Part shown: positions 1 to 64,000 of the stretch, one piece after another
Layout of the letters: each line of letters opens with the position of its first letter
Position numbering within the stretch: the first letter of the stretch is position 1
Source of the DNA: Desulfobulbaceae bacterium
GTDB taxonomy: Bacteria; Desulfobacterota; Desulfobulbia; Desulfobulbales; SURF-16
Assembly (NCBI GenBank): GCA_020444175.1
Contig: JAHLLM010000005.1
Coordinates: forward strand, 4,210-68,209
Direction: 5' to 3'
Length of the DNA: 64,000 bases
Program-made: the position numbers and the translations under genes
The notes under the pieces: model-generated
The model's input: the letters and a program-made list of their open reading frames with translations, nothing else
Database searches by the model: none
What the model was told of the DNA's origin: nothing

Positions 1-1
1 A

Positions 2-409
2 ATGTTGTTTTCCGACAAACAGTTGCGTGATGAAATAAACCGCAGGATGCACCCTCTGGTTCGGGACGAAATCCGGCGAATTATTGACGAGGAGAGTCGC
101 CTGCACGCAGTTGACCGTTTTCTTGTTGAGGTGCCTCTTCTTTTTGAGGCGAAATGGCAGGACATGTTTTCTGAGATTATTACGGTTTTTGCAGGAGAAA
201 GAAAATGTCTTGAAAGGGTGATGGCAAGGGATGGAGTTACTCTTGAATCAGCTGAAAATTCCATCAGCTCCCAGATGCCCCTCATGGAAAAGGCATTGTT
301 GTCTCAGTATGTTATCGAAAACAGTGGAACATGGTTTGAAACTTCATTGCAGTTGGTGCACCTTGGAAACCTTCTATGGAAGGGAAAAAAGGATACAAAA
401 AAATCTTGA
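2..409 (+). CDS. coaE: Dephospho-CoA kinase, C-terminal part (5' end lies outside the window)
   Basis: The ORF is open at the left window edge. The sequence (VEVPLLFE...VFAGERKCLERVMARDG...) fits the C-terminal two-thirds of the CoaE family. Confidence 0.75.
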   Translation: MLFSDKQLRDEINRRMHPLVRDEIRRIIDEESRLHAVDRFLVEVPLLFEAKWQDMFSEIITVFAGERKCLERVMARDGVTLESAENSISSQMPLMEKALLSQYVIENSGTWFETSLQLVHLGNLLWKGKKDTKKS

Positions 410-793
410 CAGTGGTCAAGAAATACATCATATGTATATCTATTAAAAAAATCCCTGATCCTTCCGTTTAGACGACGATTAAGACAATTCTTTATAATCA
501 TATATCATAATATCAACGAACTACCTGTTACGTCAAAATCAAATCTTTTTTCAATTTCATGCCCCGTTTCTATACTGGCTTATTAATTAATCAGTTTTGA
601 AATTGTTAGAGTTGATCCTTTAACTGTTGATTGTAGGTGTTTTTTGTGTGTAGTACCCTCTGCGGCATTCATTCATTTTTTACAAATTGTGAAGGTCTGG
701 GCGATTTATGACAAAGTACGTGCGTTCGCAACATCTTGAGTCATAACCATTTCCATAAAATTAAATATCTAGGTTGAGGAGTAGAAAAGGCAG

Positions 794-2050
794 ATGAATT
801 TAAGTGATCTAAAAGTAAAGAAGATCATCGAGTTGACACAGTTAGCAAAGGATCTTGGTGTTGAAGGTTTCAACTCAATGCGTAAGCAGGAATTGATCTT
901 CGCGATCATTAAGGCCAAGTCCAAGGACATGGAGAAAAACGGTGTTGTCAGAGGCAACGGCGTTCTTGAGGTTCTGCCTGACGGATTTGGTTTTCTTCGC
1001 TCTCCTGACTTTAATTATCTGCCCGGTCCGGATGATATTTATGTTTCTCCCTCGCAGATTCGCCGTTTAGGTCTGCGTACCGGTGACAGCGTTGACGGTC
1101 TGGTCAGATCCCCCAAGGAAGGCGAACGATATTTTGCCCTTTTGAAAGTAGAAAAAGTAAATTTCCAGTCACCTGAACTCGCCAAAAACAAGACCCTTTT
1201 CTCAAATCTTACACCTCTCCATCCTGATGAGCGTATCGTTCTTGAAAGTGACCCCGGTAATTTTTCAATGAGAATGATGGATATGATGTCTCCGATTGGG
1301 AAAGGACAGAGAGGACTCATCGTTGCACCGCCCAGAACCGGTAAAACTGTTCTGATTAAAGATATTGCCAACAGCATCACCAGAAACCATAAAGAAATTA
1401 TCCTCATCGTTCTGCTCATTGACGAGCGTCCTGAAGAGGTAACTGACATGGCCAGGAGCGTCAATGCCGAGGTCATCAGCTCCACCTTTGACGAGCCGCC
1501 CCAGCGTCATATTCAGGTGGCTGAAATGGTGCTTGAAAAGGCAAAACGACTTGTAGAGCACAAATACGATGTTGTTATCCTTCTTGACAGTCTGACCCGC
1601 CTGGCGCGGGCTTATAATACGGTTATTCCCTCCAGCGGCAAGATTCTCTCCGGTGGTGTTGACTCCAATGCCCTGCATCGGCCCAAGCGTTTTTTCGGGG
1701 CAGCCCGAAATATTGAAGAAGGCGGCAGCCTGACAATCATGGCCTCAGCCCTGATCGAAACCGGCAGCAGAATGGATGAGGTTATCTTCGAGGAGTTCAA
1801 GGGAACCGGTAACATGGAGATAGTGCTTGACCGCAAAATGGCAAACCGCCGTCTTTATCCTGCCATGGATATGAACCGCTCCGGAACCAGAAAAGAAGAT
1901 CTGCTTCTCTCTGATGATGCAATCAATCGCACCTGGATTCTCAGGAAGCTTCTTTCTCAGATGAACCCTGCTGATGCCATGGAATTTATGCTCGATAAAA
2001 TGAAGGGTACAAAAACGAATCAGGAGTTTTTTGATTTAATGAACGGCTGA
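794..2050 (+). CDS. rho: Transcription termination factor Rho
   Basis: 418 aa. N-terminal Rho RNA-binding region ([14 protein letters not shown]), Walker A motif ([15 protein letters not shown]), and collinear with Rho throughout. GGAG lies upstream of the ATG. Confidence 0.97.
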
Positions 2051-2362
2051 TCGCTTTACACGACAAACGGTCTCTTTCAATTTTATCAGAAGTGAAAGAC
2101 AGGGAAAATACTCAAGTTGGCAGTGCTGACCTGCTCAACTGCGGAGTGTGAGAGTTCTGGTCCTGCCTGCATAAAATCTTGCAAAAAAATGCTCCGTCGT
2201 TTATAGAATACTGTTTTCCGAAAAAAATTGAGTAACTCTCATGTCCAATCTTGCGTTAGGGCATTTTTCCTGCCTTGGCTCAGTAATTAGAAAATATGTT
2301 GATGGGCCCCTTGTCATGGTGCTGTCAGCTTACTATTGTTTTAGAACTGGAGGTTATAGATA

Positions 2363-2575
2363 ATGAAAAAAGATATCCATCCCGAATATCATAATATTAA
2401 AGCGCAATGCGCCTGTGGCAACGAAGTGGAGTTCGGCAGCGTGCTGACCGAGATGAAGGTTGAGATCTGCTCTGCCTGTCATCCCTTTTTTACCGGTAAA
2501 CAAAAGCTTGTTGATACAGCGGGCCGTGTAGAAAAGTTCCTGAAAAAATACGGTCGTACAATGGACAACAAATAA
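2363..2575 (+). CDS. rpmE: 50S ribosomal protein L31 (Zn-ribbon type)
   Basis: 70 aa starting MKKDIHPEY, with Cys pairs CAC...CSAC and HPFFTGKQK, typical of L31. GGAGG RBS. Confidence 0.95.
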
Positions 2576-2722
2576 GCCTCTTTGCGGCTTATCAAAAATC
2601 TCCATCTACCGCGCTGCTAGGTCTTTGTGGCGCATTATGGCTGCTGCTTCATTGGCGGTGCCTGGTAGCTGGAGTTTTTTTATTTTCTGTTCCGGACTTT
2701 TTTTTGGACAGGTACCATAATT

Positions 2723-3790
2723 ATGTTTGCCCAGTTTGAAAATATTGATGAAAAGCTCCTTGAGCTTGAAGGAAAACTGTCAGACCCGTCTGTGCTCAGT
2801 AACCAGGATGAGTACAGCAAAGTGGCCAGAGAGCATTCCCGCGTTTCCAAGCTCCATGAACTGTACCATAAATACAAACGGGTTGAGCAGGAACTGACGG
2901 AAAGCCAGGAGCTTCTTCAGGAAGAAGATGACGAGGAAATGCGTGAACTCGCCAAAAGCGAGGTTGCGGACTTAACCGAGAAGTCGAAAACCCTTGAGCA
3001 GGATCTGCGGATAATGCTGTTGCCCAGAGATCCCAATGATGAGAAGAACATTCTCCTTGAGATCAGGGCAGGTACCGGCGGCGATGAAGCAGCTCTTTTT
3101 GTCAGCGACCTGTTCAGGATGTATTCCAAATTTGCCGAAACCATGGGCTGGAAAGTTGAGATCATGAGCAGCAATCCCATTGGAATCGGGGGATTTAAGG
3201 AAATTATTGCTTTAATCAGCGGCAATCAGGTGTACAGCCAGTTGAAATATGAGTCCGGCGTGCATCGCGTGCAACGTGTTCCTGAAACGGAAACCCAGGG
3301 TAGAATTCACACATCTGCGGTTACCGTGGCTGTTATTCCTGAAGCCGAAGAGGTGGAACTGCATATCGAGCCCAATGAATTAAGGTTTGATGTATTCCGT
3401 TCTTCAGGTCCCGGCGGTCAGAGCGTCAATACCACTGATTCGGCCGTGCGCATTACCCATATTCCCACCGGTCTTGTTGTTACCTGTCAGGATGAAAAAT
3501 CCCAGCACAAGAATAAGGCAAAGGCCTTAACCGTTATGCGGGCCCGTCTCCTGGACCAGATTCAGCAGGAGCAGCATGACCGCATTTCGGAAGAGCGTAA
3601 AAGCCAGGTGGGCAGCGGCGACCGCAGTGAAAGAATACGTACCTACAACTTCCCCCAGGGACGGCTGACTGATCATCGTATAAATTTGACTCTTTACAAA
3701 CTCGAAGATATTATGATTGGTAAGTTGCATTTTGTTATTGATCCTTTAATTGCTCATTATCAGGCAGAGACATTAAAAACTCTTCAGTAA
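2723..3790 (+). CDS. prfA: Peptide chain release factor 1
   Basis: 355 aa with the PET-type recognition region ([10 protein letters not shown]) and the GGQ motif ([20 protein letters not shown]). Confidence 0.97.
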
Positions 3791-3851
3791 ACACTATGGT
3801 TCCCAGTCTTATGCCTCTGGTGTGTCAAACCATCACCAGGGGCGCATAAAA

Positions 3852-4709
3852 ATGAAAGCATTAGATCTCTATCAAAGTGGACTGCAAAGGCTGAAAGAAG
3901 CCGATGTCCCGGATGCCGAGATAGAGTCCTCCCTTCTTGTAGGACATCTTTTAAACCTTTCCAGAGCGCAGGTTTTTCTTCATGAAGAAGAACTTTCTGC
4001 CAATCTTATTGATACGTTTGAGGAGAATCTTGCCCGCAGGCTGCAACGCGAGCCACTTGCCTATATTCTTGAAGAGCAGGAATTCTGGTCGCTTCCTTTT
4101 TTTGTAAATAAAGATGTTCTGGTGCCAAGACCGGAGACCGAGCTTCTTCTGGAGATTGCCTTGCAGGTTCTGAAGGGGGAAGGGCAGGAGCTGCGTGGTT
4201 CTCTTCTTGATATGGGAACAGGAAGCGGCGTAATTTCCATCGTTCTCGCCCTGGAGCTTCCCGAGTTTCATGTTTACAGCCTTGATCTTTCCATTGCAGC
4301 TCAAGCTGTTGCCAAAAAAAATGCCGAGCGACACGGGGTGGCGGATCGCATTGCTTTTATCAATTCGCATTGGCTCAGCGCCTTGCGTTCCCAGCCAAAT
4401 TTTGAACTGATCGTCAGCAACCCCCCTTACGTTGCCAGGGAGTCATTTGAGGGGCTGGAGCCTGAAGTAAGTCATTTTGAGCCGAGACTGGCTCTTGACG
4501 GAGGTAAAAAAGGTGTTGAAGAGATTCAGTCTTTTGCAACTGAGATATCTTCGGTTTTGAAGCTGGGCGGACGTTTCTTTATGGAGATCGGTGCTGACCA
4601 GGGTGATTTTGTCATGGATCTTTTTTCCGGGTTCCCTGAATTTGACAGTCTCTGCGTTTACGAGGATTACGCAGGATTGCCAAGGATTTTCCACGCCCGG
4701 CGTTCGTAA
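3852..4709 (+). CDS. prmC: Release factor glutamine N5-methyltransferase PrmC/HemK
   Basis: SAM-binding motif DMGTGSGV and catalytic NPPY, directly downstream of prfA. The ORF opens at GTG 3822; I prefer ATG 3852, but the start is uncertain. Confidence 0.88.
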   Translation: MKALDLYQSGLQRLKEADVPDAEIESSLLVGHLLNLSRAQVFLHEEELSANLIDTFEENLARRLQREPLAYILEEQEFWSLPFFVNKDVLVPRPETELLLEIALQVLKGEGQELRGSLLDMGTGSGVISIVLALELPEFHVYSLDLSIAAQAVAKKNAERHGVADRIAFINSHWLSALRSQPNFELIVSNPPYVARESFEGLEPEVSHFEPRLALDGGKKGVEEIQSFATEISSVLKLGGRFFMEIGADQGDFVMDLFSGFPEFDSLCVYEDYAGLPRIFHARRS

Positions 4710-4815
4710 TATGATTTGGATTGCGGAGTGCCGAGTTTGAAGTTACGGTACTTGTCTTGTTCCGGACTTTCCCTTCCTGTAAAACTGTAACTTTAAATTT
4801 CTTAGTGATAAAACC

Positions 4816-6075
4816 ATGGATAAAATTGTCATTGAAGGCGGATTGCCGCTCGAAGGCGAAATTAAAATAAGTGGTGCCAAAAACGGTGCCCTGCCCATTA
4901 TCGCCGCAACGCTGCTCTGTCCCGGCACGCATATCATTCATAACGTTCCCGACCTGCGGGATATCCGCACGATTCTTCAGCTCATGGAAACCTTTGGTAT
5001 TACCTGGGAAAAGGCTGACACCAACACTCTTGCCATTAATTCCGATAATGTCTCCAGCTTTGAAGCTTCGTATGATCTTGTTAAAACAATGCGCGCCTCT
5101 GTTCTGGTGCTGGGGCCTCTGCTTGCCCGCCTGGGGCAGGCAAGGGTGTCGTTGCCCGGTGGATGCGCCATCGGAGCCCGGCCCATTGATTTTCACATGC
5201 AGGGCCTCCAGAAGCTTGGGGCGCAGCTTGAGCTTGAACAGGGATACGTGGATGCAAAGGTGAACGGAACGTTACGGGGAAACGCTGTTTATTTTGATAT
5301 TCCTTCGGTCACGGGTACTGAAAATATTCTGATGGCCGCTGTTCTTGCCGAGGGTGAGACTGTTATTAAAAATGCTGCCCGCGAGCCTGAAATAGCAAAT
5401 CTCATTGATATGTTGACCCGGATGGGGGCAAAGATAGAAGGACGGAATACAGACAGGCTGGTTGTGCGCGGGGTCAAGAAGCTTGTGCCGGCAGAGATAG
5501 AGATCATCCCGGACAGGATAGAGACCGGCACCTTTCTGGTAGCTGTCGGCGCGGCAGGGGGCGATGTCAATCTCACCAACTGTGATCCCGCCCTGCTGCC
5601 GTCCCTTTTTGATAAACTGCGCAACACAGGGCTTTATCTTAAAGAGGATAAAAACAGTATTCGGGTCATTCGCTCCGGTCCCCTGAAAAGCGTTGATATC
5701 AAGACAATGCCTTACCCCGGCTTTCCCACCGACCTCCAGGCCCAGATGATGGCCCTGATGACTTTGACAGAGGGCTTGAGCGTTATTCACGAGAATATTT
5801 TTGAGAACCGCTTCATGCATGTGGCTGAGCTGAAAAGAATGGGCGCGGATATCAGAGTTGATGGAGGACGTGCCATTGTCAAAGGGCATGGCAAGTTGAA
5901 CGGAGCCCAGGTAATGGCCACTGATTTACGGGCCAGCGCCTCACTTGTTATTGCCGGGCTTGCTGCCCAGGGTATAACCGAGGTTTCCAGGGTCTATCAT
6001 CTTGACCGGGGCTACGATGATATTGTCGGCAAATTATCCGCTGTGGGCGCAAAAATATGGCGGGAGAAAGAGTAG
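4816..6075 (+). CDS. murA: UDP-N-acetylglucosamine 1-carboxyvinyltransferase
   Basis: 419 aa starting [20 protein letters not shown], with the active-site loop [13 protein letters not shown]. Full-length MurA pattern. Confidence 0.97.
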
Positions 6076-6301
6076 GGACGGCAATTGATAATTGATAATG
6101 AATAATTGATTATCAATTTGTTCCAAATTGCTTAATAGTTCCAGCGCACTCAAAGAGAAAAGTCTGTTTAAAGCCGCTATGAAACGTTTGTGCTAGCTGA
6201 TATCACAGAAGAGGAGCACATCTTCATGATTGAAGCGGACATTTTTGCGGTTGTTGTCAAAGCTCCCGTATTCTGCTGCCGCCAGCGAAAATGATGTCTA
6301 T

Positions 6302-9300
6302 TTAGCGCCCAAAAGCCGCGGCAAACTCTTTAGGTCCAACGGTATTGGTCATATCAGCAAGTTGCCGGGCAAAGATGGCCAGATCCAGGCCGTCCACCCA
6401 GCCGTCGCCGTCCAGATCACATATTTTGGGGATATATTCAAATGCCCCTATATCATAATAGTTATAAAGACCTCCTCCTTTGTTCGGTTCCACATTTGGA
6501 TCATCCACCCGGTCATTTCCCTCAAAATCCTGATCCGGCGCTCCGTCACTGGTCCCTGCGTCGATATTCGGTGAAGAGGATCGTAAATGATAATCTCCAT
6601 TGGCCGCATCGGTAAAAAGCGGATCAATCGAAAGGCCATCGGCAGTAAAACCCACATAGTCATAAACGGAATTAGACCAAACATTGTTAAAAGCCGCGGT
6701 TGGTTCGGTTGTTCCGGTGCTTGTTATGCCGTTATTGCCATTGACTGCAACGACATTATTTTTGATTACCACTCCCTCGCCGTCAGCCAAGGCGATGCCG
6801 TCCCGGCCGTTAAAAACACAGGTGTTGTTATATATGGCAGCTGATACACCGGCAAAGAGATGTATGCCGTCATGGTCGTTGCGGGAAATCACATTGTTTT
6901 CAATTATGAGTGACGAATTGGAGTCTCCTGCGACTCCGTGTCCGTCAGTATCCTGCAGCGCAATGGTATTTGAAATAATGTTATTGCGTATGTCAACTAT
7001 TGAGTTGTCACATAATATCCCAGCGGAGGTGCCGCCACTTATGGAAAAGCCTGAGATTTCGCCATGGCTCATGTTCCGGCAATGCACGGCAGAACTCGTT
7101 GCCGTGCTTGCGTCAATGATCGTATTCTCAGCCCTGTGGCCGATGAGAGAGATGCTTTTATCGATAGAAATATTTTCCTGATACGTGCCGGGAGCGACAA
7201 GGACCGTGTCGTTGTCGGCTGCCACGAGGATTCCTGTCTGAATCGTGTTAAATGGATGAACGGCAGAGCCGTCGATAGTGCCTGATGAATTTCCTATATC
7301 AACATATATCTCACCGGGAGCCGGAGTGTCGGCGCAATTATCCGGCTGCGTCCCGCCCAGGTATTCCCTCAGGTTGCAGTACCCGTCCCCGTCCTTGTCG
7401 TCAAAGGCGTCATACAATGACGGATTCAGACCATGATCATATTCCCAGCCATTGGGCATGCCATCCAAATCTTTATCCCCGTCCCTGGGACTGAAGTCAG
7501 CATGAATGGAATGATCGGCGGAAACATCCGTAAAAACATATGTTGATTGCGAACCGATCGACACATTGTCAACCAGAACCCGATCAATATAATAGCCGTC
7601 ATTCGGACTGATAAAATATTGCTTGTCTTCGCCAGCCCCAACAAGACTCGCGTTTGCCGGGGCGATAGTGCCGTGGTCAGCCGCTGTGGGGGTTATGGTG
7701 TAATAATTTATTGTTTCGGAAAATTTTGCCCAAATGGAATGATCACCACTTAGGTCCTCAAAGGTGTATTGGGAAACTGCTCCCTGGGAAACATTATCCA
7801 CCAGCACATATTCAATCTGATATCCAGCATCGGGAGTGATATAAAAAGTCTTGGTTTCTCCAGCCTTAATATAGAGAATGCCGTCAGGCGATATGCTTCC
7901 ATTCCCCACGGTTAAGACGGAAATATTATAAATAACGAAGTTTGTAGCAAAATTAACCTGAATCTCATGGCTTGAAGTCACATTTTCAAAGGTATAGCCG
8001 GTCGCTCCTGACGATGCTGGCTGCGGCACACCGTCTACTATTACTTCAGATACATAGTAATACTCATCCGGCGTAAAGGTAAATGCCTGGGAATCACCTT
8101 CCTTGACCGTAATCTTGCCGCTCGGGGAGATCGTGCCGTGTTGGCCCGCCGTGGTGGAAATAGTGTGGGTAATGGCGGAGAATTCCGCTTCAATCACATG
8201 GTCGCCGGCAATATTGATCAATTCATATTCCTCGGCCGGCTCAACATTTTCCCCGTCAACCAGTAAAGCGGAAACAAAATTACCCGCATCCGGGGTTATG
8301 GTGAATATCAGACTTTCTCCATGGTCGACGAGAATTTCTCCGGCCGGTGAAATAGATCCGCCAGGTCCTGCACCGGCGTGGACAGTATGTTTGCCGGGAG
8401 TAGCAAGAGCACAAAAACTGACCTGGATTTCATGATCAGAAGTCACGTTTTCCAGTGTATACCCGGCAGCCACTGACGGTTCCGTATACAGCACGCCGTC
8501 CACTATTACTCCGTACACATAGTAGCCCTCATCCGCTGTAAAGGTGAATGTCTGGGAGCCTCCGTCATTGACCGGAACGATACCGGCCGGGGATATGTCG
8601 CCGTGATACCCGGAAGTGGCGGAAATATTGTAGGTGATGGCCGAAAACTCAGCTTCAATCACATGATCGCCAAGAATATTAATAAATGCATATTCCTCGG
8701 ACGGCTCGACATTTTGGCCGTCAACCAGTAAGGCGGAAACAAAATTGCCAGGGTCAGGAGTTATGGTAAAAGTCAGGTTTTCACCATTGGTTACAGTGAT
8801 CTCCCCGGCCGGGGAGATAGAGCCGCCGGTTCCGGCACTGGCGAAGACAGTATGCTCTTCGAAAATGGTGTATATCTCTACACTGTTGCGACCTTGCGAA
8901 GCAATAAAAAGCCGATCGGATGCTCTGCCGATGGCAATCTCCATATTGGTCAACATGCGGTGATCCGGATCCCATACGGTTCCCAGAAAGTTTCCAGCGC
9001 TGGAAAATACCTGTACTGGTTCCTGGTAGGAATCAACGATAAAAATATTGCTGTCCCTGTCAATATCCACACCAATCGGCCTTGGCAGTTGCCCTTCTCC
9101 CAGAAGTTGTCCCGCCCCACCAAAACTTGACACAAAATTTCCTTCCAAGTCAAAGACCTGCACCCGATTGCTGCTTGAATAAAAATCAATAACGATCAAT
9201 TCGTCTGTGTTTTCGTCAACAGTAAGGGAAACAGGATAAACAAAACTTCCGTCCACTGAGTCCGAGCCATTGAAAGAATCCAGGAACGAGCCATCTTTTT

Positions 9301-9772
9301 CATACATTTTGACAACGAGCATATTGCTGTCAATTACATATATTTTGCCGTTTTCTCTGTTGTCAACTGCAATGGAAGCCGGGTCTACAAACTCGCCGTC
9401 TCCATCTCCGAGCTTGAAAAGGAGAGTGAAATCCTGGTCATAGACTTCCACATTTTTCCTGTTGCCATTTTTCCCATTACCGACGTATATTCTGCCATCC
9501 TCTCCCACCGCTATACTTTTCGGGGCATCAAGACCCGCGAGAGTTCCCTGCAACACTAACGAATTATCATATACCTGTATCCTGTTGTTCCCTGTCTGGA
9601 CAACATAAAGATTTTCATCCTCATCCAGGGCAACGGACACTGGCTCGTCTACGGCAATGGAGCCTGTCCTCTCGTAGCCCGCGAAGTTTTCGGCCCGAAG
9701 TGGCTGAATGGCACAGAAAAAATAAACCAGAAATACAGCCAATGACAAAAAAAGCTGAGTTTTGCTTCGCAT
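6302..9772 (-). CDS. Large secreted multidomain protein: signal peptide, NHL-type beta-propeller, 6 tandem ~75-aa Ig-like/InlB-B-repeat-like domains, TSP3-like Ca-binding linker, right-handed parallel beta-helix, C-terminal dockerin/EF-hand-like motif
   Basis: The ORF is 1163 aa. I prefer the second ATG (9772), which follows AAGGGA. Signal peptide MRSKTQLFLSLAVFLVYFFCAIQPLRA. Repeated YV.D..N.RIQVFD blades (aa ~40-310). Six tandem repeats (aa 314-768). DxDxDG-type stretch DGDKDLDGMPNGWE...DKDGDGYCN. PbH1-like repeats (NNIISN, ENNVISRNDHDGIHL, YNNTCVFNGRDGIAL, KNNVVAVNGNNGI). Tail motif CDLDGDGWVDGLDLAIFARQ. Confidence 0.85.
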   Translation of the reverse strand: MRSKTQLFLSLAVFLVYFFCAIQPLRAENFAGYERTGSIAVDEPVSVALDEDENLYVVQTGNNRIQVYDNSLVLQGTLAGLDAPKSIAVGEDGRIYVGNGKNGNRKNVEVYDQDFTLLFKLGDGDGEFVDPASIAVDNRENGKIYVIDSNMLVVKMYEKDGSFLDSFNGSDSVDGSFVYPVSLTVDENTDELIVIDFYSSSNRVQVFDLEGNFVSSFGGAGQLLGEGQLPRPIGVDIDRDSNIFIVDSYQEPVQVFSSAGNFLGTVWDPDHRMLTNMEIAIGRASDRLFIASQGRNSVEIYTIFEEHTVFASAGTGGSISPAGEITVTNGENLTFTITPDPGNFVSALLVDGQNVEPSEEYAFINILGDHVIEAEFSAITYNISATSGYHGDISPAGIVPVNDGGSQTFTFTADEGYYVYGVIVDGVLYTEPSVAAGYTLENVTSDHEIQVSFCALATPGKHTVHAGAGPGGSISPAGEILVDHGESLIFTITPDAGNFVSALLVDGENVEPAEEYELINIAGDHVIEAEFSAITHTISTTAGQHGTISPSGKITVKEGDSQAFTFTPDEYYYVSEVIVDGVPQPASSGATGYTFENVTSSHEIQVNFATNFVIYNISVLTVGNGSISPDGILYIKAGETKTFYITPDAGYQIEYVLVDNVSQGAVSQYTFEDLSGDHSIWAKFSETINYYTITPTAADHGTIAPANASLVGAGEDKQYFISPNDGYYIDRVLVDNVSIGSQSTYVFTDVSADHSIHADFSPRDGDKDLDGMPNGWEYDHGLNPSLYDAFDDKDGDGYCNLREYLGGTQPDNCADTPAPGEIYVDIGNSSGTIDGSAVHPFNTIQTGILVAADNDTVLVAPGTYQENISIDKSISLIGHRAENTIIDASTATSSAVHCRNMSHGEISGFSISGGTSAGILCDNSIVDIRNNIISNTIALQDTDGHGVAGDSNSSLIIENNVISRNDHDGIHLFAGVSAAIYNNTCVFNGRDGIALADGEGVVIKNNVVAVNGNNGITSTGTTEPTAAFNNVWSNSVYDYVGFTADGLSIDPLFTDAANGDYHLRSSSPNIDAGTSDGAPDQDFEGNDRVDDPNVEPNKGGGLYNYYDIGAFEYIPKICDLDGDGWVDGLDLAIFARQLADMTNTVGPKEFAAAFGR
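7490..8854 (-). repeat. Intragenic tandem array of six ~75-aa domain repeats (R1-R6); R1-R2 and R3-R4 form a duplicated two-domain unit
   Basis: R1 (aa 314-386) and R3 (aa 469-541) differ at 14 of 73 residues (~81% identical). R2 and R4 are ~60% identical. R5 and R6 are more diverged copies (G.ISP.G...V..G....F.I.PD.GY.....VD......Y.F..V..DH.I.A.F). Confidence 0.8.
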
Positions 9773-10415
9773 TACAGTCCCTTTATATCTCAATGGATAA
9801 CCCTATTGGTCCTTTAGGAAACAGAAATTTTTTTTAAACACAGAATGTTGAATAAATAAGACCCTGCTCAGTACATTGATGAATCTGCCGGAGTGTTCAG
9901 TGGTGCTGTTTTCAAATACGCATGTGGGGGAATTTTTGCTGCAGCATTCATACTCTCTCCATTTGATAAGTTGGAGAGTGAATTAAATCCAATAAAATCA
10001 AAAACGACAGTGAAAGTGAAACACGCCAGGGTGTTGGTCCTTCCTGTCGCTCTCTTTGATGGTTTCTACATCAAACTTAAAACTTACGCAGCAATTTTAA
10101 TACTGATACAATTTCCATGCCACGTGTTGTGGTGTGTTAGCGTAAACGCAATTTCAGTGAGTTAGGTCGTGGGGAAATACAGTCGGGAAGGAAAAGTGAT
10201 ACAAAATTCCTTTTTTCCGGAACGTTTTTTCGGAAAATAAGAAGATTGGATTAATCCAGGAAGTTTTGACAAAATCGTAAAAAATACGATTTCACCTGGT
10301 TCAGTTTTCTTAACTTGTTGGTTGAGGTGTTGCTTCGGCTTGTTTGGGTAGTTTTTTAGCCTCACAGGACATGTATATGAGACTATTAACTATTCAGATC
10401 CAAAAGATTTTTGGG

Positions 10416-11024
10416 TCAGCTAAGCGCTTTCTTTAGCGCCTTGGCATGCACATTACCGGCAATGTGAAGGGCGCTTTTTCCGGTAATCGGATCAAACTTG
10501 CTCGGGTCAGTTGGACAGAGATATTGCGCTTCCCTGGCAACACGTTCCAGAGCCTCTTCCGGAGAGAGTCCAATCAGGCGGGGTATAAGCTTCCAGGTAG
10601 CACCGCATGAAGCTCCTCTCTTTACCCTTATATCGCTGATCTTTCCGTCAGTAACTTCCACTTCATATTCCGGAATGCCGAATTGTTCACCGTATGTTCC
10701 AAGGCCGGCAAGCTTGCCCAAAGAACAGCAGGTCACCGGCGTGATGGCCTCGGCGCATTTTTTGCCGGAGGCAATGAGAGGGATGTTTTTGGTTTTGCAG
10801 AGCAGGGCAAGATGATGGAGCAGATCGGGGTGGGTCAGAAAACTGATTACCAGGTCACCATTGAAATCTTCCTGAAAATAGGGTTCTGGTTCTTCGATAA
10901 AATCGGGCAGACCTGAGGGAAGGTCAAATATCTGGGTGATCGCTATGCCGCGGCTGTATTGCTTTATACCGTCAATTTTAGCATTACCGCTGCCAGCCTG
11001 TTGAAAAATAATGATTTTTTCCAT
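10416..11024 (-). CDS. DUF166 (COG1810)-like uncharacterized protein
   Basis: 202 aa with several conserved-looking Cys (CCSLG, ASCGATW, YLCPTDP). The family assignment is from memory of DUF166 proteins and needs an HMM check. Confidence 0.5.
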   Translation of the reverse strand: MEKIIIFQQAGSGNAKIDGIKQYSRGIAITQIFDLPSGLPDFIEEPEPYFQEDFNGDLVISFLTHPDLLHHLALLCKTKNIPLIASGKKCAEAITPVTCCSLGKLAGLGTYGEQFGIPEYEVEVTDGKISDIRVKRGASCGATWKLIPRLIGLSPEEALERVAREAQYLCPTDPSKFDPITGKSALHIAGNVHAKALKKALS

Positions 11025-11039
11025 GCCGGATTGCTCCGG

Positions 11040-11408
11040 TTAATGGGTCGTGCGGCTGGAGTAAGTCGGTGTTGCGGAAAGGCCGGAGAATGCCTCGTCA
11101 AACTCGGATATGATTGTCGCGCGTGAAGATTCGACAATTTCATAGGGAAGATCGAGAAAAAGGGCAACATCGTCCAGACCCCTTCCCTGTCCGAAATGCT
11201 GTTCAGCGATAATAATTTTCAAGAAATCATCCTGTATAAGGGGGCGAAGGCTTTTTTCTATGCTTTTAAGGATTTCGCAGGCCTGGGCAAAGGTTTTCCC
11301 TTTGCCTATTTCCTTCCGCATCTTCAGCACTGTCTGTTCATACAGAACTTCATCGTCGGTGTCCACGGTGATTTTGGAAAGAGCTAATTCTAATTTCATG
11401 TTTTTCAT
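11040..11408 (-). CDS. Hypothetical protein (122 aa, predicted helical)
   Basis: Clean ORF between the alcohol dehydrogenase gene and the DUF166 gene on the same strand, 15 nt upstream of the DUF166 gene. I recognise no family. Confidence 0.55.
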   Translation of the reverse strand: MKNMKLELALSKITVDTDDEVLYEQTVLKMRKEIGKGKTFAQACEILKSIEKSLRPLIQDDFLKIIIAEQHFGQGRGLDDVALFLDLPYEIVESSRATIISEFDEAFSGLSATPTYSSRTTH

Positions 11409-11526
11409 GTCACTTCAGGGTTTAAAATTTTTTAACATAATACTCAAGCTACATTATGCATTTATTAATGCAAGTCAAAATGTTTTTACATAAAAAAGAA
11501 AAAAAAAGAAAGATATGAAATCATGC

Positions 11527-12690
11527 CTAACAGCATAGCTTAAGGATTTCCATTATGTTTTCTTTTTTATATTCCTTTAATCTCCACATTTTAGCGAGTG
11601 AAAGTGCATTTTCTGAAATAGAAGAAATTTCTTGTGCTGGAATGGAGGCTTCTGAAAGGGAAACAGGACTTTTGACGGAAACAAACCATTCTTTCAGGCG
11701 TTCAATCCCTTGCAGTGCAGCATTTTTGGGGTTTTCTCCTGAAATTCCGAAAACCCTGTCGGCAAATTGGGCAAATTTTTTGGGATTCCGTTCAGCCTGA
11801 TAACGCATCCAGCCGGGAACTACAATTGAAAGACCGGCACCGTGGGCTACATTATACAGTGCGCTCAAAGAGTGCTCTATCATGTGCATCGGAAAGCCTA
11901 CCATGCCAAGACCAGCAGCTGTCCAGCCATTTAAGGCCAGTGTTGCACACCACATGAGGTCGGCCCGTCCCTGGTAATCTTCCGGATCGGCAAGAACCTT
12001 TTCGCAGCTTTCCATTATATTTATAACCAGCCCCTCCATGAATCGATCCTGGACCGGTGTGGATGGGTCAGTGGTGGTAAAATAGAACTCAAGGATATGG
12101 GCAATGGCGTCAACTGCCCCGTATGCCGTGTAATCCGGGGGGACACTATAGGTGAGAGTCGGGTCCAGAATGGAGACTTTCGGATTGAGCAGCCGGTTGC
12201 CCACTCCGAATTTGTGTTTTTTTTCGTCATGGGTAATGACCATGCCGCCATTCATTTCCGATCCAGCCGCAGCCAGGGTAAGGACACAGGTGAGAGGCAG
12301 AGTTTTTTTTATGCTTTTTTTGCCTTTAAAAAACTGCCAAACGTCGTGGTCTACCAATGCACCGGCGGAAATGGCCTTGGCGCTGTCAATGACACTGCCG
12401 CCCCCCACGGCAACAATAACTTCAGTGTTTGCTTCCCTGGCTTTGGCGATTCCTTTCCGGACATGGCTGAGGAGAGGATTTGACTGAACCCCGCCATGCT
12501 CGATGATTTCCAGGGACTGCTTTTCCAGGGCATCTTTGACTCTGTCATAGATGCCGTTTTTTTTAATGGAATTTTTGCCGTAGACCAGGAGGATTTTTTT
12601 ACCAAAGGCGGCTGTCTCGGCCCCGATATTTTTAACAGTGTCCGTGCCGAAAAGGATTGTGGTCGGATTATGTAAGACAAAATTCTGCAT
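11527..12690 (-). CDS. Iron-containing (group III) alcohol dehydrogenase, YqhD/butanol dehydrogenase-like
   Basis: 387 aa with the GGGS.ID.AK nucleotide-binding motif (AVGGGSVIDSAKAIS) and metal-binding His residues (DAIAHILE, HMIEHSLSALYNVAHGAGL). Confidence 0.9.
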   Translation of the reverse strand: MQNFVLHNPTTILFGTDTVKNIGAETAAFGKKILLVYGKNSIKKNGIYDRVKDALEKQSLEIIEHGGVQSNPLLSHVRKGIAKAREANTEVIVAVGGGSVIDSAKAISAGALVDHDVWQFFKGKKSIKKTLPLTCVLTLAAAGSEMNGGMVITHDEKKHKFGVGNRLLNPKVSILDPTLTYSVPPDYTAYGAVDAIAHILEFYFTTTDPSTPVQDRFMEGLVINIMESCEKVLADPEDYQGRADLMWCATLALNGWTAAGLGMVGFPMHMIEHSLSALYNVAHGAGLSIVVPGWMRYQAERNPKKFAQFADRVFGISGENPKNAALQGIERLKEWFVSVKSPVSLSEASIPAQEISSISENALSLAKMWRLKEYKKENIMEILKLCC

Positions 12691-12723
12691 GGTAAACCCC
12701 TTTTTTGCTCTGAGTTACGATTT

Positions 12724-12890
12724 TTAGTCCTTAGTCGTAGGTTGGGTAAAGCGAATTAACGTCCCGAAATTGTTGGGTTTCGCTTCATTGTATTGATGCC
12801 GGGATGATGACGCTCCAAGAGCAAGAGCGAAACCCAACAGAATTACATGGCAAGTTACGCTCTACCCAACCTACCGCTTAGTCCTTAGTC
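12724..12890. repeat. MITE/REP-like nested-palindrome element (138-bp core, 12737-12874) flanked by a 13-bp direct repeat
   Basis: Terminal inverted repeats GTAGGTTGGGTAAAGCG (12737-12753) and CGCTCTACCCAACCTAC (12858-12874), with 1 mismatch. Inner perfect 14-bp inverted repeat TGTTGGGTTTCGCT (12771-12784 and 12826-12839). Direct repeat TTAGTCCTTAGTC at 12724-12736 and 12878-12890. Confidence 0.75.
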
Positions 12891-13747
12891 CTCAACCCTG
12901 CCAGTGCCAGTGAAATTGCCACAAACTCCTCGATACCCAGTTTTTCCGCACGAGTTGTGGGTTCGACATTCGCCTTGAGAAGCGCCGTGCGGACAGACTC
13001 CTTATTAAAACCGAGCAGTGCAGAGGCGGAAAGGGCGTTAAGCAGGGTTTTTCTCCGCTGTTGAAAGGCGCTTTTGACAATTTTCCTGAGAAAAGAATGG
13101 TCGTGGGGCGGCAAGGCCTGGGCTCGTTCCGGGACAGGATCAAAGGAAATTTTCACAACAACCGAATCCACCTTGGGGCGTGGATGAAATTGTCCCGGTC
13201 CCACGTCAAGCAGGTGAGTTACCCGCGCTGAACCTGCCAGGAGCACGGAAAGTATGCCGTATTCCTTGGTTCCCGGAGAGGCTACAAGGCGTTGGCCAAC
13301 TTCCTTCTGCAGCATGAGGACTGCCCAGCCCATGACCTCCCGGTTGTCGAGAAGCTTGAAGAGCAGCGGGTTTGAAATGGAGTAGGGGAGGTTGGCCACG
13401 ATTTTAAGTCGGCCGCCACACTCTTTTGCAAGGTGGTGAAAATCCGCTTTCAGGAGATCCTGGTGGATGAGTGTCACATTTTCCGCCAGATTGCCGTCGG
13501 TCTGTTGCCAGTCAATGATGCCTGAATCAAGTTCTATACCTATGACTTTTTCGACATTTCGCGACAAAGGACCCGTCAGGGTGCCCAGGCCGACGCCAAG
13601 TTCAACAACGGTGTCCTCCTCTGTCACTCCTGCCAGGGAAACGATTCTTTCGGCTGTCTGTTCATGGATAAGGAAGTTCTGGCCCAGTCTTTTTAAAGGG
13701 GCCAGTTTTTCATGTTTAAGGATTTTTTTGATCGTCTGAAGACTCAT
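12878..13747 (-). CDS. rsmA: 16S rRNA (adenine1518/1519-N6)-dimethyltransferase
   Basis: 289 aa with LGQNFL near the N-terminus, the SAM motif VVELGVGLGTLT, and NLPY. Confidence 0.93.
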   Translation of the reverse strand: MSLQTIKKILKHEKLAPLKRLGQNFLIHEQTAERIVSLAGVTEEDTVVELGVGLGTLTGPLSRNVEKVIGIELDSGIIDWQQTDGNLAENVTLIHQDLLKADFHHLAKECGGRLKIVANLPYSISNPLLFKLLDNREVMGWAVLMLQKEVGQRLVASPGTKEYGILSVLLAGSARVTHLLDVGPGQFHPRPKVDSVVVKISFDPVPERAQALPPHDHSFLRKIVKSAFQQRRKTLLNALSASALLGFNKESVRTALLKANVEPTTRAEKLGIEEFVAISLALAGLRTKD

Positions 13748-14258
13748 AGTATTGGACCAGCTTTTCGGCGCGTTGACGCAGTCGTTTTCTGCGAATTGAT
13801 TTATAAAAATAAAGTGAGAGAAAGTAGCTTGCTATGGTAAAGGGCAAAGCCAGTACAACACCGCCAACCAGCATAAGGGATATGGCGTGCCAGCCAAGTT
13901 TGCTGAGTTCCGCCAGTGTTTCCTTGAACCCCAGGTGGCCCGTAATAATGGCCATGAGCTCATGAATTCTTTCCCAGGAAAGTTCATAGGGAGTGAGCAG
14001 GGTGCCAAGCCGCCAGGAAAAATAATATTGAAAAAAGAAGGTAATGGGATTGCTGACAAGGCAGCCTGCCAGTATGCCGGCAAGTTTACTTGCCCTGCAG
14101 AACAGGGCTGTGGCGATAATAAGGATGGTGTGCAGGGGAATTGTTGGCGTAATGCCGATAAAGACGCCAATAGCCACCCCTCTGGCAATTTCTTTCGGAT
14201 CTCCCTGAAGTCTGATAAATCTCAAATAATAATATCGAAAAAAACGCAGCAGATTCAT
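13716..14258 (-). CDS. DUF2062 family membrane protein
   Basis: The start ATG overlaps the tsaD stop (ATGA). Sequence GDP..IA.G.AIGVFIG..P...HT plus multiple TM helices. The 3' end overlaps the rsmA start by 32 nt. Confidence 0.72.
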   Translation of the reverse strand: MNLLRFFRYYYLRFIRLQGDPKEIARGVAIGVFIGITPTIPLHTILIIATALFCRASKLAGILAGCLVSNPITFFFQYYFSWRLGTLLTPYELSWERIHELMAIITGHLGFKETLAELSKLGWHAISLMLVGGVVLALPFTIASYFLSLYFYKSIRRKRLRQRAEKLVQYYESSDDQKNP

Positions 14259-15298
14259 TTTGATCCCGCTATCGCGCATCTTGAATACACATCCATGTCC
14301 AGCGTGAGAATAGCCCCTTTCTGAAAACGGTGAAAGCCGGCAAGGGCAATCATGGCGGCATTATCTGTGCAAAATTCAGTCGGGGGCATGAAGACTTCAA
14401 GACCGTTTTCACTGCCCTGCTCATGCATTCTTTCCCGCAGTCTGGGATTTGCTGCAACACCACCGGCCATGACGATATTTTTGACTTTGAATTTACGGGC
14501 GGCTTTGATTGTTTTGCCGACAAGGACATCAACCACTGCTTCCTGGAAAGAGGCACAGATGTTCGCTGTTTCAATCGGGGTGCGTGCATCTGCTCCATTT
14601 GAGGAGGTGAGGTGCTGGTTTTGTCTGACGTAATTGGCAACGGATGTTTTAAGGCCGCTGAAACTGAAATCAAGACTTTCCGGATCAAGCCAGGATCTGG
14701 GAAAGGTAATTGCCTTTGGGTCTCCCTGCAGGGCCAGTTTTGAAATGATCGGGCCGCCTGGATAGGAAAGCCCCAGTATTTTGGCAACCTTGTCAAAAGC
14801 CTCTCCAGCTGCATCGTCTCTTGTTCTCCCTTCAATTGAGTAGTGGGAGTAGTCCGTTACATGAAATATCGTGGAGTGCCCGCCGGAGGCAATGAGTGCC
14901 ACAAAGGGGAAAGTCGGTTTTTTTTCGGAAAGAAATACGGAAAAAAGATGACCGGCCATATGATCTACACCGACATAAGGTATTTTTTTGACAAGAGAGA
15001 GTGACTTGGCAAAAGACAGGCCGACCAGTAGAGAGCCGATAAGTCCCGGCCCCTGTGTAACAGCAATGCCGTCTACATCATCAAGAGTAATGCCTGCCTG
15101 GTTCAAGGCACTGTTCACAACAGGATAGATGTCTTCAAGGTGCTGGCGGGAAGCAAGCTCAGGAACGACACCGCCGTATTTACCATGAAGGTCAATCTGT
15201 GAGTTGACAACATTGGCCAGCAGTTTTTCACCGTCCCGGAGGATTGCGGCAGCTGTTTCATCGCAGGAGCTTTCAATGGCTAGGATGATCATATGCAA
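14255..15298 (-). CDS. tsaD: tRNA N6-adenosine threonylcarbamoyltransferase
   Basis: 347 aa starting ILAIESSCDETAAA, with the HMAGH metal-binding motif and the Kae1/Gcp pattern throughout. Confidence 0.95.
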   Translation of the reverse strand: MHMIILAIESSCDETAAAILRDGEKLLANVVNSQIDLHGKYGGVVPELASRQHLEDIYPVVNSALNQAGITLDDVDGIAVTQGPGLIGSLLVGLSFAKSLSLVKKIPYVGVDHMAGHLFSVFLSEKKPTFPFVALIASGGHSTIFHVTDYSHYSIEGRTRDDAAGEAFDKVAKILGLSYPGGPIISKLALQGDPKAITFPRSWLDPESLDFSFSGLKTSVANYVRQNQHLTSSNGADARTPIETANICASFQEAVVDVLVGKTIKAARKFKVKNIVMAGGVAANPRLRERMHEQGSENGLEVFMPPTEFCTDNAAMIALAGFHRFQKGAILTLDMDVYSRCAIAGSK

Positions 15299-15434
15299 AA
15301 AGGTTTAAGATTTGGTATTTGAATTTTTTTAGTTGTAGTATTCTATCTTTTGATTAAATTGTTAAAATAACAGTAGTGATTCCTATATTATTGTGTATAA
15401 CAAGTTCAGACTCAACGGGCAATATTGACATATA

Positions 15435-16499
15435 ATGACAAAAAATACTCCTGAAATAGTGCAGAAACAGCAAGAAAAATCACTGGACAGCCTTATCGAG
15501 ACCGGTCAGCTTACGGATTTATTTTCCCGTTCGATTTCCTACCTGCGGGTCTCTTTGACTGATCAGTGCAACCTGCGTTGTCTCTATTGCACCCCCAAGG
15601 AGATTGAAGAAAAATTGTCCTGCGGAGAGTTGCTCAGCTACGAGGAACTGCTTCGTGTTATCGGATTGGCTGTGGAACTGGGTATCCGCAAGGTAAGACT
15701 TACCGGTGGTGAACCTCTGGTAAGGAAAAACGTTATTTCTTTTATTCGGCGGCTGGCTGAGCTGCCCGGATTAGATGATATACGGCTGACAACGAACGGT
15801 GTCATGCTGGAAAGCATGGCGGACGACCTTTTTAAGGCAGGTATCAGAAAGCTCAACATCAGCCTTGATACCTTGAAAAAGGAGCGCTATCAGCAGATTA
15901 CCGGTGTCGATATTTTTAACAGGGTATGGGCGGGAATTGAGAAGGTCGAGGCAATGGGCTTTTCTCCTATTAAAATCAATATGGTCGCCCTGCGCGGCAT
16001 AAATGATGATGAATTAGTTGATTTTGCCCGTCTTACCCTGACCCACAATCTGCAGGTCCGCTTTATAGAATTCATGCCCATAGGTGACGGCACGCTCTGG
16101 GGCAAAGAGAGATATATTTCCTCCGAAGAAATCAAAGAACGCATCAGTATTCTTGGAGAGCTTGAAGAGATAAAGACTTTTCGCATGGATGGACCGGCCC
16201 GTATCTACAGATTCAGAGATGGCGACACCTTGCGGGGCTCTGTTGGTTTTATCAGTCCTATCAGTCATAAATTCTGCGATCAGTGTAATCGGTTACGTCT
16301 GACCTCGGAGGGAAGATTGCGGTCCTGTCTGTTGTCTGATCAGGAAACAGACTTGAAAACAATCATCCGCTCCGGCGGCAGTGATAAGGATGTGAAGATG
16401 GCCCTGGTGCAGACCATCTTGAATAAACCAAAAGGACACACCATACTTGATAAGGATGGCGGAAACTGTCACGGACAGATGTCACGGATAGGCGGTTAG
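15435..16499 (+). CDS. moaA: GTP 3',8-cyclase (molybdenum cofactor biosynthesis protein A)
   Basis: Radical SAM CNLRCLYC motif, a C-terminal second cluster motif (CDQCNRLRLTSEGRLRSCL), and a GG tail. Confidence 0.93.
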   Translation: MTKNTPEIVQKQQEKSLDSLIETGQLTDLFSRSISYLRVSLTDQCNLRCLYCTPKEIEEKLSCGELLSYEELLRVIGLAVELGIRKVRLTGGEPLVRKNVISFIRRLAELPGLDDIRLTTNGVMLESMADDLFKAGIRKLNISLDTLKKERYQQITGVDIFNRVWAGIEKVEAMGFSPIKINMVALRGINDDELVDFARLTLTHNLQVRFIEFMPIGDGTLWGKERYISSEEIKERISILGELEEIKTFRMDGPARIYRFRDGDTLRGSVGFISPISHKFCDQCNRLRLTSEGRLRSCLLSDQETDLKTIIRSGGSDKDVKMALVQTILNKPKGHTILDKDGGNCHGQMSRIGG

Positions 16500-16520
16500 G
16501 AAGCTCTGTTTTATACCTGG

Positions 16521-17615
16521 CTACGGGGTTGATTGTCGGGCCTGTGGATAGGAGCCGAGCCATTCAAAATAAGAACAGCTTTCCTGTAATCTCTCAAAGG
16601 CCTCGACAAGCACACCGTCATCGTGGTGCCCGAGCATATCGATGAAAAAGAGATATTTGCCGGGCTCATTTTTTACAGGTCGCGACTCGATACGGGTCAG
16701 GTTGATATTGCGGCGCGCCAGTATGGCCAGTGTGTCGTTCAAGGCCCCTGGACGGTCAAGAAGACCGAGCAGCAATGAGGTTTTGTCCCTGCCGCTTTTA
16801 CTGGGGGACTCTTTGCCTATCAAGACAAAGCGGGTTGTATTGCCGCGGTAATCTTCAATTCCCTTGACAACAACCTGGAGTTGGTAGGTTTTGATGGCCA
16901 GAGAGCTGGCAATGGCCGCCACAGTATGGTCTTCCGCTGCCATCTGGGCCGCCAGTCCGGTGCTGAAAACAGATTGAGTGGGGACTCCGGGCAGCTGTTT
17001 TCTCAGCCATTGCCGGCATTGGGCAAGGGGCTGGGAATGGGAAACAATGAGTTTTATGTCTTCCATGTTGCCGGAATAATTGACCAGATTGTGGGAGATG
17101 CCAAGATATTCCTCGCCGCAGATTTTAACTTTACATTTCATGAAGGCATCAAGTGAAGATGTAACAGATCCTTCAATCGAGTTTTCCAGTGGAACCATGC
17201 CGTATTGGACCCTGCCGCGTTCCACTTCGTAAAAAATATCCTCAATGGTCTCTATGGGCCGGTATTCAGCAGCCTGGCCAAAATATTTTACACCGGCAAG
17301 ATGAGAAAATGTTGCCTCCGGACCAAGGTAAGCAACCTCGACCGGTTTCTGGGAGAGCCTGCAGGTTGTGATGATTTCGTGGAAAATACTGCGCAGCGGC
17401 TCTTCTGGAAATTCCCCCTTATTCAGGCTGGAAAGTCGGTCATAGATTTGTCGTTCCCGTAGAGGGTCCCACTTTGCTTTGTTTTCCTTGGATTTCAGGT
17501 GGCCGATTTCCTTGGCACATTTGAGTCTTTCTTTCAGTAAGTTAAGGACCGTGTCGTCAATGGTGTCAATGCGGTTTCTTACATTGATCAGGGGGGCTTG
17601 GTTGTTTGTGGACAT
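16521..17615 (-). CDS. pheA: Bifunctional chorismate mutase / prephenate dehydratase (P-protein)
   Basis: N-terminal CM_2 region (R..ID.ID..LL.LL..R), a PDT domain (VAYLGPEATFSH), a TRF motif, and a C-terminal ACT domain (ESRP). Confidence 0.93.
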   Translation of the reverse strand: MSTNNQAPLINVRNRIDTIDDTVLNLLKERLKCAKEIGHLKSKENKAKWDPLRERQIYDRLSSLNKGEFPEEPLRSIFHEIITTCRLSQKPVEVAYLGPEATFSHLAGVKYFGQAAEYRPIETIEDIFYEVERGRVQYGMVPLENSIEGSVTSSLDAFMKCKVKICGEEYLGISHNLVNYSGNMEDIKLIVSHSQPLAQCRQWLRKQLPGVPTQSVFSTGLAAQMAAEDHTVAAIASSLAIKTYQLQVVVKGIEDYRGNTTRFVLIGKESPSKSGRDKTSLLLGLLDRPGALNDTLAILARRNINLTRIESRPVKNEPGKYLFFIDMLGHHDDGVLVEAFERLQESCSYFEWLGSYPQARQSTP

Positions 17616-18145
17616 AATGTAAACGTCTTGAGTTTTAAAGAGTTAATCAGGAGAGAAAGCTGACTCTTAAAAAAAAATTTAAAAGCAACTTTGATTTTCC
17701 TGAAGCTGCATGAAAGATAAATATGACCTGGTACAGTGGTATAAGGCAAAAAATATATTATTAAAGCAAATTCACTGATATGGAAAGTCAAAAAAAGACG
17801 TGCCGGAGAAAAAAGTCTGTTCTCTTCTAACTTGAAAAAATATTAAAAGTATTCTAGGGTTAAAATCATTTTTTGACGGTCTTGCAAAAAAATGCGCAAC
17901 TGCCTCGGCATGTTGCCAATTTGTTTCTATTCCATCGAGTCGATGAGGAGGTTGTGACTTTTCAGCCGAAAGGCACAAATGCAAGTTCTTCATTAACTTT
18001 GAGCTTCTTTAACGAATGAGATTTTTAACTGGTCGAAGTTAAATAATAAGGTCAACCACCCACCAGGATCTTTCTCCCTTTACACGGGGGGTAGAACGGA
18101 GACCACTCTACTGTGGCTGGCCTTAAGAAACCGGGAAGCAACGTT

Positions 18146-18745
18146 ATGAAAATAAAAAACTGGATGAAAGAAAGCCCCGTTACCGTCAGCAGAAGTGCTC
18201 TCCTGCAGGAAGCGACCGAGTTGATGAAAAAGCACTCCATCAGGCATCTTCCTGTTGTAGAAGATGAACAGCTTGTTGGGTTCATAACTGAAAGCGATAC
18301 AAGGCAGTTTTCTTTTCCGTCAATGGTGGAGGATATTCCCGTCCACCAGGTGATGGTTCTGAACCCGATTACCGTTAATGCTAATTCCAGTATCGAAACC
18401 GCTGCCCGTTTGATCCATGATTATAAAATCGGCGGTTTGCCCGTACTGGATAAGAAAAAGCTTGTCGGTATTATTACCGCCTCGGATCTGCTTTCCGCCT
18501 TTATTGAAGTACTGGGGCTTTTCAAGGCCTCAACTCGTATAGATGTGGTTGTCAGCAAGAAAGGCGGCCTGGAGGATGTGACCAGGATTATCAATGAACA
18601 GGGTGGTGAAATTATGAGTGTGGCTATCGAAAGCCACGCTGCAAGGCGAAAAGTTCATTATTTCAGACTTGAAAGGTGCGATCCCGCACCAATTGTTGAT
18701 GCATTGGAAGCTGCCGGTCATAAGGTTGTTTCCGTTATGGAGTAA
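18146..18745 (+). CDS. CBS-pair plus ACT domain regulatory protein (AcuB-like)
   Basis: Two CBS motifs (IRHLPVVEDEQLVGFITESD and IGGLPVLDKKKLVGIITASD) followed by an ACT-like C-terminus. The ORF opens at GTG 18113; I prefer ATG 18146. Confidence 0.8.
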   Translation: MKIKNWMKESPVTVSRSALLQEATELMKKHSIRHLPVVEDEQLVGFITESDTRQFSFPSMVEDIPVHQVMVLNPITVNANSSIETAARLIHDYKIGGLPVLDKKKLVGIITASDLLSAFIEVLGLFKASTRIDVVVSKKGGLEDVTRIINEQGGEIMSVAIESHAARRKVHYFRLERCDPAPIVDALEAAGHKVVSVME

Positions 18746-18752
18746 GTTTGTT

Positions 18753-19922
18753 ATGGAGAAATTTAAGGTTCAGAAGACATATGAAGAAATAAATGCCAGG
18801 ATAAAAGCTGGCGAAGCGGTTGTTGTAACCGCTGAAGAGATGGTCGGTATTGTCCGCGACAAGGGGCCGGAGGAAGCAGCCCGAACAGTTGATGTCGTGA
18901 CCACCGGGACATTTTCTCCCATGTGTTCTTCCGGCGCTTTTATAAATTTCGGGCACTCAAAGCCGACTATTAAGGCCAGCAGAGTTTGGCTAAACGGTGT
19001 GCCTGCATATGCCGGTCTTGCCGCCGTGGATGTTTACCTCGGAGCTGCAGAACTGCCCGAGGATGATCCTCTTAATATGGTTTTCCCTGGAGAATTCCGC
19101 TACGGCGGCGGACATGTCCTTGAAGATCTGCTGGCCGGGAAAAAGGTTGTATTAAAGGCCATTGCCTATGGTACGGATTGCTATCCGAATAAGGAAATCG
19201 AAAAGGAGGTAACGCTTCAGGATCTGCCCTATGCGTTGCTCATGAACCCTCGAAATGCCTATCAGAATTACAATTGCGCTGTAAACCTGTCTGATAAAAC
19301 CATTTACACCTATATGGGCACATTGCGCCCAAATGCGAAAAATGCAAATTATTGCAGTGCAGGTGAGCTGAGTCCGCTCATGAACGACCCCCTTTATAAA
19401 ACCATAGGGCTTGGCACGCGAATTTTTCTTGGAGGCGGAATCGGTTATGTCGGTTGGCACGGAACGCAGCACAACCCTGGAGTGCCAAGGCTTGAAAACG
19501 GGACGCCGAGAAAACCTGCCGGGACCTTGATGGTCTATGGTGATTTGAAACAGATGCAGGCCAGGTGGATCAAAGGAATCAGCATGCAGGGTTACGGGGC
19601 CACCATGGCAGTGGGCATTGGTATTCCCATTCCTATTCTGAATGAGGAAATGGCCCGTTTCACAGGGGTGTCTGATGATGAGCTTGTCACCCAGGTGGTT
19701 GATTATTCATATGATTATTCTCATGGGGTTGCCCGCAGCTACGGCGAGGTTTCCTATGCTCAATTGAAAACCGGTCAGATTGAGGTTAATGGACAACAAG
19801 TTACCACTTCTCCATTGTCAAGTGTTGTAAGGGCCAGAGAAATAGCCCAGACACTGAAGGCATGGATTGATAAAGGAGATTTTTTGCTTGGTGAGCCATC
19901 AACGACTTTGCCTGACAAGTAA
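18753..19922 (+). CDS. COG1900/DUF39 homocysteine-biosynthesis-type enzyme
   Basis: From ATG 18753 (MEKFKVQKTYEEINARIKAGEAVVVTAEEM...VDVVTTGTF..MCSSGAF.NFGH). The longer ORF-track version (18618) would overlap the CBS gene. The family call is from recognition of the DUF39 N-terminal pattern. Confidence 0.78.
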   Translation: MEKFKVQKTYEEINARIKAGEAVVVTAEEMVGIVRDKGPEEAARTVDVVTTGTFSPMCSSGAFINFGHSKPTIKASRVWLNGVPAYAGLAAVDVYLGAAELPEDDPLNMVFPGEFRYGGGHVLEDLLAGKKVVLKAIAYGTDCYPNKEIEKEVTLQDLPYALLMNPRNAYQNYNCAVNLSDKTIYTYMGTLRPNAKNANYCSAGELSPLMNDPLYKTIGLGTRIFLGGGIGYVGWHGTQHNPGVPRLENGTPRKPAGTLMVYGDLKQMQARWIKGISMQGYGATMAVGIGIPIPILNEEMARFTGVSDDELVTQVVDYSYDYSHGVARSYGEVSYAQLKTGQIEVNGQQVTTSPLSSVVRAREIAQTLKAWIDKGDFLLGEPSTTLPDK

Positions 19923-19937
19923 TTTTCTGCTTATAAA

Positions 19938-20702
19938 GTGAATGAAACTGATAAATACCGGAAGCTTCTTTCTGTCATAAAAGAATCCGGTAATGTTGCC
20001 GTGGCCTTTTCCGGAGGCGTCGACTCTACTTTGCTGCTTAAGGCGGCAGTCGATGTTTGCGGCCCCGACACAATCGCGTTTTTTGCACGTTCCCTGCTGC
20101 AGAAAAAAGCGGTTGAGGAAAGGGTCAGGGGGACGTGCAGGGATTTTGGCTGTACACTCCGCATCATAGACTTTAATCCTTTGTCATGGCCCGACTTTAC
20201 AGAAAACAAAGCCAACCGCTGTTATCTCTGCAAGAAGAAAATATACTCAGGCTTTATGACCAGCACGGCAGAACGATACCAGCTTCTGGACGGTACAAAT
20301 GTTGATGATTTGTCCCGCCATCGACCCGGACTGCAGGCAATCAAAGAGCTGGGGGTGAAAACTCCGTTAGTTGAGGCTGGTTTCACAAAGATGGAAATAA
20401 GGGCGCTCAGCAGGAAATTTGGTTTTTCCTGCTGGGATCTGCCTTCGGAGTCTTGCCTTGCAACCCGAGTGTTGCAGGGAGTTATCACCCCAGAGTTGTT
20501 AAAAATTGTTGATGAAGGGGAAAGGCTTTTGGCTGAAAATGGATTTTATGGCTGCAGGCTCAGGCTTGGGCCTGGAAACGCATATCTGACGATCTCTCAA
20601 GGAGATATTGTTCGTTTTGCCGCAAGTCCTTTGCGTGACAAAATTGTTGCATGGCTGGCAAAAAACACTTTTGCCAAAGTTTTTCTTGAACTTTCTGAAT
20701 GA
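19938..20702 (+). CDS. PP-loop ATP pyrophosphatase, LarE-like (COG1606) putative sulfur transferase
   Basis: GTG start. PP-loop AFSGGVDST, CxxC motif (RCYLCKK), and a third Cys in PSESCLATR, as in LarE-type enzymes. Confidence 0.75.
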   Translation: MNETDKYRKLLSVIKESGNVAVAFSGGVDSTLLLKAAVDVCGPDTIAFFARSLLQKKAVEERVRGTCRDFGCTLRIIDFNPLSWPDFTENKANRCYLCKKKIYSGFMTSTAERYQLLDGTNVDDLSRHRPGLQAIKELGVKTPLVEAGFTKMEIRALSRKFGFSCWDLPSESCLATRVLQGVITPELLKIVDEGERLLAENGFYGCRLRLGPGNAYLTISQGDIVRFAASPLRDKIVAWLAKNTFAKVFLELSE

Positions 20703-20785
20703 GCGGGTATTGTGTTTCTGTTTAATTTGTTGTTAGATAACGTAATGCTAAAGGGGATAAGCAATTTAATTGGCTCATTTTTAAT

Positions 20786-20814
20786 TTGACAATCAAATTG
20801 TGTTTAGGTAAATC
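20786..20814 (+). promoter_or_regulatory. Putative sigma-70 promoter of hup
   Basis: TTGACA (20786-20791), 17-nt spacer, TAAATC (20809-20814), ~60 nt upstream of the start codon. Confidence 0.35.
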
Positions 20815-20874
20815 AGCTCTACCACTTGAGTTGAATTCATCTTAAAAGAATATTATTCATGAGGAGAAAGGATT

Positions 20875-21147
20875 ATGAATAAAAGTGAATTGGTTGAAAG
20901 GATGGCTTCTGCGGCTGGAATCAGTAAGGCTGCGGCAGAAAAAGCATTAACCGGGTTTATTGATGGCGTAACCGACGCTTTGGCGGATGGTGGCAAAGTT
21001 ACTTTGGTAGGTTTTGGTACTTTTTCTGTTTCAGAGCGTGCTGCACGCCAGGGAAGAAATCCTCAGACCGGTGCTACCATTGAAATTCCAGCAAGGACTG
21101 TTGCTCGTTTTAAAGCGGGAAGCAAACTTGCTGATGCTGTTAAATAA
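20875..21147 (+). CDS. hup: Nucleoid-associated DNA-binding protein HU
   Basis: 90 aa starting MNKSELVE, with GFGTFSVSERAARQGRNPQTG..I.IPA. GGAG RBS. Confidence 0.93.
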   Translation: MNKSELVERMASAAGISKAAAEKALTGFIDGVTDALADGGKVTLVGFGTFSVSERAARQGRNPQTGATIEIPARTVARFKAGSKLADAVK

Positions 21148-21245
21148 TTTTTTGTATCAGCATCTGCCAATTCACGTAATGAATGAATGATCTTTGGCAG
21201 GTTTTTCCTGTATTTTTTTGGATCACATAATGTCTGATTTAGAAC

Positions 21246-21284
21246 GCGGAGAAATTTTCCATTAATTTCTCCGCTTCTTTTTTT
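21246..21284 (+). terminator. Rho-independent terminator of hup
   Basis: 10-bp stem GCGGAGAAAT (21246-21255) / ATTTCTCCGC (21265-21274), followed by TTCTTTTTTT. Confidence 0.7.
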
Positions 21285-21375
21285 GATATGGTGCTGATAA
21301 ACCGGAATTTTTTCCATCCCATGGAACTGGCTCCATGGGGGAATGTTTCGGGGTACTTTGTTTTATCTTCCAGGT

Positions 21376-21452
21376 CGGGATGTAGCGCAGTCTGGTAGCG
21401 CATCTGCTTCGGGAGCAGGGGGTCGGAGGTTCAAATCCTCTCATCCCGACCA
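21376..21452 (+). tRNA. tRNA-Pro (anticodon CGG)
   Basis: Hand-folded cloverleaf: acceptor CGGGATG/CATCCCG, D-arm GCGC-AGTCTGGTA-GCGC, anticodon loop TTCGGGA, T-arm GGAGG-TTCAAAT-CCTCT, encoded CCA. Confidence 0.93.
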
Positions 21453-21582
21453 GTTATATCAAATACTTACAGGTAATAAAATCTTAACTGAGAGTTCTTG
21501 GGCGGGGCTTATCTTTTTTAACCTGTGAATGGAGTTGTTTTTGAGATTTCCGGATCTTTCTCTAAACTCTCAAAAAAAAGCA

Positions 21583-21879
21583 TCAAGTTTTTATCAGTTC
21601 CCAATCCCAATACAGATTTTTTACCTGAGTTCGGATTGTCCCGTCTGGATGTATGAGTCTGGCTTTTAACCATGGCTTACTGTCTCCATCCATATTGACT
21701 TCAGCCACTTCATATTTTCTGCTGGCCGATTCAACTGTGCTGCCAGGCTTAACATTCCAAAGCTGCCTTGCTCTCTTTCTTTCCAGTACTGATATCTGTT
21801 CACGGACTGCTTGCAGTTCATCAGTCAACCTGGCTTCAGTGTCTCTGAGTATTTCGATTTTGTGGTCAATGCTTTTCAT
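21583..21879 (-). CDS. Hypothetical protein (98 aa, N-terminal coiled coil), island-borne
   Basis: Clean ORF whose ATG overlaps the end of the integrase C-terminal fragment. I recognise no family. Confidence 0.5.
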   Translation of the reverse strand: MKSIDHKIEILRDTEARLTDELQAVREQISVLERKRARQLWNVKPGSTVESASRKYEVAEVNMDGDSKPWLKARLIHPDGTIRTQVKNLYWDWELIKT

Positions 21880-22480
21880 TTATTTTTTTCTCTGGTTCTT
21901 CCATGGGAAAAGTTACCTCATCCATGGCAGCTTTCGCACTTTGATCAATAGTTGATAAATAAATTTCTGTGGTCCGGACATCCTGATGTCTCAGAAGTCA
22001 CCCATCTTTTATTTTCCTGGTTCTCAGAGTGACTATTTTATGTTTAAAATCCACATGCTCCCATTCAAGCCTTAATACCTCATCGATGCGACCCAAGAGA
22101 TGAAGGGTAGTGGTTATCAGATCCCGCTCATCTGTCTTCGGATCGGCCGCAAATATGAGCTGACCGATTTCTTTCTTACTTGCTATTTTTTTCTTGGCTT
22201 TCTCATGTGGCATTTTATCCACTACACCACAGGGATTATGAGTGATGATTTGCATCTTATCCCGGGCGTAAGTGAACATGGCAGAAATATCGTTCCTGCG
22301 GGCATTCCACTGATTATTTGAGGCTAGGGTCAGAAGGTATGAGATTACATCCAACCCTTCTTTTGCTTGTCGTAGCAGACTGCCATAAAGGTCACCTTTA
22401 CTGAATCGGGTCATGAAAGGGGTAACGTCTGCTTTTGGCTTTTGTTCTTTGATGTTGTTCAGATGTTTTTCAGCACCCTG
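21866..22480 (-). pseudogene. Tyrosine recombinase/integrase pseudogene (internal deletion with in-frame stop)
   Basis: The N-terminal SAM-like region and the Arg-I box (LLGRIDEVLRLEWEHVDF) read to TGA at 22000-21998. The next in-frame codons encode LLRHQDVRTTEIYLSTIDQS, the C-terminal His/Tyr box. The ~100 aa between the two catalytic segments are missing. Confidence 0.75.
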
Positions 22481-22544
22481 CAAAACCTTATATGTTAAGG
22501 GCCCGTGCGAGTTCGATTCTCGCTCTGATATAGCAAAATAAAAG

Positions 22545-22769
22545 TTAAACAGCCTCTTTGAGCTTCTCTGCAATCCATACTTTAACAAGGGCCTGCCTTG
22601 TTATTCCAAGTCTTTTTGACTCCTTGTCAAGCTTTGTTACTACCCATGCCGGAAAGTCTATATTGACGCGCTTAGGCTCTTGATTGATACGCCGAGCTTT
22701 TGAAAAATCAAGATCACCCGTCATATCTTCGCCAGCATCAAATTTTTTATCAAATTCTTTAGCTTTCAT
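22545..22769 (-). CDS. brnA: BrnA-type antitoxin (CopG/RHH family)
   Basis: 74 aa with KRVNIDFPAWVVTKLDKESKRLGITRQALVKVWI, typical of BrnA. Overlaps the brnT stop by 11 nt. Confidence 0.8.
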   Translation of the reverse strand: MKAKEFDKKFDAGEDMTGDLDFSKARRINQEPKRVNIDFPAWVVTKLDKESKRLGITRQALVKVWIAEKLKEAV

Positions 22770-23022
22770 AATATTGAATCTCCTTTTCCCTTGAGCGACG
22801 GGCAGAAATAATTCTTATCGAGTCGTTTCTGTAAGTAATAACAACAGACCAGTGTTTTTTGTCGATTTTTCCTATTACAAGACAACGCCCTTCGTCCTGT
22901 ACTGTTTTTGCCGGAATTTCTAACACGTCCCAATCATCCCAAAGAGCTTGTACCTCGTCAAAATCAATACCGTGTTTGAGCTTATTGGTTTCGCTCTTTT
23001 TTTCGTCAAAATCAAATCTCAT
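22759..23022 (-). CDS. brnT: BrnT-type ribonuclease toxin (DUF497)
   Basis: From MRFDFDEKKSETNKLKHGIDFDEV...RCLVIGK...VVITYRNDSIRIISARRSREKE, the DUF497/BrnT pattern. The ORF-track N-terminal extension (to 23073) is unlikely. Confidence 0.85.
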   Translation of the reverse strand: MRFDFDEKKSETNKLKHGIDFDEVQALWDDWDVLEIPAKTVQDEGRCLVIGKIDKKHWSVVITYRNDSIRIISARRSREKEIQYYES

Positions 23023-23261
23023 ATTGATATAATGTATATCCTCTGGGGTAAAATGCAATAATAAATATACCATTCCTACTCAAAAAAGAGGGGGCAAGGG
23101 GGCAGAAGTGACTATTCAACTTAAGCCCTCATAATTATTAAAATCATGAAATCTGGTGGCGATTTTAATTCTTTCAGATGCTTTTTAACGTAAATGCCGC
23201 ACTCCATGCCTTGTAGAATCAACTATACAAGGCATTAAAAAGTAAGACTAACTGCTTCGGG

Positions 23262-23309
23262 TGCAGGGGGCGGAGGTTCAAATCCTCTCATCTTGACCAT
23301 TTGTTTTGC
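23262..23309 (+). repeat. Partial duplicate of the tRNA-Pro 3' half (att-type direct repeat)
   Basis: CTGCTTCGGGTGCAGGGGGCGGAGGTTCAAATCCTCTCATCTTGACCA compared with tRNA positions 21404-21452: 4 differences including a 1-nt deletion. There is no 5' half, so it is not a functional tRNA. Confidence 0.85.
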
Positions 23310-23465
23310 AGTGACCCCCAAGTCCTTCAACTCTCCAGCCAAAAGGATTTCTTCTTTTTGCTTTCCTGTTTTTTGAATTTTAGAAATTTCTTCTGCTGAA
23401 ATTCAGTAAAATTCCGACATCCCTTATCGACCTTGGCGTTTCACCTGGGTTTTTCATGCTTCTGC

Positions 23466-23494
23466 TTGTTTAGACTTGGTTCCATGAGTATAAT
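23466..23494 (+). promoter_or_regulatory. Putative sigma-70-type promoter of the flagellin gene
   Basis: TTGTTT (23466-23471), 17-nt spacer, consensus TATAAT (23489-23494), ~50 nt upstream of the GGAGG RBS. Confidence 0.45.
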
Positions 23495-23546
23495 AAAGAG
23501 ATAAGGTCAAAATCTTTTTCTTTTCTCGTTTCAGGAGGGGGACATT

Positions 23547-24377
23547 ATGAAAATTAATAATGTTGGCTTCAGTCAGGCATCATTGTATTTAAAGGATAGT
23601 CAGAAGGCTCTCACTGAATCTTTAAGCCGCTTTTCCGCAGGTAAAAGAATAACCAAAGCTGCTGATGATGCATCCGGCATGGCCATTGCCAATGCCCTGG
23701 AGAGCCAGGTAAGAGGCTATGGGCAGGCCATACGTAATGCGACGGATGCCATTGCCATTGGCCAGATAGCTGACGGAGCTCTTGGCGAATCTTCAAATTT
23801 GATCATGGATATCCGTACCAAGGCGCTTCAGGCAGCAAACGGTTCCCAGAGTCTGGAGTCAAGGCAGGCCTTGCAGGCAGATATTGATAAGAATCTTGTT
23901 ACGTTAAATGAAATTGCCCAGAATACCTCCTATAATGGGCAAAAACTTCTCTCCGGGCAGTTTTCGGATAAATCCTTTCAAGTTGGGGCTTCAGCAGGTG
24001 AAACTATTGGCTTGAGCATTGACTCAGCTGAGACGGCAAGCCTTGGCGGTGAAACCGGTACACTTAGTGATATAAATGTGTTAAGCGCGGAAGGTGCCCA
24101 GGACGCAGTTGCAATTGCCGACGCCGCTTTGTCAGAGTTGAATCTCATTCGAAGTGATATCGGTTCAACACAGAATCAGCTTTCCTCAACCATTGAAAAT
24201 TTATCTCTGACCAGAGTCAATGTCGCATCTGCTCAATCTCAAATAGAAGACCTTGATTTTGCCGAAGAATCCATTAATTTCAACAAAATGCAAATCCTCA
24301 ACAAGGCAAGAATCTTCGCCGTGACCCAGGGAAGTAAGATCAGCAAACAGGGAATGAATGAACTTCTCCAGGGGTAG
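23547..24377 (+). CDS. fliC: Flagellin, short form (D0/D1 domains only, 276 aa)
   Basis: The N-terminal (LSRFSAGKRITKAADDASGMAIAN...RNATDAIAIGQIADGAL) and C-terminal (IRSDIGSTQNQLSSTIENL...AQSQIEDLDFAEE) conserved flagellin regions are present. There is no central hypervariable domain. Confidence 0.9.
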   Translation: MKINNVGFSQASLYLKDSQKALTESLSRFSAGKRITKAADDASGMAIANALESQVRGYGQAIRNATDAIAIGQIADGALGESSNLIMDIRTKALQAANGSQSLESRQALQADIDKNLVTLNEIAQNTSYNGQKLLSGQFSDKSFQVGASAGETIGLSIDSAETASLGGETGTLSDINVLSAEGAQDAVAIADAALSELNLIRSDIGSTQNQLSSTIENLSLTRVNVASAQSQIEDLDFAEESINFNKMQILNKARIFAVTQGSKISKQGMNELLQG

Positions 24378-24387
24378 ATAATTTTTT

Positions 24388-25506
24388 ATGACAACTGATG
24401 AATGCGTAGAAGCCCTGAGCAAGGTTGACCTTTTCGCTCATTTCACCAAGGCTGAGATAGAGAATTTTGTCCTGAATGCTGAAGAGATATGCTGTGCTCC
24501 TGGGGAGGTTCTTATCGAGGAAGGAACAGTCGCTGAGGATTTTTTTATTCTTCTGAGTGGTAAACTTTCTGTGTTCAAGGGGAAGAGGATTTTATCGGAA
24601 TTAACTGCTGTTGACTGCGTCGGTGAAATGGCGATTATCGAATCACGGCCTCGCTCTGCAACCGTTAAAGCCTTTGAGAAGAGTTCGCTTTTAAGAATTT
24701 CGTCGGAATCGTTTCAGGAGTTTCTTCTGCAAAGAAAAGACTCTCTTTTTTCCCTGATGAAGATTCTCAGCCATAGGATCAGGATGGACAATGAGGTCAT
24801 TGCCCATGATTTTGAGCAAACCAGCATTCTTGTCCATGATATGAGGAATCTGCTTTCCCTCTTTCTCCTGCTGGATAAGTTTGAGATGGAAAAAGGATCT
24901 GTGCAGGATAAGCATATCCGTATCATGAAAACCGCGCGTGGTCATCTTGCAAGACTTGCCAATCTGTGTCTTGCCAATGTAAAAAAGAATGTTATTCCTG
25001 AGAATTACGGATTAAATTCACTGCCATCCCTTTTAATGGAGATGGCAGAGTCTGATTGTATAACCCATCCTGATCTCTGTGACAAAAAAATCACTATCAA
25101 AGAGACATCTCCACTGCCGGAATTCCAGTTTTCAAAGCTTCAGATTCGTCGAGTTCTCTTAAACCTTCTGATTAATGCCTCCCAGGCCAGTGCTTCTGGA
25201 GGTTCAATTGAGGTAGTCGTGGAGCGGCAGGATGGCAGTGCCGTCGTTCAGATAAAAGACCATGGATCAGGGGTAAGCGATAGTATCGGAGCTCGAATTT
25301 TTGATTCATACTACACCACCAAACCCCAGGGCAACGGTCTTGGGTTGTCGAGCTGCAAACAGATTGTGGAACAAAATCATGGAGGTTGCCTTTCTTTTGC
25401 TGCAAATCCTTCGGGTGGAACAATTTTTACCGTCTCACTGCCGCTTTTATGGCGGGAAAGCTCAGACAGGAAGAAAAGAATCCCTTCGATCCCAATGAGT
25501 ATCTAA
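24388..25506 (+). CDS. Cyclic-nucleotide-binding domain sensor histidine kinase
   Basis: N-terminal CAP_ED-like domain (GE.LIEEG...DFFILLSGKL...VGEMA...RSATV). H-box-like LVHDMRNLLS. HATPase_c N, G1 and G2 boxes (LLNLLINASQA, DHGSGV, GNGLGL). Starts 10 nt after the flagellin stop. Confidence 0.8.
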   Translation: MTTDECVEALSKVDLFAHFTKAEIENFVLNAEEICCAPGEVLIEEGTVAEDFFILLSGKLSVFKGKRILSELTAVDCVGEMAIIESRPRSATVKAFEKSSLLRISSESFQEFLLQRKDSLFSLMKILSHRIRMDNEVIAHDFEQTSILVHDMRNLLSLFLLLDKFEMEKGSVQDKHIRIMKTARGHLARLANLCLANVKKNVIPENYGLNSLPSLLMEMAESDCITHPDLCDKKITIKETSPLPEFQFSKLQIRRVLLNLLINASQASASGGSIEVVVERQDGSAVVQIKDHGSGVSDSIGARIFDSYYTTKPQGNGLGLSSCKQIVEQNHGGCLSFAANPSGGTIFTVSLPLLWRESSDRKKRIPSIPMSI

Positions 25507-25524
25507 ATTTTTAAAGAATTAAAT

Positions 25525-25714
25525 TCTAGCAGGCTGTTGAAAAATGTAGCGAGCGAAGCGGAGACAAGGATTTATGCCCTTTAGGGTAAAAATGAGGTGA
25601 AAAAGCGCAGTTTACATGGAGTAAATGAGCATTTTGAGCCAAATTTTGACGCAGAATCAGCAGATAGCGAACAAAGTGAGACTTCGAGCGCAGTAGTTTT
25701 TCAACAACCTGCTA
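25525..25714. repeat. 190-bp palindromic intergenic element (MITE/REP-like)
   Basis: 19-bp terminal inverted repeats CTAGCAGGCTGTTGAAAAA (25525-25543) and TTTTTCAACAACCTGCTAG (25696-25714), with 1 mismatch. No credible ORF inside. Confidence 0.7.
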
Positions 25715-25810
25715 GTGATGCAAGTGCGGCTTTAAACTGAGTTTAAAGAGGCCCCGCAATATTGTTCTGTAGAATATGTATTTTATTAATAATAACAAGA
25801 GAATAAATCT

Positions 25811-26371
25811 ATGAACAAAAAATTGTTTTTAATGTTTCTTGTCCTTTTTGCAGGCTGTATGTCTTTTCATTTTATCGCTGCCCCAAAAGCAATAGCGGCA
25901 TCTGCTGAGGAAATTAATATTGGGGTTGATGCCACTCTGGAGCGCTTCAGCAAAGAGGTAGGGGGAGGCAGTGCATTTTTAAAGAAAGCGAAAGGGGTTT
26001 TGGTTTTTCCCAGTGTTATCAAGGCCGGTTTTGGAGTGGGTGGAGAGTATGGAGAAGGAGCTCTGCGAATTGGAGGCAAAACCGTGGCATATTATAACAC
26101 TGCTGCCGCTTCCATCGGTTTTCAGTTGGGCGCTCAGTCAAAATCCGTGGTCCTTGTTTTTCTAAAGAGTAATGCCCTGGCGGATTTTAGAAAAAGCAGC
26201 GGCTGGAAAGCAGGTGTCGATGGTTCTGTTGCTTTGATTAAATGGGGAGTAGGTGAGGACATTAATACGGTGGATATAAAGGACCCCATTGTGGGATTTG
26301 TTTTCAGCAATAAGGGACTCATGTACAATCTGACCATAGAGGGCTCGAAATTTACGAAAATTGAAAAATGA
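25811..26371 (+). CDS. Secreted SYLF/DUF500 (Ysc84-like) lipid-binding domain protein
   Basis: Signal peptide MNKKLFLMFLVLFAGC..., then a G(F/V)GGEYGEG...GFQ.GAQ pattern typical of the SYLF domain. Confidence 0.7.
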   Translation: MNKKLFLMFLVLFAGCMSFHFIAAPKAIAASAEEINIGVDATLERFSKEVGGGSAFLKKAKGVLVFPSVIKAGFGVGGEYGEGALRIGGKTVAYYNTAAASIGFQLGAQSKSVVLVFLKSNALADFRKSSGWKAGVDGSVALIKWGVGEDINTVDIKDPIVGFVFSNKGLMYNLTIEGSKFTKIEK

Positions 26372-26486
26372 TGGGCTCGCAACAGGTCCGATATTGATCA
26401 GCCGCCAACAAAAGAGCAACAAGTTAGACGCGTTTCGGCGGCGGTAATAGGGTTCCACCCTCAAAGGCATAAAGGCGAGACCGTCA
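26369..26486. repeat. 118-bp palindromic element, same family as 32011-32113
   Basis: Ends TGATGGGCTCGC and GCGAGACCGTCA are inverted repeats. The core CCGCCAAC...CAACAAGTTAGACGCGTTTCGGCGGCGG is ~80% identical to the core at 32045-32090. It fills the whole gap between the SYLF gene stop and the punA start. Confidence 0.7.
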
Positions 26487-26495
26487 AAAATAATA

Positions 26496-27332
26496 GTGAA
26501 GCATATCGGAGAAGAACATAGGGGGCAGGTGGAAGAAACTCTTCTGTATTTACGGGAAAAGCTTTCAGTATTACCGGAAATAATTCTTGTGCTAGGTACT
26601 GGACTGGGAAGTCTTGCCACCCATATAGAGGTGGATGCCAGGCTCCCATATGAAGATATCCCTCACTTCCCCCAGTCAACCGTAACCGGTCATAGTGGAA
26701 ATTTGATAGCCGGAAAACTCTGCGGGAAACCGATAGCGGCATTACAGGGGCGCTTTCATTTCTATGAAGGCTATTCGGCAAGGGAGTTGACATTCCCGGT
26801 CAGGGTTCTTTCGCTACTCGGGGCAAAATTTCTCTTTGTATCGAATGCTTCAGGTGGCCTGAATCCTGATTATGCCCCCGGCACCCTGATGGTTATCAGG
26901 GACCACCTTAATTTTATTCCGGACAACCCCCTGCGAGGGCCTAATGAGGATGCGTGGGGCCCGAGATTCCCAGACTGTTCACAGGTCTATGATTCCGATT
27001 GTGTAAATCTGGCAATACAATGCGCCCATAACGAAAATATTGGAGATGTTGTCTCCGGAACCTATGTCGCGGTTCCCGGTCCAAGTCTTGAAACCCCGGC
27101 AGAGACAAGATTCCTGCGTATGTGCGGTGCGGATGCTGTTGGTATGTCAACCGTGCCGGAAGTGCTTGTTGCCGTTCATGCAGGGCTAAAGATTTTTGGT
27201 ATTTCCATGGTTGTTAATGTTAATGATCCTGACAATTTTCAGCCGATTCTCATTGAAGACGTTTTGAGCGAAGTAAAAAAAGCAGAAGACCGTTTTGTTC
27301 GTTTGGTTATGGCCATTCTGAAATTTTTTTAA
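26496..27332 (+). CDS. punA: Purine nucleoside phosphorylase (trimeric PNP-I family)
   Basis: 278 aa, GTG start. Motifs GHSGNLIAGKL.GK.I.ALQGRFHFYEGY, GPRFPD and GADAVGMSTVPE. Confidence 0.85.
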   Translation: MKHIGEEHRGQVEETLLYLREKLSVLPEIILVLGTGLGSLATHIEVDARLPYEDIPHFPQSTVTGHSGNLIAGKLCGKPIAALQGRFHFYEGYSARELTFPVRVLSLLGAKFLFVSNASGGLNPDYAPGTLMVIRDHLNFIPDNPLRGPNEDAWGPRFPDCSQVYDSDCVNLAIQCAHNENIGDVVSGTYVAVPGPSLETPAETRFLRMCGADAVGMSTVPEVLVAVHAGLKIFGISMVVNVNDPDNFQPILIEDVLSEVKKAEDRFVRLVMAILKFF

Positions 27333-27348
27333 AGGAAAGAGTGCAAAG

Positions 27349-29160
27349 ATGGGTATCCGCTGGAGAGCAATTTTAATTGTTTCGGGCATCATTCTTACTC
27401 TTTTGTCTATTTTCCTTTATGTGACGATTGTCCACGAAAGAGAGGTTTGTGAACGCCTTATTGCTGAACGACACCGAATCGCCATGGCGGTTACAAAAAA
27501 TGTACGGGAGCAGACATTTGATGATTATCAAAAGCGCATAGGGAGTATTGCTCGAAACCGCAAAAACATCATTGCTGCTTTTGCAGAACGTGACAGGGAA
27601 AAATTGGAAAAATTCTCTGTGCCCATTTTCAACATCCTGCATAAGGAAAATTCCTATCTTGACGCATTCTTTTTTGTTCTGCCTGATAATCGAAAGTTTT
27701 TTTGTGCCCATTTGCCCGATAATTGTGAAAATGATGTCACGACAGAAAGCCTTCTGGTGCGAGCCGTTAATCAGGACCAGGAAGAGAAATCTGGCTACGA
27801 GGTTGATCGAAGGGGGCTTTTTTACCGTATAGTCAGGCCGGTTTACACTGATGATGAGTTTGTGGGGGTGATGGTTCTGGGGATCAGGGCGGAGCAGCTC
27901 CTTTCCTCTTTGCGTGGGGTAATTGGAAAACATGTTTATCTGGCAGTGAAAGAAGAAGAGCTTCAGAGGGCGGCAATGAAGACAACAGAGACGGTTCCCC
28001 TTGGAAATTACCAAATCATCGGCAGCGAAGACGGCATTCTTAGCTCTGTCTCTGATAAAGAATTTTCTGGAAAGGGTACGCAGCGCGTTGCTGTTGACGG
28101 GAAAACATTCATTTTCTTTTCAAATCTTGTCCTGCCTGACTTTTCCGGTAGAGAGGTCGCCAAAATAATCATGGCCCTTGATGTAACTGACGAAGTCGCC
28201 AGTTTGAAAAAAATTATTTTTTATGCCGTTGCGTTGACTCTATTCCTTCTGCTTGTCTCGTTTTTTGTCCTTCATTTCAGCTTTGGAAAGCTGATTAATA
28301 GAATAATAGTTTTGAATAAATCCCTGGAGGCAAGCAACCTTGATCTGGAAAAAAAGGTCAAAAAGCGAACCGAGAATCTGCAAAAGGAAATAGAGGAGCG
28401 ACAAAAGACACAGCAGCAGTTAAAGATGTCCCTGGCGGAACTTGAGGTCGTAAATGTTGATTTAACCAGGAAAAATTCAGAACTTGATGAGTTTACTTAT
28501 GTGGCCAGTCATGACCTGCAGGAGCCGCTTCGGAAACTTGTATCCTTCAGCGACCTTCTGCGCAAGGATCTTGGCGATGATTTACCCGATCGGGCTGCTA
28601 CGGATTTGAGTTTTATCACGGATGCCTCTTTGCGTATGCAGAATCTCGTTCAGGCCTTGCTTGATTTGTCCCGATCCGGGCGTTTTGAATTGAAAATGGA
28701 AGTTTTTCCCTTGCGGCATTGCGTTGAACAGGCTATTGCAGCGGTTGACCTTCGGGTTAAAGAAACCGGCGCCACCATTGTTATTGATTCTCTTCCTGAT
28801 ATTTATGGTGATGCCGCAATGCTGACCCAGGTTTACCAGAATTTACTTGGAAACGCCCTGAAGTTTGTTTCGGGGAATCATCCGGAAGTTCATATAACCA
28901 TGGACACTGAAAACGGACAGCCTGTGTTTGGCGTTAAGGATAATGGCATAGGCATCAGGCCTGAATATACCCGGCAGATATTTACGCCATTTAAACGTCT
29001 TCACGGGCGGGATGAATATGAAGGGGCAGGCATAGGACTGTCTATATGCAGGAAGATTATAGAGCGCCACGGTGGCGTCCTCTGGGTGGAGTCGGAATAC
29101 GGCAAGGGGACGCATTTTAAATTTACACTGGCGAACAGAGGAGATGAAAGTGCAGAATAA
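27349..29160 (+). CDS. Membrane sensor histidine kinase with a large extracytoplasmic sensor domain
   Basis: Two TM segments flank a ~260-aa periplasmic region, followed by a coiled coil, the H-box ASHDLQEPLRK, and the HATPase_c boxes (NLLGNALKF, DNGIGI, GAGIGLSIC). Confidence 0.88.
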   Translation: MGIRWRAILIVSGIILTLLSIFLYVTIVHEREVCERLIAERHRIAMAVTKNVREQTFDDYQKRIGSIARNRKNIIAAFAERDREKLEKFSVPIFNILHKENSYLDAFFFVLPDNRKFFCAHLPDNCENDVTTESLLVRAVNQDQEEKSGYEVDRRGLFYRIVRPVYTDDEFVGVMVLGIRAEQLLSSLRGVIGKHVYLAVKEEELQRAAMKTTETVPLGNYQIIGSEDGILSSVSDKEFSGKGTQRVAVDGKTFIFFSNLVLPDFSGREVAKIIMALDVTDEVASLKKIIFYAVALTLFLLLVSFFVLHFSFGKLINRIIVLNKSLEASNLDLEKKVKKRTENLQKEIEERQKTQQQLKMSLAELEVVNVDLTRKNSELDEFTYVASHDLQEPLRKLVSFSDLLRKDLGDDLPDRAATDLSFITDASLRMQNLVQALLDLSRSGRFELKMEVFPLRHCVEQAIAAVDLRVKETGATIVIDSLPDIYGDAAMLTQVYQNLLGNALKFVSGNHPEVHITMDTENGQPVFGVKDNGIGIRPEYTRQIFTPFKRLHGRDEYEGAGIGLSICRKIIERHGGVLWVESEYGKGTHFKFTLANRGDESAE

Positions 29161-29614
29161 TATGATCCAGAGAGAGGCTGTTATCCTTCTCGCTGAAGAC
29201 GACCCGGGTGACCAGGAGTTGACCCGAAGAGCCCTTGAAGACAGTAAGCTGCTTAACAGACTCTATATCACCGATGACGGAGAAGAAACCCTTGATTACC
29301 TCTATCGGCGGGGGAAATATGCTGATCCGGCCTTGTCACCCCGGCCAGACCTCCTTCTGCTTGATTTGAATATGCCGAAAATCAGTGGACGTCAAGTGCT
29401 TGAACAGATAACCAATGACCCTGATCTGAAAGATATTACTGTGGTGGTTTTAACCACTTCTCAGCAGGAGACAGACATTGTCAGTTCCTATGAACTCGGC
29501 TGCAAATCTTTTATTACAAAACCTGTGGGGATGGATCAATTCCTGAAGGTGATCCAGACCTTGCAGACTTATTGGTTCCAGATTGTCGTCTTGCCGCCCT
29601 CCCGAACTGAATAA
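29144..29614 (+). CDS. Single-domain response regulator (receiver only)
   Basis: ILLAEDDPGD...LLLLDLNMPK...VVVLTTS...SFITKP. ATG 29144 follows GAGGAG and overlaps the kinase stop; ATG 29162 is the alternative. Confidence 0.88.
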   Translation: MKVQNNMIQREAVILLAEDDPGDQELTRRALEDSKLLNRLYITDDGEETLDYLYRRGKYADPALSPRPDLLLLDLNMPKISGRQVLEQITNDPDLKDITVVVLTTSQQETDIVSSYELGCKSFITKPVGMDQFLKVIQTLQTYWFQIVVLPPSRTE

Positions 29615-29626
29615 GAAGGTATTTCC

Positions 29627-31195
29627 TTGACTGACCTGAGAAAAATATCAATTTTCGCCCTGGATGATGACCAGGGCGACATTGTCCTGTTGTCCAGGTA
29701 TCTGGAAGATATTCCTGGTTGGCAGGTCACCTTTGATTCTGTGTCCAGCTGGAGCGAGGGCCGAACTGCCCTGGTGAGTCGCGAAATTGATGTCATTTTT
29801 CTTGATTATCTGCTGGGGGAGGAAACCGGTTTAACCGTGGTAAGGGCAATACGGGAATCGGGCGATGAGCGACCAGTGATCATTCTAACCGGGCAGGGAG
29901 ATGAGCGTGTTGCCGCAGAAATTACCCGCGCCGGTGCTGATGATTATCTGGTAAAAAGTGAGTTGAGCCCGGATCTGTTACGAAGGTCTATTTCTAACGC
30001 TCTTGCGCAATTTCAGCTGAAAAAGGAAAGGGCCTTACTCCGTGAAGGCTTGCACCAGGCCCAGAAAATGGAGACCATTGGTGCTTTGGCAAGTGGTATT
30101 GCCCATGATTTTAACAATATGCTAACCGCCATGGTTGGGCATGTGGAAATTGCCCGCCTGAAGGATACCGAAAATCTGTGTGAAGATAACCTGTTGAAGA
30201 TCAAGACTGTCTGCCAGCAGATGAGCGATCTCGTACAACGCCTTTTAAGTTTCAGCGGCAAAAGGGCAAATGAAAGAACATTGATTGATTTCAGGCATAT
30301 TATTGAAGAGGCAAAAACGGTTTTATTTCATACACTTCCCAAAAATATTCAGATTGAGTTCTCTCTCGAGGAGATCCCCCTTTTTCTGCATGCCAACAGC
30401 GCCATGCTGCATCAAATTCTTTTGAGCCTCTGTTCTAATGGCGTTGAGGCAATGTCAAAGGGGGGAACCCTTGCCGTCCGGGTCAAAAAAGCTTCAGTTA
30501 ACGAAGAGGTCGCCGCTCTTTCCCCTCCGTTAAAGAGCGGAGAGTATGCTTTGCTGGAAGTCGAGGATACCGGTGCGGGAATTCATGATAAAATAATTAA
30601 TAAAATTTTTGATCCGTTTTTTTCCACCAAGGAGCGAAGTGTTAATAAGGGCACGGGTTTAGGACTGGCAGTCACCTGGCAGAACGTCAAGGAGCATGAT
30701 GGTTTTATATTTGTAGAAAGTGAGGTTGGAAGCGGTTCAATATTTAAGGTATATCTCCCGCTTGCTCAAAAAACGCTTCGCATCCCGGTTCCTTCCCCCG
30801 AGGGTGAAACTGTGGAAAGTGAATACAAACCGAAATCAATTTTATTGATAGACGATGAGGTTATTGTTCGCGAGATCGGTCAGGAAATGCTCCAAAGTCT
30901 GGGATACAGTGTGCTGCTTGCTGACAGCGGCAAGTTGGGCTTAGAGATGTTTTTAAAAAACAGGAATGACATAGGTCTGGTAATTCTTGATATATACCTG
31001 CCGGATTTGGATGGCAGAGAGTGTATTAAGGAGCTGATACGTATAGACGATACCGTAAAGGTGATCTTTGCCTCTGGATACGTTGCGGGCTTTGAGGAAG
31101 AGGATTTGCTTGCGCTTGGAGCAAAGGGGGTTATTCAGAAGCCTTTTGCCATGAAGCAATTAGGGCAACTGTTGAAGAGTCTTTTGAGTCAATAA
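29627..31195 (+). CDS. Hybrid histidine kinase (REC-HisKA-HATPase-REC)
   Basis: N-terminal receiver (FLDYLLG), H-box [10 protein letters not shown], ATPase boxes (EDTGAGI, GTGLGL), and a C-terminal receiver (ILLIDDE...[13 protein letters not shown]). Confidence 0.88.
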
Positions 31196-31278
31196 CCTTT
31201 TTTTCTTTGCGGTCTGTTGCTCTTTGCGTTAGAAAGAGGATATATTTAATATTAATTTCATTTTCTAAGAGGCCCATT

Positions 31279-31476
31279 ATGTTTGGACTTGGAATGCCGG
31301 AACTTATTATCATTCTGGTAATTATTGTCATTATTTTTGGTGCGGGCAAGCTTCCGGAGATAGGTTCCGGTATTGGTAAAGGCATCAAGAATTTTAAAAA
31401 CGCCACAAAAGATGAAGCAGGTCAGAAAAAAATTGATGAAGCTGATGATGAAGCTGATAAGGATAAAGACGCCTGA
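31279..31476 (+). CDS. tatA: Sec-independent (Tat) translocase protein TatA/E, copy 1
   Basis: [40 protein letters not shown], the canonical TatA N-terminus. The ORF-track start at 31207 is unlikely. Confidence 0.85.
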
Positions 31477-31555
31477 TGCACCGAGCGTTGTTTTATGTCG
31501 ATTATCATTTTATAATTTTCAGCAGAGCTGGAAAATAAAGGTAGGGAGGTAGCAT

Positions 31556-31786
31556 ATGTTTGGACTGGGAACTCCGGAATTGATCATTATTCTTGGTATA
31601 GCCTTTCTTGTTTTTGGAGGCAAAAAACTCCCCGAGATAGGAGCAGGACTTGGCAAGGGAATCACTTCCTTTAAAAAAGGATTAAAAGATGCTGAAGAAA
31701 GCGTGCCGGGTGTAAAAGAAGTGACAGCTATCAAGGAAGAGGTCGACAAAGTCAAGGAAGTTGGAAAGGTACTGAAAAAAGCCTGA
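31556..31786 (+). CDS. tatA: Sec-independent (Tat) translocase protein TatA/E, copy 2
   Basis: MFGLGTPELIIILGIAFLVFGGKKLPEIGAGLGKGITSFKKG, preceded by GGGAGG. Confidence 0.85.
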   Translation: MFGLGTPELIIILGIAFLVFGGKKLPEIGAGLGKGITSFKKGLKDAEESVPGVKEVTAIKEEVDKVKEVGKVLKKA

Positions 31787-31813
31787 TTCGATTACTCCGA
31801 ACACTATACAGTT

Positions 31814-31866
31814 ACAAAAAAAGAGGGGAGACAGAAATATCTGTTTCCCCTCTTTTTTTGTTTTTT
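31814..31866 (+). terminator. Rho-independent terminator after the second tatA
   Basis: 12-bp stem GAGGGGAGACAG / CTGTTTCCCCTC (1 mismatch), 6-nt loop, long T-run. An A-run upstream could make it bidirectional. Confidence 0.7.
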
Positions 31867-31900
31867 GCCTCTATACAATTCTCAGTAGCCAACCTCTAGA

Positions 31901-31960
31901 CTCCCGCCTCCGCGGGAGTGACGGCGGGCTTGGTTATGTCATTCCCGCGGAGGCGGGAAT
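31901..31960. repeat. Pair of GC-rich REP-like hairpins
   Basis: CTCCCGC-ctcc-GCGGGAG (31901-31918) and ATTCCCGC-ggag-GCGGGAAT (31941-31960), in mutually inverted orientation. Confidence 0.6.
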
Positions 31961-32010
31961 CCAGTATTGGAAACTTGACGACAGGAAAGTGGCAATTTTT
32001 AACTGAAAAT

Positions 32011-32113
32011 TGATGGTTTCGCAAAAAGCTCTCAAGCTGACCATCCGCCAACGCAATATCAACAAGTTACACACGTTCCGGCGGCGGTTGAGAGGGTTTT
32101 TACGAAACCGTCA
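32011..32113. repeat. 103-bp palindromic element, same family as 26369-26486
   Basis: Ends TGATGGTTTCGCAAAAA and TTTTTACGAAACCGTCA are inverted repeats. Core CCGCCAACGCAATATCAACAAGTTACACACGTTCCGGCGGCGG. Confidence 0.7.
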
Positions 32114-32228
32114 AAATTGTTTATAACCATATTTTGTTTTTATTGCTTCATGCCCTTCGTGGTTTAATGAAGTTTCTCGCTTGGTTTCATTGAACTGGTC
32201 AGGGCGAGGAATTTTTCTCGACTGAGGA

Positions 32229-33512
32229 TCAGTCGTCAAAATCACCTGCCGGTCCTTTATCCGTATCAATTTCGGCGGCTTTGGCAATGATTTTTTCTTT
32301 TGTCCACTCAGCAGGATCTTCCATTTTTTCCGCCTTGGGGCCTGGGTCATATGAGTTCGCCTTGATGATGGCATCTATGGCAAGATCTGCTGAATCCCCG
32401 GCGTTAAAGACATTGACAAGCAGGTTGTAGACGAAATCCTCGACACGCTTGCACATTCTTTCTCTGATTGCAGCGGGCTGACCCATGAATTTATTTTCAA
32501 AGATCAGGTTCAGGTTTTTGTAGGATCCTGTTTTCCAGCTTCTTTCATCTGCATAGGCAACCATTGATTGCCACATCTCTTCAGTAACGCCTTCTCCCTT
32601 CACCTTTTGGAAATTTCCGTTATCGTCGAGAATGGCATTGCCATAATCATTCACTTCAAGGCCCCAGGAAATCATCTGCAGGGCTGTGGCTACGTTGGCT
32701 TTGGTCGTTCTGGTTTTCTGGGCAATCTCACGCAGGCGCTCCGAGCTGTTGCCGGACGTGCCGTGCTGGGCTCCGGATACCTTGTAGGGCGACAGGGCTT
32801 CATGTATTTCGGAAGTCAGTTCAACCTGGATACCCTGGCCACTGGCTTCAAGACCATGTGTTGTCCCGTTGTTTAAGGCGATCCAGTTTGGGAAAATATT
32901 AAAGGCATTGAGGCCCTTGATGAGAAAAAGTGCTTCAGGCGCGGCGGAAAGACCCTGGCTTCCCTTAATTTCGCCTATTTCGGTCTCAAGGCCGGCCCAA
33001 TCGGGAATGAACTCGTTGAGTTCAAGGTTGGCAAGCAGGTTCTTGTCATCCGTCATATGGGAGGCATCAATGGCAATGGACGTTATTCCTGCTTCGAAAA
33101 TTGTTGGAATCTCTATCTTGGCAAAGGGGATATCAGACTCTTTTTTTATGCCATAGTGGTCTGCATGGATGGCGACGGGAATGGTGATTTTCAGTTCATT
33201 GCATGCCTGGTCAACCTGGCGGGCAATATTCCAGTAATTTGTCGGGCAATAGGCGTTTGCTCCCCCTTCTGAACGTGCAATTTCAATGATGATAGCAGCA
33301 TTTGCCTTCTGGGCTGCCATGAGTGCGCCTCTGATAACGAAATTATTGCGGCCATTGGCGGCAATGGTCATGGCCTTGCCTTTGGCGGTCAGGGCGAGAT
33401 CAATAAATTTGCCGCTCACCAGAAGGCCGCGGGAGTTGGGAAAAAGTTTTACAATGTTAGGTGGACGTCCGATTTCAAGGGCTTTGTTAAAATCCGTGTC
33501 GCTGACAGTCAT
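32229..33512 (-). CDS. Class II (metal-dependent) fructose/ketose-bisphosphate aldolase family protein, long form
   Basis: 427 aa with IIE..R.E, VAIHADH, IAIDASH, NNGTTHG and GAQHGTSG motifs matching the class II aldolase scaffold. A ~80-aa acidic C-terminal extension is present. Confidence 0.72.
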   Translation of the reverse strand: MTVSDTDFNKALEIGRPPNIVKLFPNSRGLLVSGKFIDLALTAKGKAMTIAANGRNNFVIRGALMAAQKANAAIIIEIARSEGGANAYCPTNYWNIARQVDQACNELKITIPVAIHADHYGIKKESDIPFAKIEIPTIFEAGITSIAIDASHMTDDKNLLANLELNEFIPDWAGLETEIGEIKGSQGLSAAPEALFLIKGLNAFNIFPNWIALNNGTTHGLEASGQGIQVELTSEIHEALSPYKVSGAQHGTSGNSSERLREIAQKTRTTKANVATALQMISWGLEVNDYGNAILDDNGNFQKVKGEGVTEEMWQSMVAYADERSWKTGSYKNLNLIFENKFMGQPAAIRERMCKRVEDFVYNLLVNVFNAGDSADLAIDAIIKANSYDPGPKAEKMEDPAEWTKEKIIAKAAEIDTDKGPAGDFDD

Positions 33513-33596
33513 AATGGTACTCCATAATGTGATCAGGTTTTCGAAAAAAAGTTCAGAACATAGTTTTTGAATTTTACAATATTTCTAACTGGATAG

Positions 33597-33818
33597 TCAT
33601 TGTTTTTTTTGAGAAAAAAATAATTTGTTCCTCAGTTCGGGCATTTTATAGGTATTAATACTTTCACTGTTTGGAAAAATCGGATAAGGATACCCTTCAC
33701 CTGTTTTAACCACGATGGAGTTTTTTTCAGGGATGTGAAGTAAGTTGCCCTTTCCGTCGTTGCTATCATGAACCCACATGGCCAGGATAAAGAAGTGCTG
33801 TTCTTCTTCTTTGTTCAT
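33597..33818 (-). CDS. Possible small protein (73 aa) upstream of the aldolase gene
   Basis: This is the intergenic part of the 138-aa track ORF, from the internal Met (MNKEEEQHFFILAMWVHDSNDGKGNLLHIPEK...). It has a coding-like composition but no clear RBS and no recognised family. Confidence 0.25.
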   Translation of the reverse strand: MNKEEEQHFFILAMWVHDSNDGKGNLLHIPEKNSIVVKTGEGYPYPIFPNSESINTYKMPELRNKLFFSQKKQ

Positions 33819-33852
33819 GTCGTCTTGTGGGCTTTTTGAGTTTGGGTCACCT

Positions 33853-35007
33853 ATGAAAATAGATCCTTTTTTGTTGGAAATTAAAAATATGCTGGCTGCA
33901 AAGGAGGAAAAGTACCTCGGCCCCTTTGCCGAAAGAAGTTCCGATGCCGTAAGGCGGCATCCCGAGAATCTGGAGGGGCACCGTCCTGCCTTTGCCGTGG
34001 ATACAGACCGCATTCTGCACTCCAGGGCATATACCCGCTATATTGACAAGACCCAGGTGTTTTATATGATCAAAAACGATCATATCACTCATCGGGTACT
34101 TCACGTGCAGCTGGTCTCCAAGATCGCCAGGACTATCGGCCGGGTTCTTTCTTTGAATGAGGATCTGATTGAGGCTATTGCACTTGGCCATGATATCGGG
34201 CATCCCCCTTTTGGTCATGATGGTGAAAGGATGCTGGAGTCCCTTTGTCGTGAGCATGGGCTTCCCTCATTTCAGCATAATCTGCAGAGCGTGCGTTTCC
34301 TGGAGCATTTTGAGAAAAAGGGGGCGGGTGTCAATCTGACCCTGCAGACGCTTGACGGCATATTGTGCCATGATGGCGAGGTGCATGATCATCGTCTTGT
34401 GCCGCAACGCATTTCTTCCTTTGCTGATTTTGATAAAAAGGTGATGGCAAAATTTCATAACCCGGATTTCCGCTTGGTGCCCATGACTCTTGAGGGATGT
34501 GTCGTCCGGTTTGCCGATACGGTAAGCTATATCGGCCGGGATATTGAGGATGCCATTGAGCTGGGTTTGATTGAGAGGCAGGATATTCCTGATCTCTGCC
34601 GCAGGAGTCTGGGAGAAACAAATGGCACCATTGTTCATAATCTGGTTACTGACCTGCTGCGAAACAGCAGAGACGGTGCCGTGTCCTTCAGCCCCCGGAT
34701 TTCGGAAGATCTTCTGCAGCTTAAAAAATTCAATTACGAACGAATTTACTTAAATCCCCGCATCAAAAAGGACGTCGAAAAGATAAAAACGTGTTATCGT
34801 GCCCTCTTTTGCGCCTATTTTGACGATTTGCAGACCCATAAGAGTAAAAGTAGTTTTTTTTCAGAGTTTATTTCCAAAATGAAACCGGCATATTTCAATA
34901 ATACCCATCCCGCATCCATAGTTTGTGATTTTATTGCTGGAATGACTGATGACTATTTCCTGAAACAGGCCAGCCTGTTTGGTTGTGACATCCCCCAGAA
35001 ACAATGA
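33853..35007 (+). CDS. dGTP triphosphohydrolase-like HD-domain phosphohydrolase
   Basis: RSAFAVDTDRILHS.AYTRY..KTQVF, the HD motif (HRVLHV...ALGHDIGHPPFGH) and HNLQS. Start taken at ATG 33853. Confidence 0.85.
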   Translation: MKIDPFLLEIKNMLAAKEEKYLGPFAERSSDAVRRHPENLEGHRPAFAVDTDRILHSRAYTRYIDKTQVFYMIKNDHITHRVLHVQLVSKIARTIGRVLSLNEDLIEAIALGHDIGHPPFGHDGERMLESLCREHGLPSFQHNLQSVRFLEHFEKKGAGVNLTLQTLDGILCHDGEVHDHRLVPQRISSFADFDKKVMAKFHNPDFRLVPMTLEGCVVRFADTVSYIGRDIEDAIELGLIERQDIPDLCRRSLGETNGTIVHNLVTDLLRNSRDGAVSFSPRISEDLLQLKKFNYERIYLNPRIKKDVEKIKTCYRALFCAYFDDLQTHKSKSSFFSEFISKMKPAYFNNTHPASIVCDFIAGMTDDYFLKQASLFGCDIPQKQ

Positions 35008-36791
35008 TACGACTTGACCGCGTAAAAAAACTGATACCGGGTGAAAATGCCCTGATGGTGGTCATTGCCTCTTTTATCGGTCTTGCAGCCGGCTGCGCCA
35101 ATATTCTCTTCCGGTCCACGGAACAGTTTGTCCACCATTATATATTCCAGACCGGATATAATTTTTTTGTGGGCGACGGCGGCCTGCGCCTGCTTTTTTT
35201 GCCCATTCTTCCCATGTTCGGCATGCTGCTCCTTATCCCGCTCTCTTATTTTTTCCCCGGTGAGGTAAACGGCTATGGCTTTACCAAGTTTCTGCGCAAG
35301 GTGAATCTGCAGGGCGGTGTTGTTCGATTTCGAACTATTTTTCTCAAAATTGTTTCTACCTCGCTGACCATTGGTACCGGCGGTTCTGCCGGGGTTGAAG
35401 GACCCATTGCCCAGGTCGGGGGGGCTTTAGGGTCCCAGGTGGGGCAGTCATTCCGTGTGTCCGGTGACCGCATGAAGGTTTATATCGGCGCCGGCTGTGC
35501 CGGCGGTATTGCCGCCATGTTTAATGCTCCTCTGGCCGGTGTTTTTTTTGCTTCGGAAATAGTGCTCCTTGGCACATATGAAATCTCTTCGTTCTCTGCC
35601 CTGGTTATTTCCTCTGCCATGGCTACTGTTGTTTCCAGGGCCACGTACGGTGAAATGCCCGCTTTTACCCTGCCTGCCTATCACCTTATCAATCCGCTTA
35701 TAGAGATCCCGCTTTATATTCTGATGGGTATCGTTGTCGGTTGCGTTGCCGTGCTGCATATCCGTATTTTCTATATGATCAGGGACTGGTTCGCTAAAAT
35801 CTCCATGAATACTTATGTTAAGCCGATAATAGGCGCATTTATTGTTGGTTCCATAGGTATTGCATTCCCCCAGGTGATGGGGAGCGGTTATGATTATATC
35901 ACTGACGTCTTGCAGGGAAACGGTGTCGCATGGTTTATGCTGCTTCTGGTCTTTGCCAAGATTCTGTCAACAGCAATAACTTTGGGCTCCGGTGGGGCAG
36001 GTGGGGTATTTGCTCCATCCCTCTTTATCGGCGCAGTACTTGGCGGCACCTTTGGCAGTGTTGCCAACTATCTGCTGCCCGATGGCTCCATCGCCTCCAG
36101 CGGTGCCTATGCGGCTGTTGGTATTGGATCTTTTCTCGGGGCGGTGACCCACGCTCCACTGACTGCTATCTTTCTGCTCTTTGAAATGACAGGGAACTAC
36201 CTGATTATAATTCCCATTATGGTGACAAGTATTATCGGTACGGTTGTATCCAAAAAATTGTATCGAGATTCCATAGATACCGTTGATTTCACCAGGGACG
36301 GTATTGATATTCACGAAGGGCGGGAAACTGCGGTCTTAAAATCGATCAAAGTCGGCAAGTCAATGACTGAAGATGTGGGATTTATCAGTGAGTCGGCGAA
36401 TGTGAATCATCTCTTGAAGATTTTCAGTATGGCAGAGGACAGTTTCTATTTTCCTGTACTGGCTGATGCCGGGACGAATGCCGGGCAAATGGTGGGAATC
36501 ATTTCCCTGCAGGACGTTAAAAACATCCTCCACGATGAAGAACTCAGGGTAAGTGCCAGTGTGGGGAATATCTGCGCCAGAGATGTCATAACCCTGACCC
36601 CGGATGATGATCTCTACAAGGCCATGACCCTTTTTACTGTCAAAGGAATCGAAGAGATCCCGGTTGTGGAAAAAGAAAATGCCCGCTGGGTTGTTGGCAT
36701 GCTGAAACGTCGTGATGCGCTTGCCTCCTATAACAGAGAGGTTTTGAAGCGCGGCATAAGCATGAAGACTGCCGCTATACGTATAGATTAG
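35004..36791 (+). CDS. ClC-family voltage-gated chloride channel/antiporter with C-terminal CBS pair
   Basis: ClC signatures GSGGSAGVEGP, GGIAAMFNAPLAG and GGAGGVFAPSLFIG, with two C-terminal CBS domains. ATGA overlap with the preceding gene. Confidence 0.9.
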   Translation: MIRLDRVKKLIPGENALMVVIASFIGLAAGCANILFRSTEQFVHHYIFQTGYNFFVGDGGLRLLFLPILPMFGMLLLIPLSYFFPGEVNGYGFTKFLRKVNLQGGVVRFRTIFLKIVSTSLTIGTGGSAGVEGPIAQVGGALGSQVGQSFRVSGDRMKVYIGAGCAGGIAAMFNAPLAGVFFASEIVLLGTYEISSFSALVISSAMATVVSRATYGEMPAFTLPAYHLINPLIEIPLYILMGIVVGCVAVLHIRIFYMIRDWFAKISMNTYVKPIIGAFIVGSIGIAFPQVMGSGYDYITDVLQGNGVAWFMLLLVFAKILSTAITLGSGGAGGVFAPSLFIGAVLGGTFGSVANYLLPDGSIASSGAYAAVGIGSFLGAVTHAPLTAIFLLFEMTGNYLIIIPIMVTSIIGTVVSKKLYRDSIDTVDFTRDGIDIHEGRETAVLKSIKVGKSMTEDVGFISESANVNHLLKIFSMAEDSFYFPVLADAGTNAGQMVGIISLQDVKNILHDEELRVSASVGNICARDVITLTPDDDLYKAMTLFTVKGIEEIPVVEKENARWVVGMLKRRDALASYNREVLKRGISMKTAAIRID

Positions 36792-37672
36792 CCTGCTTCA
36801 CGGGCGGCAATATCCCAGAATGCCTTCACCACCGGGTTACGCATGTTTTTTCTAGCCGTACAAACCCCGACGGAAAAGGGCGTCAGCTTAGGTGATACAT
36901 CCAGGATGTCGATCTGGTCCATCAGGGGGCTTTTTTCCAGAACAAGCCGTGGAACCACACCTATGCCGCATCCCAGGCTTACCATGGCGATGATTGCTTC
37001 ATTGCCGGCTACCTGGGCGTAAATGTTGGGACGGATTCTTTTATTCTTAAACCAGCTGCTCAACCGTTCGCGACCTAATCCGCGTTCGGCCATAATTATG
37101 GGAGTCTGTTCCCATTTTATAGATGATGGAGCCGGTTTTGAGCCATCCTGGAAGTGTTTTGGAGCTATGAAAATGAGCGGGGTGTCCAGGATATTTATAA
37201 ATTCCAATTTGGCTGGAAGCTTTTCGGGTAAGGCTGCAATGGTTACATCGACCTCTCTGTTTTGCAGTTTGGTGATGGCATTGGCCGCATCCCCGGTCTG
37301 CAGGGAAATGTGTATCTGTGGGTAATTTTCCCGGTATTTGCTCAGTATTTGCGGAAGAATGGAGTAGGCGGCCGTGACTGAACTGTAAAGGGAAATTTCT
37401 CCCTTAAGATTTTCTTCATCAGTTGATAAGTCACTCTGAAGCTGGCGCCACTGCTTAATAGCCTCTCCAGCGTATATCCGTAATCTTTCTCCTGCCTGGG
37501 TGAGGGAAACTGATCTGTTGTCGCGTATAAAGAGTTTTTTGCCTATTTCGCCTTCAAGTCTTTGAATGGTACGGGTCAGGGCGGACGGGGTGATATTACA
37601 GGCCTGGCTTGTGCGGCCGAAGTGCAGGCTGCCGGATAAATGTTTAAAGACGATCAGTTCGTGAATGTCCAT
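36788..37672 (-). CDS. ilvY: LysR-family transcriptional activator IlvY
   Basis: Collinear similarity to enterobacterial IlvY as I recall it (SVTAAYS.LP.IL...P...I.L.TGDAA.A, TPF..GVC..K....P...AFW). Divergent from ilvC. Confidence 0.88.
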   Translation of the reverse strand: MDIHELIVFKHLSGSLHFGRTSQACNITPSALTRTIQRLEGEIGKKLFIRDNRSVSLTQAGERLRIYAGEAIKQWRQLQSDLSTDEENLKGEISLYSSVTAAYSILPQILSKYRENYPQIHISLQTGDAANAITKLQNREVDVTIAALPEKLPAKLEFINILDTPLIFIAPKHFQDGSKPAPSSIKWEQTPIIMAERGLGRERLSSWFKNKRIRPNIYAQVAGNEAIIAMVSLGCGIGVVPRLVLEKSPLMDQIDILDVSPKLTPFSVGVCTARKNMRNPVVKAFWDIAAREAG

Positions 37673-37804
37673 GGTGATTTTTTATTTCCACCAAAGTACA
37701 AAGACATAAAGGCTTTGTAAAACTGGGAAAAGCGAGTTATTAAAATGTCGTTGTCCTTGCGGTGGTAAGCAGGACATAAATATATAAGCATATTTTCTGT
37801 TGCT

Positions 37805-37819
37805 TTGCATTTAATGCAA
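37805..37819. promoter_or_regulatory. Candidate LysR (IlvY) operator, T-N11-A dyad
   Basis: TTGCAT-tta-ATGCAA, a perfect 6-bp-arm palindrome containing TGCA-N5-TGCA (T-N11-A), in the ilvY-ilvC divergent region. Confidence 0.4.
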
Positions 37820-38019
37820 TACTGTATAGCGAATAAGTCACTTTACGCAACGAAAAAAAATGGTAACCTGTAAGCGCTATGATTTGTAAAGATTGACGGT
37901 TCAGTAAAAAATGTTCAATTCAAGTCCTCTTGTAATAATGTGTTGATATTACTTTGGGGAATGTGAAGCTTTAGACTTTTTTACGAGTTCGTTTTAATTC
38001 ACACCTTAAGGAGAAAAAC

Positions 38020-39492
38020 ATGGGTCAAAATTATTTTAATACCTTGCCGCTGCGTATTCAGCTTGAAGAACTTGGACAGTGTCGTTTTATGGATGCCTCT
38101 GAATTTAACGGCGTTGAAGCTCTGAAAGGCAAAAAGATCGTTATCGTCGGCTGCGGAGCTCAGGGGCTTCACCAGGGATTGAACTTGCGCGACAGTGGTC
38201 TCGACGTTTCCTACACTTTGCGTGATGCCGCAATAGCGGAGAAGCGTCAGTCCTGGAAAAATGCCACTGAAAATGGTTTTACCGTTGGTAACTATGAGGA
38301 ATTGATTCCTTCAGCCGATCTTGTTATTAACCTGACACCGGATAAACAGCACTCAAATGTTGTTGCTGCGATTATGCCTCTGATAAAGGAAGGAGCCTGT
38401 CTCTCTTATTCCCACGGTTTTAATATAGTTGAAGAGGGTATGCAGATTCGGAAGGACCTGACCGTCATCATGGTGGCCCCCAAATCCCCTGGAACCGAGG
38501 TGCGTGAGGAGTATAAACGCGGATTCGGCGTGCCGACTCTTATAGCCGTGCATCGCGAAAACGATCCGAAAGGCGAGGGGTGGGAGCTTGCCAAGGCCTA
38601 TGCCTGTGGAACAGGCGCTGATCGTGCCGGCGTTCTTCAATCTTCATTTATCGCAGAGGTCAAGTCCGATCTTATGGGCGAGCAGACCATTCTCTGCGGT
38701 ATGCTGCAGGCCGGTTCTCTCCTCTGTTACGATAAGATGATTGAGAAAGGTGTTGATGCCGGTTACGCCTCAAAACTCATTCAATATGGATGGGAAACAG
38801 TTACCGAAGCCCTGAAGCATGGCGGTATCACCAACATGATGGATCGTCTTTCCAATCCGGCCAAGCTGAAAGCAGTTGAGCTGGCCGAGGAGATGAAAGA
38901 AATTCTCACCCCGCTTTTTGAAACACATATGGACAATATCATGTCCGGGCATTTCTCAAAAACAATGATGGAAGACTGGGCAAACGATGATGCCAATCTT
39001 TTGGGATGGCGGGCCGCCACTGCAGAGACTGCCTTTGAAAAATCAGTCAATACCGATGCCGATATAACTGAGCAGGAATATTTCGATAATGGCATTCTGA
39101 TGGTCGCCATGGTCAAAGCCGGTGTGGAGCTGGCATTCGACACCATGGTCTCAGCTGGTATCAAAGAAGAGTCGGCTTACTACGAATCTCTGCACGAGGT
39201 GCCGCTCATCGCCAACACAATTGCCCGCAAGAAACTGTATGAAATGAATGTGGTCATTTCCGATACCGCAGAATACGGCTGCTATCTCTTTGCCCATGCG
39301 GCAGTGCCACTGCTTGCCGACTTCATGAAGAAAATCGATGCTGACGTTATTGGGAAAGGTCTTGACGTCAAGGACAACGGGGTGGATAATATTGACCTGA
39401 TCAATGCCAATGACATTATCCGCAATACCGGTGTTGAGTATATTGGAGAGGAGCTGCGTTCCTACATGAGCGCCATGAAGCCTATCCTGTAG
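38020..39492 (+). CDS. ilvC: Ketol-acid reductoisomerase, class II (long, ~490 aa form)
   Basis: 490 aa starting MGQNYFNTL, with GCGAQG NADPH-binding and duplicated knotted domains as in the E. coli-type enzyme. AAGGAG RBS. Confidence 0.97.
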
Positions 39493-39521
39493 GATTTACG
39501 TTTTTTCTAACTGGTGTTTAC

Positions 39522-39547
39522 GGGAGTCCTTTTGGGCTCCCTTTTTT
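39522..39547 (+). terminator. Rho-independent terminator of ilvC
   Basis: GGGAGTCC-tttt-GGGCTCCC (8 bp including one G-U pair), followed by TTTTTT. Confidence 0.7.
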
Positions 39548-39620
39548 GTTTGTCCGGTTGGGAAATGAGCCGGCAATGGAATGACAGTCGCCGGTTTGCT
39601 GGGGAAAATACCACTGTAAA

Positions 39621-40244
39621 GTGAAATTAATGACGTCATCACCCGTTGTACAGACTCTCTTTTTGTGGAGCATCTGGTGCACCCTGCATAGTGTGCTTAT
39701 TGCCCACTGGTGGCTCAATTGGCTGCATTCCATTCTGGGAGAGCGTCTTGTTCAGGGCTGGTATCGTCTCTTTTTTAATGTGTTCAGCATGGTCACGGTG
39801 ACAGGGGTTGTTTTCTATCAATTTTCATTAAAACAGGTTATTTTATTTTCCTGGCCGGGCTGGTGGCAGCTCGTAAAGACCGCACTTTACCTCTACAGTG
39901 CTTTTATGTTTTACGCGGGTTGGAGAAAGTATGATCTGCCTTTTTTTCTGGGGATAAAACAGCTTAAAGGGTATCTGGCAAAGGCAAGAGAGGTTCCTTC
40001 CCATTTTAACTCCAATAGCGGAGGAGGAGTGCGCCATCCATGGTATTCAGGAGGAATTGCCCTGGTCTGGGCCTTTGGTGCGATTACTGATGTCAGCCTG
40101 GCAAGCAAGATTATTCTTTCTCTGTATTTTATAATAGGGACTCTGCTTGAGGAAAGAAAGTTGCGCGCCCACATCGGCACGGCGTATGATGAGTATTGTC
40201 GTCATGTTCCCATGCTCTTTCCATCTCTTCGCTTTAAAAAATGA
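39621..40244 (+). CDS. Membrane methyltransferase family protein (ICMT/PEMT/NnrU-like)
   Basis: Multiple TM helices and the C-terminal signature VRHPWYSGG...LEERKL....G.AYDEY...VPML. The start is uncertain (GTG 39621 or ATG 39630). Confidence 0.68.
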   Translation: MKLMTSSPVVQTLFLWSIWCTLHSVLIAHWWLNWLHSILGERLVQGWYRLFFNVFSMVTVTGVVFYQFSLKQVILFSWPGWWQLVKTALYLYSAFMFYAGWRKYDLPFFLGIKQLKGYLAKAREVPSHFNSNSGGGVRHPWYSGGIALVWAFGAITDVSLASKIILSLYFIIGTLLEERKLRAHIGTAYDEYCRHVPMLFPSLRFKK

Positions 40245-41833
40245 AAAAAGCTGCCTCTGATACCGGAAAAATAGCCCGTTCCGCCGGGACAGTGTCTTTT
40301 GCCGTCATGTGCAGCAGGGTTCTCGGGTTGGTGCGGGAGCAGGCCTTTGCTGTCCTGTTCGGGGCAGGATACGCCTACGATGCCTTTGTCGTTGCCTTCC
40401 GTATTCCAAATCTGTTGCGTGATCTTTTTGGCGAGGGGGCGCTCAGTTCCGCCTTTGTAACCGTTTTTTCCGATTATGACGCCAACAAGGGGGAAAAGGC
40501 GACCTGGAAGCTTGCCAATAACGTCCTTGTTTTTTTCGCAATGCTGCTCAGCATCATCACCATTGCAGGCATTGTTTTTGCCGATCCCCTGGTACGGCTT
40601 CTGGTCGATACCGAGTTTGTCCAGGTAGCGGGTAAGGTCGAGCTTACCCGCAAGCTCACTGTTATCATGTTTCCTTTTCTGGTGTTCGTGTCACTGTCAG
40701 CAGTGGTGATGGGCATGCTCAACACCAAGGGCAGATTTTTCATCCCGGCAATGGCATCCAGTTTTTTCAACATGGGCTCCATTGTCGGCGGCGTGAGCCT
40801 CGCTTTTCTCCTGCCGCGATTCGGTTATCCCCCTATCATGGGTATGGCCATAGGCACCTTAATAGGCGGGTTCCTGCAGCTCAGCGGCCAGATTCCGACA
40901 CTGTTGAAGACAGGTTTTAGCTTCCGGCCGGGTCTTGATTTATCCGATCCCGGTTTACGCCGCATAGTGCGCCTTATGCTGCCTGCGGTAATAGGTCTTT
41001 CCGCCACCCAGATCAATATTTTTATCAATACCAAGTTTGCCTCGTCCTGCGCAGAGGGGAGTGTTTCCTGGCTCAACTATGCCTTTCGTCTTGTCCAGCT
41101 GCCGATAGGGGTCTTCGGGGTGGCGATTTCCATAGCGTCGCTGCCGGTCATTGCCAGATACGCGGCAGCCAAAAACATGGATAAGCTGCGGGAAACGTTT
41201 ACCTCGTCCATAACCATGGCCTTTTGTCTCACCATTCCGGCAAGTTTCGGGCTCTGGTTTCTGGCCGAGCCGATAATCCGCATTATCTTCCAATACGGAG
41301 CCTTCACAGCTGATGATACCCTGCGCACAGCCGAGGCATTGCGCTTTTACGCAGTCGGCCTTTTTGCCTATTCATCAGTGAAAATCATGGTCCCTGTTTT
41401 TTTTGCCCTTGATGACACCCGTTATCCTGTCATTGCCAGCTTCCTGGCAGTGGGGGCTAATCTGGTCTTTGTCACTCTTTTTATAGAGGCTTTTCAGCAT
41501 AAAGCCATCGCTCTGTCAACCTCTTCGGCCATGATATGTAATTTTCTTTTCCTCAGCTTTGTGCTGTATCGCAAGCTTTCCGGTTATTCTCTGAGCTATC
41601 TTTTCGAAGGGGTGGGCAAGGTGTTTGTCGCCTCCGTGGCCATGGCCCTGTGGCTCAAGGTTTTACTTCTTTTTACAAAGAATGTGTTTGCAGGGGCGGT
41701 TTTTCTGCAAATTGTCGGTCTTTTCGTGTATATAACAAGTGCTGTGGGGTTTTACGGCCTTCTTCTTTATCTTTTCAGGGTTCGTGAGCTTACCCTGATT
41801 ATTGAAAAAATAAAGGCACGGGTTATGAAGTGA
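40241..41833 (+). CDS. murJ: Lipid II flippase MurJ (MviN)
   Basis: 530 aa with ~14 TM segments and the N-terminal SR.LG..RE.......G......AF..AFRIPN.LR..F.EGA.S.AF pattern. Confidence 0.93.
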   Translation: MKKAASDTGKIARSAGTVSFAVMCSRVLGLVREQAFAVLFGAGYAYDAFVVAFRIPNLLRDLFGEGALSSAFVTVFSDYDANKGEKATWKLANNVLVFFAMLLSIITIAGIVFADPLVRLLVDTEFVQVAGKVELTRKLTVIMFPFLVFVSLSAVVMGMLNTKGRFFIPAMASSFFNMGSIVGGVSLAFLLPRFGYPPIMGMAIGTLIGGFLQLSGQIPTLLKTGFSFRPGLDLSDPGLRRIVRLMLPAVIGLSATQINIFINTKFASSCAEGSVSWLNYAFRLVQLPIGVFGVAISIASLPVIARYAAAKNMDKLRETFTSSITMAFCLTIPASFGLWFLAEPIIRIIFQYGAFTADDTLRTAEALRFYAVGLFAYSSVKIMVPVFFALDDTRYPVIASFLAVGANLVFVTLFIEAFQHKAIALSTSSAMICNFLFLSFVLYRKLSGYSLSYLFEGVGKVFVASVAMALWLKVLLLFTKNVFAGAVFLQIVGLFVYITSAVGFYGLLLYLFRVRELTLIIEKIKARVMK

Positions 41834-42563
41834 TATAACGGAGCAGGTCGATCTGGGACAAGAGGGCGGGCACTGCGGTATCAACCCGCAGGATGCGCCT
41901 GCCCATGCTGAATGGTACGAATCCCTGCTCCTGAAATTTGTCGATCTCGTAATCGACCCAGCCGCCCTCCGGTCCGATGGCGATAACGGTTTTCTTCTGC
42001 TGCAGTTTTGTGGTGGAGTCAGGCAGTAAGGGAAAGGGGCCGGGATGGGCCACGAGACGGACATTCCAGGCCGCGTTAAGTTGTGGAAGGGTGTCTTCGA
42101 CAAAGGGTTTAAAGCGGCTGTGAATAGTTACTTCCGGAACCCGCGTGTCAACCGCCTGTTCCAGTCCGTGCAGCAGATGCTGGTAAAAGTTGTTTTCCTG
42201 GAGAAGGGAGGCTGAAAAGAAGCTTTTTTCAACCCGGTTGGCGTTGATTAAGAAGATCCTGCCCACACCAAGTGTCGCCGCCTGGGAGAATATCCTTTTC
42301 AGCATAATTGGTCTTGGCAGGGCGAGAATCAGGTCCGTTGGCGGCACTTCCGGTAGGGGCCCGCTGTGGTCCGTACAGAGTTCCACTGAGTCTTTTGAGA
42401 TGGAGATTATTTTACTTGTTCCTGTCGGGCCGTTAATGATTCCTGTGCGGACGATGTCTCCCTGCGACGAGCCGAGTACCTTGATGATATGTTTACTTCG
42501 TCTGTCTTTTAAAACAACCCTGTTGTTCTGTATTTCGGATTTGTCAAAGAGAATAATGTTCAT
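41823..42563 (-). CDS. rsmE: 16S rRNA (uracil1498-N3)-methyltransferase
   Basis: 246 aa with a PUA-like N-terminus (H..KVLR...GD) and the C-terminal SPOUT motif IGPEGGW...E. Confidence 0.9.
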   Translation of the reverse strand: MNIILFDKSEIQNNRVVLKDRRSKHIIKVLGSSQGDIVRTGIINGPTGTSKIISISKDSVELCTDHSGPLPEVPPTDLILALPRPIMLKRIFSQAATLGVGRIFLINANRVEKSFFSASLLQENNFYQHLLHGLEQAVDTRVPEVTIHSRFKPFVEDTLPQLNAAWNVRLVAHPGPFPLLPDSTTKLQQKKTVIAIGPEGGWVDYEIDKFQEQGFVPFSMGRRILRVDTAVPALLSQIDLLRYITS

Positions 42564-42647
42564 ATGGGTGTGGGGTTATTAAATGATATTTAATCTGATT
42601 TTGTTCAAAGTCTTCAGTCTAAACAGCTAATCAGCCTGAAAGGTTCC

Positions 42648-43928
42648 ATGATAATTCTTTATAATTTCCTGCAGATTGCGGCACTTGTCCTGCTTTTTCC
42701 TCTGCTTGTTGTTCTTATTCTGATAAAGGAGAAATATCGTCTTCGCATTCTGAAAAGACTGGGTATTGGTCTTTCGGCGGCGATGCAAGAAATACCAGAT
42801 GGCTCTCCGCGTATCTGGATACATGCCCTTTCCGTTGGAGAGGTGTCTTCCGCTGTCAGCCTGGTTCACGCAGTTCGTGAAAGTTTTCCGGAAGCAGTCA
42901 TCTTTCTTTCTGCTGCAACTTCGTCCGGGGAAAAATTTGCCCGTTCGCTTTCCGGTTTACCTGTTGACCTCCTGTTTTCCTTTCCCCTGGATATCCATCC
43001 GGTGGTGAAATACTTTATCCGTCAACTGCGGCCGGATCTCTTTATTTTGGTAGAGACGGATTTCTGGCCTAATTTTCTGCATACTCTTTCCTCGGAAAAA
43101 GTGCCATCATTACTGGTAAACGGTCGTATCTCTGAGGAATCATATAAAAAGTACCGTTCTTTTCAACCTTTCTTTCTTCCCATGTTCCGCTCTTTTACTT
43201 TTCTTTCCATGCAGAGGCAGGAAGATGTCGTAAAGATGGTGAGCCTCGGAGTTGCTGAGCAGAAAATGAGAGCCCTTGGCAACTTGAAATACGATGCTGT
43301 TGTTCCGGATATGCGTGGGCAAATCCTTCCGCGCCGAGAGGATTTGGCTCTGCCCCATGACAAGACAATTATCATAGCCGGAAGCACCCATAGCGGGGAG
43401 GAAAAAATTATCTGTGAGGTCTTTCAGCGCCTTATCTCGGATTTCCCGGATCTTTTTTTGATTATAGCACCGCGCAACATTGAGCGCAGTAACGATATTT
43501 TCGGGCTGGTTACCCGGATGGGGTTTTACGCGGTCCGCAGGAGTGAGCCGCAGAAATCGGATATGCAGGTGTTACTTGTTGATACCATGGGTGAGCTTGC
43601 CGGGCTCTACGGCCTTGCTGATATTGCCGTTGTCGGGGGAAGTTTTGCTGATTTCGGCGGCCATAACCCGCTGGAGCCGGCGGCTTGGGGGACTCCTGTT
43701 GTTTTTGGGCCGTATATGTATGATTTTGCTGACATTGCCCGGGATATGCTGGATGAGAATGCGGCAATGCAGGCCGCTTCCCAGGAAGAGCTGCGTGAAC
43801 TGCTTTACTTTTTATTGGAACACCGGGAGAAGAGAATGCAGGCCGGTCGGTCGGCGCAGGATTTTATTGCTTTGCGTCAGGGAGTGACAAAGCGTCATAT
43901 TGAATTAATGAAACAGGTATTGCCATGA
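42648..43928 (+). CDS. waaA: 3-deoxy-D-manno-octulosonic acid (Kdo) transferase
   Basis: 426 aa with an N-terminal membrane anchor, WIHALSVGE, ETDFWPN, and a C-terminal GGSF...GGHNPLEPA. Confidence 0.92.
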   Translation: MIILYNFLQIAALVLLFPLLVVLILIKEKYRLRILKRLGIGLSAAMQEIPDGSPRIWIHALSVGEVSSAVSLVHAVRESFPEAVIFLSAATSSGEKFARSLSGLPVDLLFSFPLDIHPVVKYFIRQLRPDLFILVETDFWPNFLHTLSSEKVPSLLVNGRISEESYKKYRSFQPFFLPMFRSFTFLSMQRQEDVVKMVSLGVAEQKMRALGNLKYDAVVPDMRGQILPRREDLALPHDKTIIIAGSTHSGEEKIICEVFQRLISDFPDLFLIIAPRNIERSNDIFGLVTRMGFYAVRRSEPQKSDMQVLLVDTMGELAGLYGLADIAVVGGSFADFGGHNPLEPAAWGTPVVFGPYMYDFADIARDMLDENAAMQAASQEELRELLYFLLEHREKRMQAGRSAQDFIALRQGVTKRHIELMKQVLP

Positions 43929-44977
43929 GTGAAAGTTTACGGATTCTCTTCGGCTTTGGTCGATTTTTCTCACCATTCTACTCCTTTGCCATGTCAATGA
44001 GGGCAGCGTTTTATAAAAAAGGGGTTTTCTCGCAGCATACACTGCCCGTTCCTGTCATCAGCGTCGGCAACCTCACGCTGGGAGGAACCGGCAAGACGCC
44101 CATGACCCTTTTTCTTGCCAAGCTCGTTGCCGCTTATAAACCCGTTATTGTCAGTCGTGGATATGCGGGAGGGGCCAAGGGAGAAGTGAATGTTGTTTCG
44201 GATCACCACAATATCCTTATGGATGCACGAAATGCGGGTGACGAGCCTTATTGCCTGGCCCAGTCGCTGCCTGGCGTGCCCGTGCTGACAAGCAAAAAAA
44301 GGATACAGGGAGGGCAATACGCAGTAGACTATCTGCAGGCGGGTTCAGTCATCCTTGATGATGGTTTCCAGCATCTCGCCCTTCATCGCGATGTAAATAT
44401 TGCCCTCTTCAAGGTTGACAGCTTTCTGGGAAATAATCGTGTTTTCCCTGGCGGAGATATGCGCGAACCATTGAAGGCGCTTAACAGGGCTGATTGCTTT
44501 GTGTTGACCTGCGTGGACGATGATAATCGGGCGAGGGCCGAGGCCATCAGGAAGGCGCTGCTTGGAAAATTTCCTGATATTCCGGTATTCATGGCGGAAT
44601 ATAAAGCGGTTTCTCTGACCATGGGGGAAGGGAGTGATATCCCGGTTTCTGATATGACCGATTCCCTTTTTGGCTTTTGCGGTCTGGCGTATCCTGCTTC
44701 CTTCCAAAAGAGCCTCAAACTGGCAGGCCTGACAACTGTCGGCTTTCAGGGCTTCAAGGATCATTGTCCTTATTTTGCGCCTGAGTTGAAATTCTTAAAA
44801 AAGCAGATAGCCAACTGCGAAGGCGTCCAGGGACTGATCACCACGGAAAAAGACATGGTGAAGCTTACAGGAAAAGATCTTGGCCTGCCGTTGTATGCAC
44901 TGCGCATGGAAATGGTGCCGGAAGAGAGTTTGAGTGATTTTGTTCTGAAAAAACTTTCCGCCCTGGTTGTGCCCTGA
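43925..44977 (+). CDS. lpxK: Tetraacyldisaccharide 4'-kinase
   Basis: P-loop VGNLTLGGTGKTP, SRGYGG-like (SRGYAGG), and DDGFQH. ATGA overlap with waaA. Confidence 0.92.
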   Translation: MSESLRILFGFGRFFSPFYSFAMSMRAAFYKKGVFSQHTLPVPVISVGNLTLGGTGKTPMTLFLAKLVAAYKPVIVSRGYAGGAKGEVNVVSDHHNILMDARNAGDEPYCLAQSLPGVPVLTSKKRIQGGQYAVDYLQAGSVILDDGFQHLALHRDVNIALFKVDSFLGNNRVFPGGDMREPLKALNRADCFVLTCVDDDNRARAEAIRKALLGKFPDIPVFMAEYKAVSLTMGEGSDIPVSDMTDSLFGFCGLAYPASFQKSLKLAGLTTVGFQGFKDHCPYFAPELKFLKKQIANCEGVQGLITTEKDMVKLTGKDLGLPLYALRMEMVPEESLSDFVLKKLSALVVP

Positions 44978-45244
44978 TGACAGTCTCCCCGTCACCATCT
45001 TTTTATGTCAAAAAGAACATGGTGTGTTTTTTTTACAACATGGTTTCAGCGTGTCTCTGACAAACTCTTTCTGGTGGATGTTTCCGTAACTATATGATAT
45101 TTAATATGAAAAAAATATTCGTGCAATTCTGCCTTGCCCGGACCATTTTTTGCATGATTCTTTTTTAAGAAATTTTGTACGTATCAGGAGATGGATATCC
45201 TGTTCTTTTATTACGTAGTTTTAACGGATAGATAAGGTTTATAA

Positions 45245-46231
45245 ATGGATAAATGGCAGCACACTCTTAAAAAGACAATCAGTTTTGCCGGTATCGGTCT
45301 GCATTCAGGCAAGGCTGTTAAACTTGCCGTCAAACCGGCGGAGCCGAATACGGGCATTCGTTTTATCAGAACGGACCTGGATGATAACGTTGTTATTCCT
45401 GCTTCATTGTTTCGAGTAGCTGATACCCGACTGGCGACAACACTGGCTCACGAAGATATTCAGGTTTCAACAACCGAACATCTTCTTGCCGCTTTGGCAG
45501 GTATGGGAATTGATAACGCTGAAATCGAGCTTGATGGCGATGAAGTGCCGATTATGGACGGCAGTGCCGCTCCTTTTGTCCATGTTTTGAAAAAGGCTGG
45601 CCGGCAGCGGCAGAAATCCACCCGGCTTATGTTGAAAATCACCAGCCCCATTGAAATAAAAAATGGTGAATCCTGTATCCGAATTGAACCGTGTGACGGA
45701 TTCAAGGTCAGTGGCGAAATAGATTTTGATCATGATCTTGTCCAGAAACAATCTTTTTCAATCGAGGTTGATAACCAGAATTTCATTAAAGAAATTGCTT
45801 CAGCACGGACCTTCGGCTTTTTGCATGAAGTGGAATATCTGCGTCAGAACGGCAAGGCACTTGGCGGATCACTGGACAATGCTATTGTTATTGATCGCTC
45901 CGAAATTTTAAACAGGGAAGGCTTACGCTTTTCTGATGAGTTTGTCCGCCACAAGATTCTTGACCTTATAGGCGATATGGCTCTTCTTGGTTGTCCTCTG
46001 CTGGGCCACATCACGGCAAAAAGATCCGGTCATGCCCAGCATTTGCTGTTGATGGAGGCCATTGCCGATAATCCTGAAAAATGGCAGTTTGTCAGGTGGA
46101 CCCATAAAGGAGAGGAAAGTGTGCTCGAAAAAGTGGTTATGGGCACTCGGGCGGCAGGAAATAAAATTTTGCCCTATTTTGTTCCTCCACGGGTGATACC
46201 CATTGCCGGAGGAGCTGCGCTGCCTGCCTGA
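45245..46231 (+). CDS. lpxC: UDP-3-O-acyl-N-acetylglucosamine deacetylase
   Basis: Q.TLK....F.G.GLHSG, TTEHLLAAL.G.GIDN, and HKILD.IGD...LG....GH......GH. Confidence 0.96.
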   Translation: MDKWQHTLKKTISFAGIGLHSGKAVKLAVKPAEPNTGIRFIRTDLDDNVVIPASLFRVADTRLATTLAHEDIQVSTTEHLLAALAGMGIDNAEIELDGDEVPIMDGSAAPFVHVLKKAGRQRQKSTRLMLKITSPIEIKNGESCIRIEPCDGFKVSGEIDFDHDLVQKQSFSIEVDNQNFIKEIASARTFGFLHEVEYLRQNGKALGGSLDNAIVIDRSEILNREGLRFSDEFVRHKILDLIGDMALLGCPLLGHITAKRSGHAQHLLLMEAIADNPEKWQFVRWTHKGEESVLEKVVMGTRAAGNKILPYFVPPRVIPIAGGAALPA

Positions 46232-46252
46232 CCGCAGTTCTACGATAGAGAC

Positions 46253-46297
46253 AAAAAAGCCGGGGTGAAATTTTTATATTCACTCCGGCTTTTTTTT
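46253..46297. terminator. Bidirectional rho-independent terminator between lpxC and the MCP gene
   Basis: A6 run, then stem GCCGGGGTGAA / TTCACTCCGGC (1 mismatch), then a T8 run. The flanking genes are convergent. Confidence 0.75.
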
Positions 46298-46350
46298 ATG
46301 GGTACGGGCAGTTTTGCAAACTTACTTTGCCTGTTTGTTTTAATTTTTCT

Positions 46351-48507
46351 TTAAACCTTGAAGGCTGCTGCCTTGTTCTGCAGTTTGGAGGCCAGATTTG
46401 CCAGTTCGCCTGCGGCATTGTTAATAGACGAAATTCCTTTGGCTGTTTCCTGGACCACGGTGTTGAACCCCTGCAGATTACCAGACGCTTCACTCACGCC
46501 GACAGTTGTTTCCTGGATGGATCGCATTACTTCGTTTTTGATATTATCTGAAAGTTCCTGGATATTTTGTGTCACATTGCCAACCTGCTCGGTTGTCATG
46601 CCAAGTGTTCTGGATATTTCAGATGATGTAACGCTTTGTTCCTCCACGGCTGCCGAGATGCTGTTGTTGATGTCACTCACCTGCTGGTTTGTTTCCGTAA
46701 TTTCTTTTATCGCCTCGGTGACCTCGTTTGTTCTGTTCTGAATTTCACCAACTCTCCGGATTATATCTTCTGTGGCTGAAGCAGTTTGCTTGGCAAGATC
46801 TTTTACTTCGTTGGCCACAACGGCAAAACCTTTTCCAGCTTCTCCGGCCCGGGCGGCCTCGATGGTGGCGTTTAAGGCCAGAAGTTTTGTCTGCTCCGTA
46901 ATATCGTTAATTATGTCGACAACATTGCCAATCTCCTGGGAGGCCTGAACCAGCTGCTGCATTTTTTCAGATGAACTCTGGGTGATCTCCATGGCTTTTC
47001 TGGCCAGTATCTCGGCTTGGCTGGTGATTTTTGCCTCTTCTTCAACAGAGGCAAGCATCTCTGAAATGGAAGTGGAAATGGATTGCACATTGCCGCTTGC
47101 CTCACCGGCTGTCTGGGCAATAACAACGGAATTTTGTGTCATCCCTTCTGCTGTAGCAGACATGGTGCTGATGTTAACGGAAATTTCCTCCATTGCTGAA
47201 GCGCTGGAACTTGACTGGGCACTCATCTCCTCGGTACCGGCCGTCATTTGGTGGGAGGTGACCGAGAGTTCCTCGGCTGCAGCCGAAACCTGGGTGCTGT
47301 AATCAGCTATTTCATGGATCATGCTTCGTAAATTCTTGCCCATGGTGTTCAGTGCCCGGGCGAGTTGGCCTATTTCGTCCTGCTGATCTATAAACAGAGT
47401 ATGGGTGAGATCCCCGTTCGCCATATTCTGTGCAAAGTTGACAGCCTGGTTGATCGGTTTGGTGATCTGTCTTGTGAAGATAAGGGCAACAGCAACTATA
47501 AAAATAACACCAATGACAGAGATAAGTGCCGTAAGTTGCTTTAAGGTTGTGACCGCGTCAAATGCCTCACTCTTGTTTATTTCGGCAATGAGGGCCCATT
47601 GTTCGTCAAAAATGCTTAGGGGGGTATAGGCTGACAGAACAGTGTCGTTGTTATAGTTCTCTATAATGGCCTTCCCTTCTTTGCCGGCTAAGGCCTCCCT
47701 GCTGGCAAGTGAGTCAACTTTCCCTTTGCCGGGGGAGGCAAAAGAAGATCTGACTGAATGTGATTCGGGATCATGAAAGGAATCGGAACGCATGAGTTGA
47801 TCAGATCCTATGAGATAGGTTTCGCCGCTTTGTCCCATTCCGGCACGTTGAAGCATGATGGAATTGATTTTTTCAGGATTTATCTGGAAGGCGATATAGC
47901 CGAGCATATCCCCCTGGTGGGTGACTCTTGCCGCCATGAAGGCGGTGGGTTCGTTATCTGTTGGTGCGTATGGTTTGAAATCGCTGAAAGAAACTTCACC
48001 TTTCTTGTCCTGAAGTTTAGCAACGGCGATGCCAAGGGATGTTGAAGCAAGAGGGTCCTGGAAAAGTGACTGCCCAAGGTCGCTGTTTTTAGCCATCGTG
48101 TATACGATATGGCCTGCAGGATTAATAAGATAAAAATCATGCCAGCCGAAATCAGCACACATCTGTATAAAAGCCTCGTCCCATTTTCCGGCCAAGCCGC
48201 GCCAGTCTTCCGAGTCAACGGTATTATCGGCTTCCTCATAGACATCGTTGAAATCAAGCAGTCTGTTTTTAAAGAAAGGATTGTTTTTGGTAACCTCCAA
48301 CTGCCCTTGAAATATAGTGAAAAGATCCTGTATCTGATTTTTCTTTATTTTCTGTACTGCTTCCAGTTGACTGAATGCCTGTTTTTCAAGAGCCCAACTT
48401 GACTTGAGCAGTGAAGAAATGCCGATCCAGGCAAATGGAAGAATGCCAACCATTAGAAATGTTATTATGCATTTAACGCCAAGTTTCAGATTTTTTCCCA
48501 TGTTCAT
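46351..48507 (-). CDS. Methyl-accepting chemotaxis protein with periplasmic Cache-type sensor domain and HAMP
   Basis: 718 aa: TM, ~300-aa extracytoplasmic domain, TM, HAMP, then the highly conserved MA signalling hairpin ([35 protein letters not shown]). Confidence 0.93.
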
Positions 48508-48697
48508 ACCGGCTTACCTAAAAATAGTCCTTATGATTGTTGAAAAGCATGCTAAAAAATAATAAACCTGTTTCAATGATAATGAGTGTGGTAAACAGGT
48601 GACAGCTTATAAAGGCCGCATCGGCGGTAGACGAATGTCCGTTAAGATGCTGCATTGTGTTGATATATATGTAGCCTTCCCACCAAGATGGTTACCC

Positions 48698-48843
48698 TAG
48701 TGTCTGTCCAGAAATAGGTCATTTTGTTCGAGATCAAGGATTGCGCAAAAAATTACCGGAGGCATATATACGATATTCCGAGGATAATTTTTTAAGCATG
48801 ACGCAGATATCGGTCAAAAGGGCCATTTATGGACAGGCACTAC
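48698..48843. repeat. 146-bp nested-palindrome intergenic element
   Basis: ~29-bp imperfect terminal inverted repeats TAGTGTCTGTCCAGAAATAGGTCATTTTG and CAAAAGGGCCATTTATGGACAGGCACTA. Inner inverted repeat AAAAAATTA.../...TAATTTTTT. Confidence 0.65.
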
Positions 48844-48932
48844 CCTAACAGCATAGCATATCGGTTTAAATTGAGTCAATTTGTGATTTTTAATAATTTT
48901 TTGTCGTTCTGGTGAGTTAGGAGGTATTTGAC

Positions 48933-49748
48933 GTGGAGTTACAGGGGAAAATTGGTTTTTTAGGTGGCGGTCGAATGGCAGAGGCATTGATTAAAGGTAT
49001 TCTGAATGCCGGACTTGCAGATGCTGCGCAGGTTCTTGCTGTTGATCCTGATGCGGGCAGAAGAAAGCTGCTGGAGGAAATGTATGCAGTCGGTACGGCA
49101 GGGGAGCAGGCTGCCCTGGTTGACTGCTCTATAATCGTACTTGCTGTCAAACCTCAAATAATGGGACCCTTGCTGGAAGAATGTGCTTCCTGGCTCAGTG
49201 CAAGTCATCTGGTTATATCCATTGCAGCAGGCATTCCTCTTTCGTTCATTGAAGGCAGGCTTTGCTCCGGTTGTCGTGTAATCCGGGTTATGCCCAATAC
49301 TCCGGCCCTTGTCCTGGAGGGCGCCTCCGCCTTGAGCGCAGGAGCTCATACTGTCCCGCAAGATATGGAGATAGCCGAAAGTATATTTTCTGCGATAGGT
49401 CAGAGTGTCGTGTTGCCGGAAAGATATCTTGATGCTGTGACCGGACTGAGCGGCAGTGGGCCGGCCTACGTGTTTCAGTTTATTGAATCTCTTATTGATG
49501 GGGGGATCAAGGTCGGGCTGAGTCATCCTGATGCCAAAAAACTGGTTTTGCAGACAGTGCTCGGTTCAGTCAAGCTCGCCATGGAAAGCGATGAGCATCC
49601 CGCAGTTCTGAAGGCTATGGTCACTTCCCCTGGAGGAACGACAATCGCCGGCCTTCATGAACTTGAAAAAGCGGGTTTCAGGGCAGCCGTTATGAACGCA
49701 GTTGAGGCTGCTGCCAATCGCTCCGAGGAATTAGGTAAATTGGTCTGA
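48933..49748 (+). CDS. proC: Pyrroline-5-carboxylate reductase
   Basis: GTG start after GGAGG. Motifs IGFLGGG.MA.A, KPQ, RVMPNTP, and SPGGTT..G. Confidence 0.93.
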   Translation: MELQGKIGFLGGGRMAEALIKGILNAGLADAAQVLAVDPDAGRRKLLEEMYAVGTAGEQAALVDCSIIVLAVKPQIMGPLLEECASWLSASHLVISIAAGIPLSFIEGRLCSGCRVIRVMPNTPALVLEGASALSAGAHTVPQDMEIAESIFSAIGQSVVLPERYLDAVTGLSGSGPAYVFQFIESLIDGGIKVGLSHPDAKKLVLQTVLGSVKLAMESDEHPAVLKAMVTSPGGTTIAGLHELEKAGFRAAVMNAVEAAANRSEELGKLV

Positions 49749-50590
49749 TGCGTATTCAAAAAGCGGGTATCGTTCTCAAAAAAGAATCTGCCAAGGCAAG
49801 ACAGATCGGAGATGAATTTATTGCCTGGTTTGCCAAAAAATCCATTGAAACGGTTATAGACAGCATTACCCCTGATCTTGATATTTTGATTATTCTTGGC
49901 GGAGACGGCACCCTGCTGCATGTTGCTTCGGAGGCGAGCGCATGTCAGGTTCCCGTGGTCGGCGTGAATCTTGGCAACCTGGGTTTCCTTACTGAGGTGG
50001 CCGAGGATGAGCGTTTTGATGCCCTGGAATATGTCATGTCCGGCAATGTTGTTATTGAAGAGCGGATAATGCTGCAAACGCGTCTGAGATCAGAACAGGA
50101 GTGCGGGGAGTGGCGTTATGCCCTCAATGATGTGGTTATAAGCAAGGGAACCATTGATCGGCTCGTCAGGCTCTGTACCTGGGTTGATGATGAATATCTC
50201 ACCACCTATAAGGCCGATGGCTTGATTTTTTCCACGCCAACCGGGTCAACCGCCTATAATCTGTCAGCCGGCGGGCCTATTGTTCATCCCGGACTCGCCT
50301 CACTGATGGTGACACCTATCTGCCCTTTTATGCTTGAAAGCCGACCGGTGCTTCTGCCGGTCAACGTCCATCTGAGAACCTGTCTTGCCCGCATCTCTGA
50401 TGTTGAAGCGGGAAATGATGTGAAAGTGATAGTTGATGGTCAGCCGGCCTGGGATATGAAGGATACGGATCAGTATCTTGAGGTAGTTGCCTCGGAAAAA
50501 CCATTGCGACTCATATGTTCGCCCCAGAAAGGGTATTTTGATATTTTGCGCAGGAAACTGAACTGGGGAGGCAAGGCCGTGGCTCTCTAA
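49748..50590 (+). CDS. nadK: NAD kinase
   Basis: GGDGTLL motif, NLG.LGFL, and TPTGSTAY.LSAGGP. The start overlaps the proC stop. Confidence 0.93.
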   Translation: MRIQKAGIVLKKESAKARQIGDEFIAWFAKKSIETVIDSITPDLDILIILGGDGTLLHVASEASACQVPVVGVNLGNLGFLTEVAEDERFDALEYVMSGNVVIEERIMLQTRLRSEQECGEWRYALNDVVISKGTIDRLVRLCTWVDDEYLTTYKADGLIFSTPTGSTAYNLSAGGPIVHPGLASLMVTPICPFMLESRPVLLPVNVHLRTCLARISDVEAGNDVKVIVDGQPAWDMKDTDQYLEVVASEKPLRLICSPQKGYFDILRRKLNWGGKAVAL

Positions 50591-50674
50591 ATTAGTAAAA
50601 TGAGGCGCGATGCGTGAGGGGAGATGAAAATTTCATACCTCCCCACGCACCAGATCTTACGCCTTGTTTTAAAT

Positions 50675-51058
50675 TTATTTTTCCTGAGAGGCCGCCAGTT
50701 TTTCCTTTTCTTCCTGCATGGCCTCTTTGCCAGCTTCAATTGCAGCGTTTAACGTCTGCTTTTTCTCATCAAGATACTCTTTGCCGTGGCTCACCATTTC
50801 GGTGCCGCGGTTGATCATTTCTTTGCCCTGGTCTATCATTTCCCTGCCCTTGTCAATAGCTTCTTCAGCATGACTCTTTATGTTTCCGGGCAGGTTGGCT
50901 GATTTATCGCGTATGTCGCGTCCGTATTCTTTTAACTTTTCCCTTGTTTGCTCACCCGAGGCCGGAGCCACAAGCAGAGCAATGCCTGCGCCAATAACCG
51001 TCCCTGCCAGAAATGAAATGACCGCAACTCCAGAATTGCAACTATTGTCTCTGTTCAT
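50675..51058 (-). CDS. YtxH domain-containing protein
   Basis: From the internal Met: FLAGTVIGAGIALLVAPASGEQTREKLKE, followed by a Lys/Glu-rich helical region. The ORF-track N-terminal extension is unlikely. Confidence 0.72.
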   Translation of the reverse strand: MNRDNSCNSGVAVISFLAGTVIGAGIALLVAPASGEQTREKLKEYGRDIRDKSANLPGNIKSHAEEAIDKGREMIDQGKEMINRGTEMVSHGKEYLDEKKQTLNAAIEAGKEAMQEEKEKLAASQEK

Positions 51059-51458
51059 CGAAATAACTCCTTTTTGATGAGGGTTCTGATTTTTTAAAAA
51101 AACGAGCAAAAGCTGATATCCCGGCACTTATGCCTCCGATTTGAGCGACCACCGGGGTAACGGTTTCCTTAACTGCTGTTGTTGTGAATAAGAGATGTTC
51201 ACCAGCCCTCTGAAGCGTGTCAATGATGTTGTCTGTTTTGTCGATTTTTTCATTCAAAGAGGCTGACAGGACGTGGAGTTCCTCACTCACTTCGGTTATT
51301 TTGGTAAGAAGTGGGTCCATGTCCCTGTTAATCGTTTCAATTGCCGTTTCCGCTTTCTGTGCGGTTCGTCTGAGTTGGGCAATGGCTGGTATTAACACGA
51401 TAATAACAGCAATAAGGCTGATTGATGCTGTAAGGTAAAAGATGTCAACAAATGCCAC
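51042..51458 (-). CDS. DUF948 domain-containing membrane protein
   Basis: GTG start after GGAG. N-terminal TM helix followed by a long helical region, the typical DUF948 architecture. Commonly paired with a YtxH gene. Confidence 0.65.
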   Translation of the reverse strand: MAFVDIFYLTASISLIAVIIVLIPAIAQLRRTAQKAETAIETINRDMDPLLTKITEVSEELHVLSASLNEKIDKTDNIIDTLQRAGEHLLFTTTAVKETVTPVVAQIGGISAGISAFARFFKKSEPSSKRSYFDEQRQ

Positions 51459-51513
51459 TGAATTTCTCCTTTTTATTGTTATATTGGATGGATATCAAAT
51501 ATGCAAGGGAATA

Positions 51514-52899
51514 TCATTGCTTTTTAATCCTGAATTTTTTCATCTTGTACTGCAAGAGACTCTTGGTTATGCCAAGAGCCTTTGCTGCTTTGGTCTGAAC
51601 GAAATCCGACTGTTTCAAGGCGTTTCGCAGTGCTTTTTCCTCTATAGCATCGAGAAGCTCGGGAAGACGGGTGCCGGGTGGAACCAGTTCCTCAGGGTTA
51701 AAAGAAGAAGAGAGTGTTGCCGTGGGCGAGACCGGGCCTCCGTCCGCCTGGACATCTTCAGGCAGGATTGTATTCCCTCCGCAAAGTATACTTGCCCTTT
51801 CGATGGTGTTTTCAAGCTCCCGGATATTGCCTTCCCAGGTCTGTACAGTAAGAAAGCGCAGGGCGGCAGGCGAAATAACAAGGTCAGGCTTGTCCAGCTT
51901 TTGACCGAATTTTCTGACAAAGTGCTCTGCCAGCAGAGGAATGTCGTCAGATCTTTCCCTGAGTGGCGGCAGATGAAGATGAAGGACGTTTAAACGGTAG
52001 TAAAGATCCTCCCTGAAGCGTCCCTGTTCCACCTCTTCCTTGAGGTCTTTGTTGGTGGCGGCTACAATTCGGACATCCACTTTGATTTCACTGGTACCGC
52101 CGACCCTTTGAAATGTTTTCTCCTGGATAATTCGAAGCAGTTTTGCTTGAAGGGCAAGGGCCATTTCACCAATTTCGTCAAGAAATAATGTCCCATCGTC
52201 TGCCACTTCAAAGTGGCCTTTCCTCTGGGAGACCGCTCCGGTAAAAGAACCTTTTTCATGTCCGAACAGTTCACTCTCAAGCAGGGATTCCGGCAGGGCC
52301 GCGCAGTTGACGGATATAAAAGGTTCTTTGGCCCTGAGGCTGTTGTTGTGGATTGACCTGGCCACCAGTTCTTTTCCTGTCCCGGATTCTCCCGTGATAA
52401 GGACCGAAGCCCCAGTTGGAGCAACTTTTTCGATCAGGCTGTAAAGCTGCCTCATCTGTTTGTTTTTCCCGATCATTTCGTCAAAGCTGAATCTTTCACG
52501 AACCTCATTGCGCAGGCGCAGGTTTTCTTTCAAAACAGAGTAGTGGTCAATGGCCTTTTTTATATTGGCAATAAGTTCATCATTTTTAAAAGGCTTTGAC
52601 AGATAATTGAAGGCGCCGGCCTGCATGGCGGCAACCGCCTTTTCAACTTCACCGTAGGCGGTGATCATGATTACAGGAAGATCGGGATTAAGTAATTTTA
52701 CATTTTCGAGAAGCTCCATGCCATTTAAAACCGGCATCTGCATATCGGTTATGACGAGATCGAGATCCGTTGTGCGCACAACTTCCAGTGCCTTTTCTCC
52801 GTTTTCCGCAGAATAGACTTCAAAGCCTTCGTCGCGAAGAAGTTCAGTAAGAATTATCAGATAATTGGGCTCATCATCAACGACGAGAATTGTGTCCAT
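51514..52899 (-). CDS. Sigma-54-dependent response regulator (NtrC family: REC-AAA+-HTH)
   Basis: Receiver (ILVVDDE...DLVITDMQMP), Walker A GESGTGKE, the GAFTGA variant GSFTGA, and a C-terminal Fis-type HTH. Confidence 0.95.
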   Translation of the reverse strand: MDTILVVDDEPNYLIILTELLRDEGFEVYSAENGEKALEVVRTTDLDLVITDMQMPVLNGMELLENVKLLNPDLPVIMITAYGEVEKAVAAMQAGAFNYLSKPFKNDELIANIKKAIDHYSVLKENLRLRNEVRERFSFDEMIGKNKQMRQLYSLIEKVAPTGASVLITGESGTGKELVARSIHNNSLRAKEPFISVNCAALPESLLESELFGHEKGSFTGAVSQRKGHFEVADDGTLFLDEIGEMALALQAKLLRIIQEKTFQRVGGTSEIKVDVRIVAATNKDLKEEVEQGRFREDLYYRLNVLHLHLPPLRERSDDIPLLAEHFVRKFGQKLDKPDLVISPAALRFLTVQTWEGNIRELENTIERASILCGGNTILPEDVQADGGPVSPTATLSSSFNPEELVPPGTRLPELLDAIEEKALRNALKQSDFVQTKAAKALGITKSLLQYKMKKFRIKKQ

Positions 52900-52920
52900 A
52901 AAAACCTCTGTTCAGCCTCT

Positions 52921-53787
52921 TTAAGAGTTCGTTCTCAACTCGGGGAGTTGGTGTTTGAGTGTTGCAAGCAGGTCATAGGGTACCTGCTGTTTTTTGTTGT
53001 TGCCACCCAGGCGGGTGCCGTTTCGGATGGTGCCATGATAATCACTGCCTCCGGTTATAAAGAGTCCTTTCTGCTGGCTGAGGGCAATCAGTTTTTTGCG
53101 GACTGAAACCGAATGAATCGGGTAATAGGCCTCAACACCCTGCAGGCCGAGCTCTATGAGGGCATCCAGAATGGAAGGCAGTAAAGTCATGGACCGATCA
53201 AGGGTCAGGGGGTGGGCCAAAACGGCAATTCCACCGGCGGATCGAATCATGGAAATAGCATCCTCAGCCATAAGCTTTTGGCGCGACGCATAGGCAAGGC
53301 CGTCTTTTCTCAGATATTTGGCAAAGGCTTCATCCATGGTCTTAACAATTTTTTTCTCGACAAGGAGACTGGCTATATGGGGACGACCGGCTTGTCCTGT
53401 TGGAGAAAATTTTGCCAGGTCGTCATGCGTTACCTGGAGCCCAAGGGTGTTTAATTTTTTCAATATGGCGAGATTTCTTTCATTTCGCGCTTGCTGGACT
53501 TTTTGTAATTTTTCAGAAAGACTCTGGTCATCATGTGAAAAACCATATCCAAGTATATGCATGGGAGTCTCTGCGTGATAGGCGCTCAGCTCAACTCCGG
53601 AAATAACTTCGATACCATTCATTCTTCCTGCTTCAAAAGCCTCGGCAACACCTTCAATCGTGTCATGGTCAGTTATGGCGATAGCTTTAATTTCTTCAAG
53701 CACTGCCTCGCCGACAAGTTGAGTCGGACTCATGGTCCCGTCAGAGAAGCTCGAATGAAGGTGAAGGTCAATATATTCCATTTTCAA
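52921..53787 (-). CDS. PHP-domain phosphoesterase (TrpH/YciV-like)
   Basis: IDLHLHSSFSDG, ITDHDT and SDYHG metal-binding motifs of the PHP family. Confidence 0.85.
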   Translation of the reverse strand: MKMEYIDLHLHSSFSDGTMSPTQLVGEAVLEEIKAIAITDHDTIEGVAEAFEAGRMNGIEVISGVELSAYHAETPMHILGYGFSHDDQSLSEKLQKVQQARNERNLAILKKLNTLGLQVTHDDLAKFSPTGQAGRPHIASLLVEKKIVKTMDEAFAKYLRKDGLAYASRQKLMAEDAISMIRSAGGIAVLAHPLTLDRSMTLLPSILDALIELGLQGVEAYYPIHSVSVRKKLIALSQQKGLFITGGSDYHGTIRNGTRLGGNNKKQQVPYDLLATLKHQLPELRTNS

Positions 53788-54051
53788 ATCCTACTCTGAA
53801 GGTCTTTGCTATGCAAGTTTAATGAGGGTGAATCGACTATTCAACATCATGCTTGTTTTTTTTGTTTGAGCTTAGGGGTATTGTCTTGCTATGATGAGAA
53901 AGAGTAACAGTTGAAGTGGATTAGCGGCAGGTCCTTTTCCTGTCAGCTTTCAGAAAATACATGACACCAGCTTATTTATCCATGCAGGTTTCCGTTCAGC
54001 TTTTCAGTTGAAAAAGGATGGATTGGTTCTTTAGAATTTTGAGGGGGAAGT

Positions 54052-55134
54052 ATGGCCCAGATAGATGCCTTTTTTAAATTAATGAATGATCAGGGAGCTT
54101 CTGATCTTCATCTTGTAGCAGGGCAGCAACCCATATTGCGTATCAGGGGCGATATGGAGAGAGTTAAATATAAGGTGCTGGATAATGATTCTTTAAAAGC
54201 AATGCTTTACGAGATTGTCAGCGAGGATAAGGCAAAGCATTTTGAGGAAACAGGGGATGTGGATTTTGGTTATGAGATTCCCGGTCTTGCCCGATATCGT
54301 GGTAACCTTTTTCAACAAAAGTATGGGATAGGTGCTGTTTTTCGTGAAATTCCAAGCGAGATCCTCACCTGTGAGCAGTTGAAGCTGCCTGGGGTTATAA
54401 AAAAACTGGCATCCTTGCCAAAGGGGATGGTGCTTGTTACGGGCCCCACGGGTAGTGGTAAGTCAACAACCCTGGCTGCCATTGTTGACGAAGTGAATAA
54501 GACAAGGGCTGATCATATTCTTACCATTGAAGATCCAATAGAATTTGTCCATAAGAGCCAGAAGTGTATCGTTAATCACAGGGAGGTCGGACTCCATACC
54601 GAAAGTTTTACAGCCGCCCTGCGTGGCGCGCTTCGTGAAGATCCCGATATTATCCTCGTTGGTGAGATGCGTGACCTGGAAACTATTGCCCTTGCCATGG
54701 AAGCAGCCATGACAGGTCATCTTGTTTTTGGAACACTCCATACTCTGAACGCTGCCAAAACAGTGGACAGGATTATTGAAATATTCCCGTCAAGCCAGCA
54801 GGCCCAGGTGCGTTCCACTCTGGCTGATGCCTTGAAGGCTGTCGTTTCCCAGACTCTGTTTAAGCGTGTGGATGTCAAAGGAAGGTGTGCTGCCCTGGAA
54901 ATTCTTATTTGTACCCCGGCAGTTCGAAACCTTATTCGTGAAGGCAAGACGTATCAGATCCCCTCAGCTATGCAGACTGGTAAACGGTACGGAATGCAGA
55001 CCCTTGACGATGCAATCCTGGAGCATCTTCAGAATGGCTGGATTTCTCCAGATGCCGCCTACTCAAACTGCATTGAAAAGGGGAAATTTGTGCAGTTCCT
55101 CAGTAAACCGCCTTCGGATTTTACTGATGTATAG
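54052..55134 (+). CDS. pilT: Type IV pilus retraction ATPase PilT
   Basis: ASDLHL..G..P..R, Walker A GPTGSGKSTT, Asp box, Walker B ILVGEMRD, His box TGHLVFGTLHT, and the AIRNLIREGK-like (AVRNLIREGK) PilT signature. Confidence 0.93.
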   Translation: MAQIDAFFKLMNDQGASDLHLVAGQQPILRIRGDMERVKYKVLDNDSLKAMLYEIVSEDKAKHFEETGDVDFGYEIPGLARYRGNLFQQKYGIGAVFREIPSEILTCEQLKLPGVIKKLASLPKGMVLVTGPTGSGKSTTLAAIVDEVNKTRADHILTIEDPIEFVHKSQKCIVNHREVGLHTESFTAALRGALREDPDIILVGEMRDLETIALAMEAAMTGHLVFGTLHTLNAAKTVDRIIEIFPSSQQAQVRSTLADALKAVVSQTLFKRVDVKGRCAALEILICTPAVRNLIREGKTYQIPSAMQTGKRYGMQTLDDAILEHLQNGWISPDAAYSNCIEKGKFVQFLSKPPSDFTDV

Positions 55135-57574
55135 TGGTTTCTGACTCCACTGTTCCATTTTCCACCCGAAAGGATACTGTTCCATGTTCTGCTGTATTGA
55201 ATATGCGGTATCCTTTTTTTCTGCATCTTTCCAGGATCTCGGGGCTGGGGAAACTGTTTTTTGCGTGCTTGCCGGCTGATATGACAACCACACACGGTTT
55301 GACCGCGGCAAGGAATTTTTCGCTGCTGGATGAGTTGCTGCCATGATGCGATAAGAGAAGAACTTCCGCCTTGATATCTTCTTTGCTGTTTACCAGTTCT
55401 TTTTCGGAAAATTCACTGATGTCTCCTGTGAAAACAAAGTTTGTCCCCTGGGTTGAGAGTTTGATCACCAGGCTCTTGTCATTCGGACTGGGTGTGTCTC
55501 TCGTCAGGTGAAGCGCTGCGGTATTTATGATCTGTGATCGATCATTTTTAAAAAGTATTTCCCCTTCGCTCGGAACATCTATTTTTATGCCCTGCTGTTC
55601 AGCCAGTGCAAGAAGTTCGGTATATTTTTTGTTCTTTCGGATATCTCCGTTAATCCACAGTTTTTCAGGGTGAAATCTCTCCAGAATAAAAGCAAGTCCG
55701 TTAAAATGATCGGCATCCGGATGGCTTATGATAACAGAATCAATACGCCGTATTCCCTTGCTCCATAAAAAGGGAGCTATCACTCCTTCCCCAACATTGA
55801 AGCGCGGAGAATAGGCGCCCCCGCCGTCGATAATTGTCCGGTAGCCTCCGGCCAGTTCAACAACAGCCCCATTGCCCTGTCCTACATCAAGAAAGGAAAT
55901 CGTGTCGGAATGACTGTGATTTATCCTGTAAGATCGGTAGGCCGGAATAAGGAGCAAAAAGATGAGACTGAAAACAGCTGCAATTTGGAATCTCCTTTTC
56001 TTAATCCCGCATAACAGGCTGAAAAGAAAAATATAGTAAAGACTTATTTCCAGAATGGTTGGAGTGGGCAGCCAGACAGAGCAAAATGAAAAGCCTGCTA
56101 TCCAGTCGGTAAACATGCGGGCAAGGATAATTCCCTGTGCGCCGAGCTGGAGGATGAAGTCGGCCGTCCCGGGCGCAATAAATATGAATGGAGCGCTGAT
56201 GAGGCCAAGGGTTAAAGACCAGAGGCAGAGAAGGGGTTCGGTTACCAGGGTGGAAAAGGCGGAGACCGTGGAAAACCTGTTAAAGTAAAAGAGCAGAAGG
56301 GGAAGAGTGCCCGCCTGGGCTGCAAGGGAAAGAAGAAAACCATTCTTGACTGCAAAGAGAAATTTTGTGGCACTTCGTTGCAGGCTGTTCCCCGGTTCCT
56401 TTGTTGTTATTGTAAGCAAGGTGATTTGAGGAAGAACAGCTGCAATTGTTATAACCGCTGCAAAGGAAAGCTGGAAGGAGGCTGTGAAAAGGCTTTCAGG
56501 CTGCAAAAGCAGGATGAGAAGTGCCGCGAGGGCAATATTGGTCGGTATGTGCCACTGTCTGTCAAAAAGGATAGCCAGCAGAAAAACCAGAGTCATGATG
56601 AGGGAGCGGACAACAGGAGTTTGAAAGCCTGCGATGAGGGCGTAACCGGTTAGCAGAGGAATAGAGACAAGGGCTGCAAGTTTCCAGGCCGGAGTGTGAA
56701 GGAGGAGCCATGATGAGCGTCTAGTCAGCCAGTTAGTCGCCGTGCCTATTCCAAAGGCAATGAGTCCCATATGAAGTCCTGAAATAGCAAGGAGGTGCAG
56801 AATGCCGGCAGCTTTAAAATTTTCAAGCGTATCTGAAGGTATACCGGCTCTGTCTCCTGTAAGGATTGCTTTGTAAAGTCCACTTGTCCCTGCCGGAAGA
56901 TGATTGTCGAGGAAAATGTTGATGTTATTGCGCGCCTGCTCCGGCAGGTAGCGAATCTTTGTGGAAAAATCAGTTTTTTCGAGAGCAAGAATATGTGCAG
57001 GGGATTTTATCCAGCCGGTTACCCAGATGGATTTATGGGCAAGAAAGTTCTTGTAGTTGAAACTTCCGGGTGAATTGTAGCCGGTCGGCCTTGATACCGT
57101 TGCTCTGACCATCAGTCGATCGCCGGGAGTGAGAGTCTGGGATGGTGTGCCCCTGATGGTGAGTTCAATTTTTCCGTGGACAGGGCGTATGTTGTATTCC
57201 TGTTCTGCAATGGTGGTTTCAGGCAAGGTTACAACGGATGGGGGAGTGAGGAGCGTGTCGGCCTGCATCAGCAGTTTGGTTCTATCCGCTCGTTTTTCTG
57301 GACTTTTCAGCAATACTCCTGTGAGAGTTGCTTCCTGTTTTTCTGTGAAAATGGTGTAAAGGCTGCTTTCTCCTTCAGGCGGACGCAGGTGAATTTTTCC
57401 GTGCAGGAAACCGCAGAAAAGGAGGAAGAGGAATAATGTGGGAAGTGTGAGAGGGGATTTTTTGCTCCAGAAAAAGAAGGTGCAGGCGCCAAGACTGAAA
57501 AGAAAGGAAAAGACTAATGGGAAAGAGAGTGAAATGGCTGGCGAGCAGGCTATGCCTGCGCTAAAGGCAATCAC
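55121..57574 (-). CDS. comEC: DNA internalization-related competence protein ComEC/Rec2
   Basis: 817 aa: DUF4131-like N-terminus, a polytopic competence domain (LLAISGLHMG), and a C-terminal metallo-beta-lactamase domain (ISHPDADH). Confidence 0.92.
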   Translation of the reverse strand: MIAFSAGIACSPAISLSFPLVFSFLFSLGACTFFFWSKKSPLTLPTLFLFLLFCGFLHGKIHLRPPEGESSLYTIFTEKQEATLTGVLLKSPEKRADRTKLLMQADTLLTPPSVVTLPETTIAEQEYNIRPVHGKIELTIRGTPSQTLTPGDRLMVRATVSRPTGYNSPGSFNYKNFLAHKSIWVTGWIKSPAHILALEKTDFSTKIRYLPEQARNNINIFLDNHLPAGTSGLYKAILTGDRAGIPSDTLENFKAAGILHLLAISGLHMGLIAFGIGTATNWLTRRSSWLLLHTPAWKLAALVSIPLLTGYALIAGFQTPVVRSLIMTLVFLLAILFDRQWHIPTNIALAALLILLLQPESLFTASFQLSFAAVITIAAVLPQITLLTITTKEPGNSLQRSATKFLFAVKNGFLLSLAAQAGTLPLLLFYFNRFSTVSAFSTLVTEPLLCLWSLTLGLISAPFIFIAPGTADFILQLGAQGIILARMFTDWIAGFSFCSVWLPTPTILEISLYYIFLFSLLCGIKKRRFQIAAVFSLIFLLLIPAYRSYRINHSHSDTISFLDVGQGNGAVVELAGGYRTIIDGGGAYSPRFNVGEGVIAPFLWSKGIRRIDSVIISHPDADHFNGLAFILERFHPEKLWINGDIRKNKKYTELLALAEQQGIKIDVPSEGEILFKNDRSQIINTAALHLTRDTPSPNDKSLVIKLSTQGTNFVFTGDISEFSEKELVNSKEDIKAEVLLLSHHGSNSSSSEKFLAAVKPCVVVISAGKHAKNSFPSPEILERCRKKGYRIFNTAEHGTVSFRVENGTVESETTIHQ

Positions 57575-57628
57575 TGCCTGAATGAGAAGATATGGTGTTT
57601 GTCGGAGTGGTCGGGGAGTCTTTCCGGC

Positions 57629-57662
57629 AAAGAAAGCGCTCCCCGCTGTATCAGGCGGGGAG
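57629..57662 (-). terminator. Probable terminator downstream of the sigma factor gene
   Basis: On the minus strand, CTCCCCGC-ctgataca-GCGGGGAG followed by CGCTTTCTTT. Confidence 0.5.
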
Positions 57663-57724
57663 CTGGGGCGATCTGTTGTGTTTCTGGTTCGTTTCTGCAG
57701 AATTTCCTGATGGCTCAGAAGGTA

Positions 57725-59050
57725 TCAATCGAGAAAGAATTTTAATTTTTCCCGCCTGCTTGAGTGGCGCAAACGATTCAGGGCCTTTTTCTCAATCTGG
57801 CGAATACGTTCGCGGGAGACATTAAACCGTTTACCTATTTCCTCCAGAGTGTACTCGGCATCTTCGCCAATGCCAAACCGAAGGCGTATAATTTTTTCTT
57901 CTCGTGGGCTCAGTGTGGCAAGTATTGTTGTTACCCTGTCGGCAAGTTCGTAGTTTTTTACTGCCTCGTAAGGTGATACTGATTCCTGGTTCTCCAGGAA
58001 ATCACCAAGGGTACTGTCGTCGTCACCAACAGGAGTCTCCAGTGAAATCGGTTCCCTGGATGCTTCGAGGATGGCGAGTATTTTATCCATGGGAAGCCCG
58101 GTTTTCTCAGATATCTCAATAGGAGTTGGTTCCCGTCCGAGTTCCTTGAGAAGAGAATAAAACGCTTTGAAAAACTGGCTTCGCAGTTCAAGAAAATGTA
58201 CCGGCAGGCGTATGGTACGTGTTTTGTCCAGAATGGCTCTGGTTATTGCCTGCCTGATCCACCAGCTTGCATAGGTGCTGAATTTGTTGCCTTTTTTGTA
58301 GTCAAAACGAAATACGGCCCGCATGAGGCCCAGGTTACCTTCCTGGATGAGATCGGCCAGGCTCAAGCCCTGGTGCATATAACGTTTGGCAATACTGACA
58401 ACAAGCCTCAGGTTTGCCTTGATCATGGCATCTTTGGCTGTTTCAATGGATCGGGTATAAAGCTTCACCCTGTGATGTGCTTCTTGAAGAACTGTGATTT
58501 CTCTATATTTAGCGGCAGCAGCACGAACCTGTCTGCGCATGTAGTTCAGGTGCTGTTTCTTTGGTTTGAGGGTTGGGTCGCGTTTTTCCCAAAGAGCGAT
58601 ACGTTCGACAAGAAGTTTGATTTCGGGCATACCCGAGTCGTCGGCGTGAATCGTTTTTATTATGGCATCAAAGCCTTCTCTGATGATTTTTGAGTACTTT
58701 TCTTCTTCTTCAGGGGTGAGAAGGTCAAAGCGTCCCATTTCCCTCAGGTAGGTTGTGGTGGTTTCTTCAACCTCCTGGGGTTCTTCCTTCTGGGGAGCGG
58801 ATTTTGCTCCACTCTTCTGATCGTCATCCGAGTCATCAGTTGCCTGCCAGTCATTCTTCCCTGATTTTTTTACTTTAGCTGCGTCTTCAGGGTTGACGAC
58901 ATCAATGTTTTTCTGGACAAGAAAATCCAAGATATTGTCTATGTAACTGACGTCTTTATCTTCCGGAATCAGGTCATTGAGGACGTCAATGCTTATACAT
59001 CCTGTTTCCTTCCCGGCTTTCAGAATTCTGTCTTTAATGTCGGCAGGCAC
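57725..59050 (-). CDS. rpoD: RNA polymerase sigma-70 family factor, RpoD-like (group 1/2)
   Basis: Regions 1.2 (YLREMGRFDLLTPEEE), 2 (NLRLVVSIAKRY...GLSLADLIQEGNLGLMRAVFRFD...KFSTYASWWIRQAI), 3 and 4 (TLEEIGKRFNVSRERIRQIE). I prefer GTG 59050 (7 nt after GGGAGA) over TTG 59056. Confidence 0.9.
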   Translation of the reverse strand: MPADIKDRILKAGKETGCISIDVLNDLIPEDKDVSYIDNILDFLVQKNIDVVNPEDAAKVKKSGKNDWQATDDSDDDQKSGAKSAPQKEEPQEVEETTTTYLREMGRFDLLTPEEEEKYSKIIREGFDAIIKTIHADDSGMPEIKLLVERIALWEKRDPTLKPKKQHLNYMRRQVRAAAAKYREITVLQEAHHRVKLYTRSIETAKDAMIKANLRLVVSIAKRYMHQGLSLADLIQEGNLGLMRAVFRFDYKKGNKFSTYASWWIRQAITRAILDKTRTIRLPVHFLELRSQFFKAFYSLLKELGREPTPIEISEKTGLPMDKILAILEASREPISLETPVGDDDSTLGDFLENQESVSPYEAVKNYELADRVTTILATLSPREEKIIRLRFGIGEDAEYTLEEIGKRFNVSRERIRQIEKKALNRLRHSSRREKLKFFLD

Positions 59051-59147
59051 TGACAATTCTCCCGAATAATAGGTCTTCTAGTGAGTCTGCAACCCATGCG
59101 AAAGGGTAATGTTAATGGGGGCGCTGAGCTGAGTGCGAAAACCACCT

Positions 59148-59176
59148 ATTTTATAATGTCTGTAAATATTTTGCAA
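59148..59176 (-). promoter_or_regulatory. Putative sigma-70 promoter of the sigma factor gene
   Basis: On the minus strand: TTGCAA (59176-59171), 17-nt spacer, TAAAAT (59153-59148). Confidence 0.4.
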
Positions 59177-59199
59177 TAAAAAAATACAGATTTGGTGTC

Positions 59200-59228
59200 T
59201 TGACTTTAATCTTTAGGTGTTCCATAAT
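59200..59228 (+). promoter_or_regulatory. Putative sigma-70 promoter upstream of malQ
   Basis: TTGACT (59200-59205), 17-nt spacer, CATAAT (59223-59228). Confidence 0.45.
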
Positions 59229-59396
59229 TTTCTGACCGGAAACGAATAAAAAAGTTCTCCTTATTTTCCGGTCTTCTTTGGGGGAGGGTGCAGCAAAAAA
59301 ACAAGAGGCTGTGTGCGTTGACTTTTCCTCCACGTCTGAGAGGTAAATGTCAAAGTTATTCTATCAAAACATAAAATCATATTACAAGTGAGAAAA

Positions 59397-60950
59397 ATGT
59401 TACTGCAAAGATCGTGTGGAATTCTTGTTCATATTACATCTCTCCCTGGTCCATATGGTGTTGGAGATTTGGACTCCGCCTGTTATTTTCTGGATTTTTT
59501 AGAAAAGGCAGGGCAGTCCTCCTGGCAGTTTTTGCCAACGGTTCCCGGGGTTGATGTCTTTGGCAATTCTCCTTACATGGGGCTTTCAGCTTTTGCAGGT
59601 AATCCACTGCTTATCAGTCCGGACCTGCTTTACGAAAAGGGGTTGCTGGAAAAAAGGGATCTGGTTCCTGCTCAACCCTTCTCTGAATACACGGTTGATT
59701 TTAATGCTGTGACTCATTTTAAAGAAAGCCTTTTCTTAAAAGCCTTCCGTCAATTCGAGGTGTATGGTCACTTTTTTGATGATTATGATCTTTTTTGTAA
59801 GAATCAGGCATGGCTGGATGACTATGCACTGTTCATGAGCCTCAGAGAAAAATATGAATTGCAGCCCTGGTATAAGTGGCCCAGAAAAATTGCGGTCCAT
59901 GATGCCAAAAGTCTTGCCAAGGCGTCAGGCGAGCTTGAAGACCGTATAAAGTATCACAAGTTTGTTCAGTATATTTTTTTCGAGCAGTGGCGGAGGATGC
60001 GTCAGGCGGCCAAAAAAAACGAAATAAGCCTCATCGGGGATATTCCGATTTACGTAGGGTATGACAGTGCCGACGTCTGGGCGAATCAAGGCTGCTTTGA
60101 TCTTGATAAGCGTACTTTAAAACCGAAAAATGTGGCAGGGGTGCCGCCTGATTATTTCAGTGATACGGGGCAGCGCTGGGGGAATCCGCTCTATAAGTGG
60201 AAAGTTGCGGCAAAACCAAATGAGCCTCTCTATCAATGGTGGGGACAGCGCTTTGTTCATATCGGTGAAATGGTGGATGTTGTGCGGATTGACCATTTCC
60301 GTGGTTTTGCCTCCTACTGGCAGGTGCCGGAAAAAGAAGAAACCGCCATACATGGTAAATGGGTCAAGGGGCCGGGTGCATTTTTCTTTAAGAGGCTGGA
60401 AAAAAAGACCAGAGGGCTCGACATCATTGCGGAAGATTTGGGAGTCATTACTCCTGATGTTATCAAATTGCGGGATTCACTCGGTTTCCCTGGTATGAAA
60501 ATACTTCAGTTTGCATTTGATTCTGACAACAAAAACACCTATCTGCCCCATAATTTTGATGATACTAATGCTGTTGTCTATACAGGAACCCATGATAATG
60601 ATACCACGGTAGGTTGGTATTATGATGACTCTGTTCCTCAGAGGGCTAAGGAGCGGGCCAGAAGATATGCAAACTCTGATGGGCAGATGATACACCGTGA
60701 TTTTATTCGTATGGCTTATTCTTCAGTGGCAAATCTTGCTGTCGTCCCTTTGCAGGATGTGCTTGGGTTTGGCAGTGACTGCCGGATGAATCGGCCCAGC
60801 ATTCCGGATGGCAACTGGATATGGCGTTGCGCTTCCCGCTTTCTCTCTGATGAGATCTGCCATTATTTGCGGGATGAGGCTCGGTTTTATGGCAGAGAAA
60901 AGGATGTTTTGAAAAAAGGAGAAAGTGATGCTCAAAGTATTGGCTTTTAA
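59397..60950 (+). CDS. malQ: 4-alpha-glucanotransferase (amylomaltase)
   Basis: R..GILLHITSLPG.YG.GDLG-type N-terminus, GDIPIYV, RIDHFRGF, IIAEDLG and THDNDT motifs. GTG 59388 is the alternative start. Confidence 0.93.
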   Translation: MLLQRSCGILVHITSLPGPYGVGDLDSACYFLDFLEKAGQSSWQFLPTVPGVDVFGNSPYMGLSAFAGNPLLISPDLLYEKGLLEKRDLVPAQPFSEYTVDFNAVTHFKESLFLKAFRQFEVYGHFFDDYDLFCKNQAWLDDYALFMSLREKYELQPWYKWPRKIAVHDAKSLAKASGELEDRIKYHKFVQYIFFEQWRRMRQAAKKNEISLIGDIPIYVGYDSADVWANQGCFDLDKRTLKPKNVAGVPPDYFSDTGQRWGNPLYKWKVAAKPNEPLYQWWGQRFVHIGEMVDVVRIDHFRGFASYWQVPEKEETAIHGKWVKGPGAFFFKRLEKKTRGLDIIAEDLGVITPDVIKLRDSLGFPGMKILQFAFDSDNKNTYLPHNFDDTNAVVYTGTHDNDTTVGWYYDDSVPQRAKERARRYANSDGQMIHRDFIRMAYSSVANLAVVPLQDVLGFGSDCRMNRPSIPDGNWIWRCASRFLSDEICHYLRDEARFYGREKDVLKKGESDAQSIGF

Positions 60951-61512
60951 CGGTTCGCCACGGAGGAAGGGGAATACGGAAGTTTTACTTGCTGCCGTGG
61001 AAAAGGGCATTTTGTCTGCCGGAGGTGAAATGGAGATTGTGAGACTGGCTGATTTGGATATTTCTCCATGTATAAGCTGCGGTGGCTGTGACAAAACAGG
61101 GGTCTGCGTCGTTGAGGACGGAATGACCGCATTATATGAAAAGATTGATGGCTCCAGGAGGATCATCCTTGCTTCGCCTATCTATTTTTATAGTATTACG
61201 GCCCAGGCAAAGGCATTTGTTGACAGGAGCCAGGCAATGTGGAGCAAGAAGTATCTTCTTAAAAAAAAGGGGGAATGGCAGGAAGACCCTGATCGGCTTG
61301 GGTATTTTGTGTCCGTGGCTGCTACCAGAGGGGAAAAAATTTTTGAAGGAGCGGAATTGACTGCCAGGTATTTTTATGACGCTATTGGTTTTCATTACTG
61401 CAATTCTTTGCTGGTAAAGGGGATTGATAAACGGGGTGAGATGGCTGCAGCCGAAGAAAAGATCAAAGCAGGGGAGGAGTTCGGCCGGAAAATAGCGGCG
61501 GGAGACTGTTAA
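60928..61512 (+). CDS. Iron-sulfur flavoprotein (NADPH-dependent FMN reductase / flavodoxin-like fold)
   Basis: MLKVLAFNGSPRRKGNT, the compact Cys motif CISCGGCDKTGVC, and SPIYF.S..AQ.K.F.DR. Confidence 0.85.
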   Translation: MLKVLAFNGSPRRKGNTEVLLAAVEKGILSAGGEMEIVRLADLDISPCISCGGCDKTGVCVVEDGMTALYEKIDGSRRIILASPIYFYSITAQAKAFVDRSQAMWSKKYLLKKKGEWQEDPDRLGYFVSVAATRGEKIFEGAELTARYFYDAIGFHYCNSLLVKGIDKRGEMAAAEEKIKAGEEFGRKIAAGDC

Positions 61513-61759
61513 GAAATGTCGGAGTGGGTGAAATACTCCTTGATGGGGGAAATGACCCGTTGATGTGTGGGGTGTGGCAAATGACCCATGTGGTTTTCCC
61601 CTTTTTTGGACAAAGTAAATTTTTTTTATTCGTGGTTAACTTGCTGAAAAGATGAAGGATGTAAAAAATGTTGAGGTTAAAGAAAGCTGTTGGATTGGAA
61701 ATTGCTATTTAGTATCCTGAAAATTGCACATATAAATTTTTAGTATCGATGATTGCGAA

Positions 61760-61827
61760 TAAAAAAAGGTCAGAGAGACCCCCATCTCTCTGACCTTGCT
61801 CCGAAAAAGGAGTAAAAAATGAATGCT
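61760..61827 (-). ncRNA. Predicted ~68-nt cis-antisense small RNA (candidate type I antitoxin)
   Basis: Lies between a consensus minus-strand promoter and a perfect 12-bp stem (61796-61767, loop TGGGGG on the minus strand) plus a U6-7 tail. Complementary to the SD, the start codon and the first codons of the 61819-61902 ORF. Confidence 0.5.
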
Positions 61828-61902
61828 TCTTCAATTATATTTACCTTAAGTCTACTTTGTCAAGTATTTATATTTATCTTTTTTATACTTCGGCATGGAT
61901 AA
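61819..61902 (+). CDS. 27-aa hydrophobic peptide (candidate type I toxin), not in the ORF track
   Basis: AAGGAG, 6 nt, ATG. Peptide MNASSIIFTLSLLCQVFIFIFFILRHG: one TM-length hydrophobic stretch with a polar/basic C-terminus. Followed by a bidirectional terminator. Confidence 0.4.
   Translation: MNASSIIFTLSLLCQVFIFIFFILRHG
61834..61863 (-). promoter_or_regulatory. Consensus sigma-70 promoter on the minus strand, inside the small ORF
   Basis: The reverse complement reads TTGACA (61863-61858), an 18-nt spacer aagtagacttaaggtaaa, then TATAAT (61839-61834). Confidence 0.6.
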
Positions 61903-61933
61903 AAAGACATGTAGATAAAAAAAGTGTGCAATT

Positions 61934-61968
61934 AAAAAAAGCAAGGCTATTTGCCTTGCTTTTTTTTT
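61934..61968. terminator. Bidirectional rho-independent terminator
   Basis: A7 run, GCAAGGC-tatt-GCCTTGC, then a T10 run. Confidence 0.8.
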
Positions 61969-62044
61969 ACCTGAAATTCTTTCTGGTTAGCTGTTTTGGG
62001 AGATTGGGCAATCTGAAATGGTTTTTTGTGTCGCGATATAGTTC

Positions 62045-62073
62045 TTGACAAAGCTTTCTTTTTCTTTTAGTTA
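62045..62073 (+). promoter_or_regulatory. Putative promoter of tRNA-Glu
   Basis: TTGACA (62045-62050), 17-nt spacer, weak -10 TAGTTA (62068-62073), ~20 nt upstream of the tRNA 5' end. Confidence 0.35.
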
Positions 62074-62091
62074 AACGCCACAAACCGTTAA

Positions 62092-62166
<75 letters not shown>

Positions 62167-62180
62167 ATGTGAGAATGTAA

Positions 62181-62217
62181 AGGAGCTTGCCTTATGATAG
62201 GTCTGCTCCTTTTTTTT
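62181..62217 (+). terminator. Rho-independent terminator after tRNA-Glu
   Basis: AGGAGC...GCTCCT stem with inner CCT/AGG pairs, followed by T7. Confidence 0.6.
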
Positions 62218-62335
62218 ATGTCATATCGGTGAAAAGCTGCTTTTTCATTTTTAGTACCCCAAGAACCAGCCAGCCAGTCATAACCTTCAAAAAATCAATA
62301 AATACGCCGCTGATCACCTTTCCTATGAGCAATTG

Positions 62336-62365
62336 TTGACAAAAATATCTTAACCTGCATATAAC
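62336..62365 (+). promoter_or_regulatory. Putative sigma-70 promoter of the Pmp3-like gene
   Basis: TTGACA (62336-62341), 18-nt spacer, TATAAC (62360-62365). Confidence 0.5.
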
Positions 62366-62423
62366 AATCAAAAGAGGTTGTTGGTTTTTCTGTTGCAGTA
62401 ATAAAAAACAGGGGTGACCAGTT

Positions 62424-62585
62424 ATGGAGCTTTTTAAAATTATCTGTGCAATAATACTTCCACCTTTGGGAGTATTCCTTCAGGTTGGAATCGGGAAACA
62501 TTTCTGGATTAATATTATTCTCACCTTACTAGGCTATGTCCCCGGCATTGTCCATGCCGTATGGGTGGTTGCAAAAAAGAAGTAA
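62424..62585 (+). CDS. Pmp3/YqaE (UPF0057) family small membrane proteolipid, 53 aa (below the ORF-track cutoff)
   Basis: MELFKIICAIILPPLGVFLQVGIGKHFWINIILTLLGYVPGIVHAVWVVAKKK. The ILPPLGV...LT.LG..PG..HA pattern is characteristic of the family. Confidence 0.8.
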   Translation: MELFKIICAIILPPLGVFLQVGIGKHFWINIILTLLGYVPGIVHAVWVVAKKK

Positions 62586-62684
62586 TCATGTACTGTAATG
62601 TGCATTGCCCCAGCGCTCTTTTGTTGTGCGGCTATTATGATTTTTTTGTTTTATTTCAGTGGAATGGCATTATTTGATGAATCA

Positions 62685-63032
62685 ATGAAAAAAGTGGTAA
62701 AAATGAAAAGAATAAGCGTACTCATCTGGTTGTTTGCAGGTTTGGTTTTAATTTCATGTTCCGTGCCTGTAAAATTCGGTCAACCTCTTGCTATGGATAA
62801 GATTCAGGGAATTTCAAAAGGGCTCAGCTCTCAAGATGTTGAGACGCTGCTGGGAGAACCTCTGACTGTTGGTCGAAACAAGGAGGGGCAAGAGACCTGG
62901 AGCTGGTATTACCTGCAGGCCGATTTGCCTGCCAAGCCCGGAAAAGACCCGGTGGTTCAGCGACTAACAATCAGTTTTGACCAAGGACAGGTTGTCTCCA
63001 CTGAGTATGATATGTCTAAGACCGGCAAATAA
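62685..63032 (+). CDS. Small outer-membrane lipoprotein, BamE/SmpA-OmlA-like
   Basis: Lipobox LVLISC after MKKVVKMKRISVLIWLFAG. The mature part (GLSSQDVETLLGEPL...W.Y) resembles BamE. Start ATG 62685 or 62703; the ORF-track start 62598 is unlikely. Confidence 0.55.
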   Translation: MKKVVKMKRISVLIWLFAGLVLISCSVPVKFGQPLAMDKIQGISKGLSSQDVETLLGEPLTVGRNKEGQETWSWYYLQADLPAKPGKDPVVQRLTISFDQGQVVSTEYDMSKTGK

Positions 63033-63151
63033 CATATTCACAGTCTATATATTCACTGGTTTTTTGGATGAATCTTTTTTCCATTCGGCCTCTCATGCTG
63101 AAGGCATAAATCCTGATTTTTTAATTCACTTGCTCTGTGGTGGAAGAAAAA

Positions 63152-63475
63152 ATGAAAGTAGATTACAGAAATCAAGCGCTGAAGATCTTGCCGTGGGTCT
63201 GTGCCAAGTGCGGTCGTGAGTTTGCCGGTAAAAAACTGCGTGAGCTGACGGTTCATCACAAAGATCATAATTATATGAATAATCCACCGGACGGCAGCAA
63301 CTGGGAGCTGTTGTGCATCTATTGTCACGATAACGAGCACTCCCGATCTCTGGAAGCTGAATGGCAGAACACTCAAGTTTCTGATATTGAAAAAGGCCCG
63401 ACAGCAACCCATAGTCCCTTTTCAGATCTCAAAAAAATGTTGGGCGGGACCGGCGATCACAATAAAAAAAAATGA
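63152..63475 (+). CDS. yajD: HNH nuclease family protein YajD
   Basis: ALKI.PWVC..C.REF....LRELTVHH.DH...NNP.DGSNWELLC.YCHD.EHS is nearly collinear with E. coli YajD as I recall it. Start taken at ATG 63152. Confidence 0.9.
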   Translation: MKVDYRNQALKILPWVCAKCGREFAGKKLRELTVHHKDHNYMNNPPDGSNWELLCIYCHDNEHSRSLEAEWQNTQVSDIEKGPTATHSPFSDLKKMLGGTGDHNKKK

Positions 63476-63758
63476 AGAGGAATGATTTCAATACATTGAT
63501 TCAAAATCTGTTTGACAATGACTCAGGCCTGGCAAATCCGGCGGGAATTTTTTGTTTTATGAGCCTGACTTTTTGTTGAAAGAAGTATATTTGGTATTAT
63601 ATTTAGTTTACAATGAAAAAGAGTCGATTACCGGAGAGATCGGCGGCCTTTTTTCTTAAATAAATGAAAAAGAATAGTAGACGATATTTTGCAGCAAAAT
63701 TGATTCAAAGAGGAGGTTCACAACTGAGGAGTTCTTTCCTGTGATAAGGAAAGGAAAA

Positions 63759-64000
63759 ATGAAGAGGGGGTGCGAAATGTTATATTATCCGGAGTTGGCG
63801 GTTTATGTCTGGCTTGTTCCTGTTTTTCTGTGTCTCATCATCCCTATTATGGTGTTTATGGCGCGTTTGGTATCTGATTTGACGACATTTGGCATGGCGT
63901 ATTTCAGAAAAAGCTCCACGGTTCCCTTGGGAGTGAGAGTTGTAGGCGGAGAGAGCAGCCTGGAAAAAAGAAGCCACCCGAGATACTGTGTGCCCGGGAT
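63759..64000 (+). CDS. Partial CDS (3' end outside the window): membrane protein with a possible PilZ-type RxxxR motif
   Basis: The ORF is open to the window edge and so is not in the track. AAGGAAAGG precedes ATG 63759 (alternative ATG 63777). It encodes a TM helix (VWLVPVFLCLIIPIMVF) and then EKRSHPRY. Confidence 0.4.
   Translation, partial: MKRGCEMLYYPELAVYVWLVPVFLCLIIPIMVFMARLVSDLTTFGMAYFRKSSTVPLGVRVVGGESSLEKRSHPRYCVPG

Follow-up and report, generated by a model that had tools for sequence, protein, structure and literature searches.

L-aspartate-semialdehyde sulfurtransferases (L-ASST), the COG1900 (DUF39, HcyBio) enzymes of homocysteine synthesis, have been described from Methanosarcina acetivorans, where MA1821 is accompanied by MA1822 (a NIL-ferredoxin) and MA1715 (COG2122), and from Desulfovibrio (Dde_3007, DVU2938 and DvMF_1464). 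COG2122 (an ApbE-like protein; MA1715, DvMF_0044) and the NIL-ferredoxin (MA1822, DvMF_0262) are two distinct proteins; in Desulfovibrio, the genes of the pathway are scattered (DvMF_1464, DvMF_0262, DvMF_0044) and genetics for homocysteine found DUF39, the NIL-ferredoxin and COG2122 and nothing more (PMC5764234). Cys54 of MA1821, which is essential, and Cys131 are near-universal in COG1900a, and the MMP16 COG1900 enzyme is functional when expressed in E. coli (PMC12068725). The archaeal enzymes (MJ0100, MA1821) carry a C-terminal fused CBS pair, reported to sense SAM.

Two other described systems are relevant here. The [4Fe-4S]-dependent LarE proteins of Thermotoga maritima and Methanococcus maripaludis (PDB 8CNZ) are encoded in larB-larE-larC operons, while S180, R212 and R214 of L. 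plantarum LarE bind the phosphate of P2CMN (PMC9283937), the product of LarB. AcuB, from Bacillus subtilis (BsAcuB) and Geobacillus stearothermophilus (GsAcuB), is a Bateman+ACT adaptor that senses adenine nucleotides or Ap4A and inhibits the deacetylase AcuC; R33, H34 and R51 are the adenine-nucleotide ligands of BsAcuB (PMC13121692).

Homologues of all three systems lie side by side in a 64,000-nt stretch of Desulfobulbaceae bacterium (assembly GCA_020444175.1, contig JAHLLM010000005.1), all 64 kb of which we refer to as the window. Three genes on the + strand span positions 18146–20702 with intergenic gaps of 7 and 15 nt: an AcuB-like gene (18146..18745, 199 aa, or 210 aa from an alternative GTG start at 18113), a COG1900a/DUF39/HcyBio gene (18753..19922, 389 aa) and a gene for a [4Fe-4S]-type (CxxC...C) LarE, a PP-loop ATP pyrophosphatase (19938..20702, 254 aa, with a GTG start). 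A sequence-only reading of this DNA had proposed this layout and had called the products CBS+ACT, COG1900/DUF39 and LarE-type PP-loop proteins; its coordinates were confirmed, and profiles and PDB matches bore out its domain calls. GGAG stands 10 nt ahead of the DUF39 ATG, there is no clear Shine-Dalgarno sequence upstream of the LarE GTG, and the three genes are presumably co-transcribed.

The module is preceded by a 530-nt leader (17616..18145, + strand) and a divergent pheA gene (16521..17615, − strand; chorismate mutase/prephenate dehydratase, recognised by tblastn and by Pfam CM_2, PDT and ACT in relatives), which adjoins DUF39 in one clade only and marks a Desulfobulbales-specific left boundary. 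Leader alignment revealed blocks at ~17755–17790 and ~17817–17873 whose conservation is limited to the closest relatives, a consensus scan of the leader found no sigma-70 site and Rfam returned no credible riboswitch or leader RNA in 17560–18200, either at gathering thresholds (where two tRNAs were the sole matches) or at E-values up to 1. Control of the module by a riboswitch or leader RNA was therefore dropped. Downstream and outside the module, after a 172-nt spacer, lies a gene for an HU-type DNA-binding protein (20875..21147, + strand; Pfam families in relatives), with a strong GAGGAG ribosome-binding site before it and a terminator-like hairpin at 21246–21274; this conserved neighbour is probably its own transcription unit.

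The DUF39 protein is predicted to be the catalytic subunit of an L-ASST. It matches the PF01837 HcyBio profile from position 1 to 349 of 349 (528.9 bits, E 6e-159, cutoff 26.2), placing the gene at 18753 in COG1900 as the sequence-only reading had it, and its homologues carry the names ‘L-aspartate semialdehyde sulfurtransferase’ or ‘homocysteine biosynthesis protein’. Neither C58 (PMCSSG) nor C143 (GTDCYP) varies among 22 close homologues, and C58 aligns with a Cys of the archaeal-type protein P0122; judging from PMC12068725, the two residues appear to correspond to Cys54 and Cys131 of MA1821. The protein thus resembles the known enzymes in its full-length HcyBio domain and both COG1900a-type cysteines, and the Desulfovibrio form in having no fused CBS pair (nor a ferredoxin domain) and no adjacent partner genes. 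An MMP16/ComF paralogue (COG1900d, with an inserted ferredoxin) was excluded, as TIGR03287 (MMP16) scored 135.8 against a cutoff of 363.95 and the window holds no ferredoxin motif (CxxCxxCxxxC[PAG]) in any frame. The AlphaFold model was poor (mean pLDDT 49.7, from input homologues all ≥75% identical). Here and in several other Desulfobacterota lineages, DUF39 lies between genes for an AcuB-type regulator and LarE, a setting that has not been reported for the characterised enzymes.

Neither a NIL-ferredoxin nor a COG2122 gene lies within the window. The earlier reading had remarked that the neighbour is not the ferredoxin partner, and had conflated that partner with COG2122 as a single ‘COG2122 NIL-ferredoxin’. 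The absence is uninformative, because the Desulfovibrio genes are themselves scattered and no ferredoxin partner recurs as a DUF39 neighbour across 80 Desulfobacterota DUF39 loci.

[quoted passage not shown] Pfam picks up the CBS pair only (CBS x2, 102.8 bits), with no match to the ACT domain; residues 1–197 of 199 align to the AcuB-type CBS+ACT structure 5awe (99.8 bits), and further PDB matches are to Geobacillus AcuB (9s4w), 9s4v, 9qs7 and 1vr9, the last entitled ‘CBS domain protein/ACT domain protein’. The segment I32-R33-H34-L-P-V (IRHLPV) is identical to that of GsAcuB and keeps the R33–H34 nucleotide-bridging motif of BsAcuB, and R53 aligns near the position of BsAcuB R51. With this motif and the two-module architecture over its full length, the protein is probably an adenine-nucleotide-sensing regulatory adaptor. 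The context differs from that of BsAcuB and GsAcuB: the window has no acuA, acuC or acsA, Pfam on its ORFs (those ≥150 aa and not inside larger annotated genes) having detected neither a deacetylase nor a GNAT protein nor an acetyl-CoA synthetase, and the neighbours here are DUF39 and LarE. We rejected the earlier view that the CBS pair had split off from an archaeal fusion: identity to the fused pair of P0122 is 27% over 98 aa and MJ0100 ranks about tenth among the matches, at 53 bits against ~100 bits for AcuB structures, so the similarity is merely generic. MJ0100 and MA1821 likewise pair this enzyme with a Bateman module, but here the module is a polypeptide of its own and carries an ACT domain in addition. 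By analogy with the module on archaeal L-ASST, regulation of DUF39 by the AcuB-like protein is plausible; an AcuB-like gene adjoins acetyl-CoA synthetase in two loci only, so its target may instead be neither DUF39 nor LarE.

The third protein is most likely, to judge from its residues, a genuine catalytic LarE working on P2CMN. It scores 212.3 bits on TIGR00268 (cutoff 150), carries the SGGVDS (25–30), C95xxC98 and C173-L-A-T176-R177 motifs seen at first reading, and matches PDB entries 5udq and 8cnz; its AlphaFold model (pLDDT 95) has LarE structures for all of its top 50 PDB fold matches (TM 0.78–0.86, ~0.85 to 8cnz). S25–S30, C95, C98 and C173 are invariant in 110 family members, the cysteines aligning with those of 8cnz, and the PP-loop, the three cysteines, T176, R177 and R207 are invariant in 37/37 DUF39-adjacent homologues (R209 in 35/37). 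T176, R207 and R209 correspond to S180, R212 and R214 of L. plantarum LarE, the first being Thr where Ser is usual. Retention of these residues and ligands, together with LarB in a related cluster (below), points to P2CMN as substrate and not to a homocysteine precursor, contrary to the earlier proposal that the PP-loop protein adenylates such a precursor or feeds sulfur to the COG1900 enzyme.

This LarE departs from its larBEC-operon counterparts in sitting downstream of DUF39, not beside larB or larC, and in scoring ~100 bits lower on the family model: DUF39-adjacent LarEs reach 212–288 bits, larBC-linked ones 330–337. Desulfobulbales LarEs also lack the C-terminal GY(R/K)SGS tail. Pfam on ORFs and tblastn agreed with the sequence-only reading that larB and larC are absent from the window; LarE genes are often solitary (17 LarE-anchored loci have no lar neighbour), so this absence says little. 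A bootstrapped neighbour-joining tree recovered a Desulfobulbales group (90%) and a Desulfobaccales group (97%) and left unresolved both whether DUF39-linked LarEs form one clade and how they relate to larBC-linked ones; we therefore claim neither independent recruitment nor a distinct paralogue.

Broad alignments proved too diverse for locus scans, so we used narrower ones, which restricted the DUF39-anchored sample to Thermodesulfobacteriota with DUF39 at ≥64% identity (archaea and other phyla fall outside it). LarE lies directly 3′ of DUF39 in 32/81 Thermodesulfobacteriota species loci, eight of them outside the Desulfobulbales context. Because the entire tsaD-to-HU block is syntenic in Desulfobulbales, the majority of these 32 cases cannot count as independent. 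Even so, at least five lineages, whose flanks differ, have the pair, which keeps within 14–270 nt on the same strand and has survived at least four rearrangements of its surroundings; apart from LarE and AcuB (four to five clades), no neighbour family extends beyond one or two clades. The AcuB gene lies directly upstream of DUF39 in 17/83 loci from four clades. Two loci have AcuB and DUF39 without an adjacent LarE, and another has AcuB overlapping LarE by 4 nt without DUF39, so that the three families are found pairwise in all three combinations. The neighbourhood conservation on which the earlier reading had turned is thus real and well beyond background synteny, and no description of the DUF39–LarE pairing was found in the literature searched, as that reading had supposed. 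In Syntrophobacteraceae, a ThiI-like PP-loop gene comes after DUF39; LarE and HcyBio are both among the genes listed as recurrent near Thi4, and sulfur-insertion genes tend to co-localise.

One related lineage has the order DUF6657-LarB-AcuB-DUF39-LarE-HU. LarB stands upstream of AcuB-DUF39-LarE in five loci, where NF033503 scores of 245–255 bits (cutoff 175) identify it as a bona fide LarB, and DUF39 lies between two lar genes in 5/5 of the closest LarB relatives examined—again a context not reported for characterised L-ASST loci. None of the best 120 LarB matches, of which only a minority bear names, is named as Desulfobulbaceae. In the loci examined, larC was never seen beside DUF39-LarE or LarB-AcuB-DUF39-LarE clusters. 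Most LarEs of this lineage lack the C-terminal domain which, with the low TIGR00268 scores, could signal a changed LarE function.

LarE is nevertheless dispensable for DUF39, given that it has repeatedly been lost where DUF39 is retained (in three loci and in part of the Syntrophobacteraceae), is absent from ~35 Desulfobacterales DUF39 loci and has a dN/dS of 0.17–0.32 against 0.03–0.10 for DUF39, three to six times higher than its neighbours’. It is under relaxed constraint and often lost. The three-gene genetics of Desulfovibrio and the activity of MMP16 in E. coli likewise argue that DUF39 does not need LarE.

The account that we favour, tentatively and at a little short of an even chance, is that of one operon under shared control, comprising a sensor and two separate sulfide-dependent sulfur-insertion enzymes. 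DUF39 would be a housekeeping L-ASST that converts aspartate semialdehyde and reduced sulfur into homocysteine, working with a NIL-ferredoxin and a COG2122 protein whose genes lie outside the operon. The [4Fe-4S] LarE would adenylate the carboxylates of P2CMN and exchange them for sulfur drawn from a non-core sulfide of its cluster, yielding P2TMN; the AcuB-type adaptor would read adenine-nucleotide (or adenosyl) status and modulate DUF39, LarE or both by protein–protein contact. We infer this regulatory role and ligand, together with the absence of a direct reaction between LarE and DUF39; the genes would be kept together by shared regulation and sulfur/Fe-S physiology, and not by LarE acting on a homocysteine precursor. 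Several observations weigh against this account: adjacency that outlasts many flank rearrangements usually betokens a closer functional tie than co-regulation, the leader scans yielded no promoter or regulatory RNA in its support and the DUF39-adjacent LarEs combine low TIGR00268 scores with clusters in which no larC was seen.

Such a closer tie would exist if the Lar branch served DUF39 directly, with LarB and LarE making P2TMN (or NPN, with larC elsewhere), which DUF39 in these lineages would use to convert aldehyde to thiol, either as a source of thiocarboxylate sulfur or as a cofactor in hydride transfer. The LarB clusters that enclose DUF39 and lack larC speak for this, as does persistence of the pair amid changing flanks; PMC12068725 expressly leaves open which sulfur species L-ASST uses, and ~15% of genomes have larB, larC and larE but no LarA, which leads one to expect that the pathway has users yet to be identified (PMC11796402). 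We nonetheless consider it unlikely, since homocysteine synthesis in Desulfovibrio requires only the three known proteins, a COG1900 paralogue works in E. coli, LarE is repeatedly lost while DUF39 stays, evolves three to six times faster than DUF39 and is shortened precisely where LarB has been kept, and no DUF39–LarE fusion occurs among the 150 best family representatives (odd long members being chimeras with unrelated domains). Its fuller version, with DUF39 as a Lar-pathway client using pyridinium bis-thiocarboxylate mononucleotide (with or without nickel) as sulfur donor or redox cofactor and the AcuB-like protein gating by adenine-nucleotide status, seems decidedly improbable.

Quite unlikely, too, is that the adjacency is inherited gene order without functional meaning, an ancestral accident not yet broken in some lineages. 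The syntenic Desulfobulbales block, the unresolved deep LarE phylogeny and the relaxed constraint on LarE are all compatible with such an accident, but it sits poorly with the neighbour-family control, with a pair that stays close and co-oriented while its flanks differ, and with the three pairwise combinations. Least probable of all is recruitment of the LarE-like protein to homocysteine synthesis, where it would adenylate and thiolate a carboxylate precursor (such as aspartate) or hand sulfur to DUF39, perhaps replacing COG2122: conserved adjacency, a window without larB or larC, divergent LarE scores and loci never shared with larC can be cited for it, but the invariant P2CMN phosphate ligands and catalytic residues fit poorly with an amino-acid substrate, a related lineage has LarB in the cluster, solitary LarE genes deprive the missing lar neighbours of weight, the known substrate, aspartate semialdehyde, needs no adenylation (PMC5764234, PMC12068725) and DUF39 persists where LarE is lost.

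The recurrent AcuB-DUF39-LarE pairing thus seems to be a genuine, though unexplained, connection between two pathways of sulfur insertion. In anaerobes, COG1900 aldehyde sulfurtransferases serve the synthesis of homocysteine and coenzyme M; which sulfur species and cofactor they use is still an open question (PMC12068725), and so are the users of the Lar pathway in genomes without LarA. The conserved AcuB-DUF39-LarE operon and the LarB-AcuB-DUF39-LarE cluster of a sister lineage provide a concrete, testable hypothesis that joins the two. If DUF39 is indeed a Lar client, it would belong to the non-LarA users of larB and larE genes that are still missing; even if the link is only regulatory, it would give the AcuB energy sensors, characterised only recently, a new set of targets, and would caution against equating every LarE annotation with lactate-racemase maturation.

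Three genes lie together on the + strand of the window and encode an AcuB-like protein (18146–18745), a DUF39 protein (18753–19922) and a LarE-type PP-loop protein (19938–20702), with intergenic gaps of 7 nt and 15 nt. The DUF39 gene has an ATG start after the stop codon of the AcuB-like gene and a GGAG motif 10 nt 5′ of that ATG; the third gene starts with GTG, with no obvious ribosome-binding site seen before it. The HU gene comes next, set off by a 172-nt spacer and served by a strong ribosome-binding site, and a sequence scan found no convincing internal terminator or promoter within the block. The leader 5′ of the three genes (17616–18145) exceeds that of the closest relatives, homologous loci L001 and L003, by ~200 nt and matched no Rfam family.

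The window is from a Desulfobulbaceae MAG; an NCBI protein entered under this name has 100% identity to its LarE. The remainder of the window is ordinary chromosome (rho, prfA, murA-type EPSP transferase, ilvC, murJ, lpxK, lpxC, proC, NAD kinase, rpoD, comEC and similar genes). Within the 64 kb of the whole window, an ORF domain scan, with tblastn for LarB and LarC, detected no LarA, LarB or LarC; nor was there an ApbE-like COG2122 protein or, in any frame, a CxxCxxCxxxC ferredoxin motif. Between tRNA-Pro (21376–21452) and a flagellin gene, ~2.1 kb (21453–23546) carries small − strand ORFs (21583–21879, 21998–22588, 22545–22769 and 22759–23073) and is probably what is left of an element that had integrated at the tRNA; in L001 and L003, HU is followed directly by flagellin, without these ORFs. 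A 1163-aa protein with NHL repeats and InlB B-repeat-like and right-handed beta-helix/NosD-like domains (6302–9793, − strand) bears no relation to the block.

The first gene product aligned over its whole length with AcuB proteins of solved structure and retains their R33-H34 nucleotide-bridging motif. AcuB senses adenine nucleotides/Ap4A, and through its ACT domain it binds a partner enzyme and inhibits it (PMC13121692, PMC13039410). A sequence-only reading had described this protein as a CBS pair plus ACT domain, which holds as architecture and is made more specific by the AcuB alignment; its view of the gene as a split-off archaeal CBS pair fails, as similarity to the pair fused to archaeal L-aspartate-semialdehyde sulfurtransferase is only generic.

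The second gene product matched PF01837/HcyBio over its full length (528.9 bits), confirming the earlier assignment to COG1900, and contains both cysteines typical of L-aspartate-semialdehyde sulfurtransferase when compared with homologues (PMC12068725). Profile scoring placed it in the COG1900a type and ruled out an MMP16/ComF paralogue. Close homologues are already annotated publicly as ‘homocysteine biosynthesis protein’ or ‘L-aspartate semialdehyde sulfurtransferase’; the predicted DUF39 structure was too poor to be used as evidence. The pathway requires three proteins, DUF39, NIL-ferredoxin and COG2122, the genes for which are dispersed over the chromosome of Desulfovibrio vulgaris (PMC5764234; PMC4045070), so that a DUF39 gene with no adjoining ferredoxin partner is normal for the phylum. 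COG2122 and NIL-ferredoxin, earlier taken as one partner, are two distinct proteins (PMC5764234).

The third gene product exceeded the cutoff of the NCBI LarE equivalog model (212 versus 150 bits) and matched the LarE of L. plantarum as well as the [4Fe-4S] enzyme from M. maripaludis. Its structure model (pLDDT 95) returned LarE for all of the best 50 PDB matches, and it retains the PP-loop, the C95/C98/C173 triad and T176/R207/R209.

LarE homologues at 44–62% identity all fell in one block, tsaD-moaA-pheA followed by DUF39-LarE-HU, with or without AcuB ahead of DUF39. As the flanks are conserved too, this synteny proves little by itself, and we therefore anchored a scan on DUF39, with one genome per species (80 loci, all Thermodesulfobacteriota, DUF39 identity 64–84%), calling neighbours by crude ORF picking backed by tblastn. 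In 32 of the 81 loci with enough sequence, a co-oriented LarE came directly 3′ of DUF39: 24 in the Desulfobulbales context and eight in others, namely Ca. Electronema (upstream side rearranged), Desulfobaccales, a Syntrophobacter and two unplaced lineages. Within this sample it never followed DUF39 in Desulfobacterales (~35 loci, set among kdsA, an M23 peptidase, thpR, recA and alaS), a Desulfatiglandales-like group or Syntrophales. As a control, we tallied the DUF39 clades in which each gene family lies no more than two genes from DUF39: LarE and AcuB each occurred in four, with LarE in a fifth by tblastn, kdsA and an unnamed family (c15) in two, and all remaining families in one. The DUF39-LarE association is thus real, conserved across four to five DUF39 clades. 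We found nothing in the searchable literature linking COG1900/DUF39 or homocysteine biosynthesis with LarE, and to that extent the pairing is undescribed, as had been supposed; a preprint places both LarE and HcyBio among genes recurring near Thi4.

Syntrophobacteraceae-type loci (L064, L069 at 12053–13042, L081, L090–L092, L097, L159 and L167) carry, directly after DUF39 or DUF39-LarE, a gene whose 329-aa product is a ThiI-like PP-loop protein ending in an NFACT-R_2 domain, a second sulfur-insertase-type gene adjoining the homocysteine enzyme.

When metagenome loci were anchored on LarE instead, DUF39 was directly 5′ in 5/80; ~30 were larB-larE-larC operons of the classical type, in many cases accompanied by Fur and CbiM/CbiQ-type transporters, 17 had no lar neighbour within ~2.5 kb, and none of the 80 combined DUF39 with larB or larC. 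All three pairwise combinations occur: AcuB-DUF39 without adjacent LarE (L085, L060), DUF39-LarE without AcuB (many loci) and AcuB-LarE without DUF39 (L134, genes overlapping by 4 nt). The L134 unit (9348–10786) has CTP synthase on one side and a chemoreceptor gene on the other, with no DUF39 within 10 kb. In L034 (7265–11978) and L037, genes for an AcuB-like protein, acetyl-CoA synthetase, DUF39 and LarE are co-oriented and contiguous, and the AcuB-like gene there adjoins that of the enzyme regulated indirectly by classical AcuB.

A tblastn search with LarB and LarC that covered the window as well as every DUF39-anchored locus (1.46 Mb in all) gave one match, a LarB just 5′ of AcuB-DUF39-LarE in L067. 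The four nearest relatives of this LarB with usable contigs (53–82% identity) all showed the order DUF6657-LarB-AcuB-DUF39-LarE-HU; cluster LarBs scored 245–255 bits against an NCBI equivalog cutoff of 175, and no LarC lay within 8 kb. From this gene order, the block in the window is a LarB-lineage cluster minus DUF6657-LarB. The DUF6657 protein (~185 aa; L067 3184–3735, L170 7433–7993, also L171, L172 and L173) is always directly 5′ of LarB in this lineage, was absent elsewhere among the fetched loci and returned no literature. Most LarE genes of the lineage lack the C-terminal domain, which carries the RxR phosphate ligands, and keep the PP-loop, CxxC and third cysteine; the shortened proteins (185–214 aa) differ slightly in end point (L067 6630–7226, L170 11016–11630, L172 4403–5047, L173 3077–3634).

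Of the genes in the block, LarE evolves fastest: between the window and L001 its identity is 55%, against 84–90% for DUF39, AcuB, pheA and HU, and its dN/dS is 0.17–0.32, against 0.02–0.14 for its neighbours, the pattern of a gene that is functional but relaxed. It has been lost, with DUF39 retained, in a Desulfopila-related group and part of Syntrophobacteraceae. DUF39-linked LarEs scored 212–288 bits against the LarE model and larBC-linked ones 330–337; the deep branches of the LarE tree lacked resolution.

Because the ligands for P2CMN, the LarB product and LarE substrate, are conserved and LarB co-clusters, the PP-loop protein is most simply taken as a genuine LarE. That DUF39 works independently of it is indicated by Desulfovibrio genetics, by a COG1900 paralogue that is active in E. 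coli (PMC12068725), and by the repeated loss and relaxed evolution of LarE. That independence makes it unlikely that DUF39 uses the LarB/LarE product directly, for all that LarB joins the cluster in the L067 lineage. Inherited gene order without meaning, to which the conserved flanks lend themselves, is about as unlikely given the recurrence across clades. Least probable is the original proposal that the PP-loop protein supplies sulfur to, or activates the substrate of, the adjoining COG1900 enzyme, since the evidence of ligands, LarB and DUF39 independence points away from it.

With a true LarE and a DUF39 not dependent on it, we tentatively favour an operon in which two sulfide-dependent insertion enzymes may share their control and the AcuB-like sensor may target either of them or both. 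Direct hand-over of the LarB/LarE product to DUF39 would, if true, be the exciting case.

Follow-up and report, generated by a model that had tools for sequence, protein, structure and literature searches.

Does the AT-rich spacer between a flavoprotein gene and a tRNA-Glu gene in an uncultured Desulfobulbaceae lineage hold a type I toxin-antitoxin (TA)-like pair, in which an antisense RNA covers the translation start of a small membrane peptide, or do its signals have a simpler source? We addressed this in a 64-kb stretch of a metagenome-assembled genome (MAG), here called the window and read on both strands (128 kb); same-strain Logan contigs are 100% identical and hold no polymorphism information. 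What the analysis establishes directly are sequence signals, their rarity in the genome window, the complementarity, predicted folds and the borders of an insertion (Table 1). The type I TA-like layout put forward in the original prediction is real and statistically unusual; the elements that did not materialize, in the window or in the collections searched, are a convincing sense promoter and homologues or a second copy. With a confidence somewhat short of even, we read the locus as a self-contained cassette encoding a sense/antisense pair that would work like a type I TA module, an interpretation that is credible but unproven.

Table 1. Features of the flavoprotein/tRNA-Glu spacer, with positions counted from the first nucleotide of the window.
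Feature	Position	Strand	Remarks
Flavoprotein stop codon	61510-61512
Lineage-specific insertion, ~471 nt, carrying the whole module	61499..61970	no strand	from relatives' spacing and junction comparison
Left part of insert, GC-normal	61545..61607	+	GGGGGAAA...UUUUCCCC stem, then U6; z = -0.4
Long imperfect hairpin with G-U pairs	61625..61763	+ only	z = -3.1 (minus strand, +0.2)
Weak sense-promoter candidate	from 61695	+	TTGGAA(61695)-18-GAAAAT; 8/12
Weak sense-promoter candidate	61717..61746	+	CTGAAA(61717)-18-TAGTAT(61741-61746); 8/12
Predicted antisense RNA, ~67 nt	61761..61827	-	tail, CUCC/GGAG hairpin, terminator
Antisense terminator hairpin	61766-61797	-	arms 61766-61778 / 61785-61797, T7 after
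Anti-SD CUCC (61799-61802) paired with SD AAGGAG (61807-61812)	61799..61812	+	MFE and centroid folds
Putative 27-codon ORF MNASSIIFTLSLLCQVFIFIFFILRHG	61819..61902	+	single TM-length hydrophobic segment, basic C-terminus
Sigma-70 promoter of antisense RNA, 12/12 consensus	61834..61863	-	TTGACA 61863-61858, 18-nt spacer, TATAAT 61839-61834
A/T-rich UP-like tract upstream of antisense -35	61864-61890	-
Bidirectional intrinsic terminator	61934..61968	both	arms 61934-61947 / 61953-61966, 14 bp perfect; A7 upstream, T9 downstream
tRNA-Glu(CTC)	62092-62166

The best-supported element of the locus, as judged from sequence, is the putative antisense RNA gene on the minus strand. Its promoter, described in the original prediction as textbook, agrees with the consensus at every position and is the sole exact match to TTGACA-N16-18-TATAAT in the window, against 0.04 expected from dinucleotide shuffles. 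From the position of the -10 box we placed the start of the RNA near 61827. A strong terminator of the pattern AGGTCAGAGAGA-N6-TCTCTCTGACCT follows on the same strand, 37-73 nt downstream of the promoter. A perfect 12-bp hairpin with a U6-7 run had been proposed here, and the stem holds 13 perfect base pairs, or 14 with a G-U pair, ahead of T7, which reads as A7 at 61761-61767 on the plus strand. The signals predict a discrete RNA of ~67 nt, close to the ~68 nt first suggested, with a fold of -28.4 kcal/mol (z = -5.6) in which a 5′ tail of 15 nt is left wholly unpaired, followed by a 4-bp CUCC/GGAG hairpin and by the 13-14-bp terminator hairpin with U7. Under a stringent definition, which asks for a perfect stem of 8 bp or more, at least 4 G-C pairs and a T-rich tail, the 128 kb contain only six intrinsic terminators, and three of these lie inside this insert. 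The joint chance of a perfect promoter and such a terminator within ~70 nt on the same strand is of the rough order of 10^-4 (0.04 x (6/128,000 x 70)). Going by these signals, the predicted RNA has the properties of a cis-antisense RNA, with a length within 60-200 nt, a promoter and terminator of its own, and pairing with the putative toxin mRNA.

An attenuator, with promoter and terminator forming the leader of a minus-strand gene, was considered and rejected, as the only ORF downstream is one of 26-34 aa at 61509-61613 and no credible gene follows. That putative ORF, MGHLPHPTHQRVISPIKEYFTHSDIS, is His/Pro-rich, counts 26 aa from an ATG after AAGGGG, and lies downstream of the antisense terminator, where it is convergent with the flavoprotein gene and overlaps its stop codon.

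The promoter and terminator evidence concerns the RNA alone, which favors the main rival explanation, a stand-alone and probably trans-acting sRNA gene. Its CUCCUUU (anti-SD-like) motif and U-rich 5′ tail would target the ribosome-binding sites of other mRNAs, and this motif, together with the A-rich stretch before the promoter, would give rise to the ORF as a by-product. The locus does resemble generic trans-acting sRNA genes with C/U-rich anti-SD seeds in its promoter, short body, intrinsic terminator and SD-pairing CUCCUUU, but such genes are not normally exactly antisense to an SD, an ATG and a hydrophobic ORF with its own terminator. Two further points speak against a trans-acting role: the anti-SD motif is paired within the RNA's own small hairpin, and the sole longer trans match seen in the window, 14 nt at 670-683, falls between genes, ahead of rho on the other strand, rather than at a gene start, so that it was rejected as a target.

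On the plus strand, the predicted antisense RNA is fully complementary to the SD, the AUG and codons 1-3 of the putative ORF, in agreement with the cover that had been claimed. The SD lies 6 nt ahead of the ATG, and the 27-codon frame does have the TM-length hydrophobic segment and basic C-terminus attributed to it, with a maximum 17-aa Kyte-Doolittle mean of 2.65; by sequence it would encode a hydrophobic peptide of less than ~60 aa with a single TM segment, behind a ribosome-binding site. Counting both strands, the window has 37 ORFs of 18-60 aa with SD and ATG, and this one alone has a 17-aa mean of at least 2.0. No other small SD+ATG ORF in the 128 kb is hydrophobic by this measure, and that this one coincides exactly with the 5′ end of the sRNA weighs against a stand-alone sRNA.

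The chance of such a frame was estimated with dinucleotide and body shuffles. With the SD fixed and 61813-61935 dinucleotide-shuffled, the probability of an ATG at 4-9 nt together with a hydrophobic ORF of at least 18 codons is 0.001. This 0.1% null flatters the ORF, because the ORF body mirrors the antisense promoter and the A-rich tract upstream of the -35 box (...GAAGTATAAAAAAGATAAATATAAATAC-TTGACA), of which it is the complement and from which its T-richness (48% T) follows. When SD and ATG are kept in place and only the T-rich body is shuffled, 39% of frames run for 18 codons or more without a stop and 10% are hydrophobic as well, and the ORF by itself is therefore not compelling. A fair estimate for a by-product ORF is a chance of about 1% given the SD-like complement (~0.11 x 0.10) and about 10% given SD and ATG. 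The A-rich region upstream of the antisense promoter could yield part of the hydrophobicity of the peptide as a by-product. T occupies codon positions 1, 2 and 3 in 9, 16 and 14 of the 27 codons, without significant enrichment at position 2. The stand-alone sRNA gains from these figures, since the conservative null for an ATG and an open hydrophobic frame is ~1% at a locus that was picked post hoc in the original prediction, and T is not clearly enriched at the second codon position. Two repeats were dismissed as chance level for AT-rich DNA, namely a 33-nt tandem repeat in the ORF (61835-61900, 73% identity) and the repeated GTAAAAAATG (61661, 61812).

How the sense RNA would be made is less distinct. 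A convincing sense-strand promoter had already been reported missing, and we likewise found nothing above 8/12 on the plus strand between 61500 and 61830; matches of this class, including the two candidates in Table 1, are indistinct because they occur at ~7 per kb across the plus strand of the window. For reference, the -10 box in the conserved tRNA-Glu promoter of the clade is TAGTTA/TAGGTA in our own reading of the alignment. Read-through from malQ-flavoprotein is a possible alternative source of sense RNA, because the terminator-like fold upstream of the module (61545-61607) is weak and not significant; this stem with its U6 is possibly a leaky terminator of the flavoprotein transcript. 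Just past the flavoprotein stop, inside the insert, (T)G..G.AAATGACCC occurs in two direct copies 29 nt apart (61544-61587), which could be a protein-binding site or a portion of the weak terminator-like fold.

Within the modeled sense RNA, the long hairpin at 61625-61763, predicted on the plus strand only, may on weak evidence be a structured 5′ UTR. The pairing of the SD with an upstream CTCC, suggested earlier, is seen in both MFE and centroid folds. GGAG is paired for all modeled sense 5′ ends, and the AUG, with 61862-61871 as partner, has an unpaired probability of 0.04-0.27. About 31-32 nt separate the ORF stop codon from the bidirectional hairpin, which had been called a strong terminator and is indeed a perfect one; it would be the 3′ end of any sense transcript. 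Complementarity between the 5′ and 3′ portions of the sense RNA is limited to 9 nt (61722-61730 / 61925-61933), a chance-level value. The descriptors of T1TAdb are an SD/anti-SD, a 5′ stem-loop, a 3′ terminator, an mRNA of 200-400 nt and an antisense RNA of 60-200 nt (PMC8594479). The predicted fold of the sense RNA has the SD/anti-SD, the 5′ stem-loop and the 3′ terminator, which is weak support because its 5′ stem-loop and SD hairpin automatically mirror the hairpins of the sRNA.

The lack of a convincing sense promoter is a further argument for the stand-alone sRNA. However, that explanation leaves unaccounted for a second, plus-oriented terminator after the ORF stop and the ~260 nt of cassette to the left of the sRNA. 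The position of this terminator, ~32 nt after the ORF stop and at the exact end of the insert, together with these ~260 nt, argues for a plus-strand transcription unit in the cassette besides the sRNA. Weighing both sides, we consider a stand-alone sRNA possible but rather doubtful, and we continue to favor the sense/antisense pair.

The setting of the locus bears on its origin. From flavoprotein stop to tRNA-Glu the spacer measures 579 nt, in line with the AT-rich spacer of ~580 nt reported before, and the insert within it has 35% GC against 46% for the whole window. Related loci were gathered from a flavoprotein scan of metagenome contigs (80 loci), a protein-database search and 4 more loci. 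In 51 of these related loci (47 from metagenomes and the 4 further ones), the distance from flavoprotein to tRNA-Glu is 41-228 nt and the insert is absent; in the closest relatives the spacing is 48-74 nt, and the conserved tRNA promoter takes up most of this distance. The nearest flavoprotein relatives have only 74-78% identity, and a MalQ scan of genome contigs for orthologous spacers gave a best match of 57% identity without synteny.

Comparison of the junctions places the borders at 61499/61500 and 61969/61970, with a 1-nt ambiguity (C). The flavoprotein of the closest relatives ends in ...EEFGR(K/R)IVA and a stop, with GCCTGAAA(A)TT as the DNA sequence at this point. In the window, the left junction joins ...ATAGCGGC to GGGAGACTGTTAA (in its longer form ...AAAATAGCGGC to GGGAGACTGTTAA), and three codons have been gained (GDC and the stop). 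At the right junction CCTGAAATTC resumes at 61970, directly after the T-run of the bidirectional terminator. Removal of 61500-61970 in silico gives ...KIAA and a stop followed by AATTC, colinear with the relatives, and the inferred empty-site sequence is ...ATAGCGGCCTGAAATTC.... The insert sits at the flavoprotein stop codon, and its right edge is exactly the bidirectional terminator. Such a discrete ~471-nt insertion would suit a self-contained cassette. The inferred borders showed neither terminal inverted repeats nor a target duplication, and a MITE or IS was rejected on these grounds; a 12-nt inverted repeat (61621-61632 / 61756-61767) is mostly a T/A run.

Integration near tRNA genes is seen elsewhere in the window and the clade. 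tRNA-Pro(CGG) at 21376-21452 is followed by an apparent remnant of an integrated element (window 21376-22770). One of its ORFs, of 196 aa on the minus strand (21998-22588), matches Phage_integrase weakly and below threshold (E 0.003); another, of 74 aa (22545-22769), is CopG/HicB-like and of antitoxin type, likewise below threshold. In L123 and L124, the closest relatives, a phage-integrase fragment lies at ~3290-3500, just 3′ of the same tRNA-Glu. In this clade the tRNA-Glu gene looks like a hot spot of integration, and the insert of the window is on its 5′ side. The genes directly downstream of tRNA-Glu (62424-63032) encode a 53-aa Pmp3/YqaE proteolipid (PF01679, E 4e-23) and a BamE-family lipoprotein, and an HNH endonuclease (63137-63475) comes next. 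As to the insert itself, canonical intrinsic terminators are very rare in the genome window (6 stringent in 128 kb) and three in 471 nt stand out, a cluster that hints at a foreign origin.

One could therefore ask whether the insert is a non-functional relic of foreign DNA, such as a mobile element end or a phage fragment, with promoter and terminators as leftovers. It is lineage-specific and low in GC, and tRNA genes in the clade attract integrations, as the integrase fragments 3′ of tRNA-Glu in L123 and L124 and 3′ of tRNA-Pro in the window illustrate. But a relic would hardly be expected to keep its signals pristine, with a 12/12 promoter and perfect stems of 13 and 14 bp; the borders have neither the inverted repeats nor the duplication sought above, searches of phages, plasmids and viral contigs gave nothing similar, and the insert sits 5′ of the tRNA promoter rather than at the tRNA 3′ end. 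We regard a relic as improbable, and the TA-like cassette as the better reading of the insertion.

Searches for relatives were uniformly negative. The multiple copies or relatives that had been sought did not appear: the cassette has no second copy in the 64-kb window and none in 125 fetched loci, phage and plasmid collections searched by DNA (plasmids also by tblastn with the peptide) gave no match, and neither did viral contigs searched with three exact patterns. None of the Rfam 15 covariance models reaches its gathering score in the spacer, the sub-threshold scores being 34.9 against 45 for ar9 (on the bidirectional terminator), 23.1 against 37 for SraC_RyeA and 18.2 against 100 for rli24. 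The 27-aa peptide matches 0 families of the Pfam-A and NCBIfam profiles at E <= 10, and these libraries include models for Hok/Gef, Ldr, TisB, Ibs, ShoB and Fst. The claimed lack of likeness to known families therefore stands, and an undescribed family is consistent with it. Two peptide matches were discarded as chance. The borderline match at window 21824-21907 is antisense inside a 98-aa ORF, a similarity of hydrophobic strings, and the one at 2147-2224 of L072 (48% over 25 aa, E 0.49) is not kept in that locus's own relatives. Toward the left of the insert, where the GC content is normal, a 43-aa ORF has 0 matches among 1.84 billion representatives. Among the collections searched, the putative cassette appears to be an orphan, single-copy in 64 kb and seen only in this Desulfobulbaceae genome; with no homologue, second copy or sequence variant in these collections, there is no evidence of selection on the ORF.

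Without sequence membership in known families, the locus could be filed only as one that ‘works like a type I TA’, and comparison must rely on architecture. The closest geometry is that of SymE/SymR in E. coli, which is said to have been described by Kawano, Aravind & Storz in 2007 and reportedly comprises a ~77-nt antisense RNA with its promoter inside the toxin coding region and a translational block. SymR starts a few nt past the symE start codon and covers the AUG and SD. The symE promoter is LexA-controlled and SymE is a ~113-aa soluble nuclease-like protein. Both loci have the antisense promoter inside the ORF and the (here predicted) RNA over AUG and SD; they differ in that SymE is a soluble protein of ~113 aa whereas the peptide here is a 27-aa predicted membrane peptide, that symE has a defined promoter, and that SymE/SymR has no sequence or Rfam similarity to the cassette.

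By analogy, the closest in type of peptide and size of cassette would be AapA/IsoA, Hok/Sok, Ldr/Rdl and Ibs/Sib. The E. coli pairs Ldr/Rdl (LDR repeats) and Ibs/Sib (QUAD repeats) are discrete intergenic cassettes of a few hundred bp, near the size of the 471-nt insert, each encoding a hydrophobic peptide of 19-35 aa and an antisense RNA in cis. Unlike the present cassette, which is single-copy in 64 kb and has no detected relative, they are multi-copy and conserved across strains, and the overlap differs as well, with Sib spanning the whole ORF and Rdl the 5′ UTR. AapA/IsoA (Helicobacter) and Hok/Sok resemble the predicted layout of the cassette, with a hydrophobic toxin of ~30-50 aa, a 60-80-nt antisense RNA over the 5′ UTR and initiation region and a strong antisense promoter, as well as a toxin mRNA with sequestered SD and 3′ terminator (PMC8594479). 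In Sok, a single-stranded 5′ tail starts pairing, as predicted for the cassette RNA. In contrast, AapA/IsoA and Hok/Sok have their own mRNA promoters, documented 5′-3′ long-distance locking and 3′ processing, where the cassette has its chance-level 9-nt complementarity; Hok uses a leader ORF (mok), and the cassette peptide is without a Pfam/NCBIfam match.

The same architecture would equally serve a non-toxic small membrane protein under antisense control, such as one that modulates a membrane complex, with no part in addiction or killing. All the architectural evidence is shared with the TA-like reading, and among bacterial membrane proteins as small as 20-50 aa, many act as regulators without being toxic. 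A cassette-like, low-GC insertion in a single lineage is nevertheless not what a conserved operon member looks like, and the imbalance between a consensus-strength antisense promoter and an unrecognizable sense promoter is typical of toxin control. We give a non-toxic protein only a slight chance.

For the TA-like cassette, the following course of events can be proposed. A cassette of ~471 nt would have entered this Desulfobulbaceae lineage alone, at the point where the flavoprotein gene has its stop codon. Its consensus promoter would drive an abundant ~67-nt RNA, while a weak internal promoter or malQ-flavoprotein read-through would supply a sense RNA made up of a 5′ hairpin, the sequestered SD and AUG, the 27-codon membrane-peptide ORF and its own terminator. 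Pairing would start between the unpaired 15-nt 5′ tail of the antisense RNA and the sequence around the AUG of the sense RNA and then spread over the SD, so that ribosome binding is blocked; the sense/antisense duplex would probably be an RNase III substrate. We infer in this scheme the transcription of either strand, the translation and toxicity of the peptide, and neutralization by the RNA. The TA-like reading is favored by the sole hydrophobic SD+ATG small ORF lying exactly under the free 5′ tail of the sRNA, by the window-unique perfect promoter, the strong terminator and the RNA fold (z = -5.6), by the sequestration of SD and AUG in all modeled sense RNAs, and by an insertion absent from 51 syntenic relatives. 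It is weakened by the indistinct sense promoter, by an ORF body that is the complement of the antisense promoter and A-rich tract, and by the lack of relatives and of a match to known toxin or antitoxin families in the searches above.

A 2025 paper gives type I systems so far only in Proteobacteria, Firmicutes and Tenericutes (PMC12390103). A more ambitious version of the TA-like reading would make the locus a new type I family, the first in Thermodesulfobacteriota (Desulfobulbaceae), as a ~470-bp unit at a host stop codon whose toxin mRNA arises by read-through or from a very weak promoter and whose antitoxin RNA is in excess; we think this unlikely. As a single, unconserved locus in a MAG, the cassette has limited immediate value under either reading, and if it is only an sRNA gene, it would be an ordinary orphan sRNA. 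A true Desulfobulbaceae example would be a modest extension of the type I range as that range is given in the 2025 paper cited above (PMC12390103). If the TA-like reading is true, the locus would represent a toxin family invisible to sequence-based catalogues (T1TAdb, Pfam, Rfam) and a clean case in which a TA cassette is seen as one insertion with exact borders, and RNA-antitoxin modules would reach an uncultured sulfate-reducer lineage.
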